A stretch of 64,000 nt of DNA from an uncultured Lachnospiraceae bacterium (GTDB taxonomy: Bacteria > Bacillota > Clostridia > Christensenellales > UBA1242): NCBI GenBank assembly GCA_964653635.1, contig CAZZGZ010000004.1, positions 21,718-85,717 on the forward strand, given 5' to 3'. The position numbers and the translations under genes were made by a program. Each line of letters starts with the position of its first letter. Position 1 is the first letter of the stretch. This document shows positions 1-64,000 of the stretch, piece by piece. The notes beneath the pieces were generated by a model, which made no database searches, was not told where the DNA came from, and saw only the letters and a program-made list of their open reading frames with translations.

Positions 1-494
1 ACCGCAGTGAATGCCCATGGTTGATAGATTACACCCGCAATGGTATTTGGAAAGTCTGGACTTTCAACACGATTGAGTATTACTGCTGCAACTGCAACTT
101 GCCCTTCGTAACTTTCACCTCTAGCTTCCGCATAAACACACTTTGCAAGAAGGTACAAGTCTGAATTAGAGCTTGAGCTACTTGCGTTGGTGCCAGAAAG
201 ACTAATCCCTAAAGCCTTTGCAGTCTTAGTTCCAACAATACCATCAACCGTCAGTCCATAATCCCTTTGGAAATTTTTAACAGCGGTTCTGGTTTTACTA
301 CCAAATATACCATCTATACTGCCTGTGTAATAACCCAAATTTTTCAGTTTTTGTTGTACTTGTTTGTTTTGTGATGAAGTCAATGCCAAAACGGATTGTT
401 TTTCTATGTAATTATCAGCCGTTGCCAATGTCGTCACAACTGCACCACTAAAAAGCATACTCGTTGCCAGTGCGATTCCTAAAATTTTTCTCAT
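1..494 (-). CDS. sleB: spore cortex-lytic enzyme SleB-like (3' end runs off the window)
   Basis: Own translation from the ATG at 494 gives [17 protein letters not shown], a signal peptide. A PG_binding_1-like segment follows: [34 protein letters not shown]. Then comes the Hydrolase_2 motif [45 protein letters not shown]. The gene is absent from the ORF track because it is truncated. Confidence 0.8.
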
Positions 495-505
495 AAAAAC
501 TCCTT

Positions 506-1033
506 TTATTTTTTGCCTATACTTCTAATTATTTCCAAAATTTTAGAAATATACACAAAATTTGTCGAATTTTCGGAAGAAGTAAAACATAAAGGAGGAT
601 AAACTACACACCACCAATTATCACCTTCACCCATGCCTAAATTTAAAATTAATGCGTCATAATACCCCGATTCTAAAACTAAATTATCATATTTTCTTGT
701 CGGAAATTCTTCTTCACAAAGTAAAGCTGTACTTGTATATAAAAATCCGTTTTCTTCTAACACCCTATTTGCAACATTTTCAATAAATAGTAAATTTTGT
801 TGCAAAATTTCAAAAGCGTCTTCCTTACTGCGAACATCAGCAAGTAAAGGAATGAGTGAATCTACAACTTCATCTTTAACTTTGTATTTTACTTCTTGAT
901 CAATAGCACTATTTGAGTTCGCCCGAATATGAATTCTTAAATACTCATTCTCTTCATTTTTACCCATGCCTTGAAATATACAAATCAAAACAATCACAAT
1001 AACTATCATAATACTGAACAAGATTTTTTTCAT
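506..1033 (-). CDS. spoIIR: stage II sporulation protein R
   Basis: 175 aa with an N-terminal TM/signal segment. It carries [25 protein letters not shown] and a C-terminal [16 protein letters not shown], both typical of SpoIIR. Confidence 0.85.
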
Positions 1034-1050
1034 AAGTTATTTTTGTTAGA

Positions 1051-1086
1051 AAAAAATAAAAAAAATCGCAAAAAATTGCGATTTTT
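1051..1086 (-). terminator. rho-independent terminator after the DUF3794 gene
   Basis: Perfect 11-bp inverted repeat aaaaatcgcaa/ttgcgattttt (1061-1071 / 1076-1086) with a 4-nt loop. On the minus strand a T-rich tract follows. Confidence 0.55.
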
Positions 1087-1099
1087 TAACACATTTTAA

Positions 1100-2614
1100 C
1101 TAATTATGTGTTTTTTGAAAATAGAGTAATATCTTTTCATTCTGTTCAAGTGGAAATGTAATCTCAGGGTTTTGATATATCACAGTCTCCTCTTTGACTT
1201 TTGCACTTTTTGCAATATCCCAAGCTGATTGACCAGCTTTTGCAAAAAATAATTCCATTGCATAATCCCTATCCTCAAACACTTCTCCTTCAATTATATT
1301 AGATATAACTGCTGAAATTTCGCTATCACTAAAAATCACAAAGCCCTTAATCTTAGCATCTAATGATAGTTCTCTACCTTTTTTTACAGAAACATCAAGA
1401 TCAGTAAGGCAAACATCAAAATCAAAATTATTTCCAGTGGCATTTGTTTTATCCGAGACAACAAACGGCGAACTTATTTCTACTGACTTTATGCTATTTG
1501 TATCATCGTTGAGATAAACAACGGTAGCGTTTGCTATCCCTTCAAGATAAATCTCGTTACCTTCAAGATACGAATTTGTTATTTCTAGCGAACCTGCACT
1601 GACAAATAAGATTTTATCAATTCTGCCCTCTTCTTCACTTAGTGTGAGTCCCCCAGAAAATTTACTTTCAAATTCTCCACTCTTTACATTACTTAACATA
1701 TCAAATGATGATGTACTCAACTCTAATTCACATTTTGTTGAATAAATATCCTTTATCACTTTTAAACTCTCTTCACGATAAGCACATACTTTTACACACA
1801 AAGGCAAGGTAATAGTAATAGAAAATGTCTTATCACTTTCCTCTATATCTACTTTAGTTTCATTATTTATCACACAAACTTTTGCTTCTACAATACTATT
1901 TCTATTTATACCATCTAGTTCGATTTCGTCTTTAAACGTGTCGGATAAGGTCATTGTCTCAAATCGATCATCATTATTAGCAAACACAACATCGGTTTCA
2001 ATCTCTCCAGACACCGACACAAAGTTTACTCCAGACTCAACGTTTTTAAGAACAGCCTCACTTTTTGTACAAATAATTTTCTTTATGCCGTTTTTTGCAT
2101 TCCCTTTTAGTTCTTCTATAAGTTTTGTTCTACAACAGCCGATGAATTTTACTACTTTAATTTCATCTTCCTTACAAGCTGTGTTTACATCATCACTTTT
2201 TACGCTAGATACATTATATGGTTTTACAACATATCCATTAAAGCAAATTTCACATTCAACCTTAATTTCATTAATACTTGCACTTTTAATGTTGCACTTT
2301 TTTAAATTTGTTTTAATCATTTCGTGACAAGTTGACGAAATCTTTTCATCCTGTAGCTCATACGTCCATGGAAAGGTCATACATTCTGTTGAGACTTCAT
2401 CATTCTCATTAATAAATATTGCACATAACCCAATTACCCCAGATAAATTACATTTACCATCAGATACATCGATATCGTTTTCTGTGACCTCACCAGAAAC
2501 TGCCAAAATCTTTTTTAATCCCAGATTACCAGAAATTAAACAATCAACATTCAACGTCTTTTCATCAATTTTTTCCTTTTTTACAATTTCAAAATCTTGA
2601 TTTATTAATGCCAT
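1100..2614 (-). CDS. DUF3794-type sporulation protein with C-terminal LysM-like domain (SipL-like)
   Basis: 504 aa, similar in length and architecture to clostridial SipL. The C-terminal FFAKAGQSAWDIAKSAKVKEETVIYQNPEITFPLEQNEKILLY fits a LysM pattern. It is adjacent to spoIIR and sleB. The family call is from pattern only. Confidence 0.5.
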   Translation of the reverse strand: MALINQDFEIVKKEKIDEKTLNVDCLISGNLGLKKILAVSGEVTENDIDVSDGKCNLSGVIGLCAIFINENDEVSTECMTFPWTYELQDEKISSTCHEMIKTNLKKCNIKSASINEIKVECEICFNGYVVKPYNVSSVKSDDVNTACKEDEIKVVKFIGCCRTKLIEELKGNAKNGIKKIICTKSEAVLKNVESGVNFVSVSGEIETDVVFANNDDRFETMTLSDTFKDEIELDGINRNSIVEAKVCVINNETKVDIEESDKTFSITITLPLCVKVCAYREESLKVIKDIYSTKCELELSTSSFDMLSNVKSGEFESKFSGGLTLSEEEGRIDKILFVSAGSLEITNSYLEGNEIYLEGIANATVVYLNDDTNSIKSVEISSPFVVSDKTNATGNNFDFDVCLTDLDVSVKKGRELSLDAKIKGFVIFSDSEISAVISNIIEGEVFEDRDYAMELFFAKAGQSAWDIAKSAKVKEETVIYQNPEITFPLEQNEKILLYFQKTHN

Positions 2615-2751
2615 AGTTCCTCCAAAATTTAACTATGATATTCTATTTAAAATCACAAAAATTTATGACAAAAATGTTTAAAAGTTTTTATTAAGTTAAA
2701 AATTCATATAAAATATAGAACTGAATTTAACATATATTATAAGGAGTAAAT

Positions 2752-2982
2752 ATGAGAAAAATAGTTAAAGGTTTGGAAGATGTAAAAACTAAAATTTCAG
2801 CCCTCAAAGGAAAACCTGTTGAAATGAGCGTGAATCGAGGAAGAAAAAAAATAGAAAATTTGTCAGCGACTATTAAAGATGTTTATCCTAGCGTATTCAC
2901 AGTGAAAACACCCGATGAAAAAGTGCAAACGTTCTCCTATTTCGATGTTATGTGTGGAAATGTTATGATTGAAAGTGAATAA
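2752..2982 (+). CDS. veg: Veg (biofilm/sporulation-associated small DNA-binding protein)
   Basis: 76 aa. GKPVEMSVNRGRKKIENLSATIKDVYPSVFTV...FSYFDVMCGNV aligns with B. subtilis Veg ([32 protein letters not shown]...SYSYADIL). An AAGGAG Shine-Dalgarno (SD) sequence lies upstream. Confidence 0.8.
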   Translation: MRKIVKGLEDVKTKISALKGKPVEMSVNRGRKKIENLSATIKDVYPSVFTVKTPDEKVQTFSYFDVMCGNVMIESE

Positions 2983-3055
2983 TAAATGTCCAAAAATGAT
3001 TAAATCGTTATTATAAACGAAAGCAACTTGCAATACAATTAATTTTTAATGATAA

Positions 3056-3084
3056 AAAACATCTTCAATATTTGAAAATGTTTT
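3056..3084. terminator. AT-rich hairpin between convergent veg and rpe
   Basis: aaaacatcttcaa / ttgaaaatgtttt forms a 13-bp stem with one mismatch and a 3-nt loop. The stem has very low GC, so it would be weak. Confidence 0.35.
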
Positions 3085-3143
3085 ACTATATATTATAGTA
3101 TTATGTAAATAATACATACTATATATATGAATACTTCTGTATT

Positions 3144-3812
3144 TTATTCACATTGTAATATTCTATTTATAGCTTCTTGTTTATTCTTTGACTTAAATAC
3201 AAAACTCCCACTTACAACTATATCTGCTCCTGCTTCAATTATTTCCTTTGCATTTTTGTCATTTATTCCACCATCAACTTCAATCTTAAAATTCAAATTA
3301 TTACTTCGTCTAAATTCATTAATCTCTATAATCTTTTCTAGTACATAAGGGTCAAATTCTTGTTCCCCTTCTCCAATTTCCACACCCATAATCAAAATAA
3401 GATCAACCGAATATACATATGGTTTGATTTCCTTAAAAGGTGTCTCTTTCTTTATAGCAAGTCCAAAAAGAGTGCGTGTGCTTTTTACCTTTGCAATAAT
3501 ATTCATAATTTTATTTTTATCTTTAATACCTTCGTAATGCAGTGATAAAATATTTGCTCCTGCATCAATATACTCCATGAAATGTTCTTCAGGCTTTTCA
3601 ATCATTAAATGAACATCTAACATTATTGCAGAATTGGCATTCACTGCCTTTACAACAGAAGCATCATAAGTATATGCCTCAACAAAGTTCCCATCCATAA
3701 CATCACAATGAAGAAAATCTGCTTTATTTTGCAAAAATTTTGCATAGTCAACAATTTGTTCATAGTCTTCAATAGGCATCGTCGAAACTGAAATACATAC
3801 ATTATTTTTCAT
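3144..3812 (-). CDS. rpe: ribulose-phosphate 3-epimerase
   Basis: 222 aa with LHCDVMDGNFV, DVHLM and VDGGIN motifs. It occupies the conserved position after rsgA. Confidence 0.9.
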   Translation of the reverse strand: MKNNVCISVSTMPIEDYEQIVDYAKFLQNKADFLHCDVMDGNFVEAYTYDASVVKAVNANSAIMLDVHLMIEKPEEHFMEYIDAGANILSLHYEGIKDKNKIMNIIAKVKSTRTLFGLAIKKETPFKEIKPYVYSVDLILIMGVEIGEGEQEFDPYVLEKIIEINEFRRSNNLNFKIEVDGGINDKNAKEIIEAGADIVVSGSFVFKSKNKQEAINRILQCE

Positions 3813-3820
3813 AAAATCTC

Positions 3821-4645
3821 CTAAAAGTTCTTATTTTTTAAAGCATTTAAAATATTAAGATAATTATTATATCTAATCCGTGAAATTTCTCCTCGTTCTA
3901 CTGCGAGCTTGACTGCACACTCTTGCTCATGACTATGCGAACAATTATTAAATTTACATAAATTATCATACTGTTTGAAATCACTATAAAGTTCTCTTAA
4001 ATCTCTTGCCGTTAACTTCATAAATTTAACATCTAACATAGAAAAGCCAGCTGTATCGGCAAGATAACCATTTTCACATACATAAAGAGTCACAAGTCTT
4101 GTCGTTTGTTTTCCACGTTCTACTTTTTTAGCTAAATCACCCACTTTAACATGCTCATTAAAAATTGCATTGATAAGAGAGGACTTACCTACAGCACTTT
4201 GCCCCGCCATGGCACATACCCCATAAATCTCCTTCTTTACACTTTCAATTTTACCATATTTAGCTGAAGTTATCAAAACATTCGCAACATTTTTGTATAT
4301 TCTGGTTATATTGGCAATAAACTGCTCACTGGCAGAGTCGCTCTTATTTATGACAATGTGTGGTATAATGTCGTTTATAAGACAATAAATGATAATCTTA
4401 TCAACAAGAAGTAAGTCTGGCTTAGGTATTTCTGCAACGACAATAAATAACTTATCAAGGTTAGCTATTGGCGGTCTTATAAGCAAGTTTTTTCTCTCAT
4501 AAACCGATTCAATAATATCCTTATTTGCTTCAACGTAATCTCCTACGTATACGCCATCTAAGTTAAGATTTTTTCTAACAGGATAATATTTACCATCTTC
4601 TAATTTGAAAAGATTGGCATTTTTTTCTAAAACAATACTTTTCAA
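3821..4645 (-). CDS. rsgA: ribosome small-subunit-dependent GTPase A
   Basis: 274 aa with the circularly permuted GTPase features INKSD, GQSAVGKSSLINA and the zinc knuckle CKFNNCSHSHEQECAV. Confidence 0.9.
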   Translation of the reverse strand: MKSIVLEKNANLFKLEDGKYYPVRKNLNLDGVYVGDYVEANKDIIESVYERKNLLIRPPIANLDKLFIVVAEIPKPDLLLVDKIIIYCLINDIIPHIVINKSDSASEQFIANITRIYKNVANVLITSAKYGKIESVKKEIYGVCAMAGQSAVGKSSLINAIFNEHVKVGDLAKKVERGKQTTRLVTLYVCENGYLADTAGFSMLDVKFMKLTARDLRELYSDFKQYDNLCKFNNCSHSHEQECAVKLAVERGEISRIRYNNYLNILNALKNKNF

Positions 4646-5668
4646 TTATCCCTCCAAATAAGATGCACGAAGCTGACCACACGCACCATTGATGTCTTCA
4701 CCCATAGTTCTTCTTACAGTGGCTGAAATCCCTAACTTTGTCAATTTTTCACAAATTCTATATGCCTCTTTTCGTGTAGCCCCAGTAAGTGACCTTTCCT
4801 TAACGGTATTAAGTGGAATTAAATTTACATGACATGATAAACCTCTTAATGCCTTTGCAAGTTTAGCAATATCATCATCACTAGTATTTTGCCCCGATAT
4901 AAGGGAATATTCAAATATTATCCTACGTCCAGTCTTTGAAAAATAATATTTACACGCTTCTAAAATTTCTTTAACACTATACGCATTTGCTATAGGCATA
5001 ATCTTTTTACGTTTTTCATCCACTGCATGATGGAGAGAAACTGTTAATGTTATATTCAGTCCTTCATCTGCTAATCTATAAATATTTGGCACAATGCCAC
5101 AAGTTGAAAGGGATATGTTTCGCTCGCTAATGTTTAATCCCTCTTTACAAGTTAGAAGTTTGATGAATTTATAAACGTTATCATAGTTATCTAATGGTTC
5201 ACCGCTCCCCATCAACACGACATTTGTCACCGTTCTTTTAACACCATCTCCCATTATCTTGTTGAAATATAAGACTTGTTCAAGTATCTCTCCCGCAGTT
5301 AAATTTCGTACAAGTCCAGCGAGAGTAGACGCACAAAATTTACATCCCATCCTACATCCTACCTGCGTAGAAACACAAACTGTATTCCCATAGCTATAAG
5401 GCAAAAGTACACTTTCTACAATGTTACAATCCTTAAATCTCATCAAAATTTTTGTAGTACCATCAGAACTTGTTAAGGTTTTTATAACATCAAAATTTGG
5501 GTAGATATCTTTTATTGTATCCTTCACAGATTTAGGCAAATTTGTTATATTTTCAAGTTTCTTCCCTTGATATATCGCTTCATAAATTTGTTTTGCACGA
5601 TATTTTTCAATTCCTAAGTTCTCAACATACGCAAGCATCTCATCTAAACTTAAATCAATTAAATTCAC
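4646..5668 (-). CDS. rlmN: 23S rRNA/tRNA (adenine-C2)-methyltransferase, radical SAM
   Basis: 340 aa with YRAKQIYEAIY at the N-terminus, the radical-SAM motif CRMGCKFCAS, and a C-terminal GACGQL. Confidence 0.92.
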   Translation of the reverse strand: MNLIDLSLDEMLAYVENLGIEKYRAKQIYEAIYQGKKLENITNLPKSVKDTIKDIYPNFDVIKTLTSSDGTTKILMRFKDCNIVESVLLPYSYGNTVCVSTQVGCRMGCKFCASTLAGLVRNLTAGEILEQVLYFNKIMGDGVKRTVTNVVLMGSGEPLDNYDNVYKFIKLLTCKEGLNISERNISLSTCGIVPNIYRLADEGLNITLTVSLHHAVDEKRKKIMPIANAYSVKEILEACKYYFSKTGRRIIFEYSLISGQNTSDDDIAKLAKALRGLSCHVNLIPLNTVKERSLTGATRKEAYRICEKLTKLGISATVRRTMGEDINGACGQLRASYLEG

Positions 5669-6579
5669 TCATCAACCTCACTTGCAGTAATTTTGTGTCC
5701 ATTATAAAAACTTAAATAATCCATTTCTTTACTACCAGCAATTTGAATCCTAGTAATTTCCACAGCACCACTTTTACACTTTATTATAAGATGTTTTCTT
5801 GTTTCCATGATAGTTCCGGCTTTAATATCTTCTAAACATTGTAAAGCCTTTGCAAAATGAACAAAATATTTTTCACCTCCTGCAAAAAAGTACGCAGTGT
5901 TAAACCCCTTTAATGATTTTACCTTAGATGCCACTAATTCTGCTTCAATATTAAAATCTAATTTACAATCTTGTGTGTTTATTAGTTTGCAAAATGTCGC
6001 ATGGTCTTCATCCTGTTTTATAAATTTTGCAGTACCCATTTCTATCTGTCTTATTGCTTTTACACATAATTCCCCGCCAATGGTTGCAAGTTTGTCATGA
6101 AGCGTTGAATAAGTGTCATCTTCATGTATGATTACAGACTGTTGCAATAATATATCACCAGCATCCACTGCCTTAACGGTCTTCATAATTGTAACCCCCG
6201 TAATCCTTTCACCATTAGCAATCGCAGATTGAATAGGTGTTGCTCCACGATATTTAGGCAAAAGCGAAGGATGAACATTAATACAAGGAGCGATTGACAA
6301 AAAACTCTCTGGAAGAATTTGTCCAAAACTCGCTGTAACGCTAAGCTCAAAATCTATATTTTTTATTTCGTCAATACAATTCTTAAGTTTGTCAAATTGA
6401 TACAAATATATTCCATACTTAAAGGATATACTTTTTAATTCGCTTGCTATGGTCTTATTCCCTTTAGCATTTGGTTTGTCTATGCCCGTTACCACCCCGA
6501 CAACATTAATGCCAGAATCTAACAAATGTTGAAGTACTATGCTAGAAAATTTTGGCGAGCCTAAAAATAAAACTTTCAT
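5665..6579 (-). CDS. fmt: methionyl-tRNA formyltransferase
   Basis: 304 aa with MKVLFLGSPKFS, INVHPSLLPKYRGATPIQ and ITGVTIM motifs. It overlaps rlmN by 4 nt. Confidence 0.92.
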   Translation of the reverse strand: MKVLFLGSPKFSSIVLQHLLDSGINVVGVVTGIDKPNAKGNKTIASELKSISFKYGIYLYQFDKLKNCIDEIKNIDFELSVTASFGQILPESFLSIAPCINVHPSLLPKYRGATPIQSAIANGERITGVTIMKTVKAVDAGDILLQQSVIIHEDDTYSTLHDKLATIGGELCVKAIRQIEMGTAKFIKQDEDHATFCKLINTQDCKLDFNIEAELVASKVKSLKGFNTAYFFAGGEKYFVHFAKALQCLEDIKAGTIMETRKHLIIKCKSGAVEITRIQIAGSKEMDYLSFYNGHKITASEVDE

Positions 6580-6588
6580 TTTTCACCT

Positions 6589-7047
6589 CTATTTAAAATA
6601 CTTCATGCCATTTTTAGATATATCAACGAATAATTTTCCATCTAAATGATCAATTTCATGACAAATACACCTTGCAAGCAGATCTGTTCCAGTAATTGTA
6701 AACTCTACTCCAAATCTGTCCTGTGCCTTACATGTAACTACTTTTGGACGTTCCACAAAATCAAAAAATTTAGGAACGCTCAAACAACCTTCTTCCTCAT
6801 ATTGTTTTCCTGAAGAAGAGAGTATAATAGGATTGATAAGCTCAAGATACATACCATTGACATCAACCACAACAATCCTTCGTAAAACTCCTATCTGTGG
6901 TGCTGCAAGCCCTATTCCATTTGCCTTGTACAAAGTATCCTTCATATCGTCAAGTAATACGTGAAGATCTTTGTCAAAAAGATGAACGGCTTTACTCGAC
7001 TTACGCAAAGTATCATTGCCAATGGTTAATATTTTTCTTACTGCCAT
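6589..7047 (-). CDS. def: peptide deformylase
   Basis: Motifs GIGLAAPQIG, EGCLS and HEIDHLDG. The start is moved to the ATG at 7047 (MAVRKIL), which is preceded by a TAGGAGAG SD. The ORF-track start at 7086 would overlap priA. Confidence 0.92.
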   Translation of the reverse strand: MAVRKILTIGNDTLRKSSKAVHLFDKDLHVLLDDMKDTLYKANGIGLAAPQIGVLRRIVVVDVNGMYLELINPIILSSSGKQYEEEGCLSVPKFFDFVERPKVVTCKAQDRFGVEFTITGTDLLARCICHEIDHLDGKLFVDISKNGMKYFK

Positions 7048-7057
7048 ATCTACTCTC

Positions 7058-9232
7058 CTATGATAAATTAGTTGGATTAGTTTCAAAAAACATTGAGGTT
7101 TTTACCTCATCACAACAATTATATATCTCCTTTTCCAAATTGTCAATATCTTTTAATCTAAGTCTCATAAGAATTTGATATCTAAACTTATTCTGCATCT
7201 TCTTAATTGGGGATTTCATGGCATCAAGAAAAATAAAACTATCCAAATATTTTTCCTTTAGTTGTTTAATCTTGGTATAAACGTTCTTAACGTCAGCTAT
7301 TACTTTATTCTCATCTTGTGATACGAAAAGTATTCGAATAATTTTACTATAAGGAGGAAAATTAGTTGCTTTACGAAGTGAAACTTCCTTTTCAAAAAAA
7401 CCTCTATAATCGTAACGTTGTGCAAATTTATAAACATAGTGTTTTGGTGCGTAAGTTTGTAACAATACTCTCCCTTCATTGTTACTCCTTCCAGCACGCC
7501 CTGCTACTTGAGTGATTAACTGAAATGTTCTCATTGCACTTCTGTAATCCGCTTGAAACAGACTTTGATCAGCATCTACAATTCCAACAAAAATCACATC
7601 TTCAAAATCATGACCTTTAGCAATCATTTGAGTACCTACCAAAATACAAGGTTTGGTATTTTTAAATTCAGTAAGAATCTTTTGATGCGAATTTTTCTTA
7701 GATGTGGTATCAGCATCCATTCTTAAAACTTTCACACTTGGAAAAAATTTTTTCAATGTTTCTACAACTCTCTCTGTCCCCACAGCACCCATTTTTAAAT
7801 TTGTACTATGACACTTAGGACAATTAGTGAGTGGTTTATATTTTTTTCCACAAAAATGGCATTTTAAAAAATTATCCTCTTTGTGATATACAAGTTTGGC
7901 ATCACACGAAATACAGCTTGCCACATATCCACATTCTCTACACATCTGAAAAGACGAAAAGCCTCGCCTGTTAATAAATATCATTGCTTGCTTATTTGAG
8001 TTTATAACATTCGCAAGTTCGCTAATCATTCTAGTTGAAAATATTTCATTGTTCCCTAATCTTAGTTCAAGCATCATATCTACTATTTCAATATTTGGCA
8101 TTGGTCTTTTATTTACACGTTCTGGCATTTCCAGAAGCTGATACTCACCATCAAGGGCCTTTGCATATGATTCTATAGATGGAGTTGCACTTCCTAACAC
8201 GAGCGGGCAATGGTTATAATTGGCTCTAAACTTAGCAATGTCTTGTGTATTATAACGAGGATTACTTTCAGAAATATAACTCTGTTCATGCTCTTCGTCA
8301 ATTATTATAACTCCAACATTTTCAACAGGTGCAAATATTGCTGATCTCGCACCTATAACAACTCTTGCTTGCTCAGTAAAAATACGTTTCCATTCATCAT
8401 ACTTTTCACCAGCAGATAAACTGCTATGAAGAACAGCTACTTTATCCCCAAATCTAGCTTTGAAATTTGCCATAACTTGTGGAGTAAGTGAAATCTCTGG
8501 AACAAGCATTATAGCATTTTTATTTTGCTTAAGAGCTTTTTCTATGATACTCATATATACCTCTGTTTTTCCAGAACCAGTAACACCATGTAAAAGATAA
8601 GTCTTGCATTCATTTATGTTGTCTACTGCATTTTTCTGAAGAGGCGTAAGTTCTACTTTTTTATCATTTATATTCTCAAAAAATGGTACTCTATTAATCT
8701 GCTCATGTTCGATTGTTATAATATTTTTTTTCAATAATTCATTCAGCACTGCTGATGAAAACTTAGACAAGACTTCACTTTTTTTTGTTCGTCCATTGGT
8801 CTTCAAAAATTCAATAAGTTCTATTTGTTTTTTTGCTTTTTGAGAAACTTCAAGCTCTTTACAATTTAATTTCACATAGCTTGTATATAATTCCTTAACC
8901 TTCCCTTCTCGCATTTCACTTGGCAAAAAAAGTCGTAATATAGATGTCATTTTTAAGTGATACTTTTCACACATAAATCGCATAAGTTTGAGCATTTCTG
9001 TTTTAATAACAGGCTCAGTGTCTATGATAGATGATATACACTTTAATTTTGAAATATCATAATTACTTTTTTCATTTATTGAAACAACAAATCCTTGTAA
9101 TATTCTATTCCCAAAAGGCACAAAAACACGCTGTCCGACTTTCACCTCGGGCAATGATATATACTCAAATTCTTTATCTAAGGCTTTTACATCTTGATCA
9201 ATAACTACAGATGCAAATTTATTATTTTCCAC
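7058..9232 (-). CDS. priA: primosomal protein N' (replication restart helicase)
   Basis: 724 aa with Walker [12 protein letters not shown], the DEEH box and Cys4 zinc-binding clusters (CRECG...CISC; CHFCG...CPKC). Confidence 0.92.
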   Translation of the reverse strand: MENNKFASVVIDQDVKALDKEFEYISLPEVKVGQRVFVPFGNRILQGFVVSINEKSNYDISKLKCISSIIDTEPVIKTEMLKLMRFMCEKYHLKMTSILRLFLPSEMREGKVKELYTSYVKLNCKELEVSQKAKKQIELIEFLKTNGRTKKSEVLSKFSSAVLNELLKKNIITIEHEQINRVPFFENINDKKVELTPLQKNAVDNINECKTYLLHGVTGSGKTEVYMSIIEKALKQNKNAIMLVPEISLTPQVMANFKARFGDKVAVLHSSLSAGEKYDEWKRIFTEQARVVIGARSAIFAPVENVGVIIIDEEHEQSYISESNPRYNTQDIAKFRANYNHCPLVLGSATPSIESYAKALDGEYQLLEMPERVNKRPMPNIEIVDMMLELRLGNNEIFSTRMISELANVINSNKQAMIFINRRGFSSFQMCRECGYVASCISCDAKLVYHKEDNFLKCHFCGKKYKPLTNCPKCHSTNLKMGAVGTERVVETLKKFFPSVKVLRMDADTTSKKNSHQKILTEFKNTKPCILVGTQMIAKGHDFEDVIFVGIVDADQSLFQADYRSAMRTFQLITQVAGRAGRSNNEGRVLLQTYAPKHYVYKFAQRYDYRGFFEKEVSLRKATNFPPYSKIIRILFVSQDENKVIADVKNVYTKIKQLKEKYLDSFIFLDAMKSPIKKMQNKFRYQILMRLRLKDIDNLEKEIYNCCDEVKTSMFFETNPTNLS

Positions 9233-9275
9233 ACTCTATTCTATCATATATAAGAAAAAAAATAAAGAAATTAAC

Positions 9276-9298
9276 AAAAATAAAACAACCTAAGGTTG
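9276..9298 (-). terminator. weak hairpin between rpoZ and priA
   Basis: caacc-taa-ggttg (9286-9298), followed on the minus strand by TTTTATTTTT. The stem is only 5 bp. Confidence 0.35.
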
Positions 9299-9300
9299 CT

Positions 9301-9519
9301 CTATTCTTCATCATCAAAAACATTATTTGAGACAATTAATCCGTTTTCGATTTCTTCAAGTGCTAAGGTAATAGATTTCTTATCCGCAGTAGCAAGCTGT
9401 TCCTTCATACCAGGTCTACTTTCAATGGCTTTTGCTTCTTTCGCAGCTACAATAGCAAGTACATATTTATTTCCATCCATTTTTTTTAGCAAATTGTCTA
9501 TAGGTGGCAAAATCATCAT
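9301..9519 (-). CDS. rpoZ: DNA-directed RNA polymerase subunit omega
   Basis: MMILPPIDNLLKKMDGNKYVLAIVAAKEAKAI matches the RpoZ N-terminus. The ATG at 9519 lies 6 nt after a GAGG SD. The ORF-track start at 9531 is a GTG inside that SD. Confidence 0.85.
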   Translation of the reverse strand: MMILPPIDNLLKKMDGNKYVLAIVAAKEAKAIESRPGMKEQLATADKKSITLALEEIENGLIVSNNVFDDEE

Positions 9520-9539
9520 AATATACCTCACTTGATTAT

Positions 9540-9568
9540 ATTATATCACAAAATCATTTTAATGTAAA
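9540..9568 (-). promoter_or_regulatory. sigma-A-type promoter for rpoZ
   Basis: On the minus strand: TTTACA (9568-9563), a 17-nt spacer, then the extended -10 TGaTATAAT (9548-9540). It lies about 20 nt upstream of the rpoZ ATG. Confidence 0.5.
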
Positions 9569-9704
9569 GAGAAAAGAAGATTATTTTCAATTTTTAGTGT
9601 ACATAGCATATTAACCATTTTCCCGAAAACTACATAGTTTGATAATAGGTTATGCTAAATAACTTTGTGAGAGTTTTTAGTATAACCGACACAAAGGAGA
9701 AATT

Positions 9705-10364
9705 ATGTGTTTTTTCAATAGTTGTGGTTGCTCTTCATGTTCATCTTGCTCAAGAACAATATTCACAGGCATAACAGGTCCTACAGGTCCTGCTGGCCCA
9801 GTAGGTGCACAGGGTCCAATAGGTCCAACTGGAGTTACTGGTCCAACTGGAGTTACTGGTCCAACTGGAGTTACTGGACCAACTGGAGTTACTGGACCAA
9901 CTGGTGCTACTGGACCAACTGGTGCTACTGGTCCTAGCCCAGTACTTGCATTTGGCGGTATGTATAATTCCGTTATACAAACTGTAGAATTAACTACAGC
10001 TGATACACCAGTACAAATAGCATTTGACACAGCCTTGCCCGTAAATAACGTCACTAAAAGTGCAAATACTTTGATTACTGACGTTGCGGGAACCTATCAA
10101 ATAAATTATAATTTAGTAGCTACACCTTCTGAAGACATGACCCTAACCTCTGTTGTACGTGTAAATGGTGTAACAATTCCTGTTAGTACAATTACAAGAG
10201 CATTGACCGAAGCTACAGAAACTAATCTTAACTCTAATTTTATTGTAACTCTTGTGGCTGGAGATGTTATTGATGTAGCTTTAATATCTTCTGTCGCTGG
10301 TGGTACAGTTTCAATCCCTGCATATGGTGATGCTGTTATTACCATGGATAAGGTCAGCATGTAA
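9705..10364 (+). CDS. collagen-like triple-helix-repeat protein, BclA-type (putative exosporium/spore-surface glycoprotein)
   Basis: 219 aa with three parts: a Cys-rich N-terminus [16 protein letters not shown], 19 uninterrupted G-X-Y triplets (GPT/GVT/GAT), and a 140-aa beta-rich C-terminal domain of BclA-C-like length. An AAAGGAG SD lies 6 nt upstream and a strong terminator lies downstream. Confidence 0.75.
9822..9929 (+). repeat. 18-bp tandem repeat x6 inside the collagen-like gene
   Basis: ggtccaactggagttact occurs 3 times, ggaccaactggagttact once and ggaccaactggtgctact twice, head to tail. Each unit encodes GPTGVT or GPTGAT. The whole G-X-Y tract spans 9768-9938. Confidence 0.9.
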
Positions 10365-10383
10365 AATAAGGGTAAAATTAACT

Positions 10384-10413
10384 AAAAAAAGGTGCTTTAT
10401 GCACCTTTTTTTT
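10384..10413. terminator. bidirectional rho-independent terminator (collagen-like gene / rpoC)
   Basis: aaaaaaa-ggtgc-tttat-gcacc-tttttttt. The stem is flanked by an A-tract and a T-tract, and it lies between two convergent genes. Confidence 0.75.
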
Positions 10414-10465
10414 CTATATATTGTAGTATTATGCACATAATATATACTTTATATAGAGCATCTGT

Positions 10466-13400
10466 TTAAATTTCCGTCAAGTTTATTTCGGTAGATAGAT
10501 TATCTTTATTCCCTTGTACTGCAAGTGGAGCAACAGAACGATATTTTTTAAGTCCCGTTCCAGCAGGTATAAGTTTCCCGATTATAACGTTCTCCTTAAT
10601 ACCAACAAGATGATCTACCTTGCCCTTAATAGCTGCATCTGTCAAAACTCTGGATGTTTCCTGGAAGGCAGAAGCGGAAAGAAAACTCTCTGTGGATAGT
10701 GCCGCCTTAGTAATACCATATAAAACTCTTTTTGCACTCGCTGGCACTCCACCTGCACGCAATACTCTGTCATTTTCTTCTTCACATTTAGAAACCTCAA
10801 CAATTTCACCAGTAAGAAGATTAGTGTCTCCCGCATCCTCAATTTTAACTTTTTTAAGCATTTGACGAATGATAATCTCGACATGCTTATCATTAACTGT
10901 AACACCTTGACTTCTATAAACTGCAATAACTTGAGTTAACAAGTAATCCTGAAGACCTTTAATTCCTTTCGTACGAAGAAGATCAGAAGGATTTATTGAG
11001 CCAACAGTTAGAGCAGTACCACTTTCAATCGCATCACCATTTTTAACTAGCAATACTGCAGGTTTTTTAACTTCATATGATACTTCGCCATCATTAGAAT
11101 TTGATATTGTAATTGTATAGAATTTTGCATCTTCAGCAATTTTAACTTTGCCAGAAATCTCTGCAAGAGCTGCTTCCCCTTTTGGTTTTCTTGCTTCAAA
11201 TATCTCTTCAACACGAGGAAGACCTTGTGTTATATCTGCAGTAGCTGCTGAACCACCTGTGTGGAAAGTTCTCATAGTAAGCTGCGTCCCTGGCTCACCT
11301 ATTGATTGTGCAGCAATTATTCCAACCGGCTCGCCTATGCACACCATATCCTTGTTTGCCATGTTTCTGCCATAGCATTTTGCACAAACGCCATGCTTAG
11401 CACGACATGTGAGTAAAGATCGAATTTTAACTGATTTAATACCAATTTTTTCAATAAATTCAGCTTGTGGCTTAGAAATCATTTCATTTGCCTTTACAAT
11501 TACTTCTTTAGTCTTAGGGTTGATAACATCATTTGCAACAACTCTACCATAAATTCTCTCTGAAAGACGCTCCTGCACAACTCCATCAACTACTAAATCA
11601 GATACTTCAACACCTTTAACTTGCTCACCATTATCAGCAAAACAATCATCTGTCGTCACAACAACTTCTTGCGCAATATCTACAAGACGACGTGTCAAAT
11701 AACCAGAATCGGCAGTTTTGAGTGCTGTATCAGACAAACCTTTACGTGAACCACGTGAATTTATGAAAAATTCAATAGGAGTAAGTCCTTTTTTAAATGA
11801 AGCTTTTATAGGTGTATCAACCTTTTGACCAGAAGCATTTGACTTCAAGCCAATCATACCCGCTGTTGAATTAAGCTGTTGATTAGTACCACGTGCTCCT
11901 GACAAAACCATAAGACGGAAAGGATTGAAATCTGAAATGGATTTGATAAGTGCATTTTCGACATCCTTCCACGCCTTATCCCATATTTCGCAATTTGAAG
12001 TTAATTTTTCATCGAGCGAAATAAGTCCACGACGCAAAAGTTTTTCGTTTTCCTGAACTTTTACTTCTGCTTCTTCTATTATAGCTTTCTTCTCTTTAGG
12101 TTCTGAAATATCATACGCATTAACAGTTACCGCAGCTAATGTAGAATATTTGTAACCAAGTTGCTTAATTCTGTCAACTATCATAGCTGTTTCAGTAGTT
12201 CCATATTTGTCATATGTTTTATTGACAATTTTTTTGAGATCAATACCACCTTTAAATACTGGCTCATTAATTTCAAGTTTACATATATTTTCTTCTTTTG
12301 TTCTATCCACAAATCCTAAATCTTGTGGTATTGCTTCATTGAAAATAATTCTGCCTATAGACGTTTTTATCCTTTCACTATACTTTTCGCCATAGACTTC
12401 TTTATTAATTCTAACTTCTATCTCTGCTTGAGTTGCTATTTTATCAGTCGCATAGGCAATCTTAGCTTCTTCAACTGAAGAGAAAAACATTCCCTCCCCT
12501 TTAGCTCCTGGTTTAATCAATGTCAAATAATAACAACCCAATACAACGTCTTGCTTTGGTACGACAATAGGTTCACCATCAGCCAACTTTAATATATTAC
12601 CAGATGCAAGCATCAATGTCCTAGCTTCAGTTCTTGCATCAATAGAGAGCGGAACATGAACTGCCATTTGGTCACCATCGAAGTCAGCATTAAATGCTTC
12701 GCACACAAGAGGATGAAGTTTTATAGCACGCCCCTCTACTAATACTGGCTCAAATGCCTGAATAGATAATCTATGAAGAGTTGGTGCACGATTTAGCATT
12801 ACTGGATGATCTTTAATAACATCTGAAAGTATGTCCCATACAATAGGTTTCTCTCGTTCAATCATACGCTTGGCAGTTTTTATGTTATTTGATTGATTGA
12901 GTTCTACAAGCCTATTAATTATAAAAGGTTTGAAAAGCTCAAGTGCCATTTCTTTAGGCAACCCACATTGATAGAGTTTGAGTTCTGGTCCTACAACGAT
13001 AACAGATCGCCCTGAAAAATCCACACGTTTACCAAGTAAGTTTTGGCGGAAACGTCCTTGCTTACCTGAAAGCATGGCAGATAAAGATTTTAAATCTCTA
13101 GACTTGCTACCTTGTACAGCACGTCCATGCTTACCATTATCAATAAGGTTGTCAACAGCCTCTTGAAGCATACGCTTTTCATTACGTACTATCACCTCAG
13201 GAGCACCTAACTCTATGAGTTTCTTCAAACGATTATTTCGGTTAATAACACGTCGATATAAATCGTTTAAGTCTGAAGTTGCATACCTACCACCATCAAT
13301 GGGTACCATTGGTCGCAAATCAGGTGGTATAACAGGAATGACATCTAATACCATCCAAGTTGGATTGTTTCCACTTTGTATGAAACTTTCAACAACTTCA

Positions 13401-14032
13401 AGTTTTTTCGCCGCTTTTATTTTTTTCTGTCCTTTAAAATTTTTAACATCCTCTTTTAAGGTCTCACTCTCTTTTTTCAAATCCACATCGGCAAGCAACT
13501 TCTTAATAGCTTCGGCACCCATAAAAGCCTCAAAATTCCCATACCCATATTTCTCGATTGCCTCACGATACTCTTTATCATTTAGAACCTGCTTATATTC
13601 TAAATCAGTCTTTTTAGGATCTGTAACAATATAATTTACGTAATAAACAACAGATTCTAAGACTTTCGGAGTAAGATCTAAAAGTGTTCCAATTCTGGAC
13701 GGTATAGTACGAAGATACCAAAGATGTGTAACTGGACACGCAAGTTCAATATGCCCCATTCTCTCTCTACGAACCTTAGAACGAGTAACTTCAACACCGC
13801 ATTTATCACAGACTACGCCACGATAACGTATTCTTTTATACTTACCACAATGGCATTCCCAGTCTTTTTTAGGTCCAAAAATCTTCTCACAAAACAAACC
13901 ATCTTTCTCAGGCTTTTGTGTACGGTAGTTAATAGTTTCTGGTTTTGTAACTTCACCATGTGACCACTCACGTATTTTTTCAGGTGAAGCAATTCCGATT
14001 TTGATTTTTTCAAAATTGCTAAGTTCAAACAT
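10466..14032 (-). CDS. rpoC: DNA-directed RNA polymerase subunit beta'
   Basis: 1188 aa with the zinc motif [23 protein letters not shown], the catalytic [12 protein letters not shown] motif and the trigger-loop region. Confidence 0.97.
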
Positions 14033-14049
14033 AATTTTCTCCTTTTAAT

Positions 14050-17000
14050 CTACTCATCAAAGTCACCAAGGTCATCGAACAAATCAATATCATCGTAAGC
14101 CTTATTAGATTCTTCTTCAAATTCTTTGGATATTTCATCTGAAATGTCATTATCAGTCTTAATATTCTCTATCATCTCATCCACATCAAGCACTTTTTTG
14201 ATGTCGCTTTCAGTTTCTAGAGCTATGTTTGGCACTTGATCTTGATCATCTTGTGATAATTCGGCCAGTGAGATTTCTTTATCATTAGCTGTAAGAATTT
14301 TAATATCAAGCCCAAGTGCTTGTAGTTCTTTCACTAATACTTTAAAAGATTCTGGGATTCCCGGTTCAGCTATAGGCTGTCCTTTAACAATACTTTCATA
14401 GGTTTTTACTCTTCCAACCACATCATCCGACTTGACAGTCAGCATCTCTTGAAGAACATGAGATGCACCATATCCCTCAATAGCCCAAACTTCCATTTCG
14501 CCAAGACGTTGTCCACCAAATAGGGATTTACCACCGAGTGGTTGTTGAGTTATAAGTGAATATGGACCAGTAGAACGAGCATGGATTTTGCTATCCACCA
14601 TATGGTTAAGTTTCAGCATGTACTTCGTGCCTATTGTAGTTTTATTTTCAAAAGGTTCTCCAGTTCTTCCATCATAAAGTTGAACTTTACCATCAGCTGG
14701 AAAATTATTTTCTACTAAAAGTTCTTGAATCTCTTCTGGAGTAGCTCCATCAAAGGCAGGAGTTGCCACTTTCCATCCAAGTGATCCAGCTACAAGACCA
14801 AGATGTACTTCAAGTACTTGTCCTAAATTCATACGTGAAGGTACTCCAAGTGGATTCAAAACTAAATCTAGTGGACGCCCATTTGCCATAAATGGCATAT
14901 CCGCTTCGGGCATCACTATTGAAACAACTCCTTTATTACCATAACGACCTGCCATTTTATCACCAACAGACAATTTACGTTTTTGAGCAATGGTTACTTT
15001 AACAAGCTCATTTACGCCTGGTTCTAGTTCATCTTTGTTGGCTCTTGAGAATTTTTGAACATCAACTACTACACCGCCAGCACCATGGTCAACTCGCAAA
15101 GAAACATCTCTAACCTCACGTGCTTTTTCCCCAAAAATAGCACGTAATAATCTCTCTTCTGGAGTGAGGTCAGCTTCCCCCTTAGGTGCTACTTTACCAA
15201 CTAAAATATCTCCTGTTCTAACCTCAGAACCTACCCTAATAATGCCATTTTCATCAAGATTTTTAAGTGCCTCATCGCCTAGATTTGGAATATCACGAGT
15301 GATAATTTCATCACCTAATTTTGTCGATCGACTCTTAAGTTCTGATACCATTAACGTTATAGAGGTAAATACATCATCATGTACTAAACGCTCATTTATT
15401 AAAATAGCATCTTCATAGTTATAACCTTCCCAGTTCATGTATCCTACAAGCACATTCTTCCCAAGAGCAAGTTCTCCGTTCTGAGTTGAATAACCATCAA
15501 TTATTGTATCACCTGCCTTAACCCTTTCTCCTTTAACGACACAAGGTTTTTGATTAAAGCATGTTTCATCATTTGTCTTATCGAATTTTATTAATTCATA
15601 AGTGTCTATTTCACCTTTATCTGTTTTGATTTTAACTATGTCTGCAGAAACATAACAAACAACGCCATCATGTTTTGCTAGTACTACACAACCACTATCA
15701 TGAGCAGTTTTGTATTCCATTCCTGTTCCAACTACTGGGCTTTCTGCACGTAGAAGAGGGACTGCCTGACGTTGCATATTTGCACCCATCAATGCACGAT
15801 TTCCCTCATTAGATGCAAGGAATGGAATTAAAGATGTAACGACTGACACAAGCTGACGTGGGGAAACATCCATATAGTCAACCATAGTTTTTGGCACAGT
15901 TGTTATGATATCACGATACCTACAAACAATTCTATCATTAACAAACCTACCCTGCTCATCAAGAGGTTCAATAGCTTGTGCAATATAGCAAGTGTCCTCT
16001 ACATCAGCCATTTTGTATTCACAAACCTTAGATACAATTCCAGTTGCCTTATCAACCTTTCTGTATGGAGTTTCAAGGAAACCATACTCATTAATTTCAA
16101 CATATGATGCTAGTGTATTTACCAGCCCAATTGACTGCCCTTCTGGAGTTTCAACAGGACAAATTCTACCATAGTTTGTGTAGTGAATATCACGGATTTC
16201 AGCATCTGCCCTTTCTCTTTTTACACCACCAGGTCCAAGTGCTGAAATTTTACGTTTTTGCGTAAGTCCAGAAACAGGATTGACTTGATCCATAATATGT
16301 GAAAATTGTGACGAAGCAATAAAATCACGCATTGCCTTATTCACAGCCTTAGGATTTACAATTTGAGAAGGCGTCACCTGAGAAAGCTCTTTGCCTTGCA
16401 ATGTTTCACGAACATTTGCGACAAGTTTGTTTATACCTGAACGAAAACTATCATAGAAAAGTTCCCCAACTGTTGCAATTCGCTTGTTTGACAAATGTTC
16501 AAGTTTGTCCACGCCAGCAATATCTTCAAGTACATCAAGATAAGCACTTATAGATGCTAAGATATCATCCATTGTAAGAGTTGTAATAATGAGTTCTTTT
16601 GCATTGGCCATAATAGCTTCTCTGCGTTTCTCTTTAGTTTTGTTTTCTTTGAGAATTTGCATCAATGTTGGATAATATACTTCCTCGGTAATCCCTAATT
16701 CTTTTTCGTCACAAGGAAAAATTGCTGAAAGGCGGACACGATTATTACCACGAATTAAATGTTTTTTGCCATTGACTTCAACATATACCTCATTTACTCC
16801 TGCATCTTGTATCTTCCTTGCAAGATCTGCGGTAAACAATTCACCTGCATGTGCAAAAATTTCACCATCAATCGAAACATCTTCTGCTGCTGTAAGACCT
16901 GTGATACGACGAGCTAGCGATAACTTTTTATTGAGATTGTATCTGCCGACTCTTGAAAGGTTATACCATTGATCAGAGAAAAATTGAAGATTTAAGTATG

Positions 17001-17754
17001 TTCTAGTTGTTTCAGCAGATGGAACATCTGTTGGACGGGTTTTTCTCGCATACTCAAGCAATGCTTCTTCTTGCGTGGTTTGAACTTCACGATCAAGCAC
17101 TTGATTTATTAAGCGATTATTTCCAAATAGTGCCTTGATTTCAGAATTTGAATATCCAAAACACTTTAAAAACACGCCTAGCGTCACCTTATCTTTGCGA
17201 TTTACAATGACCCTCAACACCTCATTAGCACCTTGTTCATATTCGAGATACATTCCACGCTTTGGAATCATTGTGCCAATAAGTGTTGAATTATCATTAT
17301 TTTTCTCTCTTTGAAGATAGAAATTTGGAGATTTAATAATTTGCGACATTATAATTCTTTCCACGCCATTATATACGAAAGAACAATCCTCTGTCATAAG
17401 AGGAATATCTCCTAAAAACACTTCCTGTTCTACCGCCTGCCCAGTTTCCTCAACAACAAAACGGGTGTTTACTCTAAGGGGAGCAAGTAATGACCCACTC
17501 CTTCTCTTACACTCCCTTTTATCCTTTGGAGTAGAATCTAAGTGTATATCCAAAAAATATAGCTTTGCCTTACCACTATAGTCGACAATAGGCGAAAACT
17601 CTTGAAGAACTTCATTAATCCCATGATTAATAAAATTATCATATGATTCCTTTTGTAATTTTAAAAGTGGTGGTACCTGAAGCAAAGGTTCATGCTTTGC
17701 AAAAGATTTTCTTTCCACTTTACCATACTTAACCGTTTTGATATTGACAGCCAT
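14050..17754 (-). CDS. rpoB: DNA-directed RNA polymerase subunit beta
   Basis: 1234 aa with SQFSHIMDQVNPVS (the rifampicin region), GDKMAGRYGNKGVVS and the LGEMEVWA-type EMEVWAIE motif. It has a long acidic C-terminal tail. A GGAGAAG SD lies upstream. Confidence 0.97.
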   Translation of the reverse strand: MAVNIKTVKYGKVERKSFAKHEPLLQVPPLLKLQKESYDNFINHGINEVLQEFSPIVDYSGKAKLYFLDIHLDSTPKDKRECKRRSGSLLAPLRVNTRFVVEETGQAVEQEVFLGDIPLMTEDCSFVYNGVERIIMSQIIKSPNFYLQREKNNDNSTLIGTMIPKRGMYLEYEQGANEVLRVIVNRKDKVTLGVFLKCFGYSNSEIKALFGNNRLINQVLDREVQTTQEEALLEYARKTRPTDVPSAETTRTYLNLQFFSDQWYNLSRVGRYNLNKKLSLARRITGLTAAEDVSIDGEIFAHAGELFTADLARKIQDAGVNEVYVEVNGKKHLIRGNNRVRLSAIFPCDEKELGITEEVYYPTLMQILKENKTKEKRREAIMANAKELIITTLTMDDILASISAYLDVLEDIAGVDKLEHLSNKRIATVGELFYDSFRSGINKLVANVRETLQGKELSQVTPSQIVNPKAVNKAMRDFIASSQFSHIMDQVNPVSGLTQKRKISALGPGGVKRERADAEIRDIHYTNYGRICPVETPEGQSIGLVNTLASYVEINEYGFLETPYRKVDKATGIVSKVCEYKMADVEDTCYIAQAIEPLDEQGRFVNDRIVCRYRDIITTVPKTMVDYMDVSPRQLVSVVTSLIPFLASNEGNRALMGANMQRQAVPLLRAESPVVGTGMEYKTAHDSGCVVLAKHDGVVCYVSADIVKIKTDKGEIDTYELIKFDKTNDETCFNQKPCVVKGERVKAGDTIIDGYSTQNGELALGKNVLVGYMNWEGYNYEDAILINERLVHDDVFTSITLMVSELKSRSTKLGDEIITRDIPNLGDEALKNLDENGIIRVGSEVRTGDILVGKVAPKGEADLTPEERLLRAIFGEKAREVRDVSLRVDHGAGGVVVDVQKFSRANKDELEPGVNELVKVTIAQKRKLSVGDKMAGRYGNKGVVSIVMPEADMPFMANGRPLDLVLNPLGVPSRMNLGQVLEVHLGLVAGSLGWKVATPAFDGATPEEIQELLVENNFPADGKVQLYDGRTGEPFENKTTIGTKYMLKLNHMVDSKIHARSTGPYSLITQQPLGGKSLFGGQRLGEMEVWAIEGYGASHVLQEMLTVKSDDVVGRVKTYESIVKGQPIAEPGIPESFKVLVKELQALGLDIKILTANDKEISLAELSQDDQDQVPNIALETESDIKKVLDVDEMIENIKTDNDISDEISKEFEEESNKAYDDIDLFDDLGDFDE

Positions 17755-17784
17755 ACTCTTCTCCTTTTTCTATGGTTTAAAGAC

Positions 17785-17828
17785 AAAAAAAGGGAAAAGA
17801 TGACGCAGTAGCCCCACCTTATTCCCTT
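17785..17828 (-). terminator. terminator-like hairpin plus U-tract inside the rpoB 5' leader (putative attenuator)
   Basis: On minus-strand RNA, the arms aagggaa-t-aaggtgg / tcatctt-ttccctt pair (17828-17814 / 17803-17790). This gives 7 bp, a bulge, then 7 bp including two G-U pairs that exist only on this strand. TTTTT-G follows (a T7 run counting the stem end). The hairpin ends about 30 nt before the rpoB ATG and lies downstream of the promoter at 17885-17913. Confidence 0.5.
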
Positions 17829-17884
17829 CGGTTTTTAGTTATATAATTCCTTTAAATTTGCCATAACCGATTTTCAATCATTAT

Positions 17885-17913
17885 AGTATATCAATTTATT
17901 TAGCAAAAGTCAA
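17885..17913 (-). promoter_or_regulatory. sigma-A-type promoter for rpoB-rpoC
   Basis: On the minus strand: TTGACT (17913-17908), an exact 17-nt spacer, then TATACT (17890-17885). An A-rich tract lies upstream. Confidence 0.6.
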
Positions 17914-18101
17914 GTTTTTTTTGAAAAAAATTTCATAAATTATTATTTACAACATCTTTTTCGGCAAAACAGGTACGAAATTGAGCTATTTCGATAGTCA
18001 AAAGCAAAGGTTTATTCATGATTTTTGTACTTTATTTAATTTATGCCCACCATGTTAATATTTATAACACATTATTTTTAAAAATCAAAATATTTTACAT
18101 T

Positions 18102-21100
18102 TTATTCAATCACTCCGAGAATGTACAGAGTAAGACTACAATTTGATACCTTTGTCCCCATAGTATTTTCGAATGTTCTTGTATAAAAACTAATAACACT
18201 CAACGTATAATTAGCATAAAGATTTTCAAGTTCCTCTTTCTGCTCATCGTCTAAGTCTTCAGATAAGTATGAAAATGATAACGTTTCGCCTATTTCATTA
18301 ACCAAGGTAGCCGTTGAAACATTAGACATGTCTTCACTTGTCGCTCGAACAGCAAAACTAGAAATTCTAACCTCACTTCCAGTAGTTGTTTCTACCTGCA
18401 ACGTACCTTTTGAATTAATAGATGTGTCGTAATAACCAACGATTGTACCTATTGCATTGTTAATATTATCGCTGTTGGTATAGTTTTGAATGGTAATATC
18501 ACAAGCAACAAGATAGTTTGCAATTTTTAATTGATTTGCACCAGAAATTTCAAGATATCCAATAATTCCACCAACACTTACAACTCCAGTAATCTTGCCT
18601 CTTTGATTTAGAGAGACGTTGATATGATTTCCATTCCCATCTATGGTCACATTTTTATCAGTCGATATTTTACCCACAAGGCCTCCAACATTTCTGTACC
18701 CTGTGATTGAACAATCAATACTTACAGAACTAATAGTAATCTGCGAAGTAACGGTTTCAATAGCACCTATTGCACCACCTACACTAGTAATTCCCTTACT
18801 ATTAGTATATTCCGATAGTGAAAAACTTTGTGTATTAGAACTTTCGCTTAACGAACCGCCACTCATCAATCCCACTATTCCACCGACCGCTGAAGCCACA
18901 GTTGTATCTTTTCTAAATAAGTCTGTAATCGAATATCCCGTTCCGAGTACATTTACTTGGCTTACAATCCCTGCACTTTCACCTATCGCTAATCCTGCAT
19001 AATGATAAGCCTTGATATAACCTTCATTACTAATATTAACATTAACATTCGAAACTGTAACACTTGAACCTACACCACCTATTGCAAAACCGACTTTGCC
19101 ACCAAGTACAATAGTCACACCAGATGTCATGATGTTTTGAACTGTTCCAGCACCTATACATGCACCTATAATACCCCCTGCGTAGGACATATTAGAATAT
19201 GATGATGTCAAAGTATTAGATGCCTCACTTGCAGTTTGTTCTTTTGCACTGACACTAATATTTGATGATAGATTTTTTATCTTATAAACACCTGTCGCAA
19301 GCCCCACAATACCACCAACAATATTCTGTCCAGAAATCTGTACATCTTGAGAGGTGTTGACATTTATGCTGATATTATAAAGATTTCCATACTCAAGCTT
19401 ACCCACTACACCACCTGCAATTTGAGCATAATTGTATGCCAAATTTCCAGTTGGAGATAGTGTCAAATTCATCAATGTACCCGTTTTTACGGAGGAATTA
19501 CCTATCCTCCCAATGAATCCCGCAAATTCTATGTTTTCAGATACAACCGTGCTATAACCACTAATAGTCATTCCGTTCCCTTCTATAATGCCCACAATAG
19601 TGGTCTTATAAAGATTTGTGCTTGTCACACCATATTCATCGTCATCATAGTCAATATTTGCGATAATTCTATAATTTTTTGAATTATAACCTAGCGAATT
19701 GTTATTTTCTAATATCTTATCCTCAAGCTCCATAGCATTGCTTACAAGAATTGGATTATAGGCACTTCCGAATATTTCGCTTGAAGATGAATATGTATAT
19801 ACTCTAACAACATCAGTATAACCAGTCTCAGAATCATAAACTTCATTTGTTGAAATCAACTCTTTTTGCGAAAAAGCAATCATGTTTGGAGCAACTAATT
19901 CAAGTCTCGTTGGTGCAAAAGTTATGCCTTTCATATAAGTTCCATCCGCAGCCCCTGAATTAGTATAAAACCATACTGATGATGACGTTACACTTTGCGA
20001 ATAGACGAAGTTTACAAAATAAGTTTCAAAACTAGATGTATATTCGTCAGGCACATCCCCTTGCATCATAAAATCATACTTGCTTATACCTAAAACGCCT
20101 TCCATATCTTTATCCGAAATGGCGGTATTTAGACTATTCTCAGAATCAATGATATAGAAGCAATCCTTTAAAACTGCCGAGGACAAATCAACTAAAGATA
20201 CATCCTGATTAGATTTGTCATAATATCTCGTAAATCCATAACTCGAATCACGATTATTCCTAAGTGAACTAAGCGAGAAACATCTTTCGACAGTCCCTGT
20301 ATTAGTGTAAACAAAACCTGCCATATCTGTGGACCCTTGTAATACTAAATTTGAATAGCAATCATATATATTCCCTTTATTATTGTAATAAGCAAAACCA
20401 GCACAATAATAAGATGTTTTTATATAACTATCATTGCCATCATAGTAAATTTCACTTCCAACACCGCCGGATGTGTAACTAGTTATTATTGTTCCGTTTG
20501 AGTTTTCAACAACAAATCCCGCTACAACAGCTCTAGATGCGCCATCCTTAACAATTTTACCCGACTGAAAATATGAGCTTGCAATAGTCCCCTCATTAAC
20601 ACCGACAACTCCTGCTATATTTACCGTTGAATACAAATTTGCTTTTACTCTTGAATTTGTAATTGTACCATCGGTTGTATTAACACCCACAAGCCCTGCA
20701 ACATATGACGAAGTGGATGCCGTCTCATTTGTAACGGAAAGAGCAACGAGTGTATTATCAAAGGCAACCTCACAATTTGAAATAATGCCGGAATTTTCAC
20801 CAACTAACACTCCAAAATTAAAAGTTTCCTCTGTGGCGTTAATTATCACGTTATTTTTTATTTTTATGGTCAGATTAGTCAAAACTTGATTTTCGCTAAG
20901 TTCACTAAAAATACCTATATTTGTCCCATCGAAATTGTACTCTCCCGACAAAATTAAACTATACCCATTGCCATCTAAACTTGAAAAGTAAGGTGTGATA
21001 CAGGAGTATGAAGATTCCGCAGTAGCATCTGGCAAAGTTATATCATTTAATAAGATGTAATTATAATTCCCGCCATTAGCCAATTTCAAAAAGTCGCTAT

Positions 21101-24100
21101 AAGTTTCTATAGGTATTACATTCCCATCTGAATTTGATTGTACATAGAACCAAAACTCACTTTCTATTTTTGTCCCTACACTACTTGCAGTGTAAACGCC
21201 AGCTGACATGTTGTAATAAGAAGTAAATGTGAAATAATATCCATATTTTTCCTGTGTGTAAACACTATATGGTGTAAATCTATAACCTGGCTCAATTTTA
21301 AAATATTTGGTTTGAATGCTACTTTCTGCCGTCACATTTGCACTTGCCCCATATGAGCTATCTGAAGAGAGTTCTATCCCATATTTATCCACACTTGATA
21401 GATTAGTTTTAACAGTTAGCACACCAAAACTAAGCAGTGTATCTTCAAATAGCCTTACCTTTGACACAATATTAGAGATAGAACTATTATACTCTATGTT
21501 CATAGAACCTATCAGATCTATATTTAAAAGTTCTGTTTGTCCGAGACTTAGCGAAATGACACCATTATCCATGCCACTAAATATATCAGCTAAATCACCA
21601 GTAATCACATACTCCATAATAGTCAAGTTCATTTCGAAACTTACAACTTTGCTCACTCCATCAACAATCTTACTTGCAGATGCAGTAATTTTAACGTTTT
21701 TTCCCGCTTGTCCTGAGGTATACAAAATTACATTTTCGGTAACTATCAAAAGCCCATTTTCTCTATCGATTTTTACTATATCTTCATCGCTACTTCTTAT
21801 TGTAATTTGACTTTCATCATAACCAAAATAAGAAAGGTTTAGTGTATACTCAAGCCCCCTAGCAAGTATGTACTCACCAGTTAAACTTTCATCTCTTTCG
21901 AGTATTGTCATTCTTACGTAATCTTGAAGTTGTAGATTATAAGATACACTTTGTGACAAATTGCCAGCAAATGTTACAACATCAATATTGAATTTTATCT
22001 CTTTTCCATTAATAACATTGGCAGATGGTATAAGATATCGTATATATAAATTTCCATTGAAATTCTCACCATATGTATCAATCGCATTTTGGTATGATAT
22101 GCAAATTCCACCTTCTACAGAGCTAAACGCATCTTGCATAACAACATATTTTTCATTATCAAATCTGACTAACTCAAATATGGCATTATTTCCACCCACT
22201 TCACTATTTATAAGATCATTGGTGATAGTCACTGAGTCAAACTTACTATCATTTGGCATTAACATAATTTCAAAAAGTCCATAAACATTAGGAATAATTA
22301 TTGATGAAACTTGTGAAGAGCTTACACTATTATCTATATTATTAAAATTCATGTACGTCATAGATATAACATAACTTTCAGATATCACAAAGTCAATGTA
22401 ACTTGATACTCCATCTAATCCTTCACTTCCAAAGAATGAAATCCTAAATTTTAAATTATAAATTAAACTGAGAAGGTTTTGCGTTTTTAACATACTATAA
22501 GCTACACCCTGCTTATTAACCGATATTTTAAAATTAAATTCGTTATTGTTTTCATCAGTTATATTTACATCAAATAAATCCGGATAATTAGCTAAAATAT
22601 CATAGACGTCACTATACAACCCATCCTCGCTAAGAGACGCTTGAGATACATTACTATAACCATCTTGAACAATTATTTCGTTGTAAAGTGTTGCGATTTG
22701 ATAATAAAGCACCTCCTCATCATTCATTGAATCGATTTTTATTTTGATTTCGAAGTCACTATTTATAGATATTTCTTTCTCTGCGGTATCTGACAAATAA
22801 ACTCCTAAAGCACTAGGATAAAATCTGATAGTTGCAGTTGTACTGCCAAGCGATAAAACATACTCTTGTCTATTAACAACTTTAAGTATCCTCACTTCGA
22901 ATTTCACACTGCCTTCTATCACTGTTGAACTAGCTTTTTTGTATAAAAATGATATAGTTGTACCATTAACATTACAAGATATATATTCGGCAATATTATC
23001 ATCTAGTGTTACTTGTACATCAAAATCGCTAAAACTGGTTAAATATATATTTGTATTTTCTATGTTTATAATACCATCTTCTGTTATAGTAAAATCATTT
23101 AACGATACTTCAGCAAAGCTTGAACTTACAAAAATATCTGTTTGTTTTTTACCACTTATACTTATAATACTATTTTCGTCGAGTGCTGTCCCTCCAGCCT
23201 GAATTGGATACACATGTGAAGAGGTATCGTTAAGGTCAAAATAATATGTAACATAAACATAAATAACCTCTGATACGTTTTTATTTAGTTTACTCGTGAT
23301 TTGAACTTGTGCTAATCCTACCCCTTTTAAAATTATATTAAAGCCATTGAATTGTAAGACACTTTCGTTTAAGGACTTCATTATGATATCACTTGAAGTG
23401 ATTTTAAATGGGTACCTTTCATCATTTTGTTTGATAGTATTCGCTTTTTCAAGAAGAGTTGACATACTTACGCTACTGAGTGTTCCATCAAAATCAGCAT
23501 ATGCTTCCCCTTTGAAATATTGTAGTAGAACCACTTCGTCTTCTTCGCTATTTTTAAGGACACTAGCATCATTATCAATAGTTATTAAATTTAATAAATT
23601 CTCTACAGTAAGTTGATTATCACCTGTAAAATATGTAATTTTGCCATCACTGATATCATAAACCGCATATAATCCATAAAAGTAACTAGCAACATTATCA
23701 ACATTTTTATTATCATAAGTTTGAGGAGTTATTTGGACATATGATTTAACTATTACACTTAAACCTATATATGTTATATTATAAGATGCCAAAGAGTTTA
23801 TTGGATTTGTCAAAATTGAGTTATTTATACCTTGATTTGTAATACCCATGTTGTAAGAAACTACCATGCTTCTATATACACCTGTTCGCTCTGCATTATC
23901 AGTCAATTCAATAATTATAGAATTTAACTTTAAATAATAGTTAGCACTATCTGTACTTCCCAGTATGTCAGTTACTACACTTCCTATCAATAAGCCAACT
24001 TGATAACCACGAACAAAAACACGACTTGTTATGTTAGAAATAGACATCCCATTATTAGAATCCCCTTTATAGTTATTGTAATAACCAAATAATCCACCAG

Positions 24101-27100
24101 CTATTTTACCATTTAATTCGCCTGATAATAACAAGAAAGCACTATCATTTGTTATTGGGTTAGCATACACTAATCCAGCTATCATTCCAACGGCATGATC
24201 TACCCCTTCATTATTTATACTCCCATTAGACTCTTCATTATTGATTCCATAAAGATTGATATAACCATCGACAAATTCTGTATTATTTGAATTTATCCCA
24301 TTGACTGTAAGCTCCCCTGCATCGATATAACCCGCAATTCCACCGACATAAGTGTAAAAATCATTGTTAGTAGTCACGTCTAAACTTTCAATCTTGCTTA
24401 TAACAGTGACATAATCTTCTTCTTCAAAGTTTTGGTATATTGAACCTGTTAAATAGCCTGTAACTCCGCCTATGTAAATATAAAAACTTTGAGCTTCAAC
24501 ACCTTCTGTGTCATTATTGATTATAACTGATCCACCAGTCAAATTGATACCAACATTTGTCAACTCCCCCGAAATCTCAGAAGCCAAAAGCCCTAATTTT
24601 ACTATCATATTAGCATTACTAATTGCCAAATTTACAGACATATCGAATTGACCTTCAAAATTAATTGATACCAACTTTCCAGTGATAGCCTTGAATAATC
24701 CCCCATAATATGTCACATTATCATCCGTATACAGTCTGCTTATTACTATTCCAGAAATGGTATGACCATTGCCGTCTAAATATCCTTTAAATGTGGTTTT
24801 TTGCAATAATGAAATGTCACTACTTGCAAGATTTATATCGGCAGAGAGGCTAAAATGAGCACTTGGAGCATTTGTTACCATATCAACAAAATCCGAAGTC
24901 GTAGTAATATTATATGGATTTTCTTCTGTTCCTGCCGAATATTGTATTTTTATTTTAATAAAGTTTAAGGATGCATCCAAACTCGCAAAACTATCATTTT
25001 TTAACCATGCACGAGGGGCAATATATAATACCCCTCCCATCCCTTTTGACACATCAAATGCTAAATCTACTCTAAAAATACCAACTGATAACTTAACTAC
25101 TTCATAACTTACACATTGTTTTGTAGACGAGTAGTATACAGCAACATCATCAATAGTAGCATCCGTTGGATTTAGATAGACAAACACACTATCCTGTGTG
25201 TGAAATTGTGAAAATGTAATACAATCAATACCACCACCAACAGAAATCTGCTTTACATCTATATAAGGATTACTATATACAGTAAAATTGAAACCTCTTG
25301 ACCAATTATTTTGCAAAAGTACACAACTGTAAGACTTTGTTACTGTTGTAGTTGCTGATGAATTTGAAGTAATAATTTTATTCTTTAAATCAATAGTAAA
25401 AGGATTACACTCATACACATTAGAAAATGCTACAGATGACGTTGCACTATTTGTTACTTCAATCACTGTATCACTTTCTTCACTAAACGGATTTCCGCTA
25501 TTCTTGTATTCACCTTTTTCAAAAACACGTAAAACATTGGTATCATACAAATCTTTCAAATTAATTACATAACTGATTTTAAATTCGCTCAAGTCACATT
25601 TATAAACTATGTTATCGTACTCTATTTCAAAAGAAAGTGAGCTTGCAAAATCTTCATTTGACAAATTGCTTTGGATAAACACACATTCATTTATATCATC
25701 ACTTGATGTAAATTCAAGTTTATCAAAATAGGTTTTAAGATCTAAATTTGACAAATCGTTTATTTTTATATAATTGCCATTACTTGATAATTTATACAAA
25801 GATAATTGATATTGTTCGTCTATATCTTTTTCTAGGCAAAATACATAATCCTTCGCAAATTCTTCAATATCAAATACATATCGAAACGCACCACTAGCAT
25901 TTTCATCTTTAACTTCAATCGAAAATTCTTCTGATCTTAGTGACGAACTTGCTATATTTGTCACATCCACCCCATAAAGATTTATGGAATTTAAATTCAC
26001 CCCATTGTTTGTTAAGGCAACCGAGTTTGCCCGCACATAGTATGAAACAATAATATTAAAAGATACTGAAGATTCCGTACGCTTCCCATTTGTGCTGACA
26101 TAACCCTTAAATGTTATTATAAATTCTTCACTACAACTTGAAGAAGCACTAAAAAGCATAGATGATAAATATTGCAGAACAGACACCGTGGCAAGTTCCC
26201 CTTTCGTGTTTTCGACTACGTAACTTGTGTAATTTGCAACAAAGTTTATCCTCGCCGAAAGTTGAGTCGTTCCCTGCCCTGTATATACAAGAGCAATTTC
26301 ATCATAATAAGTCATCTTAACTTGCTTTTGCTCATCTTCTTCACCATACACTAAGGCCTCTAAATTTTCAGTAACTTGATGAATATACCCAATAGAACTA
26401 TTAGAACCATCTACACTCATTATAATCGAGTCAAGCGTAGAAATAACAGTTAAGTAGAAAGTGATACTTTCACCATTATCTGCCGTCATAATCAATGTTG
26501 CACTACCCACATCTTTAATGCTTAAAGTCAACACTGCTTTTCCAGTAATATCACTATTTTCAAAAGTAAGACTTTTTAATCCTAAAATTTTTGAACTTTG
26601 TCCATTTAAACTTGAAATGATAAAACTGCCAGCTTCTCCATTATACAAAAATTCTAAAGTTATTTCTGACAAAGATGAGGAAACATAATAAGGATTTGTC
26701 TCACTTTCCCCATAACCACCAGAGAGTATTAATTGATTTACTCCAGCAATCATGTTATAATTTAACTGCAATGTTGTAGCACTGGCGACTTCTCTATCAT
26801 CAAATTTATAATTTATAATTATACTCAAATATGCACTACTAACATTTTCGCTATTAGCACTCACAATTATCGGTACATTTATATCAAAATCATCAAATTT
26901 TATTTTTGTAGCACTATCAATCCGTATGCCCTTGTACGAAAATGTGACATTAGAATTAACATTACTAAAAGAAATATCTGAAAAAATTTGCCCTTTTAGA
27001 ACTGAAAAATATACTTGTTTTTCTTTATATATTCCAATTGCATTTGTATAAAGAGTTATAGCATCTCCGTTTGCGAGAATTTTATTATTTTCTATTAAAT

Positions 27101-28418
27101 TAACACTTTTTGCTAACATTGAAAACTGGATCTCAAATGTCTGCTCTGGGGAGACATTAATATCTGTATTCCTGCCTATTTGATCATAATATGCGTAAAA
27201 AGTCATATTTATCAAAGTCACTTCTTGCAAATTAGAGGAAATTTCATATAGTACGCCATTAGTAAAAGTACTATCTTGAATTTCTCTTACATTCATTTTA
27301 TTTTCATCTAAGGACAATTCATATCCATATTTTATCAGACTAGATAAACCATCTTGTGAATACACATGGGCATAAATAATATTATAATCACTATTGAGGT
27401 AGAGGATTGGCTCTTGACATTTATCATATTTCTCTTCAATTAAATAGTAAAAATCCACTTTTAACTCTAGAGTTGTTACTAACGAAAAAACATTTTTGGA
27501 ATATAGTAGTTGCCCTTCTTGATTCTCAGTCACCCCATAAAAAGCAAAAGTTCTATCCTCTAAGTCATACTCTATTTTCTTATCGTATTTAAAAAATGTT
27601 TCCCCATCACTTAAATAAATAAAATATTGTGCAGATGAAATCGTTCCCGAAATAAAAACATTTTCATCTAAAACTACTAGCATTATTAGTCTATTTTGCT
27701 TGTAAAACTTTAAAACTTCAGTACTCTCAATTTCATTTCCATCAAGATCAACTAATAAACTTTCATCCTCAGCAAGCACAGAGTTTACATCAAAAACGTC
27801 ATAACTAACTCTGTCAAACGAGTATTTATAAAACAATTCAGCAGTTCCATCAATATTTATCTTATCCTCCTCACATTCAGCATATAAAGGATTATTATCT
27901 TCAACACCAACAGAAAACACTAGATCATAAGACACAGAATCAGTACTAAAATATGTTTCACTAGGATAAAAATCTTTTTCACAAGTCAAATAACCGACCA
28001 CTTCTGAGTTTGCGATAGTACTAGCTTTTTGGTTTACTTTTATACTTATAGTACAAGATTTATAACCATCCAAAGCAAAAATTGTTACATCTGTAGTCCC
28101 ACCACTAAGTGCTGTGATTCTATAAGTGATTTGCCCACCAGTGTTTGTAGAAATAGCCTCTAAAGAAATAATATTATGGTCGTATGAAGGATTTTCATAA
28201 AATTTAGACTCCACCTTCCCATCATATCCATCTATTTTAAAGGTTACATCTCTACTTTGCCCATAATCCATCTCTATATACGAATCTTCAACAAAAACAT
28301 CATCTATATAAGCATTTAGGTTATATTTTGAATAATCCGTTGTACATGCAGAAAAAGTCATGCACGAGGCAAGTAGCATGACAAAAAGTATGGTTAAAAG
28401 CAAAGGTCTTTTTTTCAT
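18102..28418 (-). CDS. giant (3,438 aa) surface lipoprotein with Ig-like segments and three GLUG-type repeat modules
   Basis: A single uninterrupted 10.3-kb ORF. The signal peptide MKKRPLLLTILFVMLLASC has an L-A-S-C lipobox (Cys19). Three modules open with an NPY/ETY...dl...(D/E)GNG(H/Y/M)(T/S)(I/L)(S/I)G lead-in, followed by many G-[GL]-h-h-G strands (YGGLFKAITG, YVGGIAGYI, VAGLVGVN, VGGIVGL, AGGIIGA, VGGLVGK). There is no LPXTG motif or C-terminal anchor. An AAAGGAAG SD lies in the 13-nt gap after the upstream gene. Confidence 0.8.
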   Translation of the reverse strand: MKKRPLLLTILFVMLLASCMTFSACTTDYSKYNLNAYIDDVFVEDSYIEMDYGQSRDVTFKIDGYDGKVESKFYENPSYDHNIISLEAISTNTGGQITYRITALSGGTTDVTIFALDGYKSCTISIKVNQKASTIANSEVVGYLTCEKDFYPSETYFSTDSVSYDLVFSVGVEDNNPLYAECEEDKINIDGTAELFYKYSFDRVSYDVFDVNSVLAEDESLLVDLDGNEIESTEVLKFYKQNRLIMLVVLDENVFISGTISSAQYFIYLSDGETFFKYDKKIEYDLEDRTFAFYGVTENQEGQLLYSKNVFSLVTTLELKVDFYYLIEEKYDKCQEPILYLNSDYNIIYAHVYSQDGLSSLIKYGYELSLDENKMNVREIQDSTFTNGVLYEISSNLQEVTLINMTFYAYYDQIGRNTDINVSPEQTFEIQFSMLAKSVNLIENNKILANGDAITLYTNAIGIYKEKQVYFSVLKGQIFSDISFSNVNSNVTFSYKGIRIDSATKIKFDDFDINVPIIVSANSENVSSAYLSIIINYKFDDREVASATTLQLNYNMIAGVNQLILSGGYGESETNPYYVSSSLSEITLEFLYNGEAGSFIISSLNGQSSKILGLKSLTFENSDITGKAVLTLSIKDVGSATLIMTADNGESITFYLTVISTLDSIIMSVDGSNSSIGYIHQVTENLEALVYGEEDEQKQVKMTYYDEIALVYTGQGTTQLSARINFVANYTSYVVENTKGELATVSVLQYLSSMLFSASSSCSEEFIITFKGYVSTNGKRTESSVSFNIIVSYYVRANSVALTNNGVNLNSINLYGVDVTNIASSSLRSEEFSIEVKDENASGAFRYVFDIEEFAKDYVFCLEKDIDEQYQLSLYKLSSNGNYIKINDLSNLDLKTYFDKLEFTSSDDINECVFIQSNLSNEDFASSLSFEIEYDNIVYKCDLSEFKISYVINLKDLYDTNVLRVFEKGEYKNSGNPFSEESDTVIEVTNSATSSVAFSNVYECNPFTIDLKNKIITSNSSATTTVTKSYSCVLLQNNWSRGFNFTVYSNPYIDVKQISVGGGIDCITFSQFHTQDSVFVYLNPTDATIDDVAVYYSSTKQCVSYEVVKLSVGIFRVDLAFDVSKGMGGVLYIAPRAWLKNDSFASLDASLNFIKIKIQYSAGTEENPYNITTTSDFVDMVTNAPSAHFSLSADINLASSDISLLQKTTFKGYLDGNGHTISGIVISRLYTDDNVTYYGGLFKAITGKLVSINFEGQFDMSVNLAISNANMIVKLGLLASEISGELTNVGINLTGGSVIINNDTEGVEAQSFYIYIGGVTGYLTGSIYQNFEEEDYVTVISKIESLDVTTNNDFYTYVGGIAGYIDAGELTVNGINSNNTEFVDGYINLYGINNEESNGSINNEGVDHAVGMIAGLVYANPITNDSAFLLLSGELNGKIAGGLFGYYNNYKGDSNNGMSISNITSRVFVRGYQVGLLIGSVVTDILGSTDSANYYLKLNSIIIELTDNAERTGVYRSMVVSYNMGITNQGINNSILTNPINSLASYNITYIGLSVIVKSYVQITPQTYDNKNVDNVASYFYGLYAVYDISDGKITYFTGDNQLTVENLLNLITIDNDASVLKNSEEDEVVLLQYFKGEAYADFDGTLSSVSMSTLLEKANTIKQNDERYPFKITSSDIIMKSLNESVLQFNGFNIILKGVGLAQVQITSKLNKNVSEVIYVYVTYYFDLNDTSSHVYPIQAGGTALDENSIISISGKKQTDIFVSSSFAEVSLNDFTITEDGIINIENTNIYLTSFSDFDVQVTLDDNIAEYISCNVNGTTISFLYKKASSTVIEGSVKFEVRILKVVNRQEYVLSLGSTTATIRFYPSALGVYLSDTAEKEISINSDFEIKIKIDSMNDEEVLYYQIATLYNEIIVQDGYSNVSQASLSEDGLYSDVYDILANYPDLFDVNITDENNNEFNFKISVNKQGVAYSMLKTQNLLSLIYNLKFRISFFGSEGLDGVSSYIDFVISESYVISMTYMNFNNIDNSVSSSQVSSIIIPNVYGLFEIMLMPNDSKFDSVTITNDLINSEVGGNNAIFELVRFDNEKYVVMQDAFSSVEGGICISYQNAIDTYGENFNGNLYIRYLIPSANVINGKEIKFNIDVVTFAGNLSQSVSYNLQLQDYVRMTILERDESLTGEYILARGLEYTLNLSYFGYDESQITIRSSDEDIVKIDRENGLLIVTENVILYTSGQAGKNVKITASASKIVDGVSKVVSFEMNLTIMEYVITGDLADIFSGMDNGVISLSLGQTELLNIDLIGSMNIEYNSSISNIVSKVRLFEDTLLSFGVLTVKTNLSSVDKYGIELSSDSSYGASANVTAESSIQTKYFKIEPGYRFTPYSVYTQEKYGYYFTFTSYYNMSAGVYTASSVGTKIESEFWFYVQSNSDGNVIPIETYSDFLKLANGGNYNYILLNDITLPDATAESSYSCITPYFSSLDGNGYSLILSGEYNFDGTNIGIFSELSENQVLTNLTIKIKNNVIINATEETFNFGVLVGENSGIISNCEVAFDNTLVALSVTNETASTSSYVAGLVGVNTTDGTITNSRVKANLYSTVNIAGVVGVNEGTIASSYFQSGKIVKDGASRAVVAGFVVENSNGTIITSYTSGGVGSEIYYDGNDSYIKTSYYCAGFAYYNNKGNIYDCYSNLVLQGSTDMAGFVYTNTGTVERCFSLSSLRNNRDSSYGFTRYYDKSNQDVSLVDLSSAVLKDCFYIIDSENSLNTAISDKDMEGVLGISKYDFMMQGDVPDEYTSSFETYFVNFVYSQSVTSSSVWFYTNSGAADGTYMKGITFAPTRLELVAPNMIAFSQKELISTNEVYDSETGYTDVVRVYTYSSSSEIFGSAYNPILVSNAMELEDKILENNNSLGYNSKNYRIIANIDYDDDEYGVTSTNLYKTTIVGIIEGNGMTISGYSTVVSENIEFAGFIGRIGNSSVKTGTLMNLTLSPTGNLAYNYAQIAGGVVGKLEYGNLYNISINVNTSQDVQISGQNIVGGIVGLATGVYKIKNLSSNISVSAKEQTASEASNTLTSSYSNMSYAGGIIGACIGAGTVQNIMTSGVTIVLGGKVGFAIGGVGSSVTVSNVNVNISNEGYIKAYHYAGLAIGESAGIVSQVNVLGTGYSITDLFRKDTTVASAVGGIVGLMSGGSLSESSNTQSFSLSEYTNSKGITSVGGAIGAIETVTSQITISSVSIDCSITGYRNVGGLVGKISTDKNVTIDGNGNHINVSLNQRGKITGVVSVGGIIGYLEISGANQLKIANYLVACDITIQNYTNSDNINNAIGTIVGYYDTSINSKGTLQVETTTGSEVRISSFAVRATSEDMSNVSTATLVNEIGETLSFSYLSEDLDDEQKEELENLYANYTLSVISFYTRTFENTMGTKVSNCSLTLYILGVIE

Positions 28419-28431
28419 ATTTCTTCCTTTT

Positions 28432-31122
28432 CTATGTTGTGATTAAGTCTTTCACATACTCTAATGCAACGATGTTAACAGTAGTTCGGCTTGTAGCACC
28501 AGTAATAATAAATGTTTGACCTACACCTGCAGTAACAATAGAATTTTGTTCTTCCTCATTTATACCTCCGGACTTTTTATAAAGTTCAACAAGGTCATTT
28601 ATATCGTTAGGTGCAAGTGAAAAGATAAGCGAATACTGACACGCATTGATAATTGCTGTTGATTGACGCCTAATCTCCTCAGACCCAACAAAGTCAGCGA
28701 TATTTTGTGTAATTACAATTTCCATCCCACCATATTTTCGAATACGTTTTGCCATTTGTTGCATGAAATCTAGTGCAACGGGATATTTTGGATTTATAAA
28801 CATGTGCGCCTCGTCGACACAAACAATAATTTTGCGTTTTAAATGAAATTTTTCATTAAAATCCTTATTGTTAATAATTTCATTGTTTAAATACTTAAAT
28901 ACAAGCAACATTTGTGCTGAAATCATAGTTGGATTATTGGAAGCAACGAGAGACTGAAAATTAAATGTAACAAAATTTTCATTAGTCTCAATACTTGTTG
29001 GCCCATTCCAGATATTACTATTTCTACCACCTGTTGTAAACTTTTTAATGTAAACTTCAATAGTCATTAGATTTTTAAGAGTAAATTCATCTTTTGCCGT
29101 TTTTATATTTTCTTGAATAACTTCATAAAAATCATCAAAAATTGGAAAATCAGCAGGTCCTAATTTACTCAAATCTGTTGAAAAGTCAATGTTTTTCTTT
29201 TTATATGTATCCAGCACCAACGAATTTAATAGCTCAAATGCGTCAGTATTTATACCTTCAAGTATCGTTCTAAAAAATTGCTCCAAAAATTGTAAATGTT
29301 GAGAAAAGGTATCCCCTACTATTACCTTTTTAGGTTTTTTTACTTGCTCTTCATCACTTTCTTCATCAGACTTAACTACATCAAGATCATCCCCTTCAAG
29401 GTTGGTCATCACGTGAAAAGGATTTATTATACCATGCATAGAAGACCCTACATCTATGAATTTACCACCCAAAGTTTCAGTTAATTTCTTATACTCATTT
29501 TCTGGATCAAGTATGAAAATTTTACTATTATCTGCAGCAAAATTAGTAAGTAGTGTCTTAGTTGCATAACTCTTCCCTGACCCTGATTTACCTATAACCA
29601 TCATATTTGAATTGACTCTTTCACGGTCCCGCTTGAAAAAGTCAACATAAACTGGATACTCATTATCTCCAATATAAAAACCATTCTCATCCTGCAACGC
29701 ACTTGAAATGAATGGAAATACTGCCGCAAGTGTGGTTGTTGGAATGCCACGTTTTGTATCCTTGATATTATCTTTCATAGAAATATTAGAAGATATGTAA
29801 GCGTCAACCTGTCTTGAAAACATTTCAGAATATTTAAATCCAGCCTGTTTAAGCATAGCCCTTACATCTTTTTTAGCTGCATCTTCAGCAATTACAAAAG
29901 TATTGACTTCAAAAAGTTGTTGATTGTTATTTTTTAAATTCGCAAGCAAGTCTTTCAAAGTCTCTATATGAGTCTGAATTTCTATCTTTTTACTACTCCT
30001 ACCAACTTTGCTATATTTTGCTTCCATTTCCATAATTGCTTTATCAATTTGTTTCTCTGAGTCTAGCTTATCCATTGGCTTGAACTTCATATGTACCTTA
30101 GTTCTATCCAAAAGGAAAAACGATGCACCCCACGCATTGCCAACTTGCAAAGGATAATCGGTTATAACAAACGTTCGATACGCCTTATCATTGGTTAAGT
30201 ATCTTGCCGTTTTAAAGGTCACCTTTTCAGGTCTTGCCCATTTAGCATAATCACCATAGGGAACTAGCTCAACATCACGCTCATCAAATTCTTTACTATT
30301 GTAAGCTTTTAAGAAAATTGCAAGTTCTTGATTTTTTAATCTAGTGCTTGTAATGGGGGAAATACAAGTCGCAAGTGAATTTATCATCCCCTCTAATGTC
30401 GTATTAATCGCTTCCTTATCCTTATCATACACAACTATATAAAAATAATCTTTGTAAATCTTATTGACTGAGTTTTTTTCTAGTAGATCAGATACTCTCT
30501 CCTCAAATATTGGTGCCCGGGCATCTATCTCAGTTTGTGTCATTTGTTTTTCATAAAGCAGGTCGTAGAGTAAGTCATATTTCGAATTTTCATTATGTAT
30601 GTAATTATCAAAAACCATTGCTTTATTTAGTTTTATCACAGAACAAGTTTGAGTTTGTGTTAATCTCATAAGTGCATTAGAAAAACTTGAAATCACAGAG
30701 TTTTGGTTATACTCATTCAAAAGTCCAAAAAGAATTGGTTTTATTTCCAAAACTCCAGCATAATAAACACCAAAATCAATAAATTGCTCTTCCGTAATTC
30801 TTTCGTATGGTACAATCTCTTGAATATTCCCCTTATCATTTTCACCACCCATGGTGAACCTCTTTTTTTGAACCATAAATTTTAAAAGATACGTTATAGT
30901 TACATAAAAACGTCTATCATCAGCCACCTTCAAAAACATTGCGATAGACAAAATTATCCAAGATAAGACAACTGCAAATTTAATAGCGAAAGAATTAAAA
31001 AAATTCGCAAAAATCAACAAGACCGCCACAACTACACAAAAAATACCCAGCACTAGGTCAAGTCCTGTCACCCCTTTGATAAATTCAAGTTTAACTTTTG
31101 TCTTTCTAGGAATTACGTACAT
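28432..31122 (-). CDS. VirB4/TrsE-family (Gram-positive conjugation-type) ATPase with fused N-terminal PrgI/VirB3-like membrane module
   Basis: 896 aa. The N-terminus IPRKTKVKLEFIKGVTGLDL plus two hydrophobic helices resembles PrgI/VirB3. ATPase-core motifs: Walker A MVIGKSGSGKSYATKTLL (GKSGSGKS at 29569-29592); ILDPENEYKKLTETLGGKFIDV...INPFHV; Walker B IIVCVDEAHMF (DE at 28810-28815); RKYGGMEIVITQNIADF. This pattern is typical of Tn916-Orf16 / CD1110-type VirB4 proteins. Confidence 0.78.
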   Translation of the reverse strand: MYVIPRKTKVKLEFIKGVTGLDLVLGIFCVVVAVLLIFANFFNSFAIKFAVVLSWIILSIAMFLKVADDRRFYVTITYLLKFMVQKKRFTMGGENDKGNIQEIVPYERITEEQFIDFGVYYAGVLEIKPILFGLLNEYNQNSVISSFSNALMRLTQTQTCSVIKLNKAMVFDNYIHNENSKYDLLYDLLYEKQMTQTEIDARAPIFEERVSDLLEKNSVNKIYKDYFYIVVYDKDKEAINTTLEGMINSLATCISPITSTRLKNQELAIFLKAYNSKEFDERDVELVPYGDYAKWARPEKVTFKTARYLTNDKAYRTFVITDYPLQVGNAWGASFFLLDRTKVHMKFKPMDKLDSEKQIDKAIMEMEAKYSKVGRSSKKIEIQTHIETLKDLLANLKNNNQQLFEVNTFVIAEDAAKKDVRAMLKQAGFKYSEMFSRQVDAYISSNISMKDNIKDTKRGIPTTTLAAVFPFISSALQDENGFYIGDNEYPVYVDFFKRDRERVNSNMMVIGKSGSGKSYATKTLLTNFAADNSKIFILDPENEYKKLTETLGGKFIDVGSSMHGIINPFHVMTNLEGDDLDVVKSDEESDEEQVKKPKKVIVGDTFSQHLQFLEQFFRTILEGINTDAFELLNSLVLDTYKKKNIDFSTDLSKLGPADFPIFDDFYEVIQENIKTAKDEFTLKNLMTIEVYIKKFTTGGRNSNIWNGPTSIETNENFVTFNFQSLVASNNPTMISAQMLLVFKYLNNEIINNKDFNEKFHLKRKIIVCVDEAHMFINPKYPVALDFMQQMAKRIRKYGGMEIVITQNIADFVGSEEIRRQSTAIINACQYSLIFSLAPNDINDLVELYKKSGGINEEEQNSIVTAGVGQTFIITGATSRTTVNIVALEYVKDLITT

Positions 31123-31306
31123 TCTTTATTATCTCCTAAGATAAATATATTTATATATTTTTATGATACAACAATTTTATTTAAAAATACAAATAAAAAA
31201 CATATTTTAATAAATTTGTTTCAGAAAATAAAAAATAATAAAAAATAATAAAAAATGCCATTTTATTTGTTTTTTTTAATATTTTTTTATTATTTTTATA
31301 TTCTTT

Positions 31307-31822
31307 CTATATTTTTGGAATTAAAGTGACTCTAACTGGAATAGGAAATACCTTCCCCATAGTTTCAACTTTTATTTCCTTTGCATCATTTTTAAGTTTC
31401 TGGAAAATTTTTGTCTTAACCTTTGCCCTACTTCCAATAATAACGCAATCTGAACTTGCTATTTTTATCTGAGATGGCTTAAATTCACACAAAGTTGTTA
31501 TAATTTTTATGATGTCATATCTTTCAAAAGCAAAATTCGATATCGTTCCTAAAAATACACCATTAGAGGAATACACATCGCACCCTACAGGATTAAAGAA
31601 TTCATCATCTTGCATGTAAGATATCTCAAAAGCATCATCTATAAATATTGCATCTCCCATTTTTTCAACATATGATAATGGCAATATACCCTTATTTTCT
31701 TCTTTATCCACAATGCAAAATCCGGATATTTTTTTTAAATCTCTATTAAAGCATAAACTACTTACATATCCTATATATGATCCAGAATTTGAAAAAACCT
31801 TTTGTCCGATTTTATCTAACAT
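31307..31822 (-). CDS. PRC-barrel domain protein (two tandem PRC-like halves)
   Basis: IGQKVFSNSGSYIGYVSSLCFNRDLKKISGFCIVD and VGCDVYSSNGVFLGTISNFAFERYDIIKI fit the PRC-barrel G-x-V-x(4)-G-x-x-G-x-V pattern. The start is moved to the ATG at 31822, 5 nt after a GAGGT SD. Confidence 0.5.
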   Translation of the reverse strand: MLDKIGQKVFSNSGSYIGYVSSLCFNRDLKKISGFCIVDKEENKGILPLSYVEKMGDAIFIDDAFEISYMQDDEFFNPVGCDVYSSNGVFLGTISNFAFERYDIIKIITTLCEFKPSQIKIASSDCVIIGSRAKVKTKIFQKLKNDAKEIKVETMGKVFPIPVRVTLIPKI

Positions 31823-31849
31823 AATAACCTCATGTCTTAAAATATTCAA

Positions 31850-31878
31850 ATAGTAATGCTTAAATTACAGAATGTCAA
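31850..31878 (-). promoter_or_regulatory. sigma-A-type promoter for the PRC-barrel gene
   Basis: On the minus strand: TTGACA (31878-31873), a 17-nt spacer, then TACTAT (31855-31850). Confidence 0.5.
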
Positions 31879-31917
31879 AATTAGACAAATTATTTTTTAT
31901 TTATCTTAAATATATAA

Positions 31918-31946
31918 TTGACATATATTATAATTTATGATATACT
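31918..31946 (+). promoter_or_regulatory. sigma-A-type promoter (extended -10) for the DUF1858 gene
   Basis: TTGACA (31918-31923), a 17-nt spacer containing TG at 31938-31939, then TATACT (31941-31946). An AGGGAGAA SD and the ATG at 31966 follow. Confidence 0.65.
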
Positions 31947-31965
31947 ATTTTTAGGGAGAATTTAT

Positions 31966-32166
31966 ATGAAAAAAAAGATAACTAAGGACATGACCATAGG
32001 CGAACTTTTAGAAGTAAACGATAAATTAGGCGAGGTCCTTTTAGGTTTTGGCATGCACTGTTTTACATGTCCTGTAAGCCAAATGGAAACATTGGAAGAG
32101 GCTGCTATGGTTCATGATATAGATATAGATTTTTTGATAAAAAAATTAAATGAAAATAATAAATAA
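31966..32166 (+). CDS. DUF1858 / hybrid-cluster-protein-associated redox disulfide protein
   Basis: 66 aa. MKKKITKDMTIGELLEVNDKLGEVLLGFGMHCFTCPVSQMETLEEAAMVHDIDIDFLIKKLN carries the family signature GMHC-x2-CP...ETLEEAA..H.ID. The ORF-track start at 31918 lies on the promoter. Confidence 0.75.
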   Translation: MKKKITKDMTIGELLEVNDKLGEVLLGFGMHCFTCPVSQMETLEEAAMVHDIDIDFLIKKLNENNK

Positions 32167-32191
32167 TTAATTTTTTAGTAAAAAAATAATA

Positions 32192-32229
32192 AAAAAATAG
32201 GTTTTAAAATAATTTTGAACCTATTTTTT
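32192..32229 (+). terminator. terminator of the DUF1858 gene, overlapping the hflX 3' end
   Basis: aaaaaataggtt / aacctatttttt inverted repeat with a 14-nt loop, followed by a T-tract. Confidence 0.4.
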
Positions 32230-33283
32230 CTTTTAATTCTCTTATGCCGATATTATTTTTTGCGGATAAATAAATTTTATCATCATCGATTTTCACGTGT
32301 TGCAAGTTATCACATTTATTAAACACAATCATTCTGTTTTTAGTAACTTTCATATCATCTAATATATTTTCAGTAATTTTAATATTCTCATCTGCATATT
32401 TATCAGCAAAGTCAACAACATGTAATATTAAATCAGCATTTTGTATTTCTTCCATTGTTGAAGCAAAACTTTCAACAAGTTCATGTGGAAGGTCTGCAAT
32501 AAATCCTACTGTATCAGTGATAACACACGATTTACCATCTTCTAAATACAATCTTCTAGAAGTTGTGTCTAAAGTTGCAAAAAGCTTATCCTTAGCTAAA
32601 ATATTTTCTTTTACGAGTTTATTTAAAAGAGTAGATTTTCCTGCATTTGTATATCCAACTATAACTACTTTTTTAACCACATTACTCTTTTGTTTTTCTC
32701 TATTTATCTTGCGATTTTTTTTGATTTTTTTTATTTCATTTTCTAAAGATAATATTTCCTCATTGAGTTTACGTTTATCGAGTTCGATCTTCGTTTCCCC
32801 TGGTCCTCTCATGCCAACTCCAACTCCTCCAAATCTACCATCTTTAAACTGCATGCTAGAAAGCCTATTTAACGCATATTTATCTTGAGCCAACTTTACT
32901 TCAATCTTACCATCGTTTGAATTAGCATTTTGAGCAAATATATCAAGTATTAATGTTACTCTATCAATTACTTTAACATTTAAACTATCACATAGATTTT
33001 TAGTCTGCGAACCTGACAATTTATAGTCAACTATCACAACATCAATTTTATTCTCTTCTATAAACTTTGCAACTTCTTGAACTTTACCTTCTCCAATAAT
33101 AAATTTGGGACTAATCTGTTTTATCACTTGTGAAAAGGTTTTTACGCACTCAAGTCTTGCCGTATCACACAGCCTTTTCATTTCATACTCTTTTTTTTCA
33201 AAATTCTCATGACCAAAAAGTGGAAAGATTATAACACACTTTTCCATATCTAAACTCTTTACATTTTCTAAAAATTGTTTCAT
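32204..33283 (-). CDS. hflX: GTPase HflX
   Basis: 359 aa with the HflX N-domain, a coiled linker (LENEIKKIKKNRKINREKQK), G1 GYTNAGKSTLLN, G3 DTVGF and G4 NKCD. Confidence 0.9.
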   Translation of the reverse strand: MKQFLENVKSLDMEKCVIIFPLFGHENFEKKEYEMKRLCDTARLECVKTFSQVIKQISPKFIIGEGKVQEVAKFIEENKIDVVIVDYKLSGSQTKNLCDSLNVKVIDRVTLILDIFAQNANSNDGKIEVKLAQDKYALNRLSSMQFKDGRFGGVGVGMRGPGETKIELDKRKLNEEILSLENEIKKIKKNRKINREKQKSNVVKKVVIVGYTNAGKSTLLNKLVKENILAKDKLFATLDTTSRRLYLEDGKSCVITDTVGFIADLPHELVESFASTMEEIQNADLILHVVDFADKYADENIKITENILDDMKVTKNRMIVFNKCDNLQHVKIDDDKIYLSAKNNIGIRELKEKIGSKLF

Positions 33284-33290
33284 GAGTAAA

Positions 33291-33319
33291 ATTATAACAA
33301 ATCTGACTGATTAATTCAA
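33291..33319 (-). promoter_or_regulatory. near-consensus sigma-A promoter abutting the hflX start codon
   Basis: On the minus strand: TTGAAT (33319-33314), a 17-nt spacer, then TATAAT (33296-33291). Only 7 nt (tttactc) separate the -10 from the ATG, and there is no SD. Confidence 0.6.
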
Positions 33320-33347
33320 CTTTTATTTATTATTTAAGTAAAAAAAT

Positions 33348-33378
33348 AAAAAATAGCTTATTTTTTTTGCTATTTTTT
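33348..33378 (-). terminator. terminator after the lipoprotein gene
   Basis: aaaaaatagc / gctatttttt inverted repeat with an 11-nt loop, immediately downstream of the stop at 33384. A T-run follows on the minus strand. Confidence 0.45.
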
Positions 33379-33383
33379 TATTT

Positions 33384-34034
33384 TTATGAAGAACTGACCA
33401 CATCTCCTGTTTTAGTATCAATTACAACTGCATGCATATTTGATTTTTCATCAATCATTATAAAACCATAAAATAGTCCATCAAGTGTGGTTGAAGAAAG
33501 TACTCTTACATAAAATTCACATGAATAAGAATTTTTAGAATTTAAAATCTCTGTTTTTAAGTTTTCGCATGCGATTTCAAGCACTTTATCTACCGAGATT
33601 TCAAATTCATTAGATCTGCAATTAAATTCAACACTTTCATTCGCATAATTCAATCTTAAACTCGAGTCTTCACTAAAGTCGAACATTAACTCTGCATAAT
33701 AATTGCCATCAACTTGAAAAAAACTTACTTTTATATCATTTGCAGTATCGTCTACATATAAAATCATTGATATAGATTCATACGTAGCACCGCTCTTTAA
33801 GATGATCTTTAAAAGGGCATATTCACTTAGTTCATGGCTTACGCCATCCATCGCATATTCCTCTTCCCTCTCCCCGCAATAAATATATCCAATAAAGTTT
33901 TCGCCTTTGCATTCATAATACGTTTCCACTATTTCAGACAAGTTATCTTTTACATAGGTTGTAAGTTCGCTTTCACACCCAGCAAAACTGAAACATATTG
34001 ATACTAAAACCAAACAAAATAAAGTTTTTTTCAT
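33384..34034 (-). CDS. hypothetical lipoprotein
   Basis: 216 aa. The signal peptide MKKTLFCLVLVSICFSFAGC carries a lipobox. An AGGAG SD is present. No family was recognised. Confidence 0.6.
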   Translation of the reverse strand: MKKTLFCLVLVSICFSFAGCESELTTYVKDNLSEIVETYYECKGENFIGYIYCGEREEEYAMDGVSHELSEYALLKIILKSGATYESISMILYVDDTANDIKVSFFQVDGNYYAELMFDFSEDSSLRLNYANESVEFNCRSNEFEISVDKVLEIACENLKTEILNSKNSYSCEFYVRVLSSTTLDGLFYGFIMIDEKSNMHAVVIDTKTGDVVSSS

Positions 34035-34104
34035 TTTTTTACTCCTATAGTTAATTTTAGTAGATTTTTTGCAAAAATGTAGTATAATATTTTGGGAGAA
34101 ATAT

Positions 34105-35025
34105 ATGAAAAATGTTCAATTTTATATAAAAAAATCGATCAAAAATCACTTTGCTCTTGGAGCTTTCAACTTTTCTAATATGGAAACCTTAAAAGCTATT
34201 GCATATGCAAGCAAAGAGACAAACTCGCCCTGTTTCTGTTCAACTAGTGAAGGTGCGATTGAGTATATGGGGCTTGACATGATTGTTGCTATGTTCAATG
34301 CTATAAAAAGAGAGACTAAGGCTCCAATATTTTTACATTTAGATCACGGCAAAAGTTATCAGATGTGTAAAAAATGTGTCGATGCCGGATACGATTCAGT
34401 AATGATAGATGGCTCTAGCCTTCCATTTAAGGAAAATGTGGCACTAACAAAAAAAGTTTGTGACTATGCCCACGAACATAATACGCTTGTTGAAGGTGAA
34501 ATAGGAGTTTTAAAGGGGGTTGAAGATAACACATCATCACAAGTCAATATTTATACAAATCCAAAACAAGCTCATGATTTTGTTGACCAAACTAATTGCG
34601 ACCTACTAGCTATTGCCATCGGGACAAGCCACGGGGCATATAAATACGAAGGCAAGCAGAGTTTGAATTTTGAAATACTTAAAGAAATAGAAAAACTTTT
34701 ACCTAACTTCCCATTGGTGCTTCATGGTGCCTCATCTGTGCCACAACAATACATACAAACAATAAATGCCTATGGTGGAAACATAATTCATGCTATTGGT
34801 ATTAATGAAAAAATGATTAAAAAATGTGTGAAAAATCATAACATTGTCAAAGTAAATACCGACACCGATCTTCGTCTTGCTTTTACAAGCACTATTCGAA
34901 AATATCTTTATGAAAATCCACATGACTTTAATTTTCGCTCATATTTGCAAAAAGCTCAAAACGAAGTACAAAAATTAGTACAAGAAAAAATGGTAAACTT
35001 ATTTTATAGTGAAAATCAAAAATAA
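34105..35025 (+). CDS. fba: class II fructose-1,6-bisphosphate aldolase
   Basis: Motifs LHLDHG, GTSHGAYK and LVLHGASS. The start is moved to the ATG at 34105, after a GGGAGAA SD. Confidence 0.9.
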   Translation: MKNVQFYIKKSIKNHFALGAFNFSNMETLKAIAYASKETNSPCFCSTSEGAIEYMGLDMIVAMFNAIKRETKAPIFLHLDHGKSYQMCKKCVDAGYDSVMIDGSSLPFKENVALTKKVCDYAHEHNTLVEGEIGVLKGVEDNTSSQVNIYTNPKQAHDFVDQTNCDLLAIAIGTSHGAYKYEGKQSLNFEILKEIEKLLPNFPLVLHGASSVPQQYIQTINAYGGNIIHAIGINEKMIKKCVKNHNIVKVNTDTDLRLAFTSTIRKYLYENPHDFNFRSYLQKAQNEVQKLVQEKMVNLFYSENQK

Positions 35026-35042
35026 GTTTTTAAGATATTAAA

Positions 35043-35090
35043 ATAGCAAAAAAAACGCCAAAATTGATAAATTTTGACGTTTTTTGCTAT
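35043..35090. terminator. bidirectional terminator between fba and the ThyX-like gene
   Basis: Long imperfect inverted repeat atagcaaaaaaaacgccaaaat / attttgacgttttttgctat around a 5-nt loop. It overlaps the stop of the minus-strand gene. Confidence 0.5.
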
Positions 35091-36268
35091 ATTTTTCTTT
35101 CGCCAATCACACCCTCATAAAAATTACATGGTGTGTTACATGAAAAATCTGTAAAAGTACAACGTGACCCTTTCATAAAACTTTCAAGTCTTTCAGCCTG
35201 TGGGTGATTTGTTTCTTTTAAATACTCATACATTTCTTTTTTTGTTTTAGTGGTTTGATTATCAATCTCAAGTTGAGCCTGAGAACAATTTCTTTCATAG
35301 AGTTTGAGAATAAAATTTTCCATTGTGCCTTTTTCAGTTATATTTATTAATGTCCCCTGTGGAAAATTATCAGCAACACTAGCGAAATCATCCTGCCACA
35401 TCTTACAAAGTTCTCTGTTATTTTTGATAATAGGTGGAATATAGCATTGATTAGTTATTGGATATGAAAATGAATAACTCATGGTTCGATGACGTTGCCC
35501 TTGTGCAAGTAATGCGAAGGATCCCATGTAACTACAAACATAAACATCTCCAAAATATTTTATTATTGGCTTTTCACTTCTATCAATCAACGATAAACTT
35601 CGATTTTTAAAATTATCAGCAAGTTTATCATCAACATAAGGTAGTTTCTCTAATTCGAATAAAAACTTCTCCAGTTCTTCTTTTAGTCTTACTGAAAATC
35701 CATCCGTGTAATTTCTTAACAACTCTATTTCTTTTCTAAACATACCTATCAAGATATTAAATTGGCGATATGTCACTGTATACACCATTGATGTTGTTGG
35801 ATTAAAAATTGATGTAAGATATCTTGCATTTTCTTGTGCCAACTTTGTAATTTTGACATCTGTAAACCATTTTGGTGCCTTACCATCATATTCTTTATGT
35901 ATGCTTGCCTGATAAAGCTCTAACCATTTGTTATATAATTTTTCTTCCTTTTCTGGAAGAGGCATGCGTTTATAACGAGCCGACTTTTCGGATGTTACAT
36001 AATATTTTTCGTTATTTATAATCATAGCAACAATCTTAGGTATATCATTAATCGCAAGAGTTATATTGCAATGATCGAATGGACTATGATGCCCAGACAT
36101 CTTTATTCCATTCATTCTCCTTTCAGTCTTTTCGCTAGACTCAGATAGTAAACCATCTATAGTATTAGGTAAGTAGCATACGCCCGCCATCAGTCCGCCC
36201 ATATGATCTAGTTCCTCTTTTGAGGCAACATACCCCATCTTAGTTGATGCAATTACCTTTACTTCCAT
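35087..36268 (-). CDS. tandem-duplicated ThyX (Thy1-fold, flavin-dependent thymidylate synthase)-like protein
   Basis: 393 aa. The N-half GHHSPFDHCNITLAINDIPKIVAMIINNEKYYVTSEKSARY aligns with the ThyX segment GHETPFEH..FTF......VARQ..RHR..S...LSGRY, but without RHR. The C-half has QGQRHRTMSYS and the ThyX-like R-x5-AQLEI motif (ERNCSQAQLEI). Confidence 0.6.
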   Translation of the reverse strand: MEVKVIASTKMGYVASKEELDHMGGLMAGVCYLPNTIDGLLSESSEKTERRMNGIKMSGHHSPFDHCNITLAINDIPKIVAMIINNEKYYVTSEKSARYKRMPLPEKEEKLYNKWLELYQASIHKEYDGKAPKWFTDVKITKLAQENARYLTSIFNPTTSMVYTVTYRQFNILIGMFRKEIELLRNYTDGFSVRLKEELEKFLFELEKLPYVDDKLADNFKNRSLSLIDRSEKPIIKYFGDVYVCSYMGSFALLAQGQRHRTMSYSFSYPITNQCYIPPIIKNNRELCKMWQDDFASVADNFPQGTLINITEKGTMENFILKLYERNCSQAQLEIDNQTTKTKKEMYEYLKETNHPQAERLESFMKGSRCTFTDFSCNTPCNFYEGVIGERKI

Positions 36269-36293
36269 TCTTTTCTCCTTTTAATTTTTCTTA

Positions 36294-36322
36294 ATTATAT
36301 TTAAAACGCATGTTTTTGTCAA
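36294..36322 (-). promoter_or_regulatory. consensus sigma-A promoter for the ThyX-like gene
   Basis: On the minus strand: TTGACA (36322-36317), an exact 17-nt spacer, then TATAAT (36299-36294). An AAAAGGAGAAAAG SD and the ATG at 36268 follow. Confidence 0.7.
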
Positions 36323-36340
36323 ATGATTTATAAAAAAAGG

Positions 36341-37351
36341 TTAACCCAAAATAAGATTAACCGAATAAGTCTGTCCACTCCTTATGAATGTAATTGTTAC
36401 GCTGTCACCAGTTTTATGTTTATATAGTTGTTTTCTAAGGTCAAGCATAGTCTCGATCTTAGTACTATCAAGAGAAGTTATAATATCGCCTTTTAATAGT
36501 CCAGCATTACTTGCAGGTCCTTGAGTGGATACAATATACACACCATCCACCTTGACATTTTGGTCATAGATGCTAGCAATATCACTATCAAATCCAAATA
36601 TACCAATATAAGGTACCACATAATTTGGATCAGCTATAACCTGACCTAATAAGATTTCTGCTACTTCAATAGGTATTGCAAACCCGATCCCTTCCCCTTC
36701 AGTAGCTTTTAAAGTGTTTAATCCAATGACCTGCCCATTATTATCAACAAGAGGCCCTCCACTATTGCCTGGATTTATGCTCGCATCATGCTGTATCAAA
36801 CTCTGTAAAAAATTAGAGCCATATGTACTATCAACTTCAAGAGTTCGATTCATTGCACTTACAATACCTTTGGTTATTGTATGCTTAAATTGTAAAGTTA
36901 ATGGCGTCCCTATTGCATAAACATCATCCCCAACACTGACGTCATCTAAATACTTAGCTCTAAGATAAGGAATTTGCCTAGAAGATTTCAAAATTGCAAT
37001 ATCTAAGGATGGGACTCCGTAAACTACTTCTCCCTTTCCTGTCGTTTTATCAGCATAATACAAAGTTATATCATTGCCATCTTGAATCACATGGAAGTTT
37101 GTTAAAATATAATTCCCGTTTAGTATAGACACTCCACTTCCTACTGAAAAACCTGTTTCATCTTCAGCTGAAATGCCCACAACTGCACTTTTTACTTCAT
37201 CTAGCATCTCTGATACTGTGTCAGTGCTTGCAGAAATTTCTCTGACGGTCATGTCAACACTTTCGTCTCCTGTTTGCGTTGCATCTCCATTTATACTACA
37301 CCCACTAAGCAATAGTATGCCAAAAAGCGATAAAAATAATAATTTTTTCAT
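36341..37351 (-). CDS. htrA: HtrA/DegP-family serine protease with PDZ domain
   Basis: Trypsin-like catalytic motifs TNFHV, D-I-A-I-L-K and GNSGGPL, with a C-terminal PDZ domain (GLLKGDIITSLD). The start is moved to MKKLLFLSLFGILLLSGC (lipobox), after an AAAGGAG SD. Confidence 0.88.
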   Translation of the reverse strand: MKKLLFLSLFGILLLSGCSINGDATQTGDESVDMTVREISASTDTVSEMLDEVKSAVVGISAEDETGFSVGSGVSILNGNYILTNFHVIQDGNDITLYYADKTTGKGEVVYGVPSLDIAILKSSRQIPYLRAKYLDDVSVGDDVYAIGTPLTLQFKHTITKGIVSAMNRTLEVDSTYGSNFLQSLIQHDASINPGNSGGPLVDNNGQVIGLNTLKATEGEGIGFAIPIEVAEILLGQVIADPNYVVPYIGIFGFDSDIASIYDQNVKVDGVYIVSTQGPASNAGLLKGDIITSLDSTKIETMLDLRKQLYKHKTGDSVTITFIRSGQTYSVNLILG

Positions 37352-37373
37352 AATAACTCCTTTAAACACAAAT

Positions 37374-38192
37374 TTAAAAGAGATTATCCTTGTTTGTTTT
37401 CATGCGAAATGTCGCACCGATTTCAGTAGTCGCAACATCAATGAATACATGCTTACCTTCTTCAATACCATAATAGTTAAAAAGTCTTTGGCAGACCTTA
37501 TTATAAGCATTGAGTGGATTGTTAGTCTCCTGGCTTAGATGTGATAAAACGATTTGACCCGTTCCGTATTCGACTAAACTAGCAATAGCATCAGCTGACT
37601 GTTCGTTAGATAAGTGCCCGTGATCTGAAGCAATTCTTTTTTTTAGTGAATAAGGATATTTTATTGAATTTGCAAGAAGCTCTTTATCATAATCTGCCTC
37701 TATGTAAACAAGTCCACTTCCTAGAATCTCTTTTAAAATTCTATCATTAGTATGCCCCAAATCTGTCAAAATACTAAATTTCTTGTCATTATTTTGAAAA
37801 TTATAGGCATAGCATGTGACATCATGAGGAACTTCAATGGGATTTATATGTAAATCCTTGTAATCAAATTCTCCGCCAAACAACTTTCTATTTTTTTTAC
37901 TCACACCATTTATTTTTGGCATCAATTCCCTCATTACTTCATAATGTGCGTAAACAGGCTTATCATAGGTTTTTGAAAAAACTTCAACTCCTTTCATATG
38001 GTCAATATGAGCATGTGTAACAAAAATGGCATCAATAGTTTTAGGGTCAATGCCAATACTTAACAACCTGTTAGTTGTCTCTTTACAACTTAATCCTACA
38101 TCCACTAATATCTTCGTTTCATCAGTCTCTACAAACGTTAAATTTCCCTTGCTCCCTGATGAAAGATTTGTAACCTCAATCATAATACTCAT
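37374..38192 (-). CDS. yycJ: MBL-fold metallo-hydrolase, YycJ/WalJ-like
   Basis: LSSGSKGN, THAHIDH and the downstream H/D ligands. The yycJ-htrA adjacency matches the B. subtilis wal locus. The true start may be the second ATG at 38183 (see findings). Confidence 0.85.
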   Translation of the reverse strand: MSIMIEVTNLSSGSKGNLTFVETDETKILVDVGLSCKETTNRLLSIGIDPKTIDAIFVTHAHIDHMKGVEVFSKTYDKPVYAHYEVMRELMPKINGVSKKNRKLFGGEFDYKDLHINPIEVPHDVTCYAYNFQNNDKKFSILTDLGHTNDRILKEILGSGLVYIEADYDKELLANSIKYPYSLKKRIASDHGHLSNEQSADAIASLVEYGTGQIVLSHLSQETNNPLNAYNKVCQRLFNYYGIEEGKHVFIDVATTEIGATFRMKTNKDNLF

Positions 38193-38543
38193 ATTATCAT
38201 AAAAAGTTTGTTTTTGTCAAATCACTATAAACAAAATTCTACAAATCATAATTTAATACTAAATGCAAAATTACAAATACATAATATCCAATATAAGTGA
38301 AACATTTGTTATAACCTATAAAAATAGGAATATCTAAATCGCAAAAAATTGCATCTATATGCGTTGTTTTAAAAAAGGTTTTGCTTGTGGTTTAAACACT
38401 TATATACTAATAACTTTACGCTTTACACTTGTCAATAAATCCAAATAGATTATACCAAAATTCTGCATAAACACAATATTCATGACCTATATTAAATTTA
38501 TCCAATTAGTCAAAATAATCTTTTAAATTAACTAAAAATCTAT

Positions 38544-38570
38544 AAAAAAATCGCTTTATTGCGATTTTTT
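38544..38570 (-). terminator. rho-independent terminator after uvrA
   Basis: aaaaaaatcgc-tttatt-gcgatttttt, directly abutting the uvrA stop. An A/T-tract lies on both sides. Confidence 0.55.
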
Positions 38571-41398
38571 TATTTTTTTTCTCGTTCTAAAATAGGCTTT
38601 AAAAATTTCCCTGTATATGAATTCTTTATATTAATAACTTCTTCAGGAGTCCCTTTTGCAATTACCTCACCACCTTCATCTCCGCCTTCTGGTCCTAAAT
38701 CTATTAGGTAATCTGCTGATTTTATTACGTCCAAATTATGCTCTATCACAAGGACCGAATTTCCATTGTTTACTAACTTGTTGAGAATTTGGACAAGTTT
38801 TTTTACATCATAAACATGAAGACCGGTTGTTGGCTCATCTAAAATATACATCGTCTTGCCCGTCTCTCTCTTTGCGAGTTCTGTTGCTAGTTTTACTCTT
38901 TGTGCTTCGCCTCCTGAGAGTGTTGTTGCTGGCTGACCAAGTTTGATATAAGATAAGCCCACGTCATAAAGAGCTTTTATCTTGTTATAAATTGAAGCCT
39001 GATTTTCGAAAAATGTCAACGCTTCTTCTACTGTCATTTCAAGAACATCTGAAATGGATTTCCCTTTATATTTGACTTCTAACGTTTCATGATTATATCT
39101 TTGTCCCTTACAAACTTCGCATGGCACGGTAATATCTGGCAAGAAGTACATTTCAATTTCTTTAACCCCAGCACCTTCGCATGCTTCACACCTACCACCT
39201 TTGATATTGAAACTAAATCTACCAGAAGAGTACCCTCTCGCTTTCGCCTCCTTCGTACTCGCAAATAAATCTCTTATAGCAGTAAAGACGCCTGTGTAGG
39301 TAGCGGGATTACTTCTAGGAGTCCGCCCAATGGGTGCTTGATCAATACAAATGACTTTATCAAGCTTATTGATCCCTTCTATTTTTTTAAAATGTCCTAG
39401 TTCTAATTTTGAATTGTTCAATTCATTCGAAAGTGCGGGATATATTACATCATTGACAAGACTAGATTTGCCACTCCCTGAAACACCTGTAACACAGGTG
39501 AATACCCCTAGAGGAATTTCTATATTTATGTTTTTGAGATTATTTTCACTTGCTCCAATGACCTTTAAAAACTCTTTAGGTTTTCTTCTTTTATCAGGTA
39601 TCTCAATTTTTTCTTCACCACGCAAAAACTTTGCAGTTATAGATTCAGAACTACGCATAACTTGTTCTAATGTCCCACATGCTACTAAAGTTCCACCATG
39701 CACACCTGCATAAGGTCCAATGTCTACAAGATAATCAGCTGCTCTCATGGTGTCTTCATCATGTTCGACAACAATTAAAGTATTCCCCAAATCTCGTAAC
39801 TTTTTGAGTGCAGACAATAATTTCTCATTATCCCGTTGATGAAGACCTATGCTCGGCTCATCAAGAATGTAAAGTACACCCACAAGCCCCGAACCTATCT
39901 GAGTTGCTAGTCGAATTCTCTGCGCCTCACCACCAGAGAGTGACTCCGCCGAACGTGAAAGTGTCAAATATCCCAATCCAACATTTTCTAAAAAACTTAG
40001 TCTAGCAATAATTTCTTTGTTTATACTTTCAGCAATCATTGATTTTTCTTCAGATAGTTTCAAATTTTGTATATATTTTAATAGGTTTTTAACAGACATA
40101 TCACATACTTCAATAATGTCTTTTTTGTCGATTTTTATGGATAACGCCTTATCATTCAGACGTTTACCTCCGCAAACTCTACATGTCTGATTTCTCATGA
40201 ACTTTCCAATTTCAAATTTTACAAATTCACTATCAGTTTCATGATATCGCCTTTTTAAGTTATTAACAATGCCCTCAAAAGTAACATTATATACCTTTTC
40301 AGCTCTGCCCTCTTCTTTATATTTTATCTGTATTTTATCCTCACCTATCCCATAAAGTAGAATCTTTAATTTATCCTTTGGTAACTTATTAACAGCACAA
40401 TTAAGGTCGATGCCATACTTTTCTGAAAGAGCATTAAAATATCTTTCACTCATAGAACCATAGTCCATACGCCAACCACAGATGTTAAACGCTCCATCTT
40501 TAATGGATAAATGAGAATTTTTTAAAACAAGACTAACGTCTATATCCATGGTATATCCAAGCCCAGTACAATTTGGACAAGCTCCATATGGAACATTAAA
40601 AGAAAATAGCCGTGGAGAAATTTCCTCAAGTGTCCAGCCACATGTTGAACACGCATAGTTTGTACTATACATATTCTCAATATCCTCATTTCGAATAATT
40701 ACTAATCCCTCTGCAAGTTTTAATGCCGCTTCAACACTTCCAGCGACACGAGAACGTGAATCTTCTTTCATTATTATTCTATCAAGAACCACAGAAATAT
40801 TGTGTTTCTGATTTTTATCAAGTGTAATTGGCTCATCTAAAACATACATATCACCATCTACTTCAACTCTTGCATATCCTGATTTTTTGAGATTCTCTAG
40901 ATGTTTAACAAAACTACCCTTCTGTCCTCGTATGACTGGAGCCAAAATAGTAATCTTTGTTCCCACTTCGTATGTCATAATCGCATCGACTATTTGATCT
41001 ATTGTTTGTGTGGAGATAGGTGTATGACAATTAGGACAATATGGAACTCCCACCCTTGCAAACAATAGTCTAAAATAGTCGTAAATTTCAGTAACTGTTC
41101 CAACAGTCGAACGTGGATTATGATTAGTTGTCTTTTGATCTATGGAAATTGCAGGCGAAAGCCCATCAATACTATCAACATCAGGTTTCTGTGATTGCCC
41201 CAAAAATTGCCTTGCATATGAAGATAAACTCTCAATATATCGCCTCTGCCCTTCCGCAAAGATTGTACCAAAAGCAAGTGAAGACTTCCCTGACCCTGAA
41301 ACACCAGTAAAGACAACTAACTTGTTTCTAGGAATGGTTAAATCAATATTTTTTAAATTATTTTCTCTTGCTCCTCGAATTTTAATAAATTCATCCAT
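38570..41398 (-). CDS. uvrA: excinuclease ABC subunit A
   Basis: 942 aa with two ABC ATPase modules ([10 protein letters not shown] twice; LSGGEAQR twice) and zinc modules. Confidence 0.97.
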
Positions 41399-41541
41399 GC
41401 TTCACCTCTTAATTTTTGTCATTATTATTTTATCTCATTCAAAACTTTTAGTCAATATGTATATTAAATAATTCAAGACAAATTTCTTTTGAATATGTTT
41501 TCGATTACAATTATAATGTATATCAATTACATTAAAAAAAT

Positions 41542-41597
41542 AAAAATAGCTAATAAATATGTCTGTTAAAGGTTTTGCTCTTAAATTAGCTATTTTT
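41542..41597 (-). terminator. large-loop inverted repeat after uvrB (possible terminator)
   Basis: Perfect 13-bp inverted repeat aaaaatagctaat / attagctattttt separated by 30 nt. It starts 4 nt after the uvrB stop, and a T-rich tract follows on the minus strand. Confidence 0.35.
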
Positions 41598-41600
41598 TAT

Positions 41601-43559
41601 TTAATTAGACTTTTTAAATTTTGTTTTGAGTTTTGTAATTTCTTCTCGAAGTTCAATTGCTCGCTCAAAATCCAAAGTTGATGATGCTATTTTCATTAAA
41701 GCAGTCAACCTCTCAATTTCTTTTGGAATATCCTTTTTTGCAATATCACTCTTTTCGACCTTTTTAGTGATTTCCAAAGTATTTTTTACATCCTTAATAA
41801 TAGTCTTAGGTACAATTTTGTGAAGTTTATTGAATTCGTCTTGCAATTTTCTCCTTCTTTCCGTTTCAGAAATTGCTCTTTTCATACTTTCAGTTACATT
41901 ATCCGCATACATAATTACTCTGCCATTTGCATTTCTAGCAGCTCGTCCTATTGTCTGAATTAATGCTCCTTCACTACGCAAAAATCCCTCTTTATCCGCA
42001 TCTAAAATTGCTACTAACTCAACCTCGGGCATATCTAACCCTTCCCGTAAAAGATTAATACCCACAAGAACATCAAATTCTCCAGATCTGAGTCCGTTAA
42101 TTATTTCAACCCTTTCCATTGTATCTATTTCACTATGCAGATACTTAACTTTATAGCCATGCTCTTGAAGAAAGTTTGTTAAACTTTCAGCCATCTTTTT
42201 TGTTAAAGTGGTGACCATAACTCTTGCTTTATGCTTCAAAACAACATCAATCTCCATCATCAAATCTTCTACTTGATTTTTAATAGGTTTGACTTCAATT
42301 TTTGGATCTAATAGTCCTGTTGGACGAATGACCTGTTCGACAACTTGCCCCGCATGTTCTAATTCATATTTGGCAGGGGTAGCAGAAACAAAAATTGTTT
42401 GTCCGAGTTTTTCTTCAAACTCTTCAAATTTTAGAGGTCTATTGTCTCTTGCTGCTTCAAGTCTAAAGCCATATTCTATCAAACTATCCTTTCTCGCTTT
42501 ATCCCCATTATACATAGCTCGAACCTGTGGCAAAGTCATATGACTTTCATCAATAATAGTCAAAAAATCATGTGGAAAATAGTCTATTAAAGTGTAAGGA
42601 GGTTCACCTGGTTTTCTCCCATCAAAATATCTTGAATAGTTTTCAATCCCTGAACAATAACCAAGTTCATTCATCATTTCAAGGTCATAAGCCACCCTCT
42701 GACCTATACGTTCTGCTTCTAGCACCTTGCCTTGAAGCGTAAACTTCTCAATCGCCATCTCCCGATCACTTCTTATTTTTTCAAGTGCTGACTTCATAGT
42801 ATTTCGACCTACGGCATAGTGAGTCGCAGGATATATTGCAACATAGTTTAATTCATTAATAAGGTTTCCCGTCAAGGAATCAAATTCATAAATTTTTTCA
42901 ATTTCATCACCAAAAAATCTTACCTTTATAGCCATCTCACTTTGACTGGCAGGAAAGATATCAATAGTATCTCCCTTTACTCTGAAGGTAGAACGATGAA
43001 AATCAATCTCATTTCTTTCATATTGAATATCAATAAGCTTACATATCAGCATATCTCTGTCGATTATATCCCCTTTTCGGAGTGAAATGTGAAGATTGTA
43101 ATATTCATCAGGACTACCTAGCCCATATATACAGGATACCGATGCTACAACTATTGTATCCCGCCTTTCAAGTAATGATGATGTTGCTGATGAACGCAAT
43201 TTGTCTATTTCTTCATTTATACTCATATCCTTCTCAATAAAAGTATCAGTTGAAACAATATATGCTTCTGGCTGATAATAATCATAATAGGATACAAAAT
43301 ATTCAACTCTATTTTCGGGGAAAAATTCACGTAACTCATTGCAAAGTTGTGCTGCCAAGGTTTTATTATGAGCAATGACAAGTGTGGGTCTATTGACTTT
43401 TTCTATAATATTGGCCATAGTGAATGTCTTGCCCGATCCTGTTACGCCGAGTAAAACTTGATTTTTAAGTCCCTCATCAATTCCTGCAATCAATTTTTTA
43501 ATTGCCTGCGGTTGATCCCCCGCAGGTTTATACTTAGAGTGTAAAATAAATTTATCCAT
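41601..43559 (-). CDS. uvrB: excinuclease ABC subunit B
   Basis: 652 aa with [10 protein letters not shown], the DESH box, helicase motifs and a C-terminal UVR domain ([10 protein letters not shown]). Confidence 0.97.
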
Positions 43560-43562
43560 TTT

Positions 43563-43922
43563 TCATCCTTTAAAAATAGCTTTCAATATAATACCAAATA
43601 CAAAGCTCACTGTTGCTAGAAACATACTCCTAAGCACTAACAAGCCAAGAGTTTTCCTCTGCTTTTTAGCATCTTGCAAATAGGTTTGCCCACATTTTTT
43701 TAACGTAATGCAATAAAAGTACCCTTTTTTACTTTCCGATACAACAAAATCAATATAATTTTGATTTGAAAGGCTTACGAGAATGTCATCAATTTCAGAG
43801 ACTGATAATATACATTTTTTAGCTAACCCCTCAGCAATTTCTTGTGGTGAAATAAGATATGTCCTTTTCATTTGACATTTCTTGCATAAAAATTGCATTA
43901 CCAATCTTTCCCTTTTTTGCAA
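43563..43922 (-). CDS. hypothetical membrane-anchored winged-helix-like protein
   Basis: 119 aa. A TTG start lies 5 nt after a GGAGAG SD. The N-terminal ~75 aa have a wHTH-like pattern (ISPQEIAEGL...SEIDDILVSLSNQNYIDF). The C-terminus has a basic stretch plus one TM helix (LGLLVLRSMFLATVSFVFGIILKAIF). The stop is 4 nt before the uvrB ATG. Confidence 0.5.
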   Translation of the reverse strand: MQKRERLVMQFLCKKCQMKRTYLISPQEIAEGLAKKCILSVSEIDDILVSLSNQNYIDFVVSESKKGYFYCITLKKCGQTYLQDAKKQRKTLGLLVLRSMFLATVSFVFGIILKAIFKG

Positions 43923-43993
43923 AATTTCTCTCCAAAAAGCTCATTTTTTAATAAATTATGCGTAATTTTTTCAATTTTTATGAAATATATTAA

Positions 43994-44016
43994 AAAATAC
44001 CAAAAATTGGTATTTT
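43994..44016 (-). terminator. terminator after the 103-aa ORF
   Basis: aaaataccaa-aaa-ttggtatttt forms a perfect 10-bp stem that overlaps the stop codon. TTTTTTA follows on the minus strand. Confidence 0.55.
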
Positions 44017-44326
44017 ATTCACCTTTGCCTTTTTGTTTTAATAAGCTAATATCCTGCTGAAGTTTTTTATACATTCTTTTGAAAAATCCATATAAATCTA
44101 TGTAATCAACATCATCATAGCTTATCGCTTTGTAGCCATGATATATAGCCATATCATCCTCTTTTTCCTCCTCAACTTTTTGCACTTCTGCAAGTCTGTC
44201 AAGGCTTGGCATCACATCTTCTATTCTTTTAGAATAGTTTTCTAATACCTCAATATCATTCTCTTCTAGTAAATTTCTTTTTAATTCATCCCTCAGTTTC
44301 AAACAAACTTTATCAAACTCATCCAT
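44015..44326 (-). CDS. hypothetical acidic coiled-coil protein
   Basis: 103 aa with a GGAGAGA SD. The sequence is rich in E/D/K heptad-like stretches. No family was recognised. Confidence 0.5.
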   Translation of the reverse strand: MDEFDKVCLKLRDELKRNLLEENDIEVLENYSKRIEDVMPSLDRLAEVQKVEEEKEDDMAIYHGYKAISYDDVDYIDLYGFFKRMYKKLQQDISLLKQKGKGE

Positions 44327-44402
44327 AACTTTATCTCTCCTTAATTTAGTATAACAAAATTTATTTTATTAGTCAATAGTAAAAGTATAATTAAATTAAA
44401 AA

Positions 44403-44801
44403 ATGCAAAACTTGTTTATGCTAGATCAAAAAAGCAAATTAATTTTAAAAATTCTTTGTAATGAATGTGAGGGAGGTAGTTATAAGATATTTGAAACCGC
44501 CGATCTTATTTCTTCGCTCCCTGCGAGATGGCGAACGGATAGTGAGGGAATACAGCATATCCTCATATATCTTGAACGTCAAGACATGATTAACATCAAG
44601 TATGATGATGACGGCGTTTATTGTCTAGCGGTTATGCCCTACGGCAGGGAATGTGCAGAAAATGAAAGTGTAAACAAGAAAATTAAAAAAGATAGTAAAA
44701 ACAAAAATGGTAAAAAGGCTTTGCTTAATTGTTTACTTCATTTTCTAATCGCATTTTTAGCATCATTACTTGCAGTAACTTTACATTCTTTCATTTTTTA
44801 A
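44403..44801 (+). CDS. hypothetical membrane-anchored winged-helix-like protein (paralogue-like to 43563-43922)
   Basis: 132 aa with the same layout as 43563-43922: a wHTH-like N-domain (ILKILCNECEGGSYKIFETADLISSL...GIQHILIYLERQDMINI), a K-rich linker and one C-terminal TM helix (LLNCLLHFLIAFLASLLAVTL). It has no SD. A TATAAT at 44386-44391 lies 11 nt before the ATG. Confidence 0.5.
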   Translation: MQNLFMLDQKSKLILKILCNECEGGSYKIFETADLISSLPARWRTDSEGIQHILIYLERQDMINIKYDDDGVYCLAVMPYGRECAENESVNKKIKKDSKNKNGKKALLNCLLHFLIAFLASLLAVTLHSFIF

Positions 44802-44866
44802 TGTGAGATGTAATTCATATAAAGCAACTCCTTAAAACAAAAAAATGACAAACACATAAATTTTTC

Positions 44867-44895
44867 TTGACAAATTTATTTTATTATGATAAAAT
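44867..44895 (+). promoter_or_regulatory. sigma-A promoter (extended -10) for the tRNA cluster
   Basis: TTGACA (44867-44872), a 17-nt spacer with TG at 44887-44888, then TAAAAT (44890-44895). It lies 35 nt upstream of tRNA-Gly. Confidence 0.7.
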
Positions 44896-44930
44896 CATTT
44901 AGTGTGATAAAAATCGTATGATTTATGCAC

Positions 44931-45004
44931 GCAGGTGTAGTTCAGTGGTAGAACACTAGCCTTCCAAGCTGGTTGCGAGGGTCCGATTCCCTTCACCTGC
45001 TCCA
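44931..45004 (+). tRNA. tRNA-Gly (anticodon UCC)
   Basis: The cloverleaf folds by hand. The acceptor stem is gcaggtg/cacctgc, the anticodon loop is cTTCCAa, the T-loop is gggtccgattccc, and the CCA end is encoded. Confidence 0.9.
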
Positions 45005-45007
45005 TGT

Positions 45008-45084
<77 letters not shown>

Positions 45085-45088
45085 TTGT

Positions 45089-45165
45089 GGTGGTCTTAGT
45101 TCAGTTGGTAGAACGCCAGATTGTGGCTCTGGAGGTCAAGAGTTCGATCCTCTTAGACCACCCCA
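45089..45165 (+). tRNA. tRNA-His (anticodon GUG)
   Basis: An extra 5' G(-1) sits opposite the discriminator C. Acceptor stem gtggtct/agaccac, anticodon loop tTGTGGc, CCA end encoded. Confidence 0.9.
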
Positions 45166-45197
45166 TAACTAAAGAAATGCCACCACTTAATTTATAG

Positions 45198-45273
45198 TGG
45201 GGTGTCGCCAAGCGGTAAGGCACTGGACTCTGACTCCAGCATTTCGTAGGTTCGAATCCTACCACCCCAGCCA
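45198..45273 (+). tRNA. tRNA-Gln (anticodon CUG)
   Basis: Acceptor stem tggggtg/cacccca, anticodon stem-loop ctgga-ctCTGac-tccag, CCA end encoded. Confidence 0.9.
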
Positions 45274-45296
45274 ATTTTGTGGTAGGTTTCTGTTAT

Positions 45297-45371
45297 TGGG
45301 GTGTCGCCAAGTGGTAAGGCACAAGACTTTGACTCTTGCATGCGTAGGTTCAAATCCTGCCACCCCAGCCA
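45297..45371 (+). tRNA. tRNA-Gln (anticodon UUG)
   Basis: Near-duplicate of the preceding tRNA. Anticodon stem-loop caaga-ctTTGac-tcttg, CCA end encoded. Confidence 0.9.
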
Positions 45372-45396
45372 ATTTTGTTAAAATATTAAAAATATA

Positions 45397-45425
45397 TTGA
45401 CAAAAAATGTATAAATTAGTATAAT
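45397..45425 (+). promoter_or_regulatory. perfect consensus sigma-A promoter internal to the tRNA cluster
   Basis: TTGACA (45397-45402), an exact 17-nt spacer, then TATAAT (45420-45425). It lies 17 nt upstream of tRNA-Lys. Confidence 0.75.
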
Positions 45426-45442
45426 AACTTTGTCGTGATTAT

Positions 45443-45518
45443 GGTTCACTAGCTCAGTCGGTAGAGCACTTGACTTTTAATCAAGGGGTCTCGAGTTCGA
45501 ATCTCGAGTGAGCCACCA
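45443..45518 (+). tRNA. tRNA-Lys (anticodon UUU)
   Basis: Acceptor stem ggttcac/gtgagcc (one G-U pair), anticodon stem-loop cttga-ctTTTaa-tcaag, CCA end encoded. Confidence 0.9.
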
Positions 45519-45610
45519 TAGAAACAAAAATTCAAAATGAAGTAAATATTTGTGATATATCTCAATTAAATAGAGTTGACCTGTTATTACTAAAAAATGT
45601 GTTATAGAAT

Positions 45611-45643
45611 AAAACTCATTTTTGCGTAGCAAAAACGAGTTTT
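45611..45643. terminator. bidirectional terminator between the tRNA cluster and pfkA
   Basis: aaaactcatttttgc-gta-gcaaaaacgagtttt forms a 15-bp stem with one mismatch. A T-rich tract follows. Confidence 0.6.
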
Positions 45644-45695
45644 ATTTTAATTTTTCACTTTTATGTTAGTTTCAGATTTTTATAGTTATATATTT

Positions 45696-46583
45696 TCAAT
45701 CATTCTTCACTACATACTCTTCCGCAATGATTTTCCCATTTTTCATGAGAATTTTTCCACTATTTTGCGATTTTTTAATAAATTGTATTGTTTTTTTAGC
45801 AAATTTATGCGTTAAATCAATTTCGACTTTGGTAGGTTTTCCCCCTCGCTGTGTATGTCCAATAACATGATATTTTATTATTTCTTTTGGTACATACTTT
45901 GAAAGTTCCTTGATAAAATCGCTCTGTTTTATTACATTCTCACGTAAAATAATGCATGTGCCATGTTCACTCTTGTGATTGCAATTAATTATTTTTGCTA
46001 TCCTATCATAATCTAAATTTTTACTCGATTTTATCAAATAATCAGCTGATATGGCACAAGCACAAGTTTCAGCAATTTTACTTGAGTGTCGCCCCATGGT
46101 TTCAAATATACAAACTCTATTAAACGCCTCCATACTAGGCATTATTGATTTAACAGCATAACAACATTCTTTAACAGCAGTATGAAAACCTATGCTGTAT
46201 TCACTAGTTAAAACATCATTATCAATAGTCGCAGGCACAAATATGGTTCGTACTCCACTTTCCGCAAGCCTCATTGCTCCTACTTCTGACCCATTGCCTC
46301 CTAAAATTACTACAACATCAAATTGTTGTGCATTTTCTAATCCTTGTTTAAATCCTAATTGAGTTTTAAATTTATTACATCTTGATGATTTTAACACACA
46401 GCCTGCAGTTAATTTACTTTCTTTAAAATTAAACTCCGATAGTGCATTTATTCGTCCCTCAATTAGACCTTTAAAACCTTCTTTACAGCCGTATGAATTT
46501 TTTCCAAACTTCTTTTCAATGTAATATAAAAAATTATTCATACCAGGTGCATCGCCACCGCTGGCTAAAATTAAAACGTTCAT
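45696..46583 (-). CDS. pfkA: ATP-dependent 6-phosphofructokinase (short, divergent)
   Basis: 295 aa with SGGDAPGMN, PATIDNDV, ETMGRHS and GHTQRGG motifs. It reads GGNGS where canonical enzymes have GGDGS. Confidence 0.8.
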   Translation of the reverse strand: MNVLILASGGDAPGMNNFLYYIEKKFGKNSYGCKEGFKGLIEGRINALSEFNFKESKLTAGCVLKSSRCNKFKTQLGFKQGLENAQQFDVVVILGGNGSEVGAMRLAESGVRTIFVPATIDNDVLTSEYSIGFHTAVKECCYAVKSIMPSMEAFNRVCIFETMGRHSSKIAETCACAISADYLIKSSKNLDYDRIAKIINCNHKSEHGTCIILRENVIKQSDFIKELSKYVPKEIIKYHVIGHTQRGGKPTKVEIDLTHKFAKKTIQFIKKSQNSGKILMKNGKIIAEEYVVKND

Positions 46584-46604
46584 ATTTTCTCCAATTTTAA
46601 AAAT

Positions 46605-49600
46605 TTATCTATAAATGACATTATTAACACCTATCAAGCCATTCAATTCATTTATCAAATAATTATTAGGTTCTACCTTTAAACTCAGTGCAAAAGCATT
46701 CCCAGTAGAAACACATCTCACTATAACACTAGTATTCCCTTTATAAGAAGCTAAGCATGATTTAACCCTTTCTAAAATTTCTAAATTCTTAGTATCAAAC
46801 CTGAGATATAGCTTTTTTACTTCAGATGAAGTATTTTCTACTTTGCCCTTTTCTTGTTCACTATTCCCCCAGCTTATAATTCTATCCGCAAGAATAATTG
46901 GATTTTCTCCATCTCGAATGGAAAATCGTCCGCTAATAGTAACCAAATTATCCTTTTCTATTAGGTCACGATATTTTTCGTAAATCTTTGGAAATGCCAT
47001 AACTTCAAATGTGCCATATAAGTCTTCTATTGTAAGTATACCAAGATTTTTTCCACTTGACTTTGAACGCATGGTCTTAGTATCAATAATTATCCCTCCA
47101 CAAGTGACACTTTGTCCATCTTGCAAGGTAGTCTCTTCATTATATACACCATCTGGAATGTCTTCATCGCCTTCTTCTGAAAATGTTTTTTCTTCGTTTT
47201 CAATCATATTTGATGTAAAATTAAATTGACGATACATATCCTTATATTCATCTAACGGATGCCCCGAAAAATACATACCAATCATTTCTCTTTCATTTTT
47301 AAGTAAAATATCCTTTGTAAACTCAGGAATATTAGGATAAGTAATCTTAAAAGCACTTTCATCTTTCATCTCAAGTGTATCAAAAAGGCTTAATTGTCCA
47401 TTTGCTTTACCTTTTCTATCTTTAATAGCTGTTGCAAGAGCCTGCTCATAAACAGAATCTAATTGATTTCTATTATACCCAAAGCAATCAAAAGCACCAC
47501 TTTTTATAAGCGTTTCAAGTATTCTTCTGTTCATGCAAGAAGCGTCTACACGAGCCAAAAAGTCCTCAAGCCCCTTGTATTCACCATGTTCCTGTCGCTC
47601 TTTCACTATAAGATCAGTCACAGCAATCCCAACATGTTTTAATCCACCTAATCCAAATCTTATCCCCCCGTTTTCCACACTAAAATTACTTTTACTCTTA
47701 TTTACATCTGGAGGAAGAATAGCAATTCCTTCTGATTTAGCAAAAGTGACATATTTTTTTATTTTATCAGATTTGGTTATAAAATCATTAAGAACCGCCG
47801 TCAAAAATTCAGTTTCATAGTAACACTTAAGATAAGCTGTTTGGTATGTGATATACGCATATGCTGCGGCATGAGACTTGTTAAACGCATACTTTGCAAA
47901 CTCTTTCATGCTGTCAAATATCTTTTCCGCAACTTCTTTATCATGGCCGAGTTTAACAGCACCATTAACAAATTTTTCTTTTTCAGCAGAAATCTTGTCT
48001 ATTTGTTTTTTACCCATGATACGTCGAACATTATCTGCTTGACCAAGACTATATCCGCCCATGACTTGAAATATTTTCATAACCTGCTCTTGATATACAA
48101 TACATCCATATGTTACATCAAGTATGTCTTTTAAACATTCATCCTCAAAAACTATTTTTTCAGGGTTGTGTTTGCCTTCAATAAATCTTGGTATATAATC
48201 CATAGGACCTGGTCTAAACAAGGAAATGCCCGCTATGATATCATCCATACATGAAGGTTTAAGTTCACGCATGAACTTCTTCATTCCCCCACCTTCTAGT
48301 TGAAAAATTGCATCAGTTTCCCCTGAAGATATAAGTTCATAAACTTTAGGATCATTATACTCCATATTATAAAAATCGATTGTTACACCATGTTGCTCTT
48401 TTATATAGTCAAGTGCTTTTTTAATATCAGTTAATGTTCCTAGTGCCAAAAAGTCCATCTTAAGAAGCCCCATATGCTCAATTTCAAGCATATTGTATTG
48501 TGTAGTTAAATCATCCCCGTTTTTACAAACTGGAATGAAGTTTGAAACGGGTTCTGGAGCAATAAGTACGCCCGCTGCATGTGTTGAAGTGTTTTTAGGT
48601 ACACCTTCAAGTTTAATAGCCATATCAATCACTTTATGAATTGTAGGGTCAGAGTTATATACTGCAACTAATTCATTGATTATATACTTATCATTTTCTG
48701 GTTTACCCGTCTTGCCAAAATAATATTTTAAAACTGGACTTTTCACACCATCAGGTGGCTTATTTGGTATAAGTTTTGCTATTTTATCTGCTTCACTATA
48801 TGGTACTCTTAAAACTCGAGCAACATCCTTTATCGCATTTTTTGCTGCCAAAGTACCAAAGGTCACAATAAGGGCAACGTTATCCTTACCATATTTTCTT
48901 CGCACATATTCTACCGTTTCATTACGCCTGTCCATACAAAAATCAATATCAAAATCGGGCATTGAAACACGTTCTTTGTTTATAAATCTTTCGAAAAATA
49001 GATTATACTTTATAGGGTCAACACGAGTGATCCCAGAGGTATAAGCAACTAAGCTCCCCGCTCCAGATCCACGTCCTGGTCCAATCGGAATGCCATTTTT
49101 ACGTGACCAGTTTACATAATCCCATACAACGAGGAAATATTCTACAAAACCTTGCGAGTTTATAACCTCTAATTCCATTTCAAGACGATCAATTAGATCC
49201 TGCGTCACTGTTTTATAATTTTTATATAACCCTTCATAAGATATTCTTCTTAAAAATTCATATGGCGTTTCACCAGTACTAGTTTTATAAGGTGGTATGA
49301 AATTCTTATTTGCTTCAAGAAAATATTTTTGGTCTATTTGTGCTCCTTTTGAAGCCGCCTCTCTTAACGATTTTGTTTGTAAAACAACCTCGCACTTGTC
49401 TGCAATTTCTTTAGTGGTTTCTAAGGCATCTTCAAAGCCCGGCAATGCTTCCTGCATCTGTTCATAGGTTTTTAAGTAAAATTCTTGTGTTGCAAACTTC
49501 ATTCGATTAGGGTCATCTACATATTTTTGCATCTGCATACACATCAAAACATCTTGAAGTTCGGCGTCCTCTTGATTAAGATAATGTACATCATTCGTTG

Positions 49601-50198
49601 CCACAAGCTTTACTCCCAACGATCTAGACAAATCAACAAGATGAGAATTGACCACCTTTTGTTCAGGAATACCATGATCTTGAACTTCAAGATAAAAATC
49701 TCCTGGTTCAAACATATCACGAAGTTCAATTGCTAAGCTCTCTGCTTCATCATACCGTCTTTGTAATATGTACTGAGGAATATGCCCTGCAAGACAAGCG
49801 GACAAACAAATTATACCTTTACTATATTTTTTAAGTGTTTTATAATCTATTCTTGGTTTGTAATAAAATCCTTCCATCCAAGCAATTTCGGAAAGTTTTG
49901 CTAGATTATGATACCCCTCATTGTTTTTTGCTAAAAGGATAATGTGTCCCGTGTCTTCTTTACCCTCTTTCTTCAGAAGGTCATGACAGATATAAAATTC
50001 GCATCCGATAATAGGTTTTATGCCATTTGTAAGACACTCTTCATAAAATTGTAAAGTCCCAAACATATTACCATGGTCGGTAATAGCACACGCTTTCCAT
50101 CCACGTTCTTTAACCATCTGAACAAGTTTTTTTATTCTTGCTAAGCCATCAAGCAAACTATATTCTGTGTGAACATGTAAATGCACAAATTCTTTCAT
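46605..50198 (-). CDS. dnaE: DNA polymerase III alpha subunit (DnaE type)
   Basis: 1197 aa with an N-terminal PHP domain (HLHVHTEYSLLDG), the palm motif PDFDIDF, GLLKMDFLAL and FNKSHAAAYA. Confidence 0.95.
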   Translation of the reverse strand: MKEFVHLHVHTEYSLLDGLARIKKLVQMVKERGWKACAITDHGNMFGTLQFYEECLTNGIKPIIGCEFYICHDLLKKEGKEDTGHIILLAKNNEGYHNLAKLSEIAWMEGFYYKPRIDYKTLKKYSKGIICLSACLAGHIPQYILQRRYDEAESLAIELRDMFEPGDFYLEVQDHGIPEQKVVNSHLVDLSRSLGVKLVATNDVHYLNQEDAELQDVLMCMQMQKYVDDPNRMKFATQEFYLKTYEQMQEALPGFEDALETTKEIADKCEVVLQTKSLREAASKGAQIDQKYFLEANKNFIPPYKTSTGETPYEFLRRISYEGLYKNYKTVTQDLIDRLEMELEVINSQGFVEYFLVVWDYVNWSRKNGIPIGPGRGSGAGSLVAYTSGITRVDPIKYNLFFERFINKERVSMPDFDIDFCMDRRNETVEYVRRKYGKDNVALIVTFGTLAAKNAIKDVARVLRVPYSEADKIAKLIPNKPPDGVKSPVLKYYFGKTGKPENDKYIINELVAVYNSDPTIHKVIDMAIKLEGVPKNTSTHAAGVLIAPEPVSNFIPVCKNGDDLTTQYNMLEIEHMGLLKMDFLALGTLTDIKKALDYIKEQHGVTIDFYNMEYNDPKVYELISSGETDAIFQLEGGGMKKFMRELKPSCMDDIIAGISLFRPGPMDYIPRFIEGKHNPEKIVFEDECLKDILDVTYGCIVYQEQVMKIFQVMGGYSLGQADNVRRIMGKKQIDKISAEKEKFVNGAVKLGHDKEVAEKIFDSMKEFAKYAFNKSHAAAYAYITYQTAYLKCYYETEFLTAVLNDFITKSDKIKKYVTFAKSEGIAILPPDVNKSKSNFSVENGGIRFGLGGLKHVGIAVTDLIVKERQEHGEYKGLEDFLARVDASCMNRRILETLIKSGAFDCFGYNRNQLDSVYEQALATAIKDRKGKANGQLSLFDTLEMKDESAFKITYPNIPEFTKDILLKNEREMIGMYFSGHPLDEYKDMYRQFNFTSNMIENEEKTFSEEGDEDIPDGVYNEETTLQDGQSVTCGGIIIDTKTMRSKSSGKNLGILTIEDLYGTFEVMAFPKIYEKYRDLIEKDNLVTISGRFSIRDGENPIILADRIISWGNSEQEKGKVENTSSEVKKLYLRFDTKNLEILERVKSCLASYKGNTSVIVRCVSTGNAFALSLKVEPNNYLINELNGLIGVNNVIYR

Positions 50199-50201
50199 TA
50201 T

Positions 50202-51167
50202 CTACTCCATTAATAATTTTGCTATTTTTTCTAACTTTCTAAATCTATGATTTAAGCCACTTTTTGTAAGCTTTAAAGTGGAAAGTTGTAATAGTTCATC
50301 AAGACTTTCGTTTTGATTAGCTAGCCTTAAAAGTGCCACTTCTTGCAGGTCTTCACTGAGTGATTCAAGTCCAATTATATCACTTATTGTCTTAATCGCC
50401 TCTACTTGTCTCATACTCGCTTCCACTGTTTTAGATAAATTAGCATTGATACAATTAACTTCACGATTTGCCTTATTCCTAATTTGTCTAGCAACTATCT
50501 CTGAAGACAAAGAAAGTACACTATTATTAGCACCAACCAAAGCAAGTAAATTCAATATAGCATTAACCTCTTTAATGTATAAAACATACAAACTTTTACG
50601 CTCTATAATCTTAGCTAATATGTCATATTCTGCAAGCATAGAAGCAAAGTCAACCAAAAAGTCATGATTGTGAGAGGCAAATTCGAGATGATACCCAGAC
50701 CCACAAGTCTTTGTTTCCTCTTCGCTTATCTTAATGTTTGAAGTGCTTATTGCAACAAATACCCCCTTAATAAAAGCCCTCTTTGCTGAATCTTCAATAA
50801 TAATATTTTTATCAATATCAAAATTCACCATAACCCCAGCCGATGAAATTTGTAAAAAACCGGTATCAATGAGCATCTGTTTCGAATATTTAGATAAAAA
50901 TTTAATCTCATAATAGGTATTTTTACTTATTTGATAACTTTCACCTAGTGATATCTCTATTTGGTGTCCATAAAGCCTTTTTACAATTTTATTACAATAT
51001 TCATACAATTGCTCTATGTCAGTCTGAACCGAAATATTAAATCCTTCACTATCCTTGCCAATTTCCCCCGAAGCATGAAAAAGCCCCGACAAAAAAGCTA
51101 TGGCTTCTAAATCGTCTTCAAGTTCACAACTCAACACTTCCAATTTACTATTTCTGGAAAAACTCAC
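50202..51167 (-). CDS. whiA: DNA-binding sporulation/cell-division regulator WhiA
   Basis: Degenerate LAGLIDADG halves (AFLSGLFHASGE, AFIKGVFVAIST) plus a C-terminal HTH (LTKSGLNHRFRKL). The preferred start is the GTG at 51167 (VSFSRNSKLEVL), 5 nt after a GAAGGTGA SD and just past the upstream stop. The ORF-track start at 51206 overlaps the PHP gene. Confidence 0.85.
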   Translation of the reverse strand: MSFSRNSKLEVLSCELEDDLEAIAFLSGLFHASGEIGKDSEGFNISVQTDIEQLYEYCNKIVKRLYGHQIEISLGESYQISKNTYYEIKFLSKYSKQMLIDTGFLQISSAGVMVNFDIDKNIIIEDSAKRAFIKGVFVAISTSNIKISEEETKTCGSGYHLEFASHNHDFLVDFASMLAEYDILAKIIERKSLYVLYIKEVNAILNLLALVGANNSVLSLSSEIVARQIRNKANREVNCINANLSKTVEASMRQVEAIKTISDIIGLESLSEDLQEVALLRLANQNESLDELLQLSTLKLTKSGLNHRFRKLEKIAKLLME

Positions 51168-51171
51168 AGAA

Positions 51172-51930
51172 TCACCTTCTTTTTGTAAACTTAGGTAATT
51201 TATCAATATTTACAATCTGAGAAAGTGGCAAATTTAACCTAAAAATAGTGTTTAAGGCATTATTGACTTCTCCAACTTTACTAGGACTATGTGCATCTGA
51301 ATTGCATATAAACTTTACTCCCTCGTCAGCCATTATTAAGAGTTCCTCGTCTGTAAAATTGATCCTTTTCCCATTAAGTTCTAAAAATACCCCCTTTTGC
51401 TTTGCCATTTTTGCCACCGACAAAGTATCAGTTGAGATGCAGTAGTTTAGATGAGTTATAACATCAATAGGATATTTATCAATAGCCTTAAGATATGCCG
51501 TGGTGTTTCGATTGATAAGCTCCTTGCTTGCCTTAAAAGGAGAATTTAGAATATTTGTGTAAACTAACTTAAATTTATCATTCATAGTGGGAGTTTTAAC
51601 CAACTTGTGAAATCCCATCAAAAGAATATCTAAATACTCAAAATCCTCTTCATTTACGTCAATTTCCCCATCTAATGAAATAAGATTGGATTCGACTCCA
51701 AGCATAATATCAACTCCTGTTATCTCTCTAGCACTATATATGTCTTCACGTAGCGAAGGCAAATCTTTTCTTCTTATACCATAACGTTCATGATTAAAAC
51801 CATGGTCAGTTATTGCAATCTGCTTTATGCCTTTATCTGCCGCAACACTTGCGTTTTCAAGCACTGTGCCTTTTCCATGCTTATGTCTTGAATATATAGT
51901 ATGTGTGTGATAATCTCCAAAAAGAACCAT
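51172..51930 (-). CDS. PHP-family metal-dependent phosphoesterase
   Basis: 252 aa with the PHP motifs DYHTHTIYS, ITDHG, H at NYCIS/THLN and NSDAHSP. A GGAGAG SD lies upstream. Confidence 0.75.
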   Translation of the reverse strand: MVLFGDYHTHTIYSRHKHGKGTVLENASVAADKGIKQIAITDHGFNHERYGIRRKDLPSLREDIYSAREITGVDIMLGVESNLISLDGEIDVNEEDFEYLDILLMGFHKLVKTPTMNDKFKLVYTNILNSPFKASKELINRNTTAYLKAIDKYPIDVITHLNYCISTDTLSVAKMAKQKGVFLELNGKRINFTDEELLIMADEGVKFICNSDAHSPSKVGEVNNALNTIFRLNLPLSQIVNIDKLPKFTKRR

Positions 51931-52181
51931 ATGACTCTCCTAGATATAGTTTATCATTTTTCTAATTATTTTTCAAGTTATTTGATTTATTATATTAAAA
52001 TTATCAAAAGTAATTTAAGACGTAGGATGTGTGATTAAAAATAAATTTTTAAAATTATACAAATTGAACCCAAAAAACATATTTAAAAAAATCTCACGTA
52101 CCCATAACATGTGAAAGATGCGATTAGAAGTAGAATATTTAATAGGTTGTAACTATTTGAAATTAACAAAATTAGTGATAT

Positions 52182-52222
52182 AAAACAAAAATCTATCAAA
52201 TTAGATAGATTCTTTTTGTTTT
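52182..52222 (-). terminator. possible terminator after the Spt-like gene
   Basis: aaaacaaaaatctatc / gatagattctttttgtttt: an inner 6-bp stem and an outer 10-bp A/T stem with a 3-nt bulge. There is no separate U-tract. Confidence 0.3.
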
Positions 52223-52255
52223 GATTAATCAACATATTTTTTATAATGAAATTTT

Positions 52256-53437
52256 TTATTTAACATCTAAAATGTCTAAAACTTCCTTTATGGCAATCAT
52301 TGCACGATCCATTTGTTCCTTAGTATGAGTTGCTGTGTAAGAAGTTCTAAGCAAAGCCATGCCTTTAGGTGTAGCTGGTGAGACTACAGGGTTGACGTAA
52401 ACACCCCGCTCTAGAAGTAATTTACAAGCAACAAAGGCCTTTTCATCTTCGTAAACATAAATTGGAATTATTGGAGTTACCGCATCAATTATCTTAACAC
52501 CTAGTTTTTTAAGTCCTTCACGCATATAAGCAGAAATTTCTCCTAATGCTTTTACACGTTGAGGTTCTTCTTCCAATATTTTTAAACTTTGAAGGGCACA
52601 AGCTACTGAGGCAGGTGTAATGCTAGCACTAAAAATATATGGACGTGAAGTGTGCATAACATAATCAATAACTTCTTTGCTAGCTGCCATATAACCACCT
52701 AAACTAGCTAATGATTTGGAAAAAGTCCCCATGTAGATATCCACATCATTTTCAAGGTTGAAATATTCTGCTACACCACGACCATGAGCCCCCAGAACTC
52801 CTAAAGAGTGTGCATCATCAACCATGATTCTTGCACCATATTTTTTAGCTAGTGCTACGATTTCTGGTAATTTACATATCTCTCCACTCATTGAGAAAAC
52901 ACCATCAGTAACAATTAAAATCCCCTTACTATCTGGTATTGATCTTAATTTTTTTTCGAGATCTTCCATATCGCTGTGTTTATAACGAATCATTTCACCA
53001 AAAGAAAGTCTGCACCCATCATAAATTGAAGCATGGTTTTCTCTGTCACAAAGTACTACATCATTTCTCCCTACCACGGCACTGATAATACCCAAATTTG
53101 TCTGGAATCCAGTACTGAACGTCATAACTTTTTCTTTATGCAAGAATTTAGCTAATTCATTTTCAAGTTCAATATGAATGTCAAGTGTTCCATTTAAAAA
53201 TCTCGATCCACTATTACCTGTACCATATTTATTTAAAGCATCAATCCCAGCTTTTATAACTCTCTTGTCTGAAGTTAATCCAAGATAATTATTTGAACCT
53301 ATCATTATTGTATCATGCCCTTCCATGACTACCTGAGTGTCTTGTCCACTTGTCAACTTGTGGAAATAAGGATATATTCCTTTTTCCTGTATCGTTTTAT
53401 ATAATTGTTCCCCTCTCATTTTTTCAAAAATATCCAT
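52256..53437 (-). CDS. PLP-dependent alpha-oxoamine synthase, serine-palmitoyltransferase-like
   Basis: 393 aa with SNNYLGL, GSRFLNGT, FSTGFQTNLG, DDAHSLG, the PLP-lysine motif GTFSKSLASLGGY and VNPVVSPATP. The RFLNGT and FSTG..NLG variants resemble Spt/CapB-type enzymes more than KBL (FICGT, SSCFDANGG) or BioF. Confidence 0.75.
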   Translation of the reverse strand: MDIFEKMRGEQLYKTIQEKGIYPYFHKLTSGQDTQVVMEGHDTIMIGSNNYLGLTSDKRVIKAGIDALNKYGTGNSGSRFLNGTLDIHIELENELAKFLHKEKVMTFSTGFQTNLGIISAVVGRNDVVLCDRENHASIYDGCRLSFGEMIRYKHSDMEDLEKKLRSIPDSKGILIVTDGVFSMSGEICKLPEIVALAKKYGARIMVDDAHSLGVLGAHGRGVAEYFNLENDVDIYMGTFSKSLASLGGYMAASKEVIDYVMHTSRPYIFSASITPASVACALQSLKILEEEPQRVKALGEISAYMREGLKKLGVKIIDAVTPIIPIYVYEDEKAFVACKLLLERGVYVNPVVSPATPKGMALLRTSYTATHTKEQMDRAMIAIKEVLDILDVK

Positions 53438-53447
53438 GATTTTTCTC

Positions 53448-54242
53448 CTATATATAAATTTTTGAAACTAAAAAATTTAACATTTTAGTTGGTATAAGCC
53501 TGGTTATTAAAGCTATAAATTTACTAGTAACCCCCACTGAAACCCTTAAAGGAGGATTTTTTTTACGCACTAGTTTTATGACCGTTTTGGCAACAAAGTC
53601 CGGATTTTTACCTTTCATTTCTGCTTTTTCCATCTTCATAATTCCATGCTCTTCAGCCTTATCACTGATTTGTGTCTTAATTCTCGCACTAGTAAATCCC
53701 GATTTTATATCGCCAGGCATAACTGTGATTACTTTAATATTACGTGGTTTTAGTTCTGTAGCTATCGCTCTTGAAAAAGACTCTATACCAGCTTTGCTTG
53801 CACTATAAACTGCTTGATATGGCAAGGGTATTAATGAAGCTAACGAGCCAGTATAAATAATTTTACCCCCTTGACTGATATATGGCAAAAATTTGTTTGT
53901 AAGCTTAATACTTGCAACTAAGTTTACATTTAAAAGCCGTTCAATATCCGCTTCGTTAGAATTTTCAAACTTTCCACCAATACCAAAACCTGCATTACAA
54001 AAGAGCAAATCTATATTATCATTTTCACTTAGTATATCGTGAATTACTTCGCTAAGTTTTGTATCATCACATATGTCACACTGATAACTTTTTTGAAATA
54101 AGTCACTATCCGATAAACTTCGTGAAATATTATAAACTTTTACTCCAGCATTAGTAAGTCTTTGTGTAATAGCCTTGCCAATTCCACTACTACCTCCTGT
54201 AATAACAGCAACCTTTCCGAGTAATTTTTTATCTGTTTCCAT
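53448..54242 (-). CDS. classical short-chain dehydrogenase/reductase
   Basis: 264 aa with TGGSSGIG, NAG and catalytic S...YSASK. It lies 10 nt upstream of the Spt-like gene. An AGGGGT SD lies upstream. Confidence 0.85.
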   Translation of the reverse strand: METDKKLLGKVAVITGGSSGIGKAITQRLTNAGVKVYNISRSLSDSDLFQKSYQCDICDDTKLSEVIHDILSENDNIDLLFCNAGFGIGGKFENSNEADIERLLNVNLVASIKLTNKFLPYISQGGKIIYTGSLASLIPLPYQAVYSASKAGIESFSRAIATELKPRNIKVITVMPGDIKSGFTSARIKTQISDKAEEHGIMKMEKAEMKGKNPDFVAKTVIKLVRKKNPPLRVSVGVTSKFIALITRLIPTKMLNFLVSKIYI

Positions 54243-54265
54243 TTATCTTTTACCCCTACAAGTAT

Positions 54266-54295
54266 ATATTAGCAAAAACTCGTTGACTAAGTCAA
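54266..54295 (-). promoter_or_regulatory. sigma-A-type promoter of the SDR/Spt-like operon
   Basis: On the minus strand: TTGACT (54295-54290), an 18-nt spacer, then TAATAT (54271-54266). The -35 is half of a 13-bp perfect palindrome. Confidence 0.5.
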
Positions 54296-54304
54296 GAAAA
54301 AAAC

Positions 54305-55210
54305 ATGTTTTCACACGCATTTTTTATAATTTTCATATATAAATATGTGAAATTGCCATCATATATAAAAAATAATTTTGATATAACTCAATATAATACA
54401 TTAGGAATTAAATGCACATGCAAATATTTTGCTCTACCTAAGAACATCATTCAGCTTTTAAATGCCTTAAAGTTCGCAAAAAAACAAGATGTAAAAGTCT
54501 TTATTTTGGGCAATGGAAGTAACGTTTTATTCAAAAGTTTTTACGATGGAATGGTAATCTGTTTTAAAAAATATATTAAAAATTTTTATCTCAATGAATC
54601 CTTGATTAGCGTTTCAGCTGGCATGAGTTTGTTTGAACTTAATAAGCTGTGCCTTAAAAAAAATTTGAGCGGGCTTGAATTTTCCTATGGTATTCCAGCA
54701 AGCGTTGGTGGATTTGTAAAAATGAATGCAGGAGCTTTTGGTGGATATGCACAGGATGTTGTTAGTGAAGTAACATATATTGACTCAAACTTAAATATAT
54801 CAAGTGCTAAAAAAGACGAGATAGAATTCGAAAATAAAAATATCCGCATAAAAGGAATGCTCGCAATTATTGCTGTCACTTTCAAACTTAAATCAAACTC
54901 ACACGAGCATATTTACAACAAAATGGAAGAAGTATTAACTCAGAGATTGGCTACACAACCATATAATGAAAAAAGTGCAGGATGCTTTTTTAAACGTAGC
55001 AATGATATATTTCCTGCCAAAATAATAGACGACTTAAGTCTTAAAGGTTTAAGAATTGGAGATGCAATGGTCTCAACAAAACACGCAGGCTTTATTGTAA
55101 ATAAAGAAAATGCAACTTCTGATGATATCTTAAAACTTGCTGGCATAATAAAATGCGTTGCAAAATGTCATGGTATTGTTTTAGAGCAAGAAGTAATTTT
55201 AGTAGAGTAA
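54305..55210 (+). CDS. murB: UDP-N-acetylenolpyruvoylglucosamine reductase
   Basis: 301 aa with the FAD-binding GNGSN motif, the GAFGG region and a C-terminal MurB domain (GCFFKR...AGFIVN). The exact start is uncertain because there is no clear SD. Confidence 0.85.
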   Translation: MFSHAFFIIFIYKYVKLPSYIKNNFDITQYNTLGIKCTCKYFALPKNIIQLLNALKFAKKQDVKVFILGNGSNVLFKSFYDGMVICFKKYIKNFYLNESLISVSAGMSLFELNKLCLKKNLSGLEFSYGIPASVGGFVKMNAGAFGGYAQDVVSEVTYIDSNLNISSAKKDEIEFENKNIRIKGMLAIIAVTFKLKSNSHEHIYNKMEEVLTQRLATQPYNEKSAGCFFKRSNDIFPAKIIDDLSLKGLRIGDAMVSTKHAGFIVNKENATSDDILKLAGIIKCVAKCHGIVLEQEVILVE

Positions 55211-55297
55211 AGAAATTAAAGATTTATTTAAAGTTATCTACATGTTTTAAAGCACTAATTATACAACTTTAAAATCATTAAAATAAATCATGATATT

Positions 55298-55324
55298 AAA
55301 AAAACTGCTTAGTGCAGTTTTTCA
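55298..55324. terminator. bidirectional terminator between murB and rplQ
   Basis: aaaaaaactgc-ttagt-gcagttttt, with an A-tract and a T-tract flanking the stem. Confidence 0.65.
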
Positions 55325-55403
55325 AAATACAAAATCTAATTTTATCGAAATGTAATACATGCAAATTTATCAAATTACAAAAAATTAGTTTCCCACAATT
55401 ATA

Positions 55404-55913
55404 TTACACAAGCTCTACTAAGGCCATTAATGAAGCATCTCCACGCCTCTGCTCAAGTTTAATAATGCGAGTATATCCACCAGCTGAACCTAATTCCTTC
55501 GCCCTTTGAGCATATTTAGGTGCATAAACATTAAAAATCTTTTCAATTAACGGATGGTTGATGTCTGCTATGCGTGCTTTAAATGCGTCAACAGATTCTT
55601 TTTCCTTCCTTTGCTCTTGTAGGTCATAAAGATAACTCATTATTTCTCTTCTTGCTGCGAGCTTTTTAGTTCCATCATTGACTACTTCAACCTTAGATTT
55701 TTTACCATCTTTGCCCTTTACTTCCTTTTCAACTTTAATTGTGTCTTCGTAGGTATTTATGGCAAGTGTAATGATTTTTTCAGCTATTCTTGCTACAGAC
55801 TTAGCCTTAGCAAAAGTTGTCTCTATCTTTCCATACCAAAGAAATGATGAAACTTGCCCCCTTAACAATGCCTTACGTTCTTTCGATGGTCTTGATAATT
55901 TATCGTTAGCCAT
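55404..55913 (-). CDS. rplQ: 50S ribosomal protein L17 (with internal insertion)
   Basis: N-terminus LSRPSKERKALLRGQV...IETTFAKAKSVARIAEKIITLA and C-terminus GGYTRIIKLEQRRGDASLMALVELV. It is 169 aa where about 115-130 aa is usual. Confidence 0.9.
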   Translation of the reverse strand: MANDKLSRPSKERKALLRGQVSSFLWYGKIETTFAKAKSVARIAEKIITLAINTYEDTIKVEKEVKGKDGKKSKVEVVNDGTKKLAARREIMSYLYDLQEQRKEKESVDAFKARIADINHPLIEKIFNVYAPKYAQRAKELGSAGGYTRIIKLEQRRGDASLMALVELV

Positions 55914-55935
55914 TTGTTTCTCCTTTTATATCTTA

Positions 55936-56889
55936 TTAGTCTTCATCTTTACGTAAAGATAAGCCTAAACTTGCGAGTTTTTCAATTACTTCATCAATAG
56001 ATTTAAGCCCTAAATTTCTTACTTTAAGCATGTCATCTCTTGATTTTTTAACTAGGTCATCAATCGTGTTTACACCAGCACGTTTTAGACAGTTGTATGA
56101 TCTAACAGAAAGATCCATTTCTTCAATAGGGAGTTCGAGTATTTTTACTTGTTTATCCTCTTCTTTAGAAACTAAGATTTCCATACCAGACATTTCTGAA
56201 CAAAGCTCTACAAACAAATTAACATGCTCATTTATTATCTTGCCTGCCAAACTGATAATATCTCTCGCTGAAGTTGTGCCATTAGTCTCTACTTCTAAAG
56301 TAAGTTTATCAAAATCAACGCTTTGTCCAACACGTGTACTTTCAATATTAAAACTTACCTTTTTAACAGGAGAAAAGATACTATCTATTGCAATATAGTC
56401 AGCATTATCAAACTTTAATTTGTTTTCAGAGTTAGAAACATAACCCCTACCATTTCCAACCATTAAATCCATATCAAGAACTGCATCCTCATCCATTGTG
56501 CAAATATGAAGATCTGGATTTAAAATTTCGATTTGATCGTTTGTTTCGATATCTCTAGCTGTAACTTCACCAGCTCCTGTTTTCTTAACATGAAGATAGG
56601 TTACAAATCCTCTATCTTTATTTTGAGAACGAAGAGCTAAACATTTTAAGTTTAAAATTATGTCAACAACATCCTCAGTAACTCCTCGGATACTAGAAAA
56701 TTCGTGTGCGACACCTGCAATTCTTACTGCAATAATGGCCGTTCCTGGCAAAGCTGAAAGGAGCGTCCTCCTCATACAATTTCCAAGTGTTATACCATAA
56801 CCTTTTTCAAGTGGTTCCACAATAAATCTAGCAAAACTTCCATTTTCTGTTTCTTCACAAGTAATTTTAGGTCTTTCCATTTCCATCAT
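55936..56889 (-). CDS. rpoA: DNA-directed RNA polymerase subunit alpha
   Basis: 317 aa with GYGITLGNCMRRTLLS in the N-terminal domain and LSVRSYNCLKRAGVNTIDDL in the C-terminal domain. Confidence 0.95.
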   Translation of the reverse strand: MMEMERPKITCEETENGSFARFIVEPLEKGYGITLGNCMRRTLLSALPGTAIIAVRIAGVAHEFSSIRGVTEDVVDIILNLKCLALRSQNKDRGFVTYLHVKKTGAGEVTARDIETNDQIEILNPDLHICTMDEDAVLDMDLMVGNGRGYVSNSENKLKFDNADYIAIDSIFSPVKKVSFNIESTRVGQSVDFDKLTLEVETNGTTSARDIISLAGKIINEHVNLFVELCSEMSGMEILVSKEEDKQVKILELPIEEMDLSVRSYNCLKRAGVNTIDDLVKKSRDDMLKVRNLGLKSIDEVIEKLASLGLSLRKDED

Positions 56890-56907
56890 AGTGATTTTAC
56901 CTCCCTA

Positions 56908-57528
56908 CTATCTCGAATACAACTCGACAATTAGTTGCTCTTTGATATCCGCATCGACATCTTCTCTCTTTGGATTAGAAACAACTTTACCTGTAAGAGT
57001 GTTAGAATCAAATTCTAACCAACTAGGTACGACAATTTTCATCCCTTTAAGTTCTTTAAAGCAGTCAAGATCTTGTTTATTTTCTTTAATTGTAATAACA
57101 TCTCCGACTTTAACTTGATAAGATGCAATATTTACTCTTTTACCATTAACAACAATGTGACCATGATTTACTATTTGTCGACTTTGTGCACGACTTGCAC
57201 CTATTCCAAGACGATAAACTACATTATCCAACCTTCTTTCTATCAAGGACAGTATGTTTTCGCCAGTAACACCTTTCATAGACACTGCATCATCGTAGTA
57301 ACCTCTAAATTGTTTCTCTAAAATGCCGTACATTCTTTTTACTTTCTGCTTTTCACGAAGTTGTAGACCATACTCGGTAACTCTCTTTCTTGAAGTACCA
57401 TGTTGACCAGGAATAACGGGTCTTCTTTCTATAGCACACTTTTTTGATGTACATCTTTCGCCTTTAAGGTATAATTTTCTACCTTCACGTCTACATTGAC
57501 GGCAATCTGGTTCAATAGTTCTTGCCAT
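56908..57528 (-). CDS. rpsD: 30S ribosomal protein S4
   Basis: 206 aa with a Cys-containing N-terminus, RLDNVVYRLG and an S4 RNA-binding domain. Confidence 0.95.
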   Translation of the reverse strand: MARTIEPDCRQCRREGRKLYLKGERCTSKKCAIERRPVIPGQHGTSRKRVTEYGLQLREKQKVKRMYGILEKQFRGYYDDAVSMKGVTGENILSLIERRLDNVVYRLGIGASRAQSRQIVNHGHIVVNGKRVNIASYQVKVGDVITIKENKQDLDCFKELKGMKIVVPSWLEFDSNTLTGKVVSNPKREDVDADIKEQLIVELYSR

Positions 57529-57543
57529 TATCTTCTCCTTTTA

Positions 57544-57933
57544 TTATACTCTTCTAATTTTAGGTGGTCTACAACCGTTATGTGCGATTGGAGATACATC
57601 TTTAATTAATGTGACATCAAGGCCGACTGTAGCAAGTGCTCTAATTGCTGCCTCTCTGCCGTTGCCTGGACCTTTAACATAGACTTCAACACTTCTAAGT
57701 CCCATATCATAAGCAACTTTTCCTGCCGTCTCGACACATGTTTGTGCTGCAAATGGTGTTGATTTTTTAGACCCTTTAAAACCATGACGGCCAGCACTAC
57801 TCCAAGATATGGTATTACCTTCCATATCTGAAAAAACAATGTGTGAGTTATTGAAAGTAGTAGTGATGTGGCATTGTCCCTTATCACTAACCTTTTTCTT
57901 AGCTAATTTTGATCCTTTTTTAACATTTGCCAT
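57544..57933 (-). CDS. rpsK: 30S ribosomal protein S11
   Basis: 129 aa with [24 protein letters not shown] and [12 protein letters not shown]. Confidence 0.95.
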
Positions 57934-57943
57934 GTTTTACTCC

Positions 57944-58321
57944 TTATGCACCTTTCTTAGCGCTTCCTGAAACGATTTTCTTAGCGCCTCTTCTTGTTCT
58001 TGCGTTGTTTCTTGTGTTTTGACCACGAACAGGTAATCCTTTTCTATGTCTTACTCCACGATTACAACCTATTTCACCAAGTTTTTTGATATTTAATGCA
58101 ACTTTGTTACGAAGATCCCCTTCAACTGTAACATTATGCTCTATATAGTTACGAAGTTTTGCAACTTCATCATCGGTAAGATCCTTAACACGAGTGTCAA
58201 GACTCATACCTGTTGCCTTACAAATTTCTCTTGAAGTTTTTACTCCAATCCCATAAATGTAAGTAAGACCATATTCCAATCGTTTATCGTTTGGAAGGTC
58301 AACACCAGCAATTCTTGCCAT
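57944..58321 (-). CDS. rpsM: 30S ribosomal protein S13
   Basis: 125 aa with [14 protein letters not shown] and [14 protein letters not shown]. Confidence 0.95.
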
Positions 58322-58345
58322 ATAAATTATCCTCCAATTTCCCTT

Positions 58346-58459
58346 TTAACCTTGTACCTGTTTGTGTTTTTTATTTTCGCAAATGCACATAACTTTGCCA
58401 TTACGCTTGATTATTTTGCACTTATCACAAATAGGTTTAACAGATGCTCTAACTTTCAT
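58346..58459 (-). CDS. rpmJ: 50S ribosomal protein L36
   Basis: Own translation gives [37 protein letters not shown] (37 aa). It is too short for the ORF track. Confidence 0.9.
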
Positions 58460-58473
58460 TATTTGCTCCTTTT

Positions 58474-58695
58474 TTAACCTTTTTCTCGCCAAGTAATTCT
58501 CCCCTTTGATAAATCATAAGGGCTCATCTCAATTTTTACCTTATCTCCCTCAAGAATTCTAATGAAATTTTGGCGAAGTTTTCCTGAGATATAGGCTGTT
58601 ATGATATGTCCATTTGATAGCGTAACTTTGAATGTCATGCTAGGTAGCACTTCGGTTACTACACCTTCAAACTCCATTACATCGTCTTTTGACAT
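58474..58695 (-). CDS. infA: translation initiation factor IF-1
   Basis: 73 aa: [24 protein letters not shown]...[17 protein letters not shown]. Confidence 0.95.
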
Positions 58696-58946
58696 ATTCT
58701 CTCCTTTTCAGTCTTCAAAAATTTTCGAATTTCTGCATTTATTTTTTCATCAGAAACGCTTAAATCTCCTTGAAAACTAAATTTGCTCGCTTTTTGTATG
58801 TGCTTGCAATTTTTCTTTTTTGGTTTATCTTTTTTCACTCGCTTTCCATCGGCTATGTAGAAATAACCACCTTCTTCCTTTACTATGATGAAAAGTTGAT
58901 TTTTCTCTTTGCCTTTTAGAACTATTACAACATCACGAATTTGCAT
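58677..58946 (-). CDS. small KOW-domain protein
   Basis: [22 protein letters not shown] has a KOW-like pattern. The ATG at 58946 lies 9 nt after a GGAG SD. It is squeezed between map and infA and overlaps both. Confidence 0.55.
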
Positions 58947-59694
58947 TTGTCTCATCTCCGTTTGTAATGATTATCGCACCGAGTGGCGTAACTATGACAG
59001 TATTTTCATAATGGGCTGATGGTTTATGATCACGAGTGACAACTCCCCAACCATCCTTTAAAAGTGTAATGTGTCTTTTCCCCATTGTTATCATAGGTTC
59101 AACAGCAATTACAAGTCCGTCTTGGACTATTGGACCACTATCTTCTCTTCCATAGTTCAGCACTGATGGGTTTTCGTGCATTTCTTTTCCTATGCCATGA
59201 CCACATAATTCTCGAACCACCCCATAACCATTACTTTCAGCATGTACTTGTATGGCATGCGAAAGTCTGCCAAGTGGTTGTCCAACATGTAGATTCTTAA
59301 TCCCTTCATAAAAGCACTCTCTTGTAATATTTATAAGCCGTTGCTTTTCTGAAGAAATTTTGCCCACTGGAAAAGTGCGAGCTGCGTCAGCGAGATAACC
59401 TTTGTAGGCGACAACCAAATCCACGCTGACAATATCGCCTTCTTGCAGAATAACATTTTTAGAAGGAATACCATGTACGACCACTTCATTTACAGATATA
59501 CATGTTGCACATGGGAACCCTTCATATCCTTTACAAGAAGGAACTCCACCATTCTTTATTATAAACATTTCCAAATTTTTGTCAAGGTCATATGTGGAAA
59601 TTCCCGGCTTTACTAAAGTTCTTGCATATGCCAAAGTTTTTCCAAGTATATCGCCTGCTTTTTTTATCAAGACAATTTCAGACGGATTTAACAA
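58933..59694 (-). CDS. map: type I methionine aminopeptidase
   Basis: 253 aa with the metal-ligand context VVHGIP, DIVSVDL, DAARTF, CGHGIG and VIAVEPM. It has an apparent TTG start immediately after the adk stop. Confidence 0.9.
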   Translation of the reverse strand: MLNPSEIVLIKKAGDILGKTLAYARTLVKPGISTYDLDKNLEMFIIKNGGVPSCKGYEGFPCATCISVNEVVVHGIPSKNVILQEGDIVSVDLVVAYKGYLADAARTFPVGKISSEKQRLINITRECFYEGIKNLHVGQPLGRLSHAIQVHAESNGYGVVRELCGHGIGKEMHENPSVLNYGREDSGPIVQDGLVIAVEPMITMGKRHITLLKDGWGVVTRDHKPSAHYENTVIVTPLGAIIITNGDETNANS

Positions 59695-59695
59695 A

Positions 59696-60319
59696 CTATG
59701 CCTCCAAATTTTTTAAATGTTTTTTTACAGGCTTGTAAGTATCCGCAGGAGTACCCCCACCTGATACTGTAATAAGCCTATCAGCGTAGAAGTCTATGAG
59801 TGGTGCTGATTGTTTCTCATAAACTTCTAGACGATACCTAACAGTTTCCAACTTATCGTCATCACGTTGGTAAAGTGGCGAACCACATTTAGAACATGTG
59901 GTCTGTTTATAAGTGGAAGTATTGTAAATTTCGCCACATCCTTTACATATTCTTCTTCCACTAATGCGACTTTCAAGAATTTTGAAAGGAACATCCAAAA
60001 GTATTACGCTATCTATCTTTGCAATTTTATCAAGAGATTTAGCTTGTTCAATCGTACGAGGAAAGCCATCAAATATAACACCATTTTTGCAATCATCCTT
60101 ATTTAATCTGTCAAGGAGCATGGATATTACCACATCATCCGGGACAAGATCCCCCATGTCCATATAACACTTTGCTAGTTTGCCTATTTCTGTCCCAATG
60201 TTTATATTTTCTCTCAATAGGTCACCGGTCGATATCTGTGTTAATCCAAAATCTGCAACAATTTGTTTTGCTAGTGTCCCCTTTCCACTGAATGGAGCAC
60301 CGAGTAGAATTATATTCAT
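59696..60319 (-). CDS. adk: adenylate kinase
   Basis: 207 aa with the P-loop GAPFSGKGT and a zinc lid (CKGCGEIYN...CSKCGSPL). Confidence 0.95.
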   Translation of the reverse strand: MNIILLGAPFSGKGTLAKQIVADFGLTQISTGDLLRENINIGTEIGKLAKCYMDMGDLVPDDVVISMLLDRLNKDDCKNGVIFDGFPRTIEQAKSLDKIAKIDSVILLDVPFKILESRISGRRICKGCGEIYNTSTYKQTTCSKCGSPLYQRDDDKLETVRYRLEVYEKQSAPLIDFYADRLITVSGGGTPADTYKPVKKHLKNLEA

Positions 60320-60331
60320 CTATACTCCTTG

Positions 60332-61630
60332 TTAATCCAAAAATCCCTTATAATTTCTCATAAGCATCTGCGCTTCAATTTGTTTATTTGTTTCCAATGC
60401 TACTGAGACTATAATCATAAGCCCTGTCGCACTAAATGCGTTGATAAGACTATAAGTTGTTGTATCAAATGTATCCACAAGTTTAAATGCAATAGATGGT
60501 AAAAGTGCTATAATCGCAAGAAAGAATGCTCCAAAAAGGGTTACTCTTCTAGAAATCTTTTTCAAGTACTCCGCAGTTGGTTTTCCAGCACGAATCCCTG
60601 GAATAAATCCACCTTGTTGCTGTATTCTTCTACTGACATCATCTGGATTGAACATAATTTGTGCGTAAAAAAATGAAAAAGCAAATATAAGTACAGCTAA
60701 AAGCACAATGTATAGCCACGAATCAGTTCCTAACCATGTTTGCCACCACGTCATGTCCACATTAAAGATACTCATAATCATTTGTGGAAGTGTTAAGAGT
60801 GCACTTGCGAAAATAATTGGCATTACACCAGTACCTATAATCTTAATAGGAATATACGTGCTTTGTCCACCATACATTTTCCTACCCTTTATCTGTTTTG
60901 CATATTGTATAGGTATTCTTCTTTCAGCACTATCGGCAAAGACGATTAATCCGAAAATCAAAATTAACGCAACTATGAAAATAATTATTGTCCAAAGGTA
61001 TTCAATATTTGTCCCTACTTGTCTAAACGCATTTGCAAGTCCTGAGGATGCAGAAGATAGGATACCAACGAAAATGAGTAAACTCATACCATTTCCAACA
61101 CCTTTTTCTGTTATCTTTTCACCAATCCACACGGTAAACATTGCCCCTGCTGTCAAGATTAATACTACACCACAACCTATCAACCAAATCGGCAATCCAA
61201 GAGCCGTGTCATCTAGTTGTGAACTATAAGTAATAACAACTCCAATCGCTTGAGCTACAGCCAACACAAGAGCGGTTATTCTCGTATATAAATTTATTTT
61301 CCTCTTACCATCCTCACCAGACTGAGATATACGCTCTAAGGCAGGGATAGCCACAGATAACAACTGAATAACAATAGAAGCAGTAATGTAAGGCGAAACA
61401 CCTAATGCTAAAATTGATCCATTTGATAAAGCGTTGCCACTCATAAGGTTCATAAGCGAAAAGAAACTATAAGAATTACTTTCCACTTCTGCACGTATTG
61501 TCTCTCCTAAATTAATTCCAGGACATACAACTGCACATCCAATTCTATACACTAGAAGTAGAAGCAGAGTAATTAGGATTTTCTTACGTAAGTCTTTTAC
61601 CTTAAAGGCATTTACTAAGGTTTTAAACAT
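60332..61630 (-). CDS. secY: preprotein translocase subunit SecY
   Basis: 432 aa polytopic membrane protein with GVSPYITASI and GFIPGIRAGKPT. Confidence 0.95.
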   Translation of the reverse strand: MFKTLVNAFKVKDLRKKILITLLLLLVYRIGCAVVCPGINLGETIRAEVESNSYSFFSLMNLMSGNALSNGSILALGVSPYITASIVIQLLSVAIPALERISQSGEDGKRKINLYTRITALVLAVAQAIGVVITYSSQLDDTALGLPIWLIGCGVVLILTAGAMFTVWIGEKITEKGVGNGMSLLIFVGILSSASSGLANAFRQVGTNIEYLWTIIIFIVALILIFGLIVFADSAERRIPIQYAKQIKGRKMYGGQSTYIPIKIIGTGVMPIIFASALLTLPQMIMSIFNVDMTWWQTWLGTDSWLYIVLLAVLIFAFSFFYAQIMFNPDDVSRRIQQQGGFIPGIRAGKPTAEYLKKISRRVTLFGAFFLAIIALLPSIAFKLVDTFDTTTYSLINAFSATGLMIIVSVALETNKQIEAQMLMRNYKGFLD

Positions 61631-61633
61631 TTA

Positions 61634-62083
61634 CTACTCTCCTAATATGATTTTTCCACCTGCTTTTTCAATTTTTGCTTTCGCAGATTCAGAAATTTTT
61701 GCACAATGAACAACTAAAGGCTTAGTTATTTCTCCGCCACCTAAAACTTTCAACCCATAAGGTTTCATCTTACCTACAACACGATTAATATATAACAATT
61801 CTTCAGTAATTTCTGTATTAGCATCGAATATTTCAAGGTCGGAAACATTGACTATTGAATAATTTTTCTTAAAGTCATAATTTTTAAATCCTCTAATTGG
61901 CACCTTTCTAATTAGTGGAATATTACCCCCTTCAAATCCAGGACGAACTCCACCACCACTTCTTGCATTTTGACCTTTGTGACCTTTACCGCTTGTTTTC
62001 CCTAGTCCACTTCCAATACCACGTCCTACTCTTTTTGATTTAGTAGTCGCACCAACAACTGGTTTTAAATTTTCAATTTGCAT
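61634..62083 (-). CDS. rplO: 50S ribosomal protein L15
   Basis: 149 aa with GRGIGSGLGKTSGKGHKGQNARSGG. Confidence 0.95.
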   Translation of the reverse strand: MQIENLKPVVGATTKSKRVGRGIGSGLGKTSGKGHKGQNARSGGGVRPGFEGGNIPLIRKVPIRGFKNYDFKKNYSIVNVSDLEIFDANTEITEELLYINRVVGKMKPYGLKVLGGGEITKPLVVHCAKISESAKAKIEKAGGKIILGE

Positions 62084-62091
62084 AAGTCCTC

Positions 62092-62280
62092 CTAAACCTC
62101 TTCAACTTTAACAAGATGTTTTACATGATATAAACTTCCACGAATACTTGCATTATCAGGAAGAACTCTTGTTTGATTAAGTTTTGTTAAGCCAAGGGCT
62201 TCTAAAATTTTTGCCTGTTTTTTTTCATAACCGATAGCACTTCGTACATAGGTTACTTTTATTTGTTTTGTTTTAGCCAT
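62092..62280 (-). CDS. rpmD: 50S ribosomal protein L30
   Basis: 62 aa: IKVTYVRSAIGYEKKQAKILEALGL. Confidence 0.92.
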   Translation of the reverse strand: MAKTKQIKVTYVRSAIGYEKKQAKILEALGLTKLNQTRVLPDNASIRGSLYHVKHLVKVEEV

Positions 62281-62297
62281 TTTTATGCTCCTTAACT

Positions 62298-62855
62298 TTA
62301 AATTTCTTCAACATTCTTGCCACGACGAAGTGCGATTTCTTCACAAGTTTTTAATGCAAGAAGTCCATTCATTGTCGCTTTAACAACGTTAATACGATTT
62401 GAAGATCCGTGAATTTTTGTTACTATATCTTTTACACCACAAAGTTCAAATATTGTACGAGCTGCACCACCCGCAATTACCCCAGTACCTTCTGGTGCAG
62501 GAATCATAAGAATGGATGTTGCACCATATTTTCCGATTATTTCGTGAGGAATAGTATTCCCTGTCAAAGCCACTTTTTTTAATTCACGCTTAGCCACGTT
62601 TGTTGCCTTTTCAATAGCTTGTGTAGGTTCGTTTGCTTTTCCTAATGCTATGCCTATTTGTCCTTTTCCGTCACCAACAGCCACAAGAGCAGCAAAACGC
62701 ATTTTCCTTCCACCTTTTACTGTTTTTGACACACGATTAACGTTGATAAGTTTCTTATCGAGCCCGCTGTTATCAACTTTGTCTTTTCTAGGTCTATTAG
62801 AACGGTCACCCTTTTGGAATTTACCTTTTTTCACTTCTTCTTTATTTTCTGCCAT
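62298..62855 (-). CDS. rpsE: 30S ribosomal protein S5
   Basis: 185 aa with VNRVSKTVKGGRKMRFAALVAVGD, plus a roughly 20-aa basic N-terminal extension. Confidence 0.95.
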   Translation of the reverse strand: MAENKEEVKKGKFQKGDRSNRPRKDKVDNSGLDKKLINVNRVSKTVKGGRKMRFAALVAVGDGKGQIGIALGKANEPTQAIEKATNVAKRELKKVALTGNTIPHEIIGKYGATSILMIPAPEGTGVIAGGAARTIFELCGVKDIVTKIHGSSNRINVVKATMNGLLALKTCEEIALRRGKNVEEI

Positions 62856-62863
62856 AACTCCTC

Positions 62864-63232
62864 CTAAAATTTGAGACCTGTTTCTCTTGCACCATCGGCT
62901 AAGGCTTGTACTCTACCTGTGTAAAGATAACCACCTCTGTCAAACACAATTTCACTGATTTTCTTTTTTATAGCTCTTTTAGCTATTTCTTCACCAACAA
63001 TTTTAGCTTGCTGAGTTTTTGTCATCCCTTCACAAAGTTTTGCAACATCTTTTTCTAGAGTAGAACAAGAAACAATAGTAGTTCCACTTTCGTCATCAAT
63101 AATTTGAGCAGAGATGTTTTTTAAACTTCTGTAAACACATAATCTTGGGCATTTTTTTGTACCTGAAATTTTGGTTCTAACTCTTTTATGACGAACTATT
63201 CTATCTGCATTTTTATCAATTAATGTTATCAT
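62864..63232 (-). CDS. rplR: 50S ribosomal protein L18
   Basis: 122 aa with [26 protein letters not shown] and [21 protein letters not shown]. Confidence 0.95.
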
Positions 63233-63243
63233 GTTTACTCCTA

Positions 63244-63786
63244 TTATTTCTTACCCTTTGCAGCAGTTTTTCCGACTTTTCTTACGACTCTTTGTCCTTT
63301 GTATCTTATGCCATATCCATGATATGGTTCAACCGGTCTTTTTGCTTTTATGTTTGCACAAAATTGACCTACTTTATCCTTTTCTATACCACTTACTACT
63401 ATCTCTGTAATTGATGGACAAGTAACTTTAATTCCATCTGGAATTTCCATTTCAATATTGTGAGAATATCCAAGACTTAAAATTAATTTATTACCTGATA
63501 CCTGTGCCTTATAACCAACGCCTGAAAGTGCAAGTTCTTTTGAAACGCTCTTTGTCAAACCTTCAACGTGATTGGCTATATTTGCTCTTAATGTACCTTG
63601 AAATTTATTTGCTTCTTGATTTTCACAAGTAAAGCAAATCTCATTATCTTTTATTTCAACATTAACACCAGCAGGAATCTTTTCACTAAGCGACTTCCCA
63701 TTATGCGATACTGTGATATATCCATTTTCAACCTTGGCACTTGTATTATTTTCGAGCTTTATTGGTTTATTACCTATTCTAGACAT
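63244..63786 (-). CDS. rplF: 50S ribosomal protein L6
   Basis: [11 protein letters not shown] is the start, at the ATG at 63786 after a GGAGGA SD. The ORF-track start at 63828 overlaps rpsH. Confidence 0.95.
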
Positions 63787-63796
63787 ATTTTCCTCC

Positions 63797-64000
63797 TTAC
63801 CATACGTAAGCGAGAACTTCGCCACCAACGTTTAATTTTCTAGCCTCTTTGTCTGTCATAACACCTTTATTTGTAGATATTATAGCAATACCAAGACCAC
63901 TTATTACCTTTGGAAGTTTATCTCTTTGAGCATAAACTCTAAGTCCAGGTTTAGAAATTCTTCTAAGTCCTTGAATAACGCTTTCGCCTCTTTCGTCATA
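63797..64000 (-). CDS. rpsH: 30S ribosomal protein S8 (5' end outside the window)
   Basis: Own translation gives ...[53 protein letters not shown], in frame to the window edge. Confidence 0.9.

Follow-up and report, generated by a model that had tools for sequence, protein, structure and literature searches.

Described sphingoid-base systems and the gene pair

Gut bacterial sphingolipids, which have effects on host immunity and lipid metabolism, are credited almost wholly to Bacteroidota. In the pathway of the Caulobacter/Sphingomonas type, Spt works with a dedicated ACP, bCerS and CerR. In B. thetaiotaomicron, spt (BT_0870) and BT_0972 are not known to be linked. BT_0972 is KdsR, the 3-ketosphinganine reductase (NF049977; PMC9278070). 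A further system of this kind consists of CapB/SulA and 3-ketocapnine reductase, where the cysteate-C-fatty acyltransferase CapB/SulA (PDB 28EH) uses an acyl-ACP donor (PMC13692747). KBL and BioF belong to the same superfamily of alpha-oxoamine synthases (AOS), with the same fold and catalytic lysine.

The window analysed here, a stretch of 64,000 nucleotides from an uncultured gut member of Clostridia, contains adjacent genes for an SDR and a PLP-dependent AOS (Table 1). We consider it likely, with a probability of about 0.7, that this pair is a sphingoid long-chain base operon. Its chemistry, an AOS reaction followed by a keto reduction, would be the same as in the CapB/SulA system.

Table 1. 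Features of the SDR-AOS locus (positions in the window)
Feature	Position	Strand	Length and basis
Classical SDR, KdsR-like, candidate 3-ketodihydrosphingosine reductase	53448..54242	-	264 aa; adh_short, NF049977
PLP alpha-oxoamine synthase (AOS), Spt clade, candidate serine:long-chain-acyl condensing enzyme	52256..53437	-	393 aa; NF047600, PDB 3A2B/8GUH, trees
AGGAG ribosome-binding site overlapping SDR stop codon	53445..53449	-	sequence read
Predicted promoter-like site of the operon: TTGACT, 18-nt spacer, TG-extended TAATAT	54266..54295	-	consensus scan
13-bp palindrome TTGACT-T-AGTCAA over the -35 element	54283..54295	.	read directly

Both genes lie on the minus strand exactly where an earlier sequence-only reading had placed them, and the gap of 10 nt that it gave between them is correct. 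They form a translationally coupled operon. The SDR ends in a TAG stop codon, and the AGGAG that overlaps it sits 7 nt ahead of the AOS ATG. Pfam matches to Aminotran_1_2 in the AOS (E 5e-59) and to adh_short in the SDR (E 1.5e-41) show that neither is a chance ORF. The predicted operon promoter has nine of 12 consensus matches, with TG preceding the -10 element, and the palindrome over the -35 element is a possible operator. One flank of the pair holds murB (divergent) and genes for a PHP phosphatase, whiA, dnaE and pfk, the other rplQ/rpoA; thus no bio or tdh gene is found among the neighbours, and the annotation bears out what had been noted from the letters alone. Transfer of the murB-SDR-AOS block was considered since MurB is only 37-40% identical to that of relatives. 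This low identity was dropped as evidence for transfer because MurB is poorly conserved genus-wide.

Position of the synthase among alpha-oxoamine synthases

Among NCBIfam models, the AOS scores highest with NF047600, the Bacteroidota Spt model (named for the CFB group), at 538.5 bits, short of the 640 bits that the curated equivalog cut-off demands; ten out of ten diverse Spt-like representatives are below it as well. Next are beta-proteobacterial Spt (426 bits), a KBL-related model (412), KBL (409) and BioF (385). The best of the solved structures is that of Sphingobacterium multivorum (S. multivorum) SPT (PDB 3A2B/8GUH) with 423 bits, followed by Sphingomonas SPTs (~297), Thermus BioF/KBL (285) and KBL (250-272). 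Cysteate acyltransferase reaches 250 bits, BioF no more than 200 and CqsA 114. Motifs GSRFLNGT, FSTGFQTNLG, GTFSKSLASLGGY and VNPVVSPATP, from which the sequence-only reading had recognised an enzyme closer to Spt than to KBL or BioF, are all seen in the alignment to PDB 3A2B, and the top-scoring model and structure agree with that view.

In the IQ-TREE phylogeny, the AOS falls into a clade of Bacteroidales Spt, Sphingomonas Spt and Bacillota sequences (UFBoot 97 / SH-aLRT 98), with E. coli KBL, B. velezensis KBL and E. coli BioF outside it, and not into the firm grouping with KBL or BioF that had been named beforehand as the opposing outcome. Support for the Bacillota clade is 92/92, rising to 98/98 after removal of one basal row. 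Two quick trees agree with this placement, both with an SH-aLRT of 96 for the Spt clade. The placement called for earlier thus favours Spt over KBL and BioF; cysteate acyltransferase, HemA and CqsA references were left out of the trees.

That the AOS is a housekeeping KBL or BioF, with the SDR as an unrelated or threonine-dehydrogenase-like partner, is hardly tenable. The corresponding models still score high, as for any AOS, but both stay below their cut-offs (460 for KBL, 426 for BioF) and rank under two Spt models. The tree excludes the AOS from both families, and neither tdh nor bio genes are in the neighbourhood. Moreover, the partner next to KBL in E. coli and B. velezensis is a tdh of the zinc type and no classical SDR, and the genome studied here gave no match to a fatty acid synthase. 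Tree, model ranking and gene context therefore all set the AOS apart from KBL and BioF.

The closest described enzymes are the Spts of Bacteroidota. Like these, the protein is a soluble-type AOS of ~395 aa from the same large clade, with identical PLP/serine-site residues and ~51% identity to Spt of B. finegoldii, P. distasonis and Prevotella. It differs from them in staying below the 640-bit cut-off and in belonging to a separate Bacillota clade. In Bacteroides, a DAGK-family gene adjoins Spt, whereas none is adjacent to the AOS here. The first enzyme of the Caulobacter/Sphingomonas-type pathway is homologous and found in the same clade, and both may plausibly draw on acyl-ACP as donor, but identity to the AOS is only ~43%.

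Active site and substrate

The AOS is a fold-type I PLP enzyme. Its catalytic lysine, in a motif of the GTFSKS type, is K241, which the alignment pairs with Lys244 of S. multivorum SPT. The serine/PLP-site residues of that SPT have been named (PMC10196870). Kept in the AOS are, in SPT numbering, Asn52, Gly80, Ser81, Phe83, Leu84, His138, Ser185, Asp210, Ala212, His213, Thr241, Ser243 and Lys244, plus Asn117. AOS numbering is that of S. multivorum SPT minus 3, so that the same site reads N49, G77, S78, F80, L81, N114, H135, S182, D207, A209, H210, T238, S240 and K241. Met271, a main-chain contact in S. multivorum SPT, is replaced by Ile268.

Sequence does not reveal for certain which amino acid and which acyl chain the enzyme prefers, and SPTs also use glycine and alanine, though inefficiently (PMC10196870). 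The AOS might thus use glycine, alanine, cysteate or another amino acid instead of serine, with the SDR reducing the product to a 1-deoxy or capnine-like base. Its score under the Spt equivalog cut-off would be compatible with this, as would a Bacillota clade characterised by sequence alone. We regard such a substrate as unlikely given that the AOS retains the serine/PLP-site residues known from S. multivorum SPT. Cysteate in particular is disfavoured. The markers of cysteate acyltransferase, a Phe-Gly-Tyr region and Ala82 (PMC13692747), are absent from the AOS in the alignment, and it carries SPT-type Gly-Phe-Gln-Thr-Asn and Ser78 at the cysteate-pocket positions. The score to 28EH is also far below that to SPT. 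The capnine or sulfonolipid option of the sequence-only reading loses ground accordingly. As identities for the AOS itself, KBL, BioF, cysteate acyltransferase and CqsA were rejected by scores and residues, the first two by the tree as well.

The linked candidate reductase

The SDR is a classical one, with the TGxxxGxG motif as TGGSSGIG and a Ser/Tyr/Lys catalytic set with YSASK, both motifs being in the translation as previously reported. Size (~265 aa), Gly-rich NAD(P) motif and YxxxK are shared with KdsR BT_0972. NF049977 (KdsR) ranks first among NCBIfam models, with only 188 bits against a curated cut-off of 400, and leads the generic SDR model PRK06179 (170 bits) by only 18 bits. The putative identity of the SDR as KdsR rests mainly on gene linkage. 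For AOS-adjacent SDRs sampled in other lineages, KdsR was the best model in all ten cases (200-305 bits).

A search started from a three-sequence alignment yielded 85 related loci, in which a KdsR-like SDR is the sole recurrent neighbour, found in four gene arrangements. It adjoins the AOS in 42 loci, on the same strand in 29 and on the opposite strand in 13; by gene count, the same-strand SDRs are upstream in 11 cases and downstream in 19. This adjacency recurs in Clostridia, Acholeplasmatales, Izemoplasmatales and Haloplasmataceae. The two genes are operonic here and in many Bacillota, whereas nothing KdsR-like is encoded within 3 kb of the B. finegoldii Spt. Of the 21 AOS-positive genomes of the genus, 19 carry an SDR orthologue, versus five of the 15 AOS-negative ones.

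It is quite improbable that the AOS is an Spt next to which the SDR lies incidentally, having another function, with keto reduction, if any, taking place elsewhere. The small lead of KdsR over the generic model would allow this, and in the nearest relatives the SDR orthologue and the AOS are apart; the five AOS-negative genomes that retain the SDR point the same way. Against it stand the recurrence of the adjacency in several arrangements and lineages, the ranking of KdsR for all sampled neighbours, the co-occurrence in the genus and the translational coupling at this locus. The role of 3-keto reductase partner, suggested for the SDR by the sequence-only reading, is thus supported.

Neighbourhood clustering gave no third pathway gene, since no cluster besides the SDR occurs in more than eight of the 85 loci. 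These smaller clusters include ABC transporters, ribosomal proteins, pseudouridine-related genes and similar. DegV (FakB) is near the AOS in eight of the 85 loci. This linkage is weak because ~6% is expected by chance with four DegV genes in 0.79 Mb. A DAGK-family lipid kinase showed no clear association either (12/21 AOS-positive versus 6/15 AOS-negative genus genomes).

Lipid gene content and proposed pathway

The genome is 0.79 Mb in size and 95% complete. It has no match to PF00109, hence no FabF-type synthase for fatty acid synthesis, and no match to PF00501 for an acyl-CoA/ACP ligase. FakA (Dak2), four DegV/FakB proteins, PlsX, PlsY, one ACP and AcpS are present. BLASTP of all genome ORFs of at least 60 aa with bCerS-like and CerR-like queries from Rubrobacter, Aureispira, Sphingomonas and Rahnella gave no match at E 1e-3. 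Of the lipid genes proposed for a genome search at the outset, the ACP was therefore recovered, whereas a ceramide synthase and an acyl-CoA/ACP ligase were not. Without a bCerS or CerR hit in this search, the genes recovered do not add up to a complete sphingolipid pathway. The locus also differs from the Caulobacter/Sphingomonas type in that no dedicated ACP, fatty acyl-AMP ligase, GNAT-type bCerS or NDUFA9-like CerR is adjacent or detected by genome BLAST. The description of the organism as spore-forming is not established, as only two short Spo0A_C frames (139 and 148 aa) were found, too short for a full Spo0A.

From serine and scavenged fatty acids, the organism probably makes a sphinganine-like base. 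Because the genome is without fatty acid synthase and without acyl-CoA/ACP ligase, the acyl chain would most likely come from scavenged fatty acids. FakA/FakB would activate these to acyl-phosphate, and PlsX would transfer the acyl group to ACP, giving an acyl-ACP donor. The Spt-like AOS would condense L-serine with the long-chain acyl thioester to 3-ketodihydrosphingosine and CO2, and reduction of the 3-keto group by the KdsR-like SDR, with NADPH as the probable cofactor, would then yield an amino-diol resembling sphinganine. The order of steps would be of the Bacteroides type (Spt, then KdsR) and not of the Caulobacter type (Spt, bCerS, CerR); in contrast to the latter, the reductase is a classical SDR presumably acting before N-acylation. 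The base may stay free, be N-acylated or receive a head group. In contrast to the Bacteroidota producers, the host is a Clostridia fatty-acid auxotroph without a visible route to acyl-CoA, so the likely donor for the AOS is acyl-ACP from scavenged fatty acids. Another genome of the same order encodes type II fatty acid synthesis, and there the AOS ends the array fabD-fabG-fabF-accB-fabZ-accC-accD-accA-degV-AOS. Such linkage to degV and an operon for fatty acid synthesis fits long-chain metabolism. The idea of a sphingoid-like base, raised from the sequence alone, thus gains support from the Spt-clade tree, the Spt and KdsR models and the recurrent adjacency.

Distribution and significance

The AOS is absent from 15 of the 36 genus genomes, and the pair is accessory within the genus. 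Such a distribution would also suit a small diffusible amino-ketone or amino-alcohol signal, made by the pair, much as by CqsA-type autoinducer synthases, from a medium-chain acyl donor, instead of a membrane lipid base. The pair has no linked N-acyltransferase or head-group enzyme, and the palindrome over the predicted promoter suggests regulation, both in line with signalling. This reading is very improbable, however, considering the distance to CqsA, the position of the AOS inside the Spt clade and the tie of the relative's AOS to fatty acid synthesis and DegV genes.

AOS orthologues are found in ~13% of sampled Clostridia species and also in Acholeplasmatales. A sphingoid-base pathway had been called unusual for a Clostridia-like lineage; in view of these numbers, it is unusual only against the published record, and our literature search, on Spt and on sphingolipids, found nothing specific to Clostridia, Bacillota or Acholeplasma. 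If the Bacillota clade is active, sphingoid-base producers would also include many uncultured Clostridia and wall-less Acholeplasmatales, and metagenomic estimates of sphingolipid capacity would be too low. We further propose, tentatively and as a scenario that is on balance doubtful, that genome-reduced gut Clostridia lacking fatty acid synthesis scavenge fatty acids of host or dietary origin and build sphingoid bases from them via FakA/FakB, PlsX, ACP and an acyl-ACP-dependent Spt/KdsR pair, without a known ceramide synthase. As roughly one Clostridia species in eight carries the pair, as do Acholeplasmatales, this would constitute a large unrecognised source of host-active sphingoid lipids outside Bacteroidota. 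Cultured carriers of the pair exist, among them Peloplasma aerotolerans M4Ah (DSM 112561) and 'Candidatus Clostridium radicumherbarum' WILCCON 0202, making the idea directly testable. For the wall-less Peloplasma, 3-OH C16:0 and C18:0 acids have been reported (PMC11122141). Between two members of the genus, the AOS is better conserved than RpoA or L17. Together with the retention of the pair in a 0.79-Mb genome without fatty acid synthase, this conservation suggests selection and the use of scavenged acyl chains.

The AOS groups with serine palmitoyltransferases

Judging from comparative sequence data, the SDR-AOS pair is probably (at about 0.7) a Bacteroides-type pair of serine palmitoyltransferase (Spt) and 3-ketodihydrosphingosine reductase (KdsR), which would use serine together with scavenged acyl chains to build a sphinganine-like base. 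A sphingoid-base pathway had been proposed in the sequence-only reading, and it is supported by AOS models, trees, residues and SDR linkage. This kind of system is already known from Bacteroides (Spt/KdsR).

Among NCBIfam models, the Bacteroidota Spt model ranks first for the AOS (538.5 bits, under the cut-off of 640), ahead of the beta-proteobacterial Spt (426 bits), KBL-related (412), KBL (409, cut-off 460) and BioF (385, cut-off 426) models. Compared with solved structures, the AOS scores 423 bits against S. multivorum SPT, ~297 against Sphingomonas SPTs and 223 against human SPTLC2, versus 285 for Thermus BioF/KBL, 250-272 for KBLs, at most 200 for BioF, 250 for cysteate-C-fatty acyltransferase and 114 for CqsA.

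Tree references were taken from annotated records. Spt was represented by B. finegoldii, P. distasonis, Prevotella and Sphingomonas, KBL by E. coli and B. velezensis (in each case encoded beside tdh), and BioF by E. coli. The 93-row and 44-row trees agree. In the more careful IQ-TREE phylogeny, Bacteroidales Spt, Sphingomonas Spt and a Bacillota clade form a single group (UFBoot 97/SH-aLRT 98), with KBL and BioF outside. Placement relative to these two families had been suggested as a check, and the AOS falls in the Spt clade. Support for the Bacillota clade is 92/92 and rises to 98/98 when one basal row is left out; this tree does not settle in which order Bacteroidales, the other phyla and Bacillota branch.

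The active-site residues of S. multivorum SPT have been described (PMC10196870). Asn52, Gly80, Ser81, Phe83, Leu84, Asn117, His138, Ser185, Asp210, Ala212, His213, Thr241, Ser243 and Lys244 are all kept in the AOS, where the numbering is 3 lower, and Met271, which acts via its main chain in the S. multivorum enzyme, is replaced by Ile. Cysteate acyltransferases are marked by particular substitutions (PMC13692747); these are absent from the AOS, and its assignment as a cysteate enzyme was rejected.

Only the SDR recurs beside the AOS

Both open reading frames proposed from the sequence were recovered, and all the motifs quoted for them are present in the translations or alignment. The genes are separated by 10 nt, and a 13-bp palindrome overlaps the predicted promoter-like site upstream of the pair (see table). 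No terminator-like site was predicted 3' of the AOS. The pair is flanked by the divergent murB and by genes for PHP phosphatase, whiA, dnaE and pfk, with rplQ and rpoA on the other side; as noted before, bio and tdh genes are absent from this neighbourhood.

Coordinates of the gene pair and other features
Feature	Position	Strand	Remarks
AOS	window 52256-53437	minus	ORF, 393 aa
SDR	window 53448-54242	minus	ORF, 264 aa
AGGAG ribosome-binding site			7 nt before AOS ATG; overlapped by SDR stop codon TAG; sequence read
Promoter-like site	window 54295-54266		TTGACT, 18 nt, TG-TAATAT; predicted
murB	window 54305-55210	plus	
Locus compared within the genus	window 51172-55913		
DAGK_cat/YegS-type lipid kinase	G000 (own genome) C11:2727-3620 (L117:2727-3620)	minus	
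Spo0A_C domain matches	G000 C8:33119-33418; C1:124746-125060		frames of 139 and 148 aa
Priestia megaterium plasmid locus	NZ_CP137804.1 (L105:4628-8215)		
Phocaeicola vulgatus plasmid locus	NZ_CP096966.1 (L110:2941-4895)		

The SDR is a classical short-chain reductase with KdsR (NF049977) as its top NCBIfam model, although its 188 bits are far below the cut-off of 400 and exceed the score of a generic model by only 18 bits. Gene linkage is a stronger argument for the KdsR assignment than the model score. Neighbouring genes were clustered for 85 AOS loci, drawn from Clostridia, Acholeplasmatales, Izemoplasmatales, Haloplasmataceae and a small number of other phyla, and the SDR was the only recurrent one. 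In 29 loci it directly adjoins the AOS on the same strand (by gene count, 11 upstream and 19 downstream), and in a further 13 it does so on the opposite strand (12 divergent, 1 convergent). KdsR is the top model for all ten AOS-neighbour SDRs sampled (200-305 bits). In the genus, SDR orthologues (defined by scores of 170 bits or more, below which a natural gap extends to 135) are found in 19 of 21 AOS-positive versus 5 of 15 AOS-negative genomes, a co-occurrence that is descriptive only because related genomes are not independent.

Three genus relatives (L118, L120, L122) lack the pair and have rpoA-rplQ-murB-PHP on a single strand, whereas here murB is inverted and the pair sits between it and the PHP gene. 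Between this genome and its comparison genome G036, the AOS is 86% identical and the SDR only 59%; values for RpoA, L17 and the PHP protein are 78%, 75% and 71%. MurB is poorly conserved across the genus (32-45% identity; L118-L122, L124), with in-frame stops inside the match in several genomes and no match at E 1e-30 in 8 of 36. Some branches of the genus may be losing the synthesis of peptidoglycan precursors.

Acyl supply and downstream steps

The host genome yielded no match to a FabF/B-type ketoacyl synthase (PF00109) or an AMP-binding acyl-CoA/ACP ligase (PF00501). It encodes four DegV/FakB proteins, FakA (Dak2 domain), PlsX, PlsY, AcpS and one ACP. From this inventory, the visible acyl route would lead from exogenous fatty acid via acyl-phosphate to acyl-ACP, and we infer that acyl-ACP is the acyl donor of the AOS. 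One genome of the same order has type II fatty acid synthesis, and there the AOS closes a fabD-fabG-fabF-accB-fabZ-accC-accD-accA-degV-AOS operon, which ties it to acyl-ACP metabolism.

BLASTP with bCerS-like (ceramide synthase) and CerR-like queries from Rubrobacter, Aureispira, Sphingomonas and Rahnella clusters detected no homologues in the genome, and no third gene recurs beside the pair in the 85 loci. The DAGK_cat-type domain is common to eukaryotic sphingosine and ceramide kinases. The lipid kinase of the host is 29% identical to the DAGK-family gene divergent from Spt in B. finegoldii and P. distasonis. In four genomes of the genus such a kinase is encoded at a distance of 1.4-3 kb from the AOS or SDR, but across the genus its occurrence is not correlated with that of the AOS.

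Host and taxonomic distribution

The assembly has 11 contigs totalling 787,760 bp (95% complete, ~33% G+C); genomes of the tool-defined genus measure 0.7-1.3 Mb. Its close protein matches are from animal-gut MAGs labelled 'Clostridia bacterium', 'Christensenellales' and 'Candidatus Caccovivens'. Two Spo0A_C frames are too short for full Spo0A with a receiver domain; sporulation is not established for this 0.79-Mb genome.

The AOS is present in 21 of 36 sampled genomes of the genus (69-86% identity) and, of 24 further families sampled from the order, in seven (57-63%). Among 398 sampled species of Clostridia, 52 have it at an identity of at least 58%; in one family it occurs in 14 of 14 genomes. 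MAGs carrying it include Oscillospiraceae, Lachnospiraceae, Acetivibrionales, Clostridiaceae, Acholeplasmataceae, Izemoplasmatales and Haloplasmataceae. Our literature search found no reports of Spt or sphingolipids in Clostridia. A sphingolipid was reportedly shown in Acholeplasma axanthum in the 1970s. Two cultured strains are carriers, namely 'Ca. Clostridium radicumherbarum' and the wall-less mollicute Peloplasma aerotolerans M4Ah, which has the AOS-SDR pair. 3-OH C16:0 and 3-OH C18:0 fatty acids are described in Peloplasma, without a published polar-lipid analysis (PMC11122141), and are only a lead towards sphingoid lipids.

Plasmids also encode AOS proteins. That of a mobilizable plasmid from Priestia megaterium, a cultured Bacillus relative, belongs to the Spt clade (51% identity) and is divergent from genes for an Acyl_transf_3 acyltransferase and a methyltransferase; the locus may represent a different amino-lipid module. 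The AOS of Phocaeicola plasmids, such as that of P. vulgatus, is followed by a TetR regulator; it is very divergent (38% identity) and forms a long branch outside the Spt clade.
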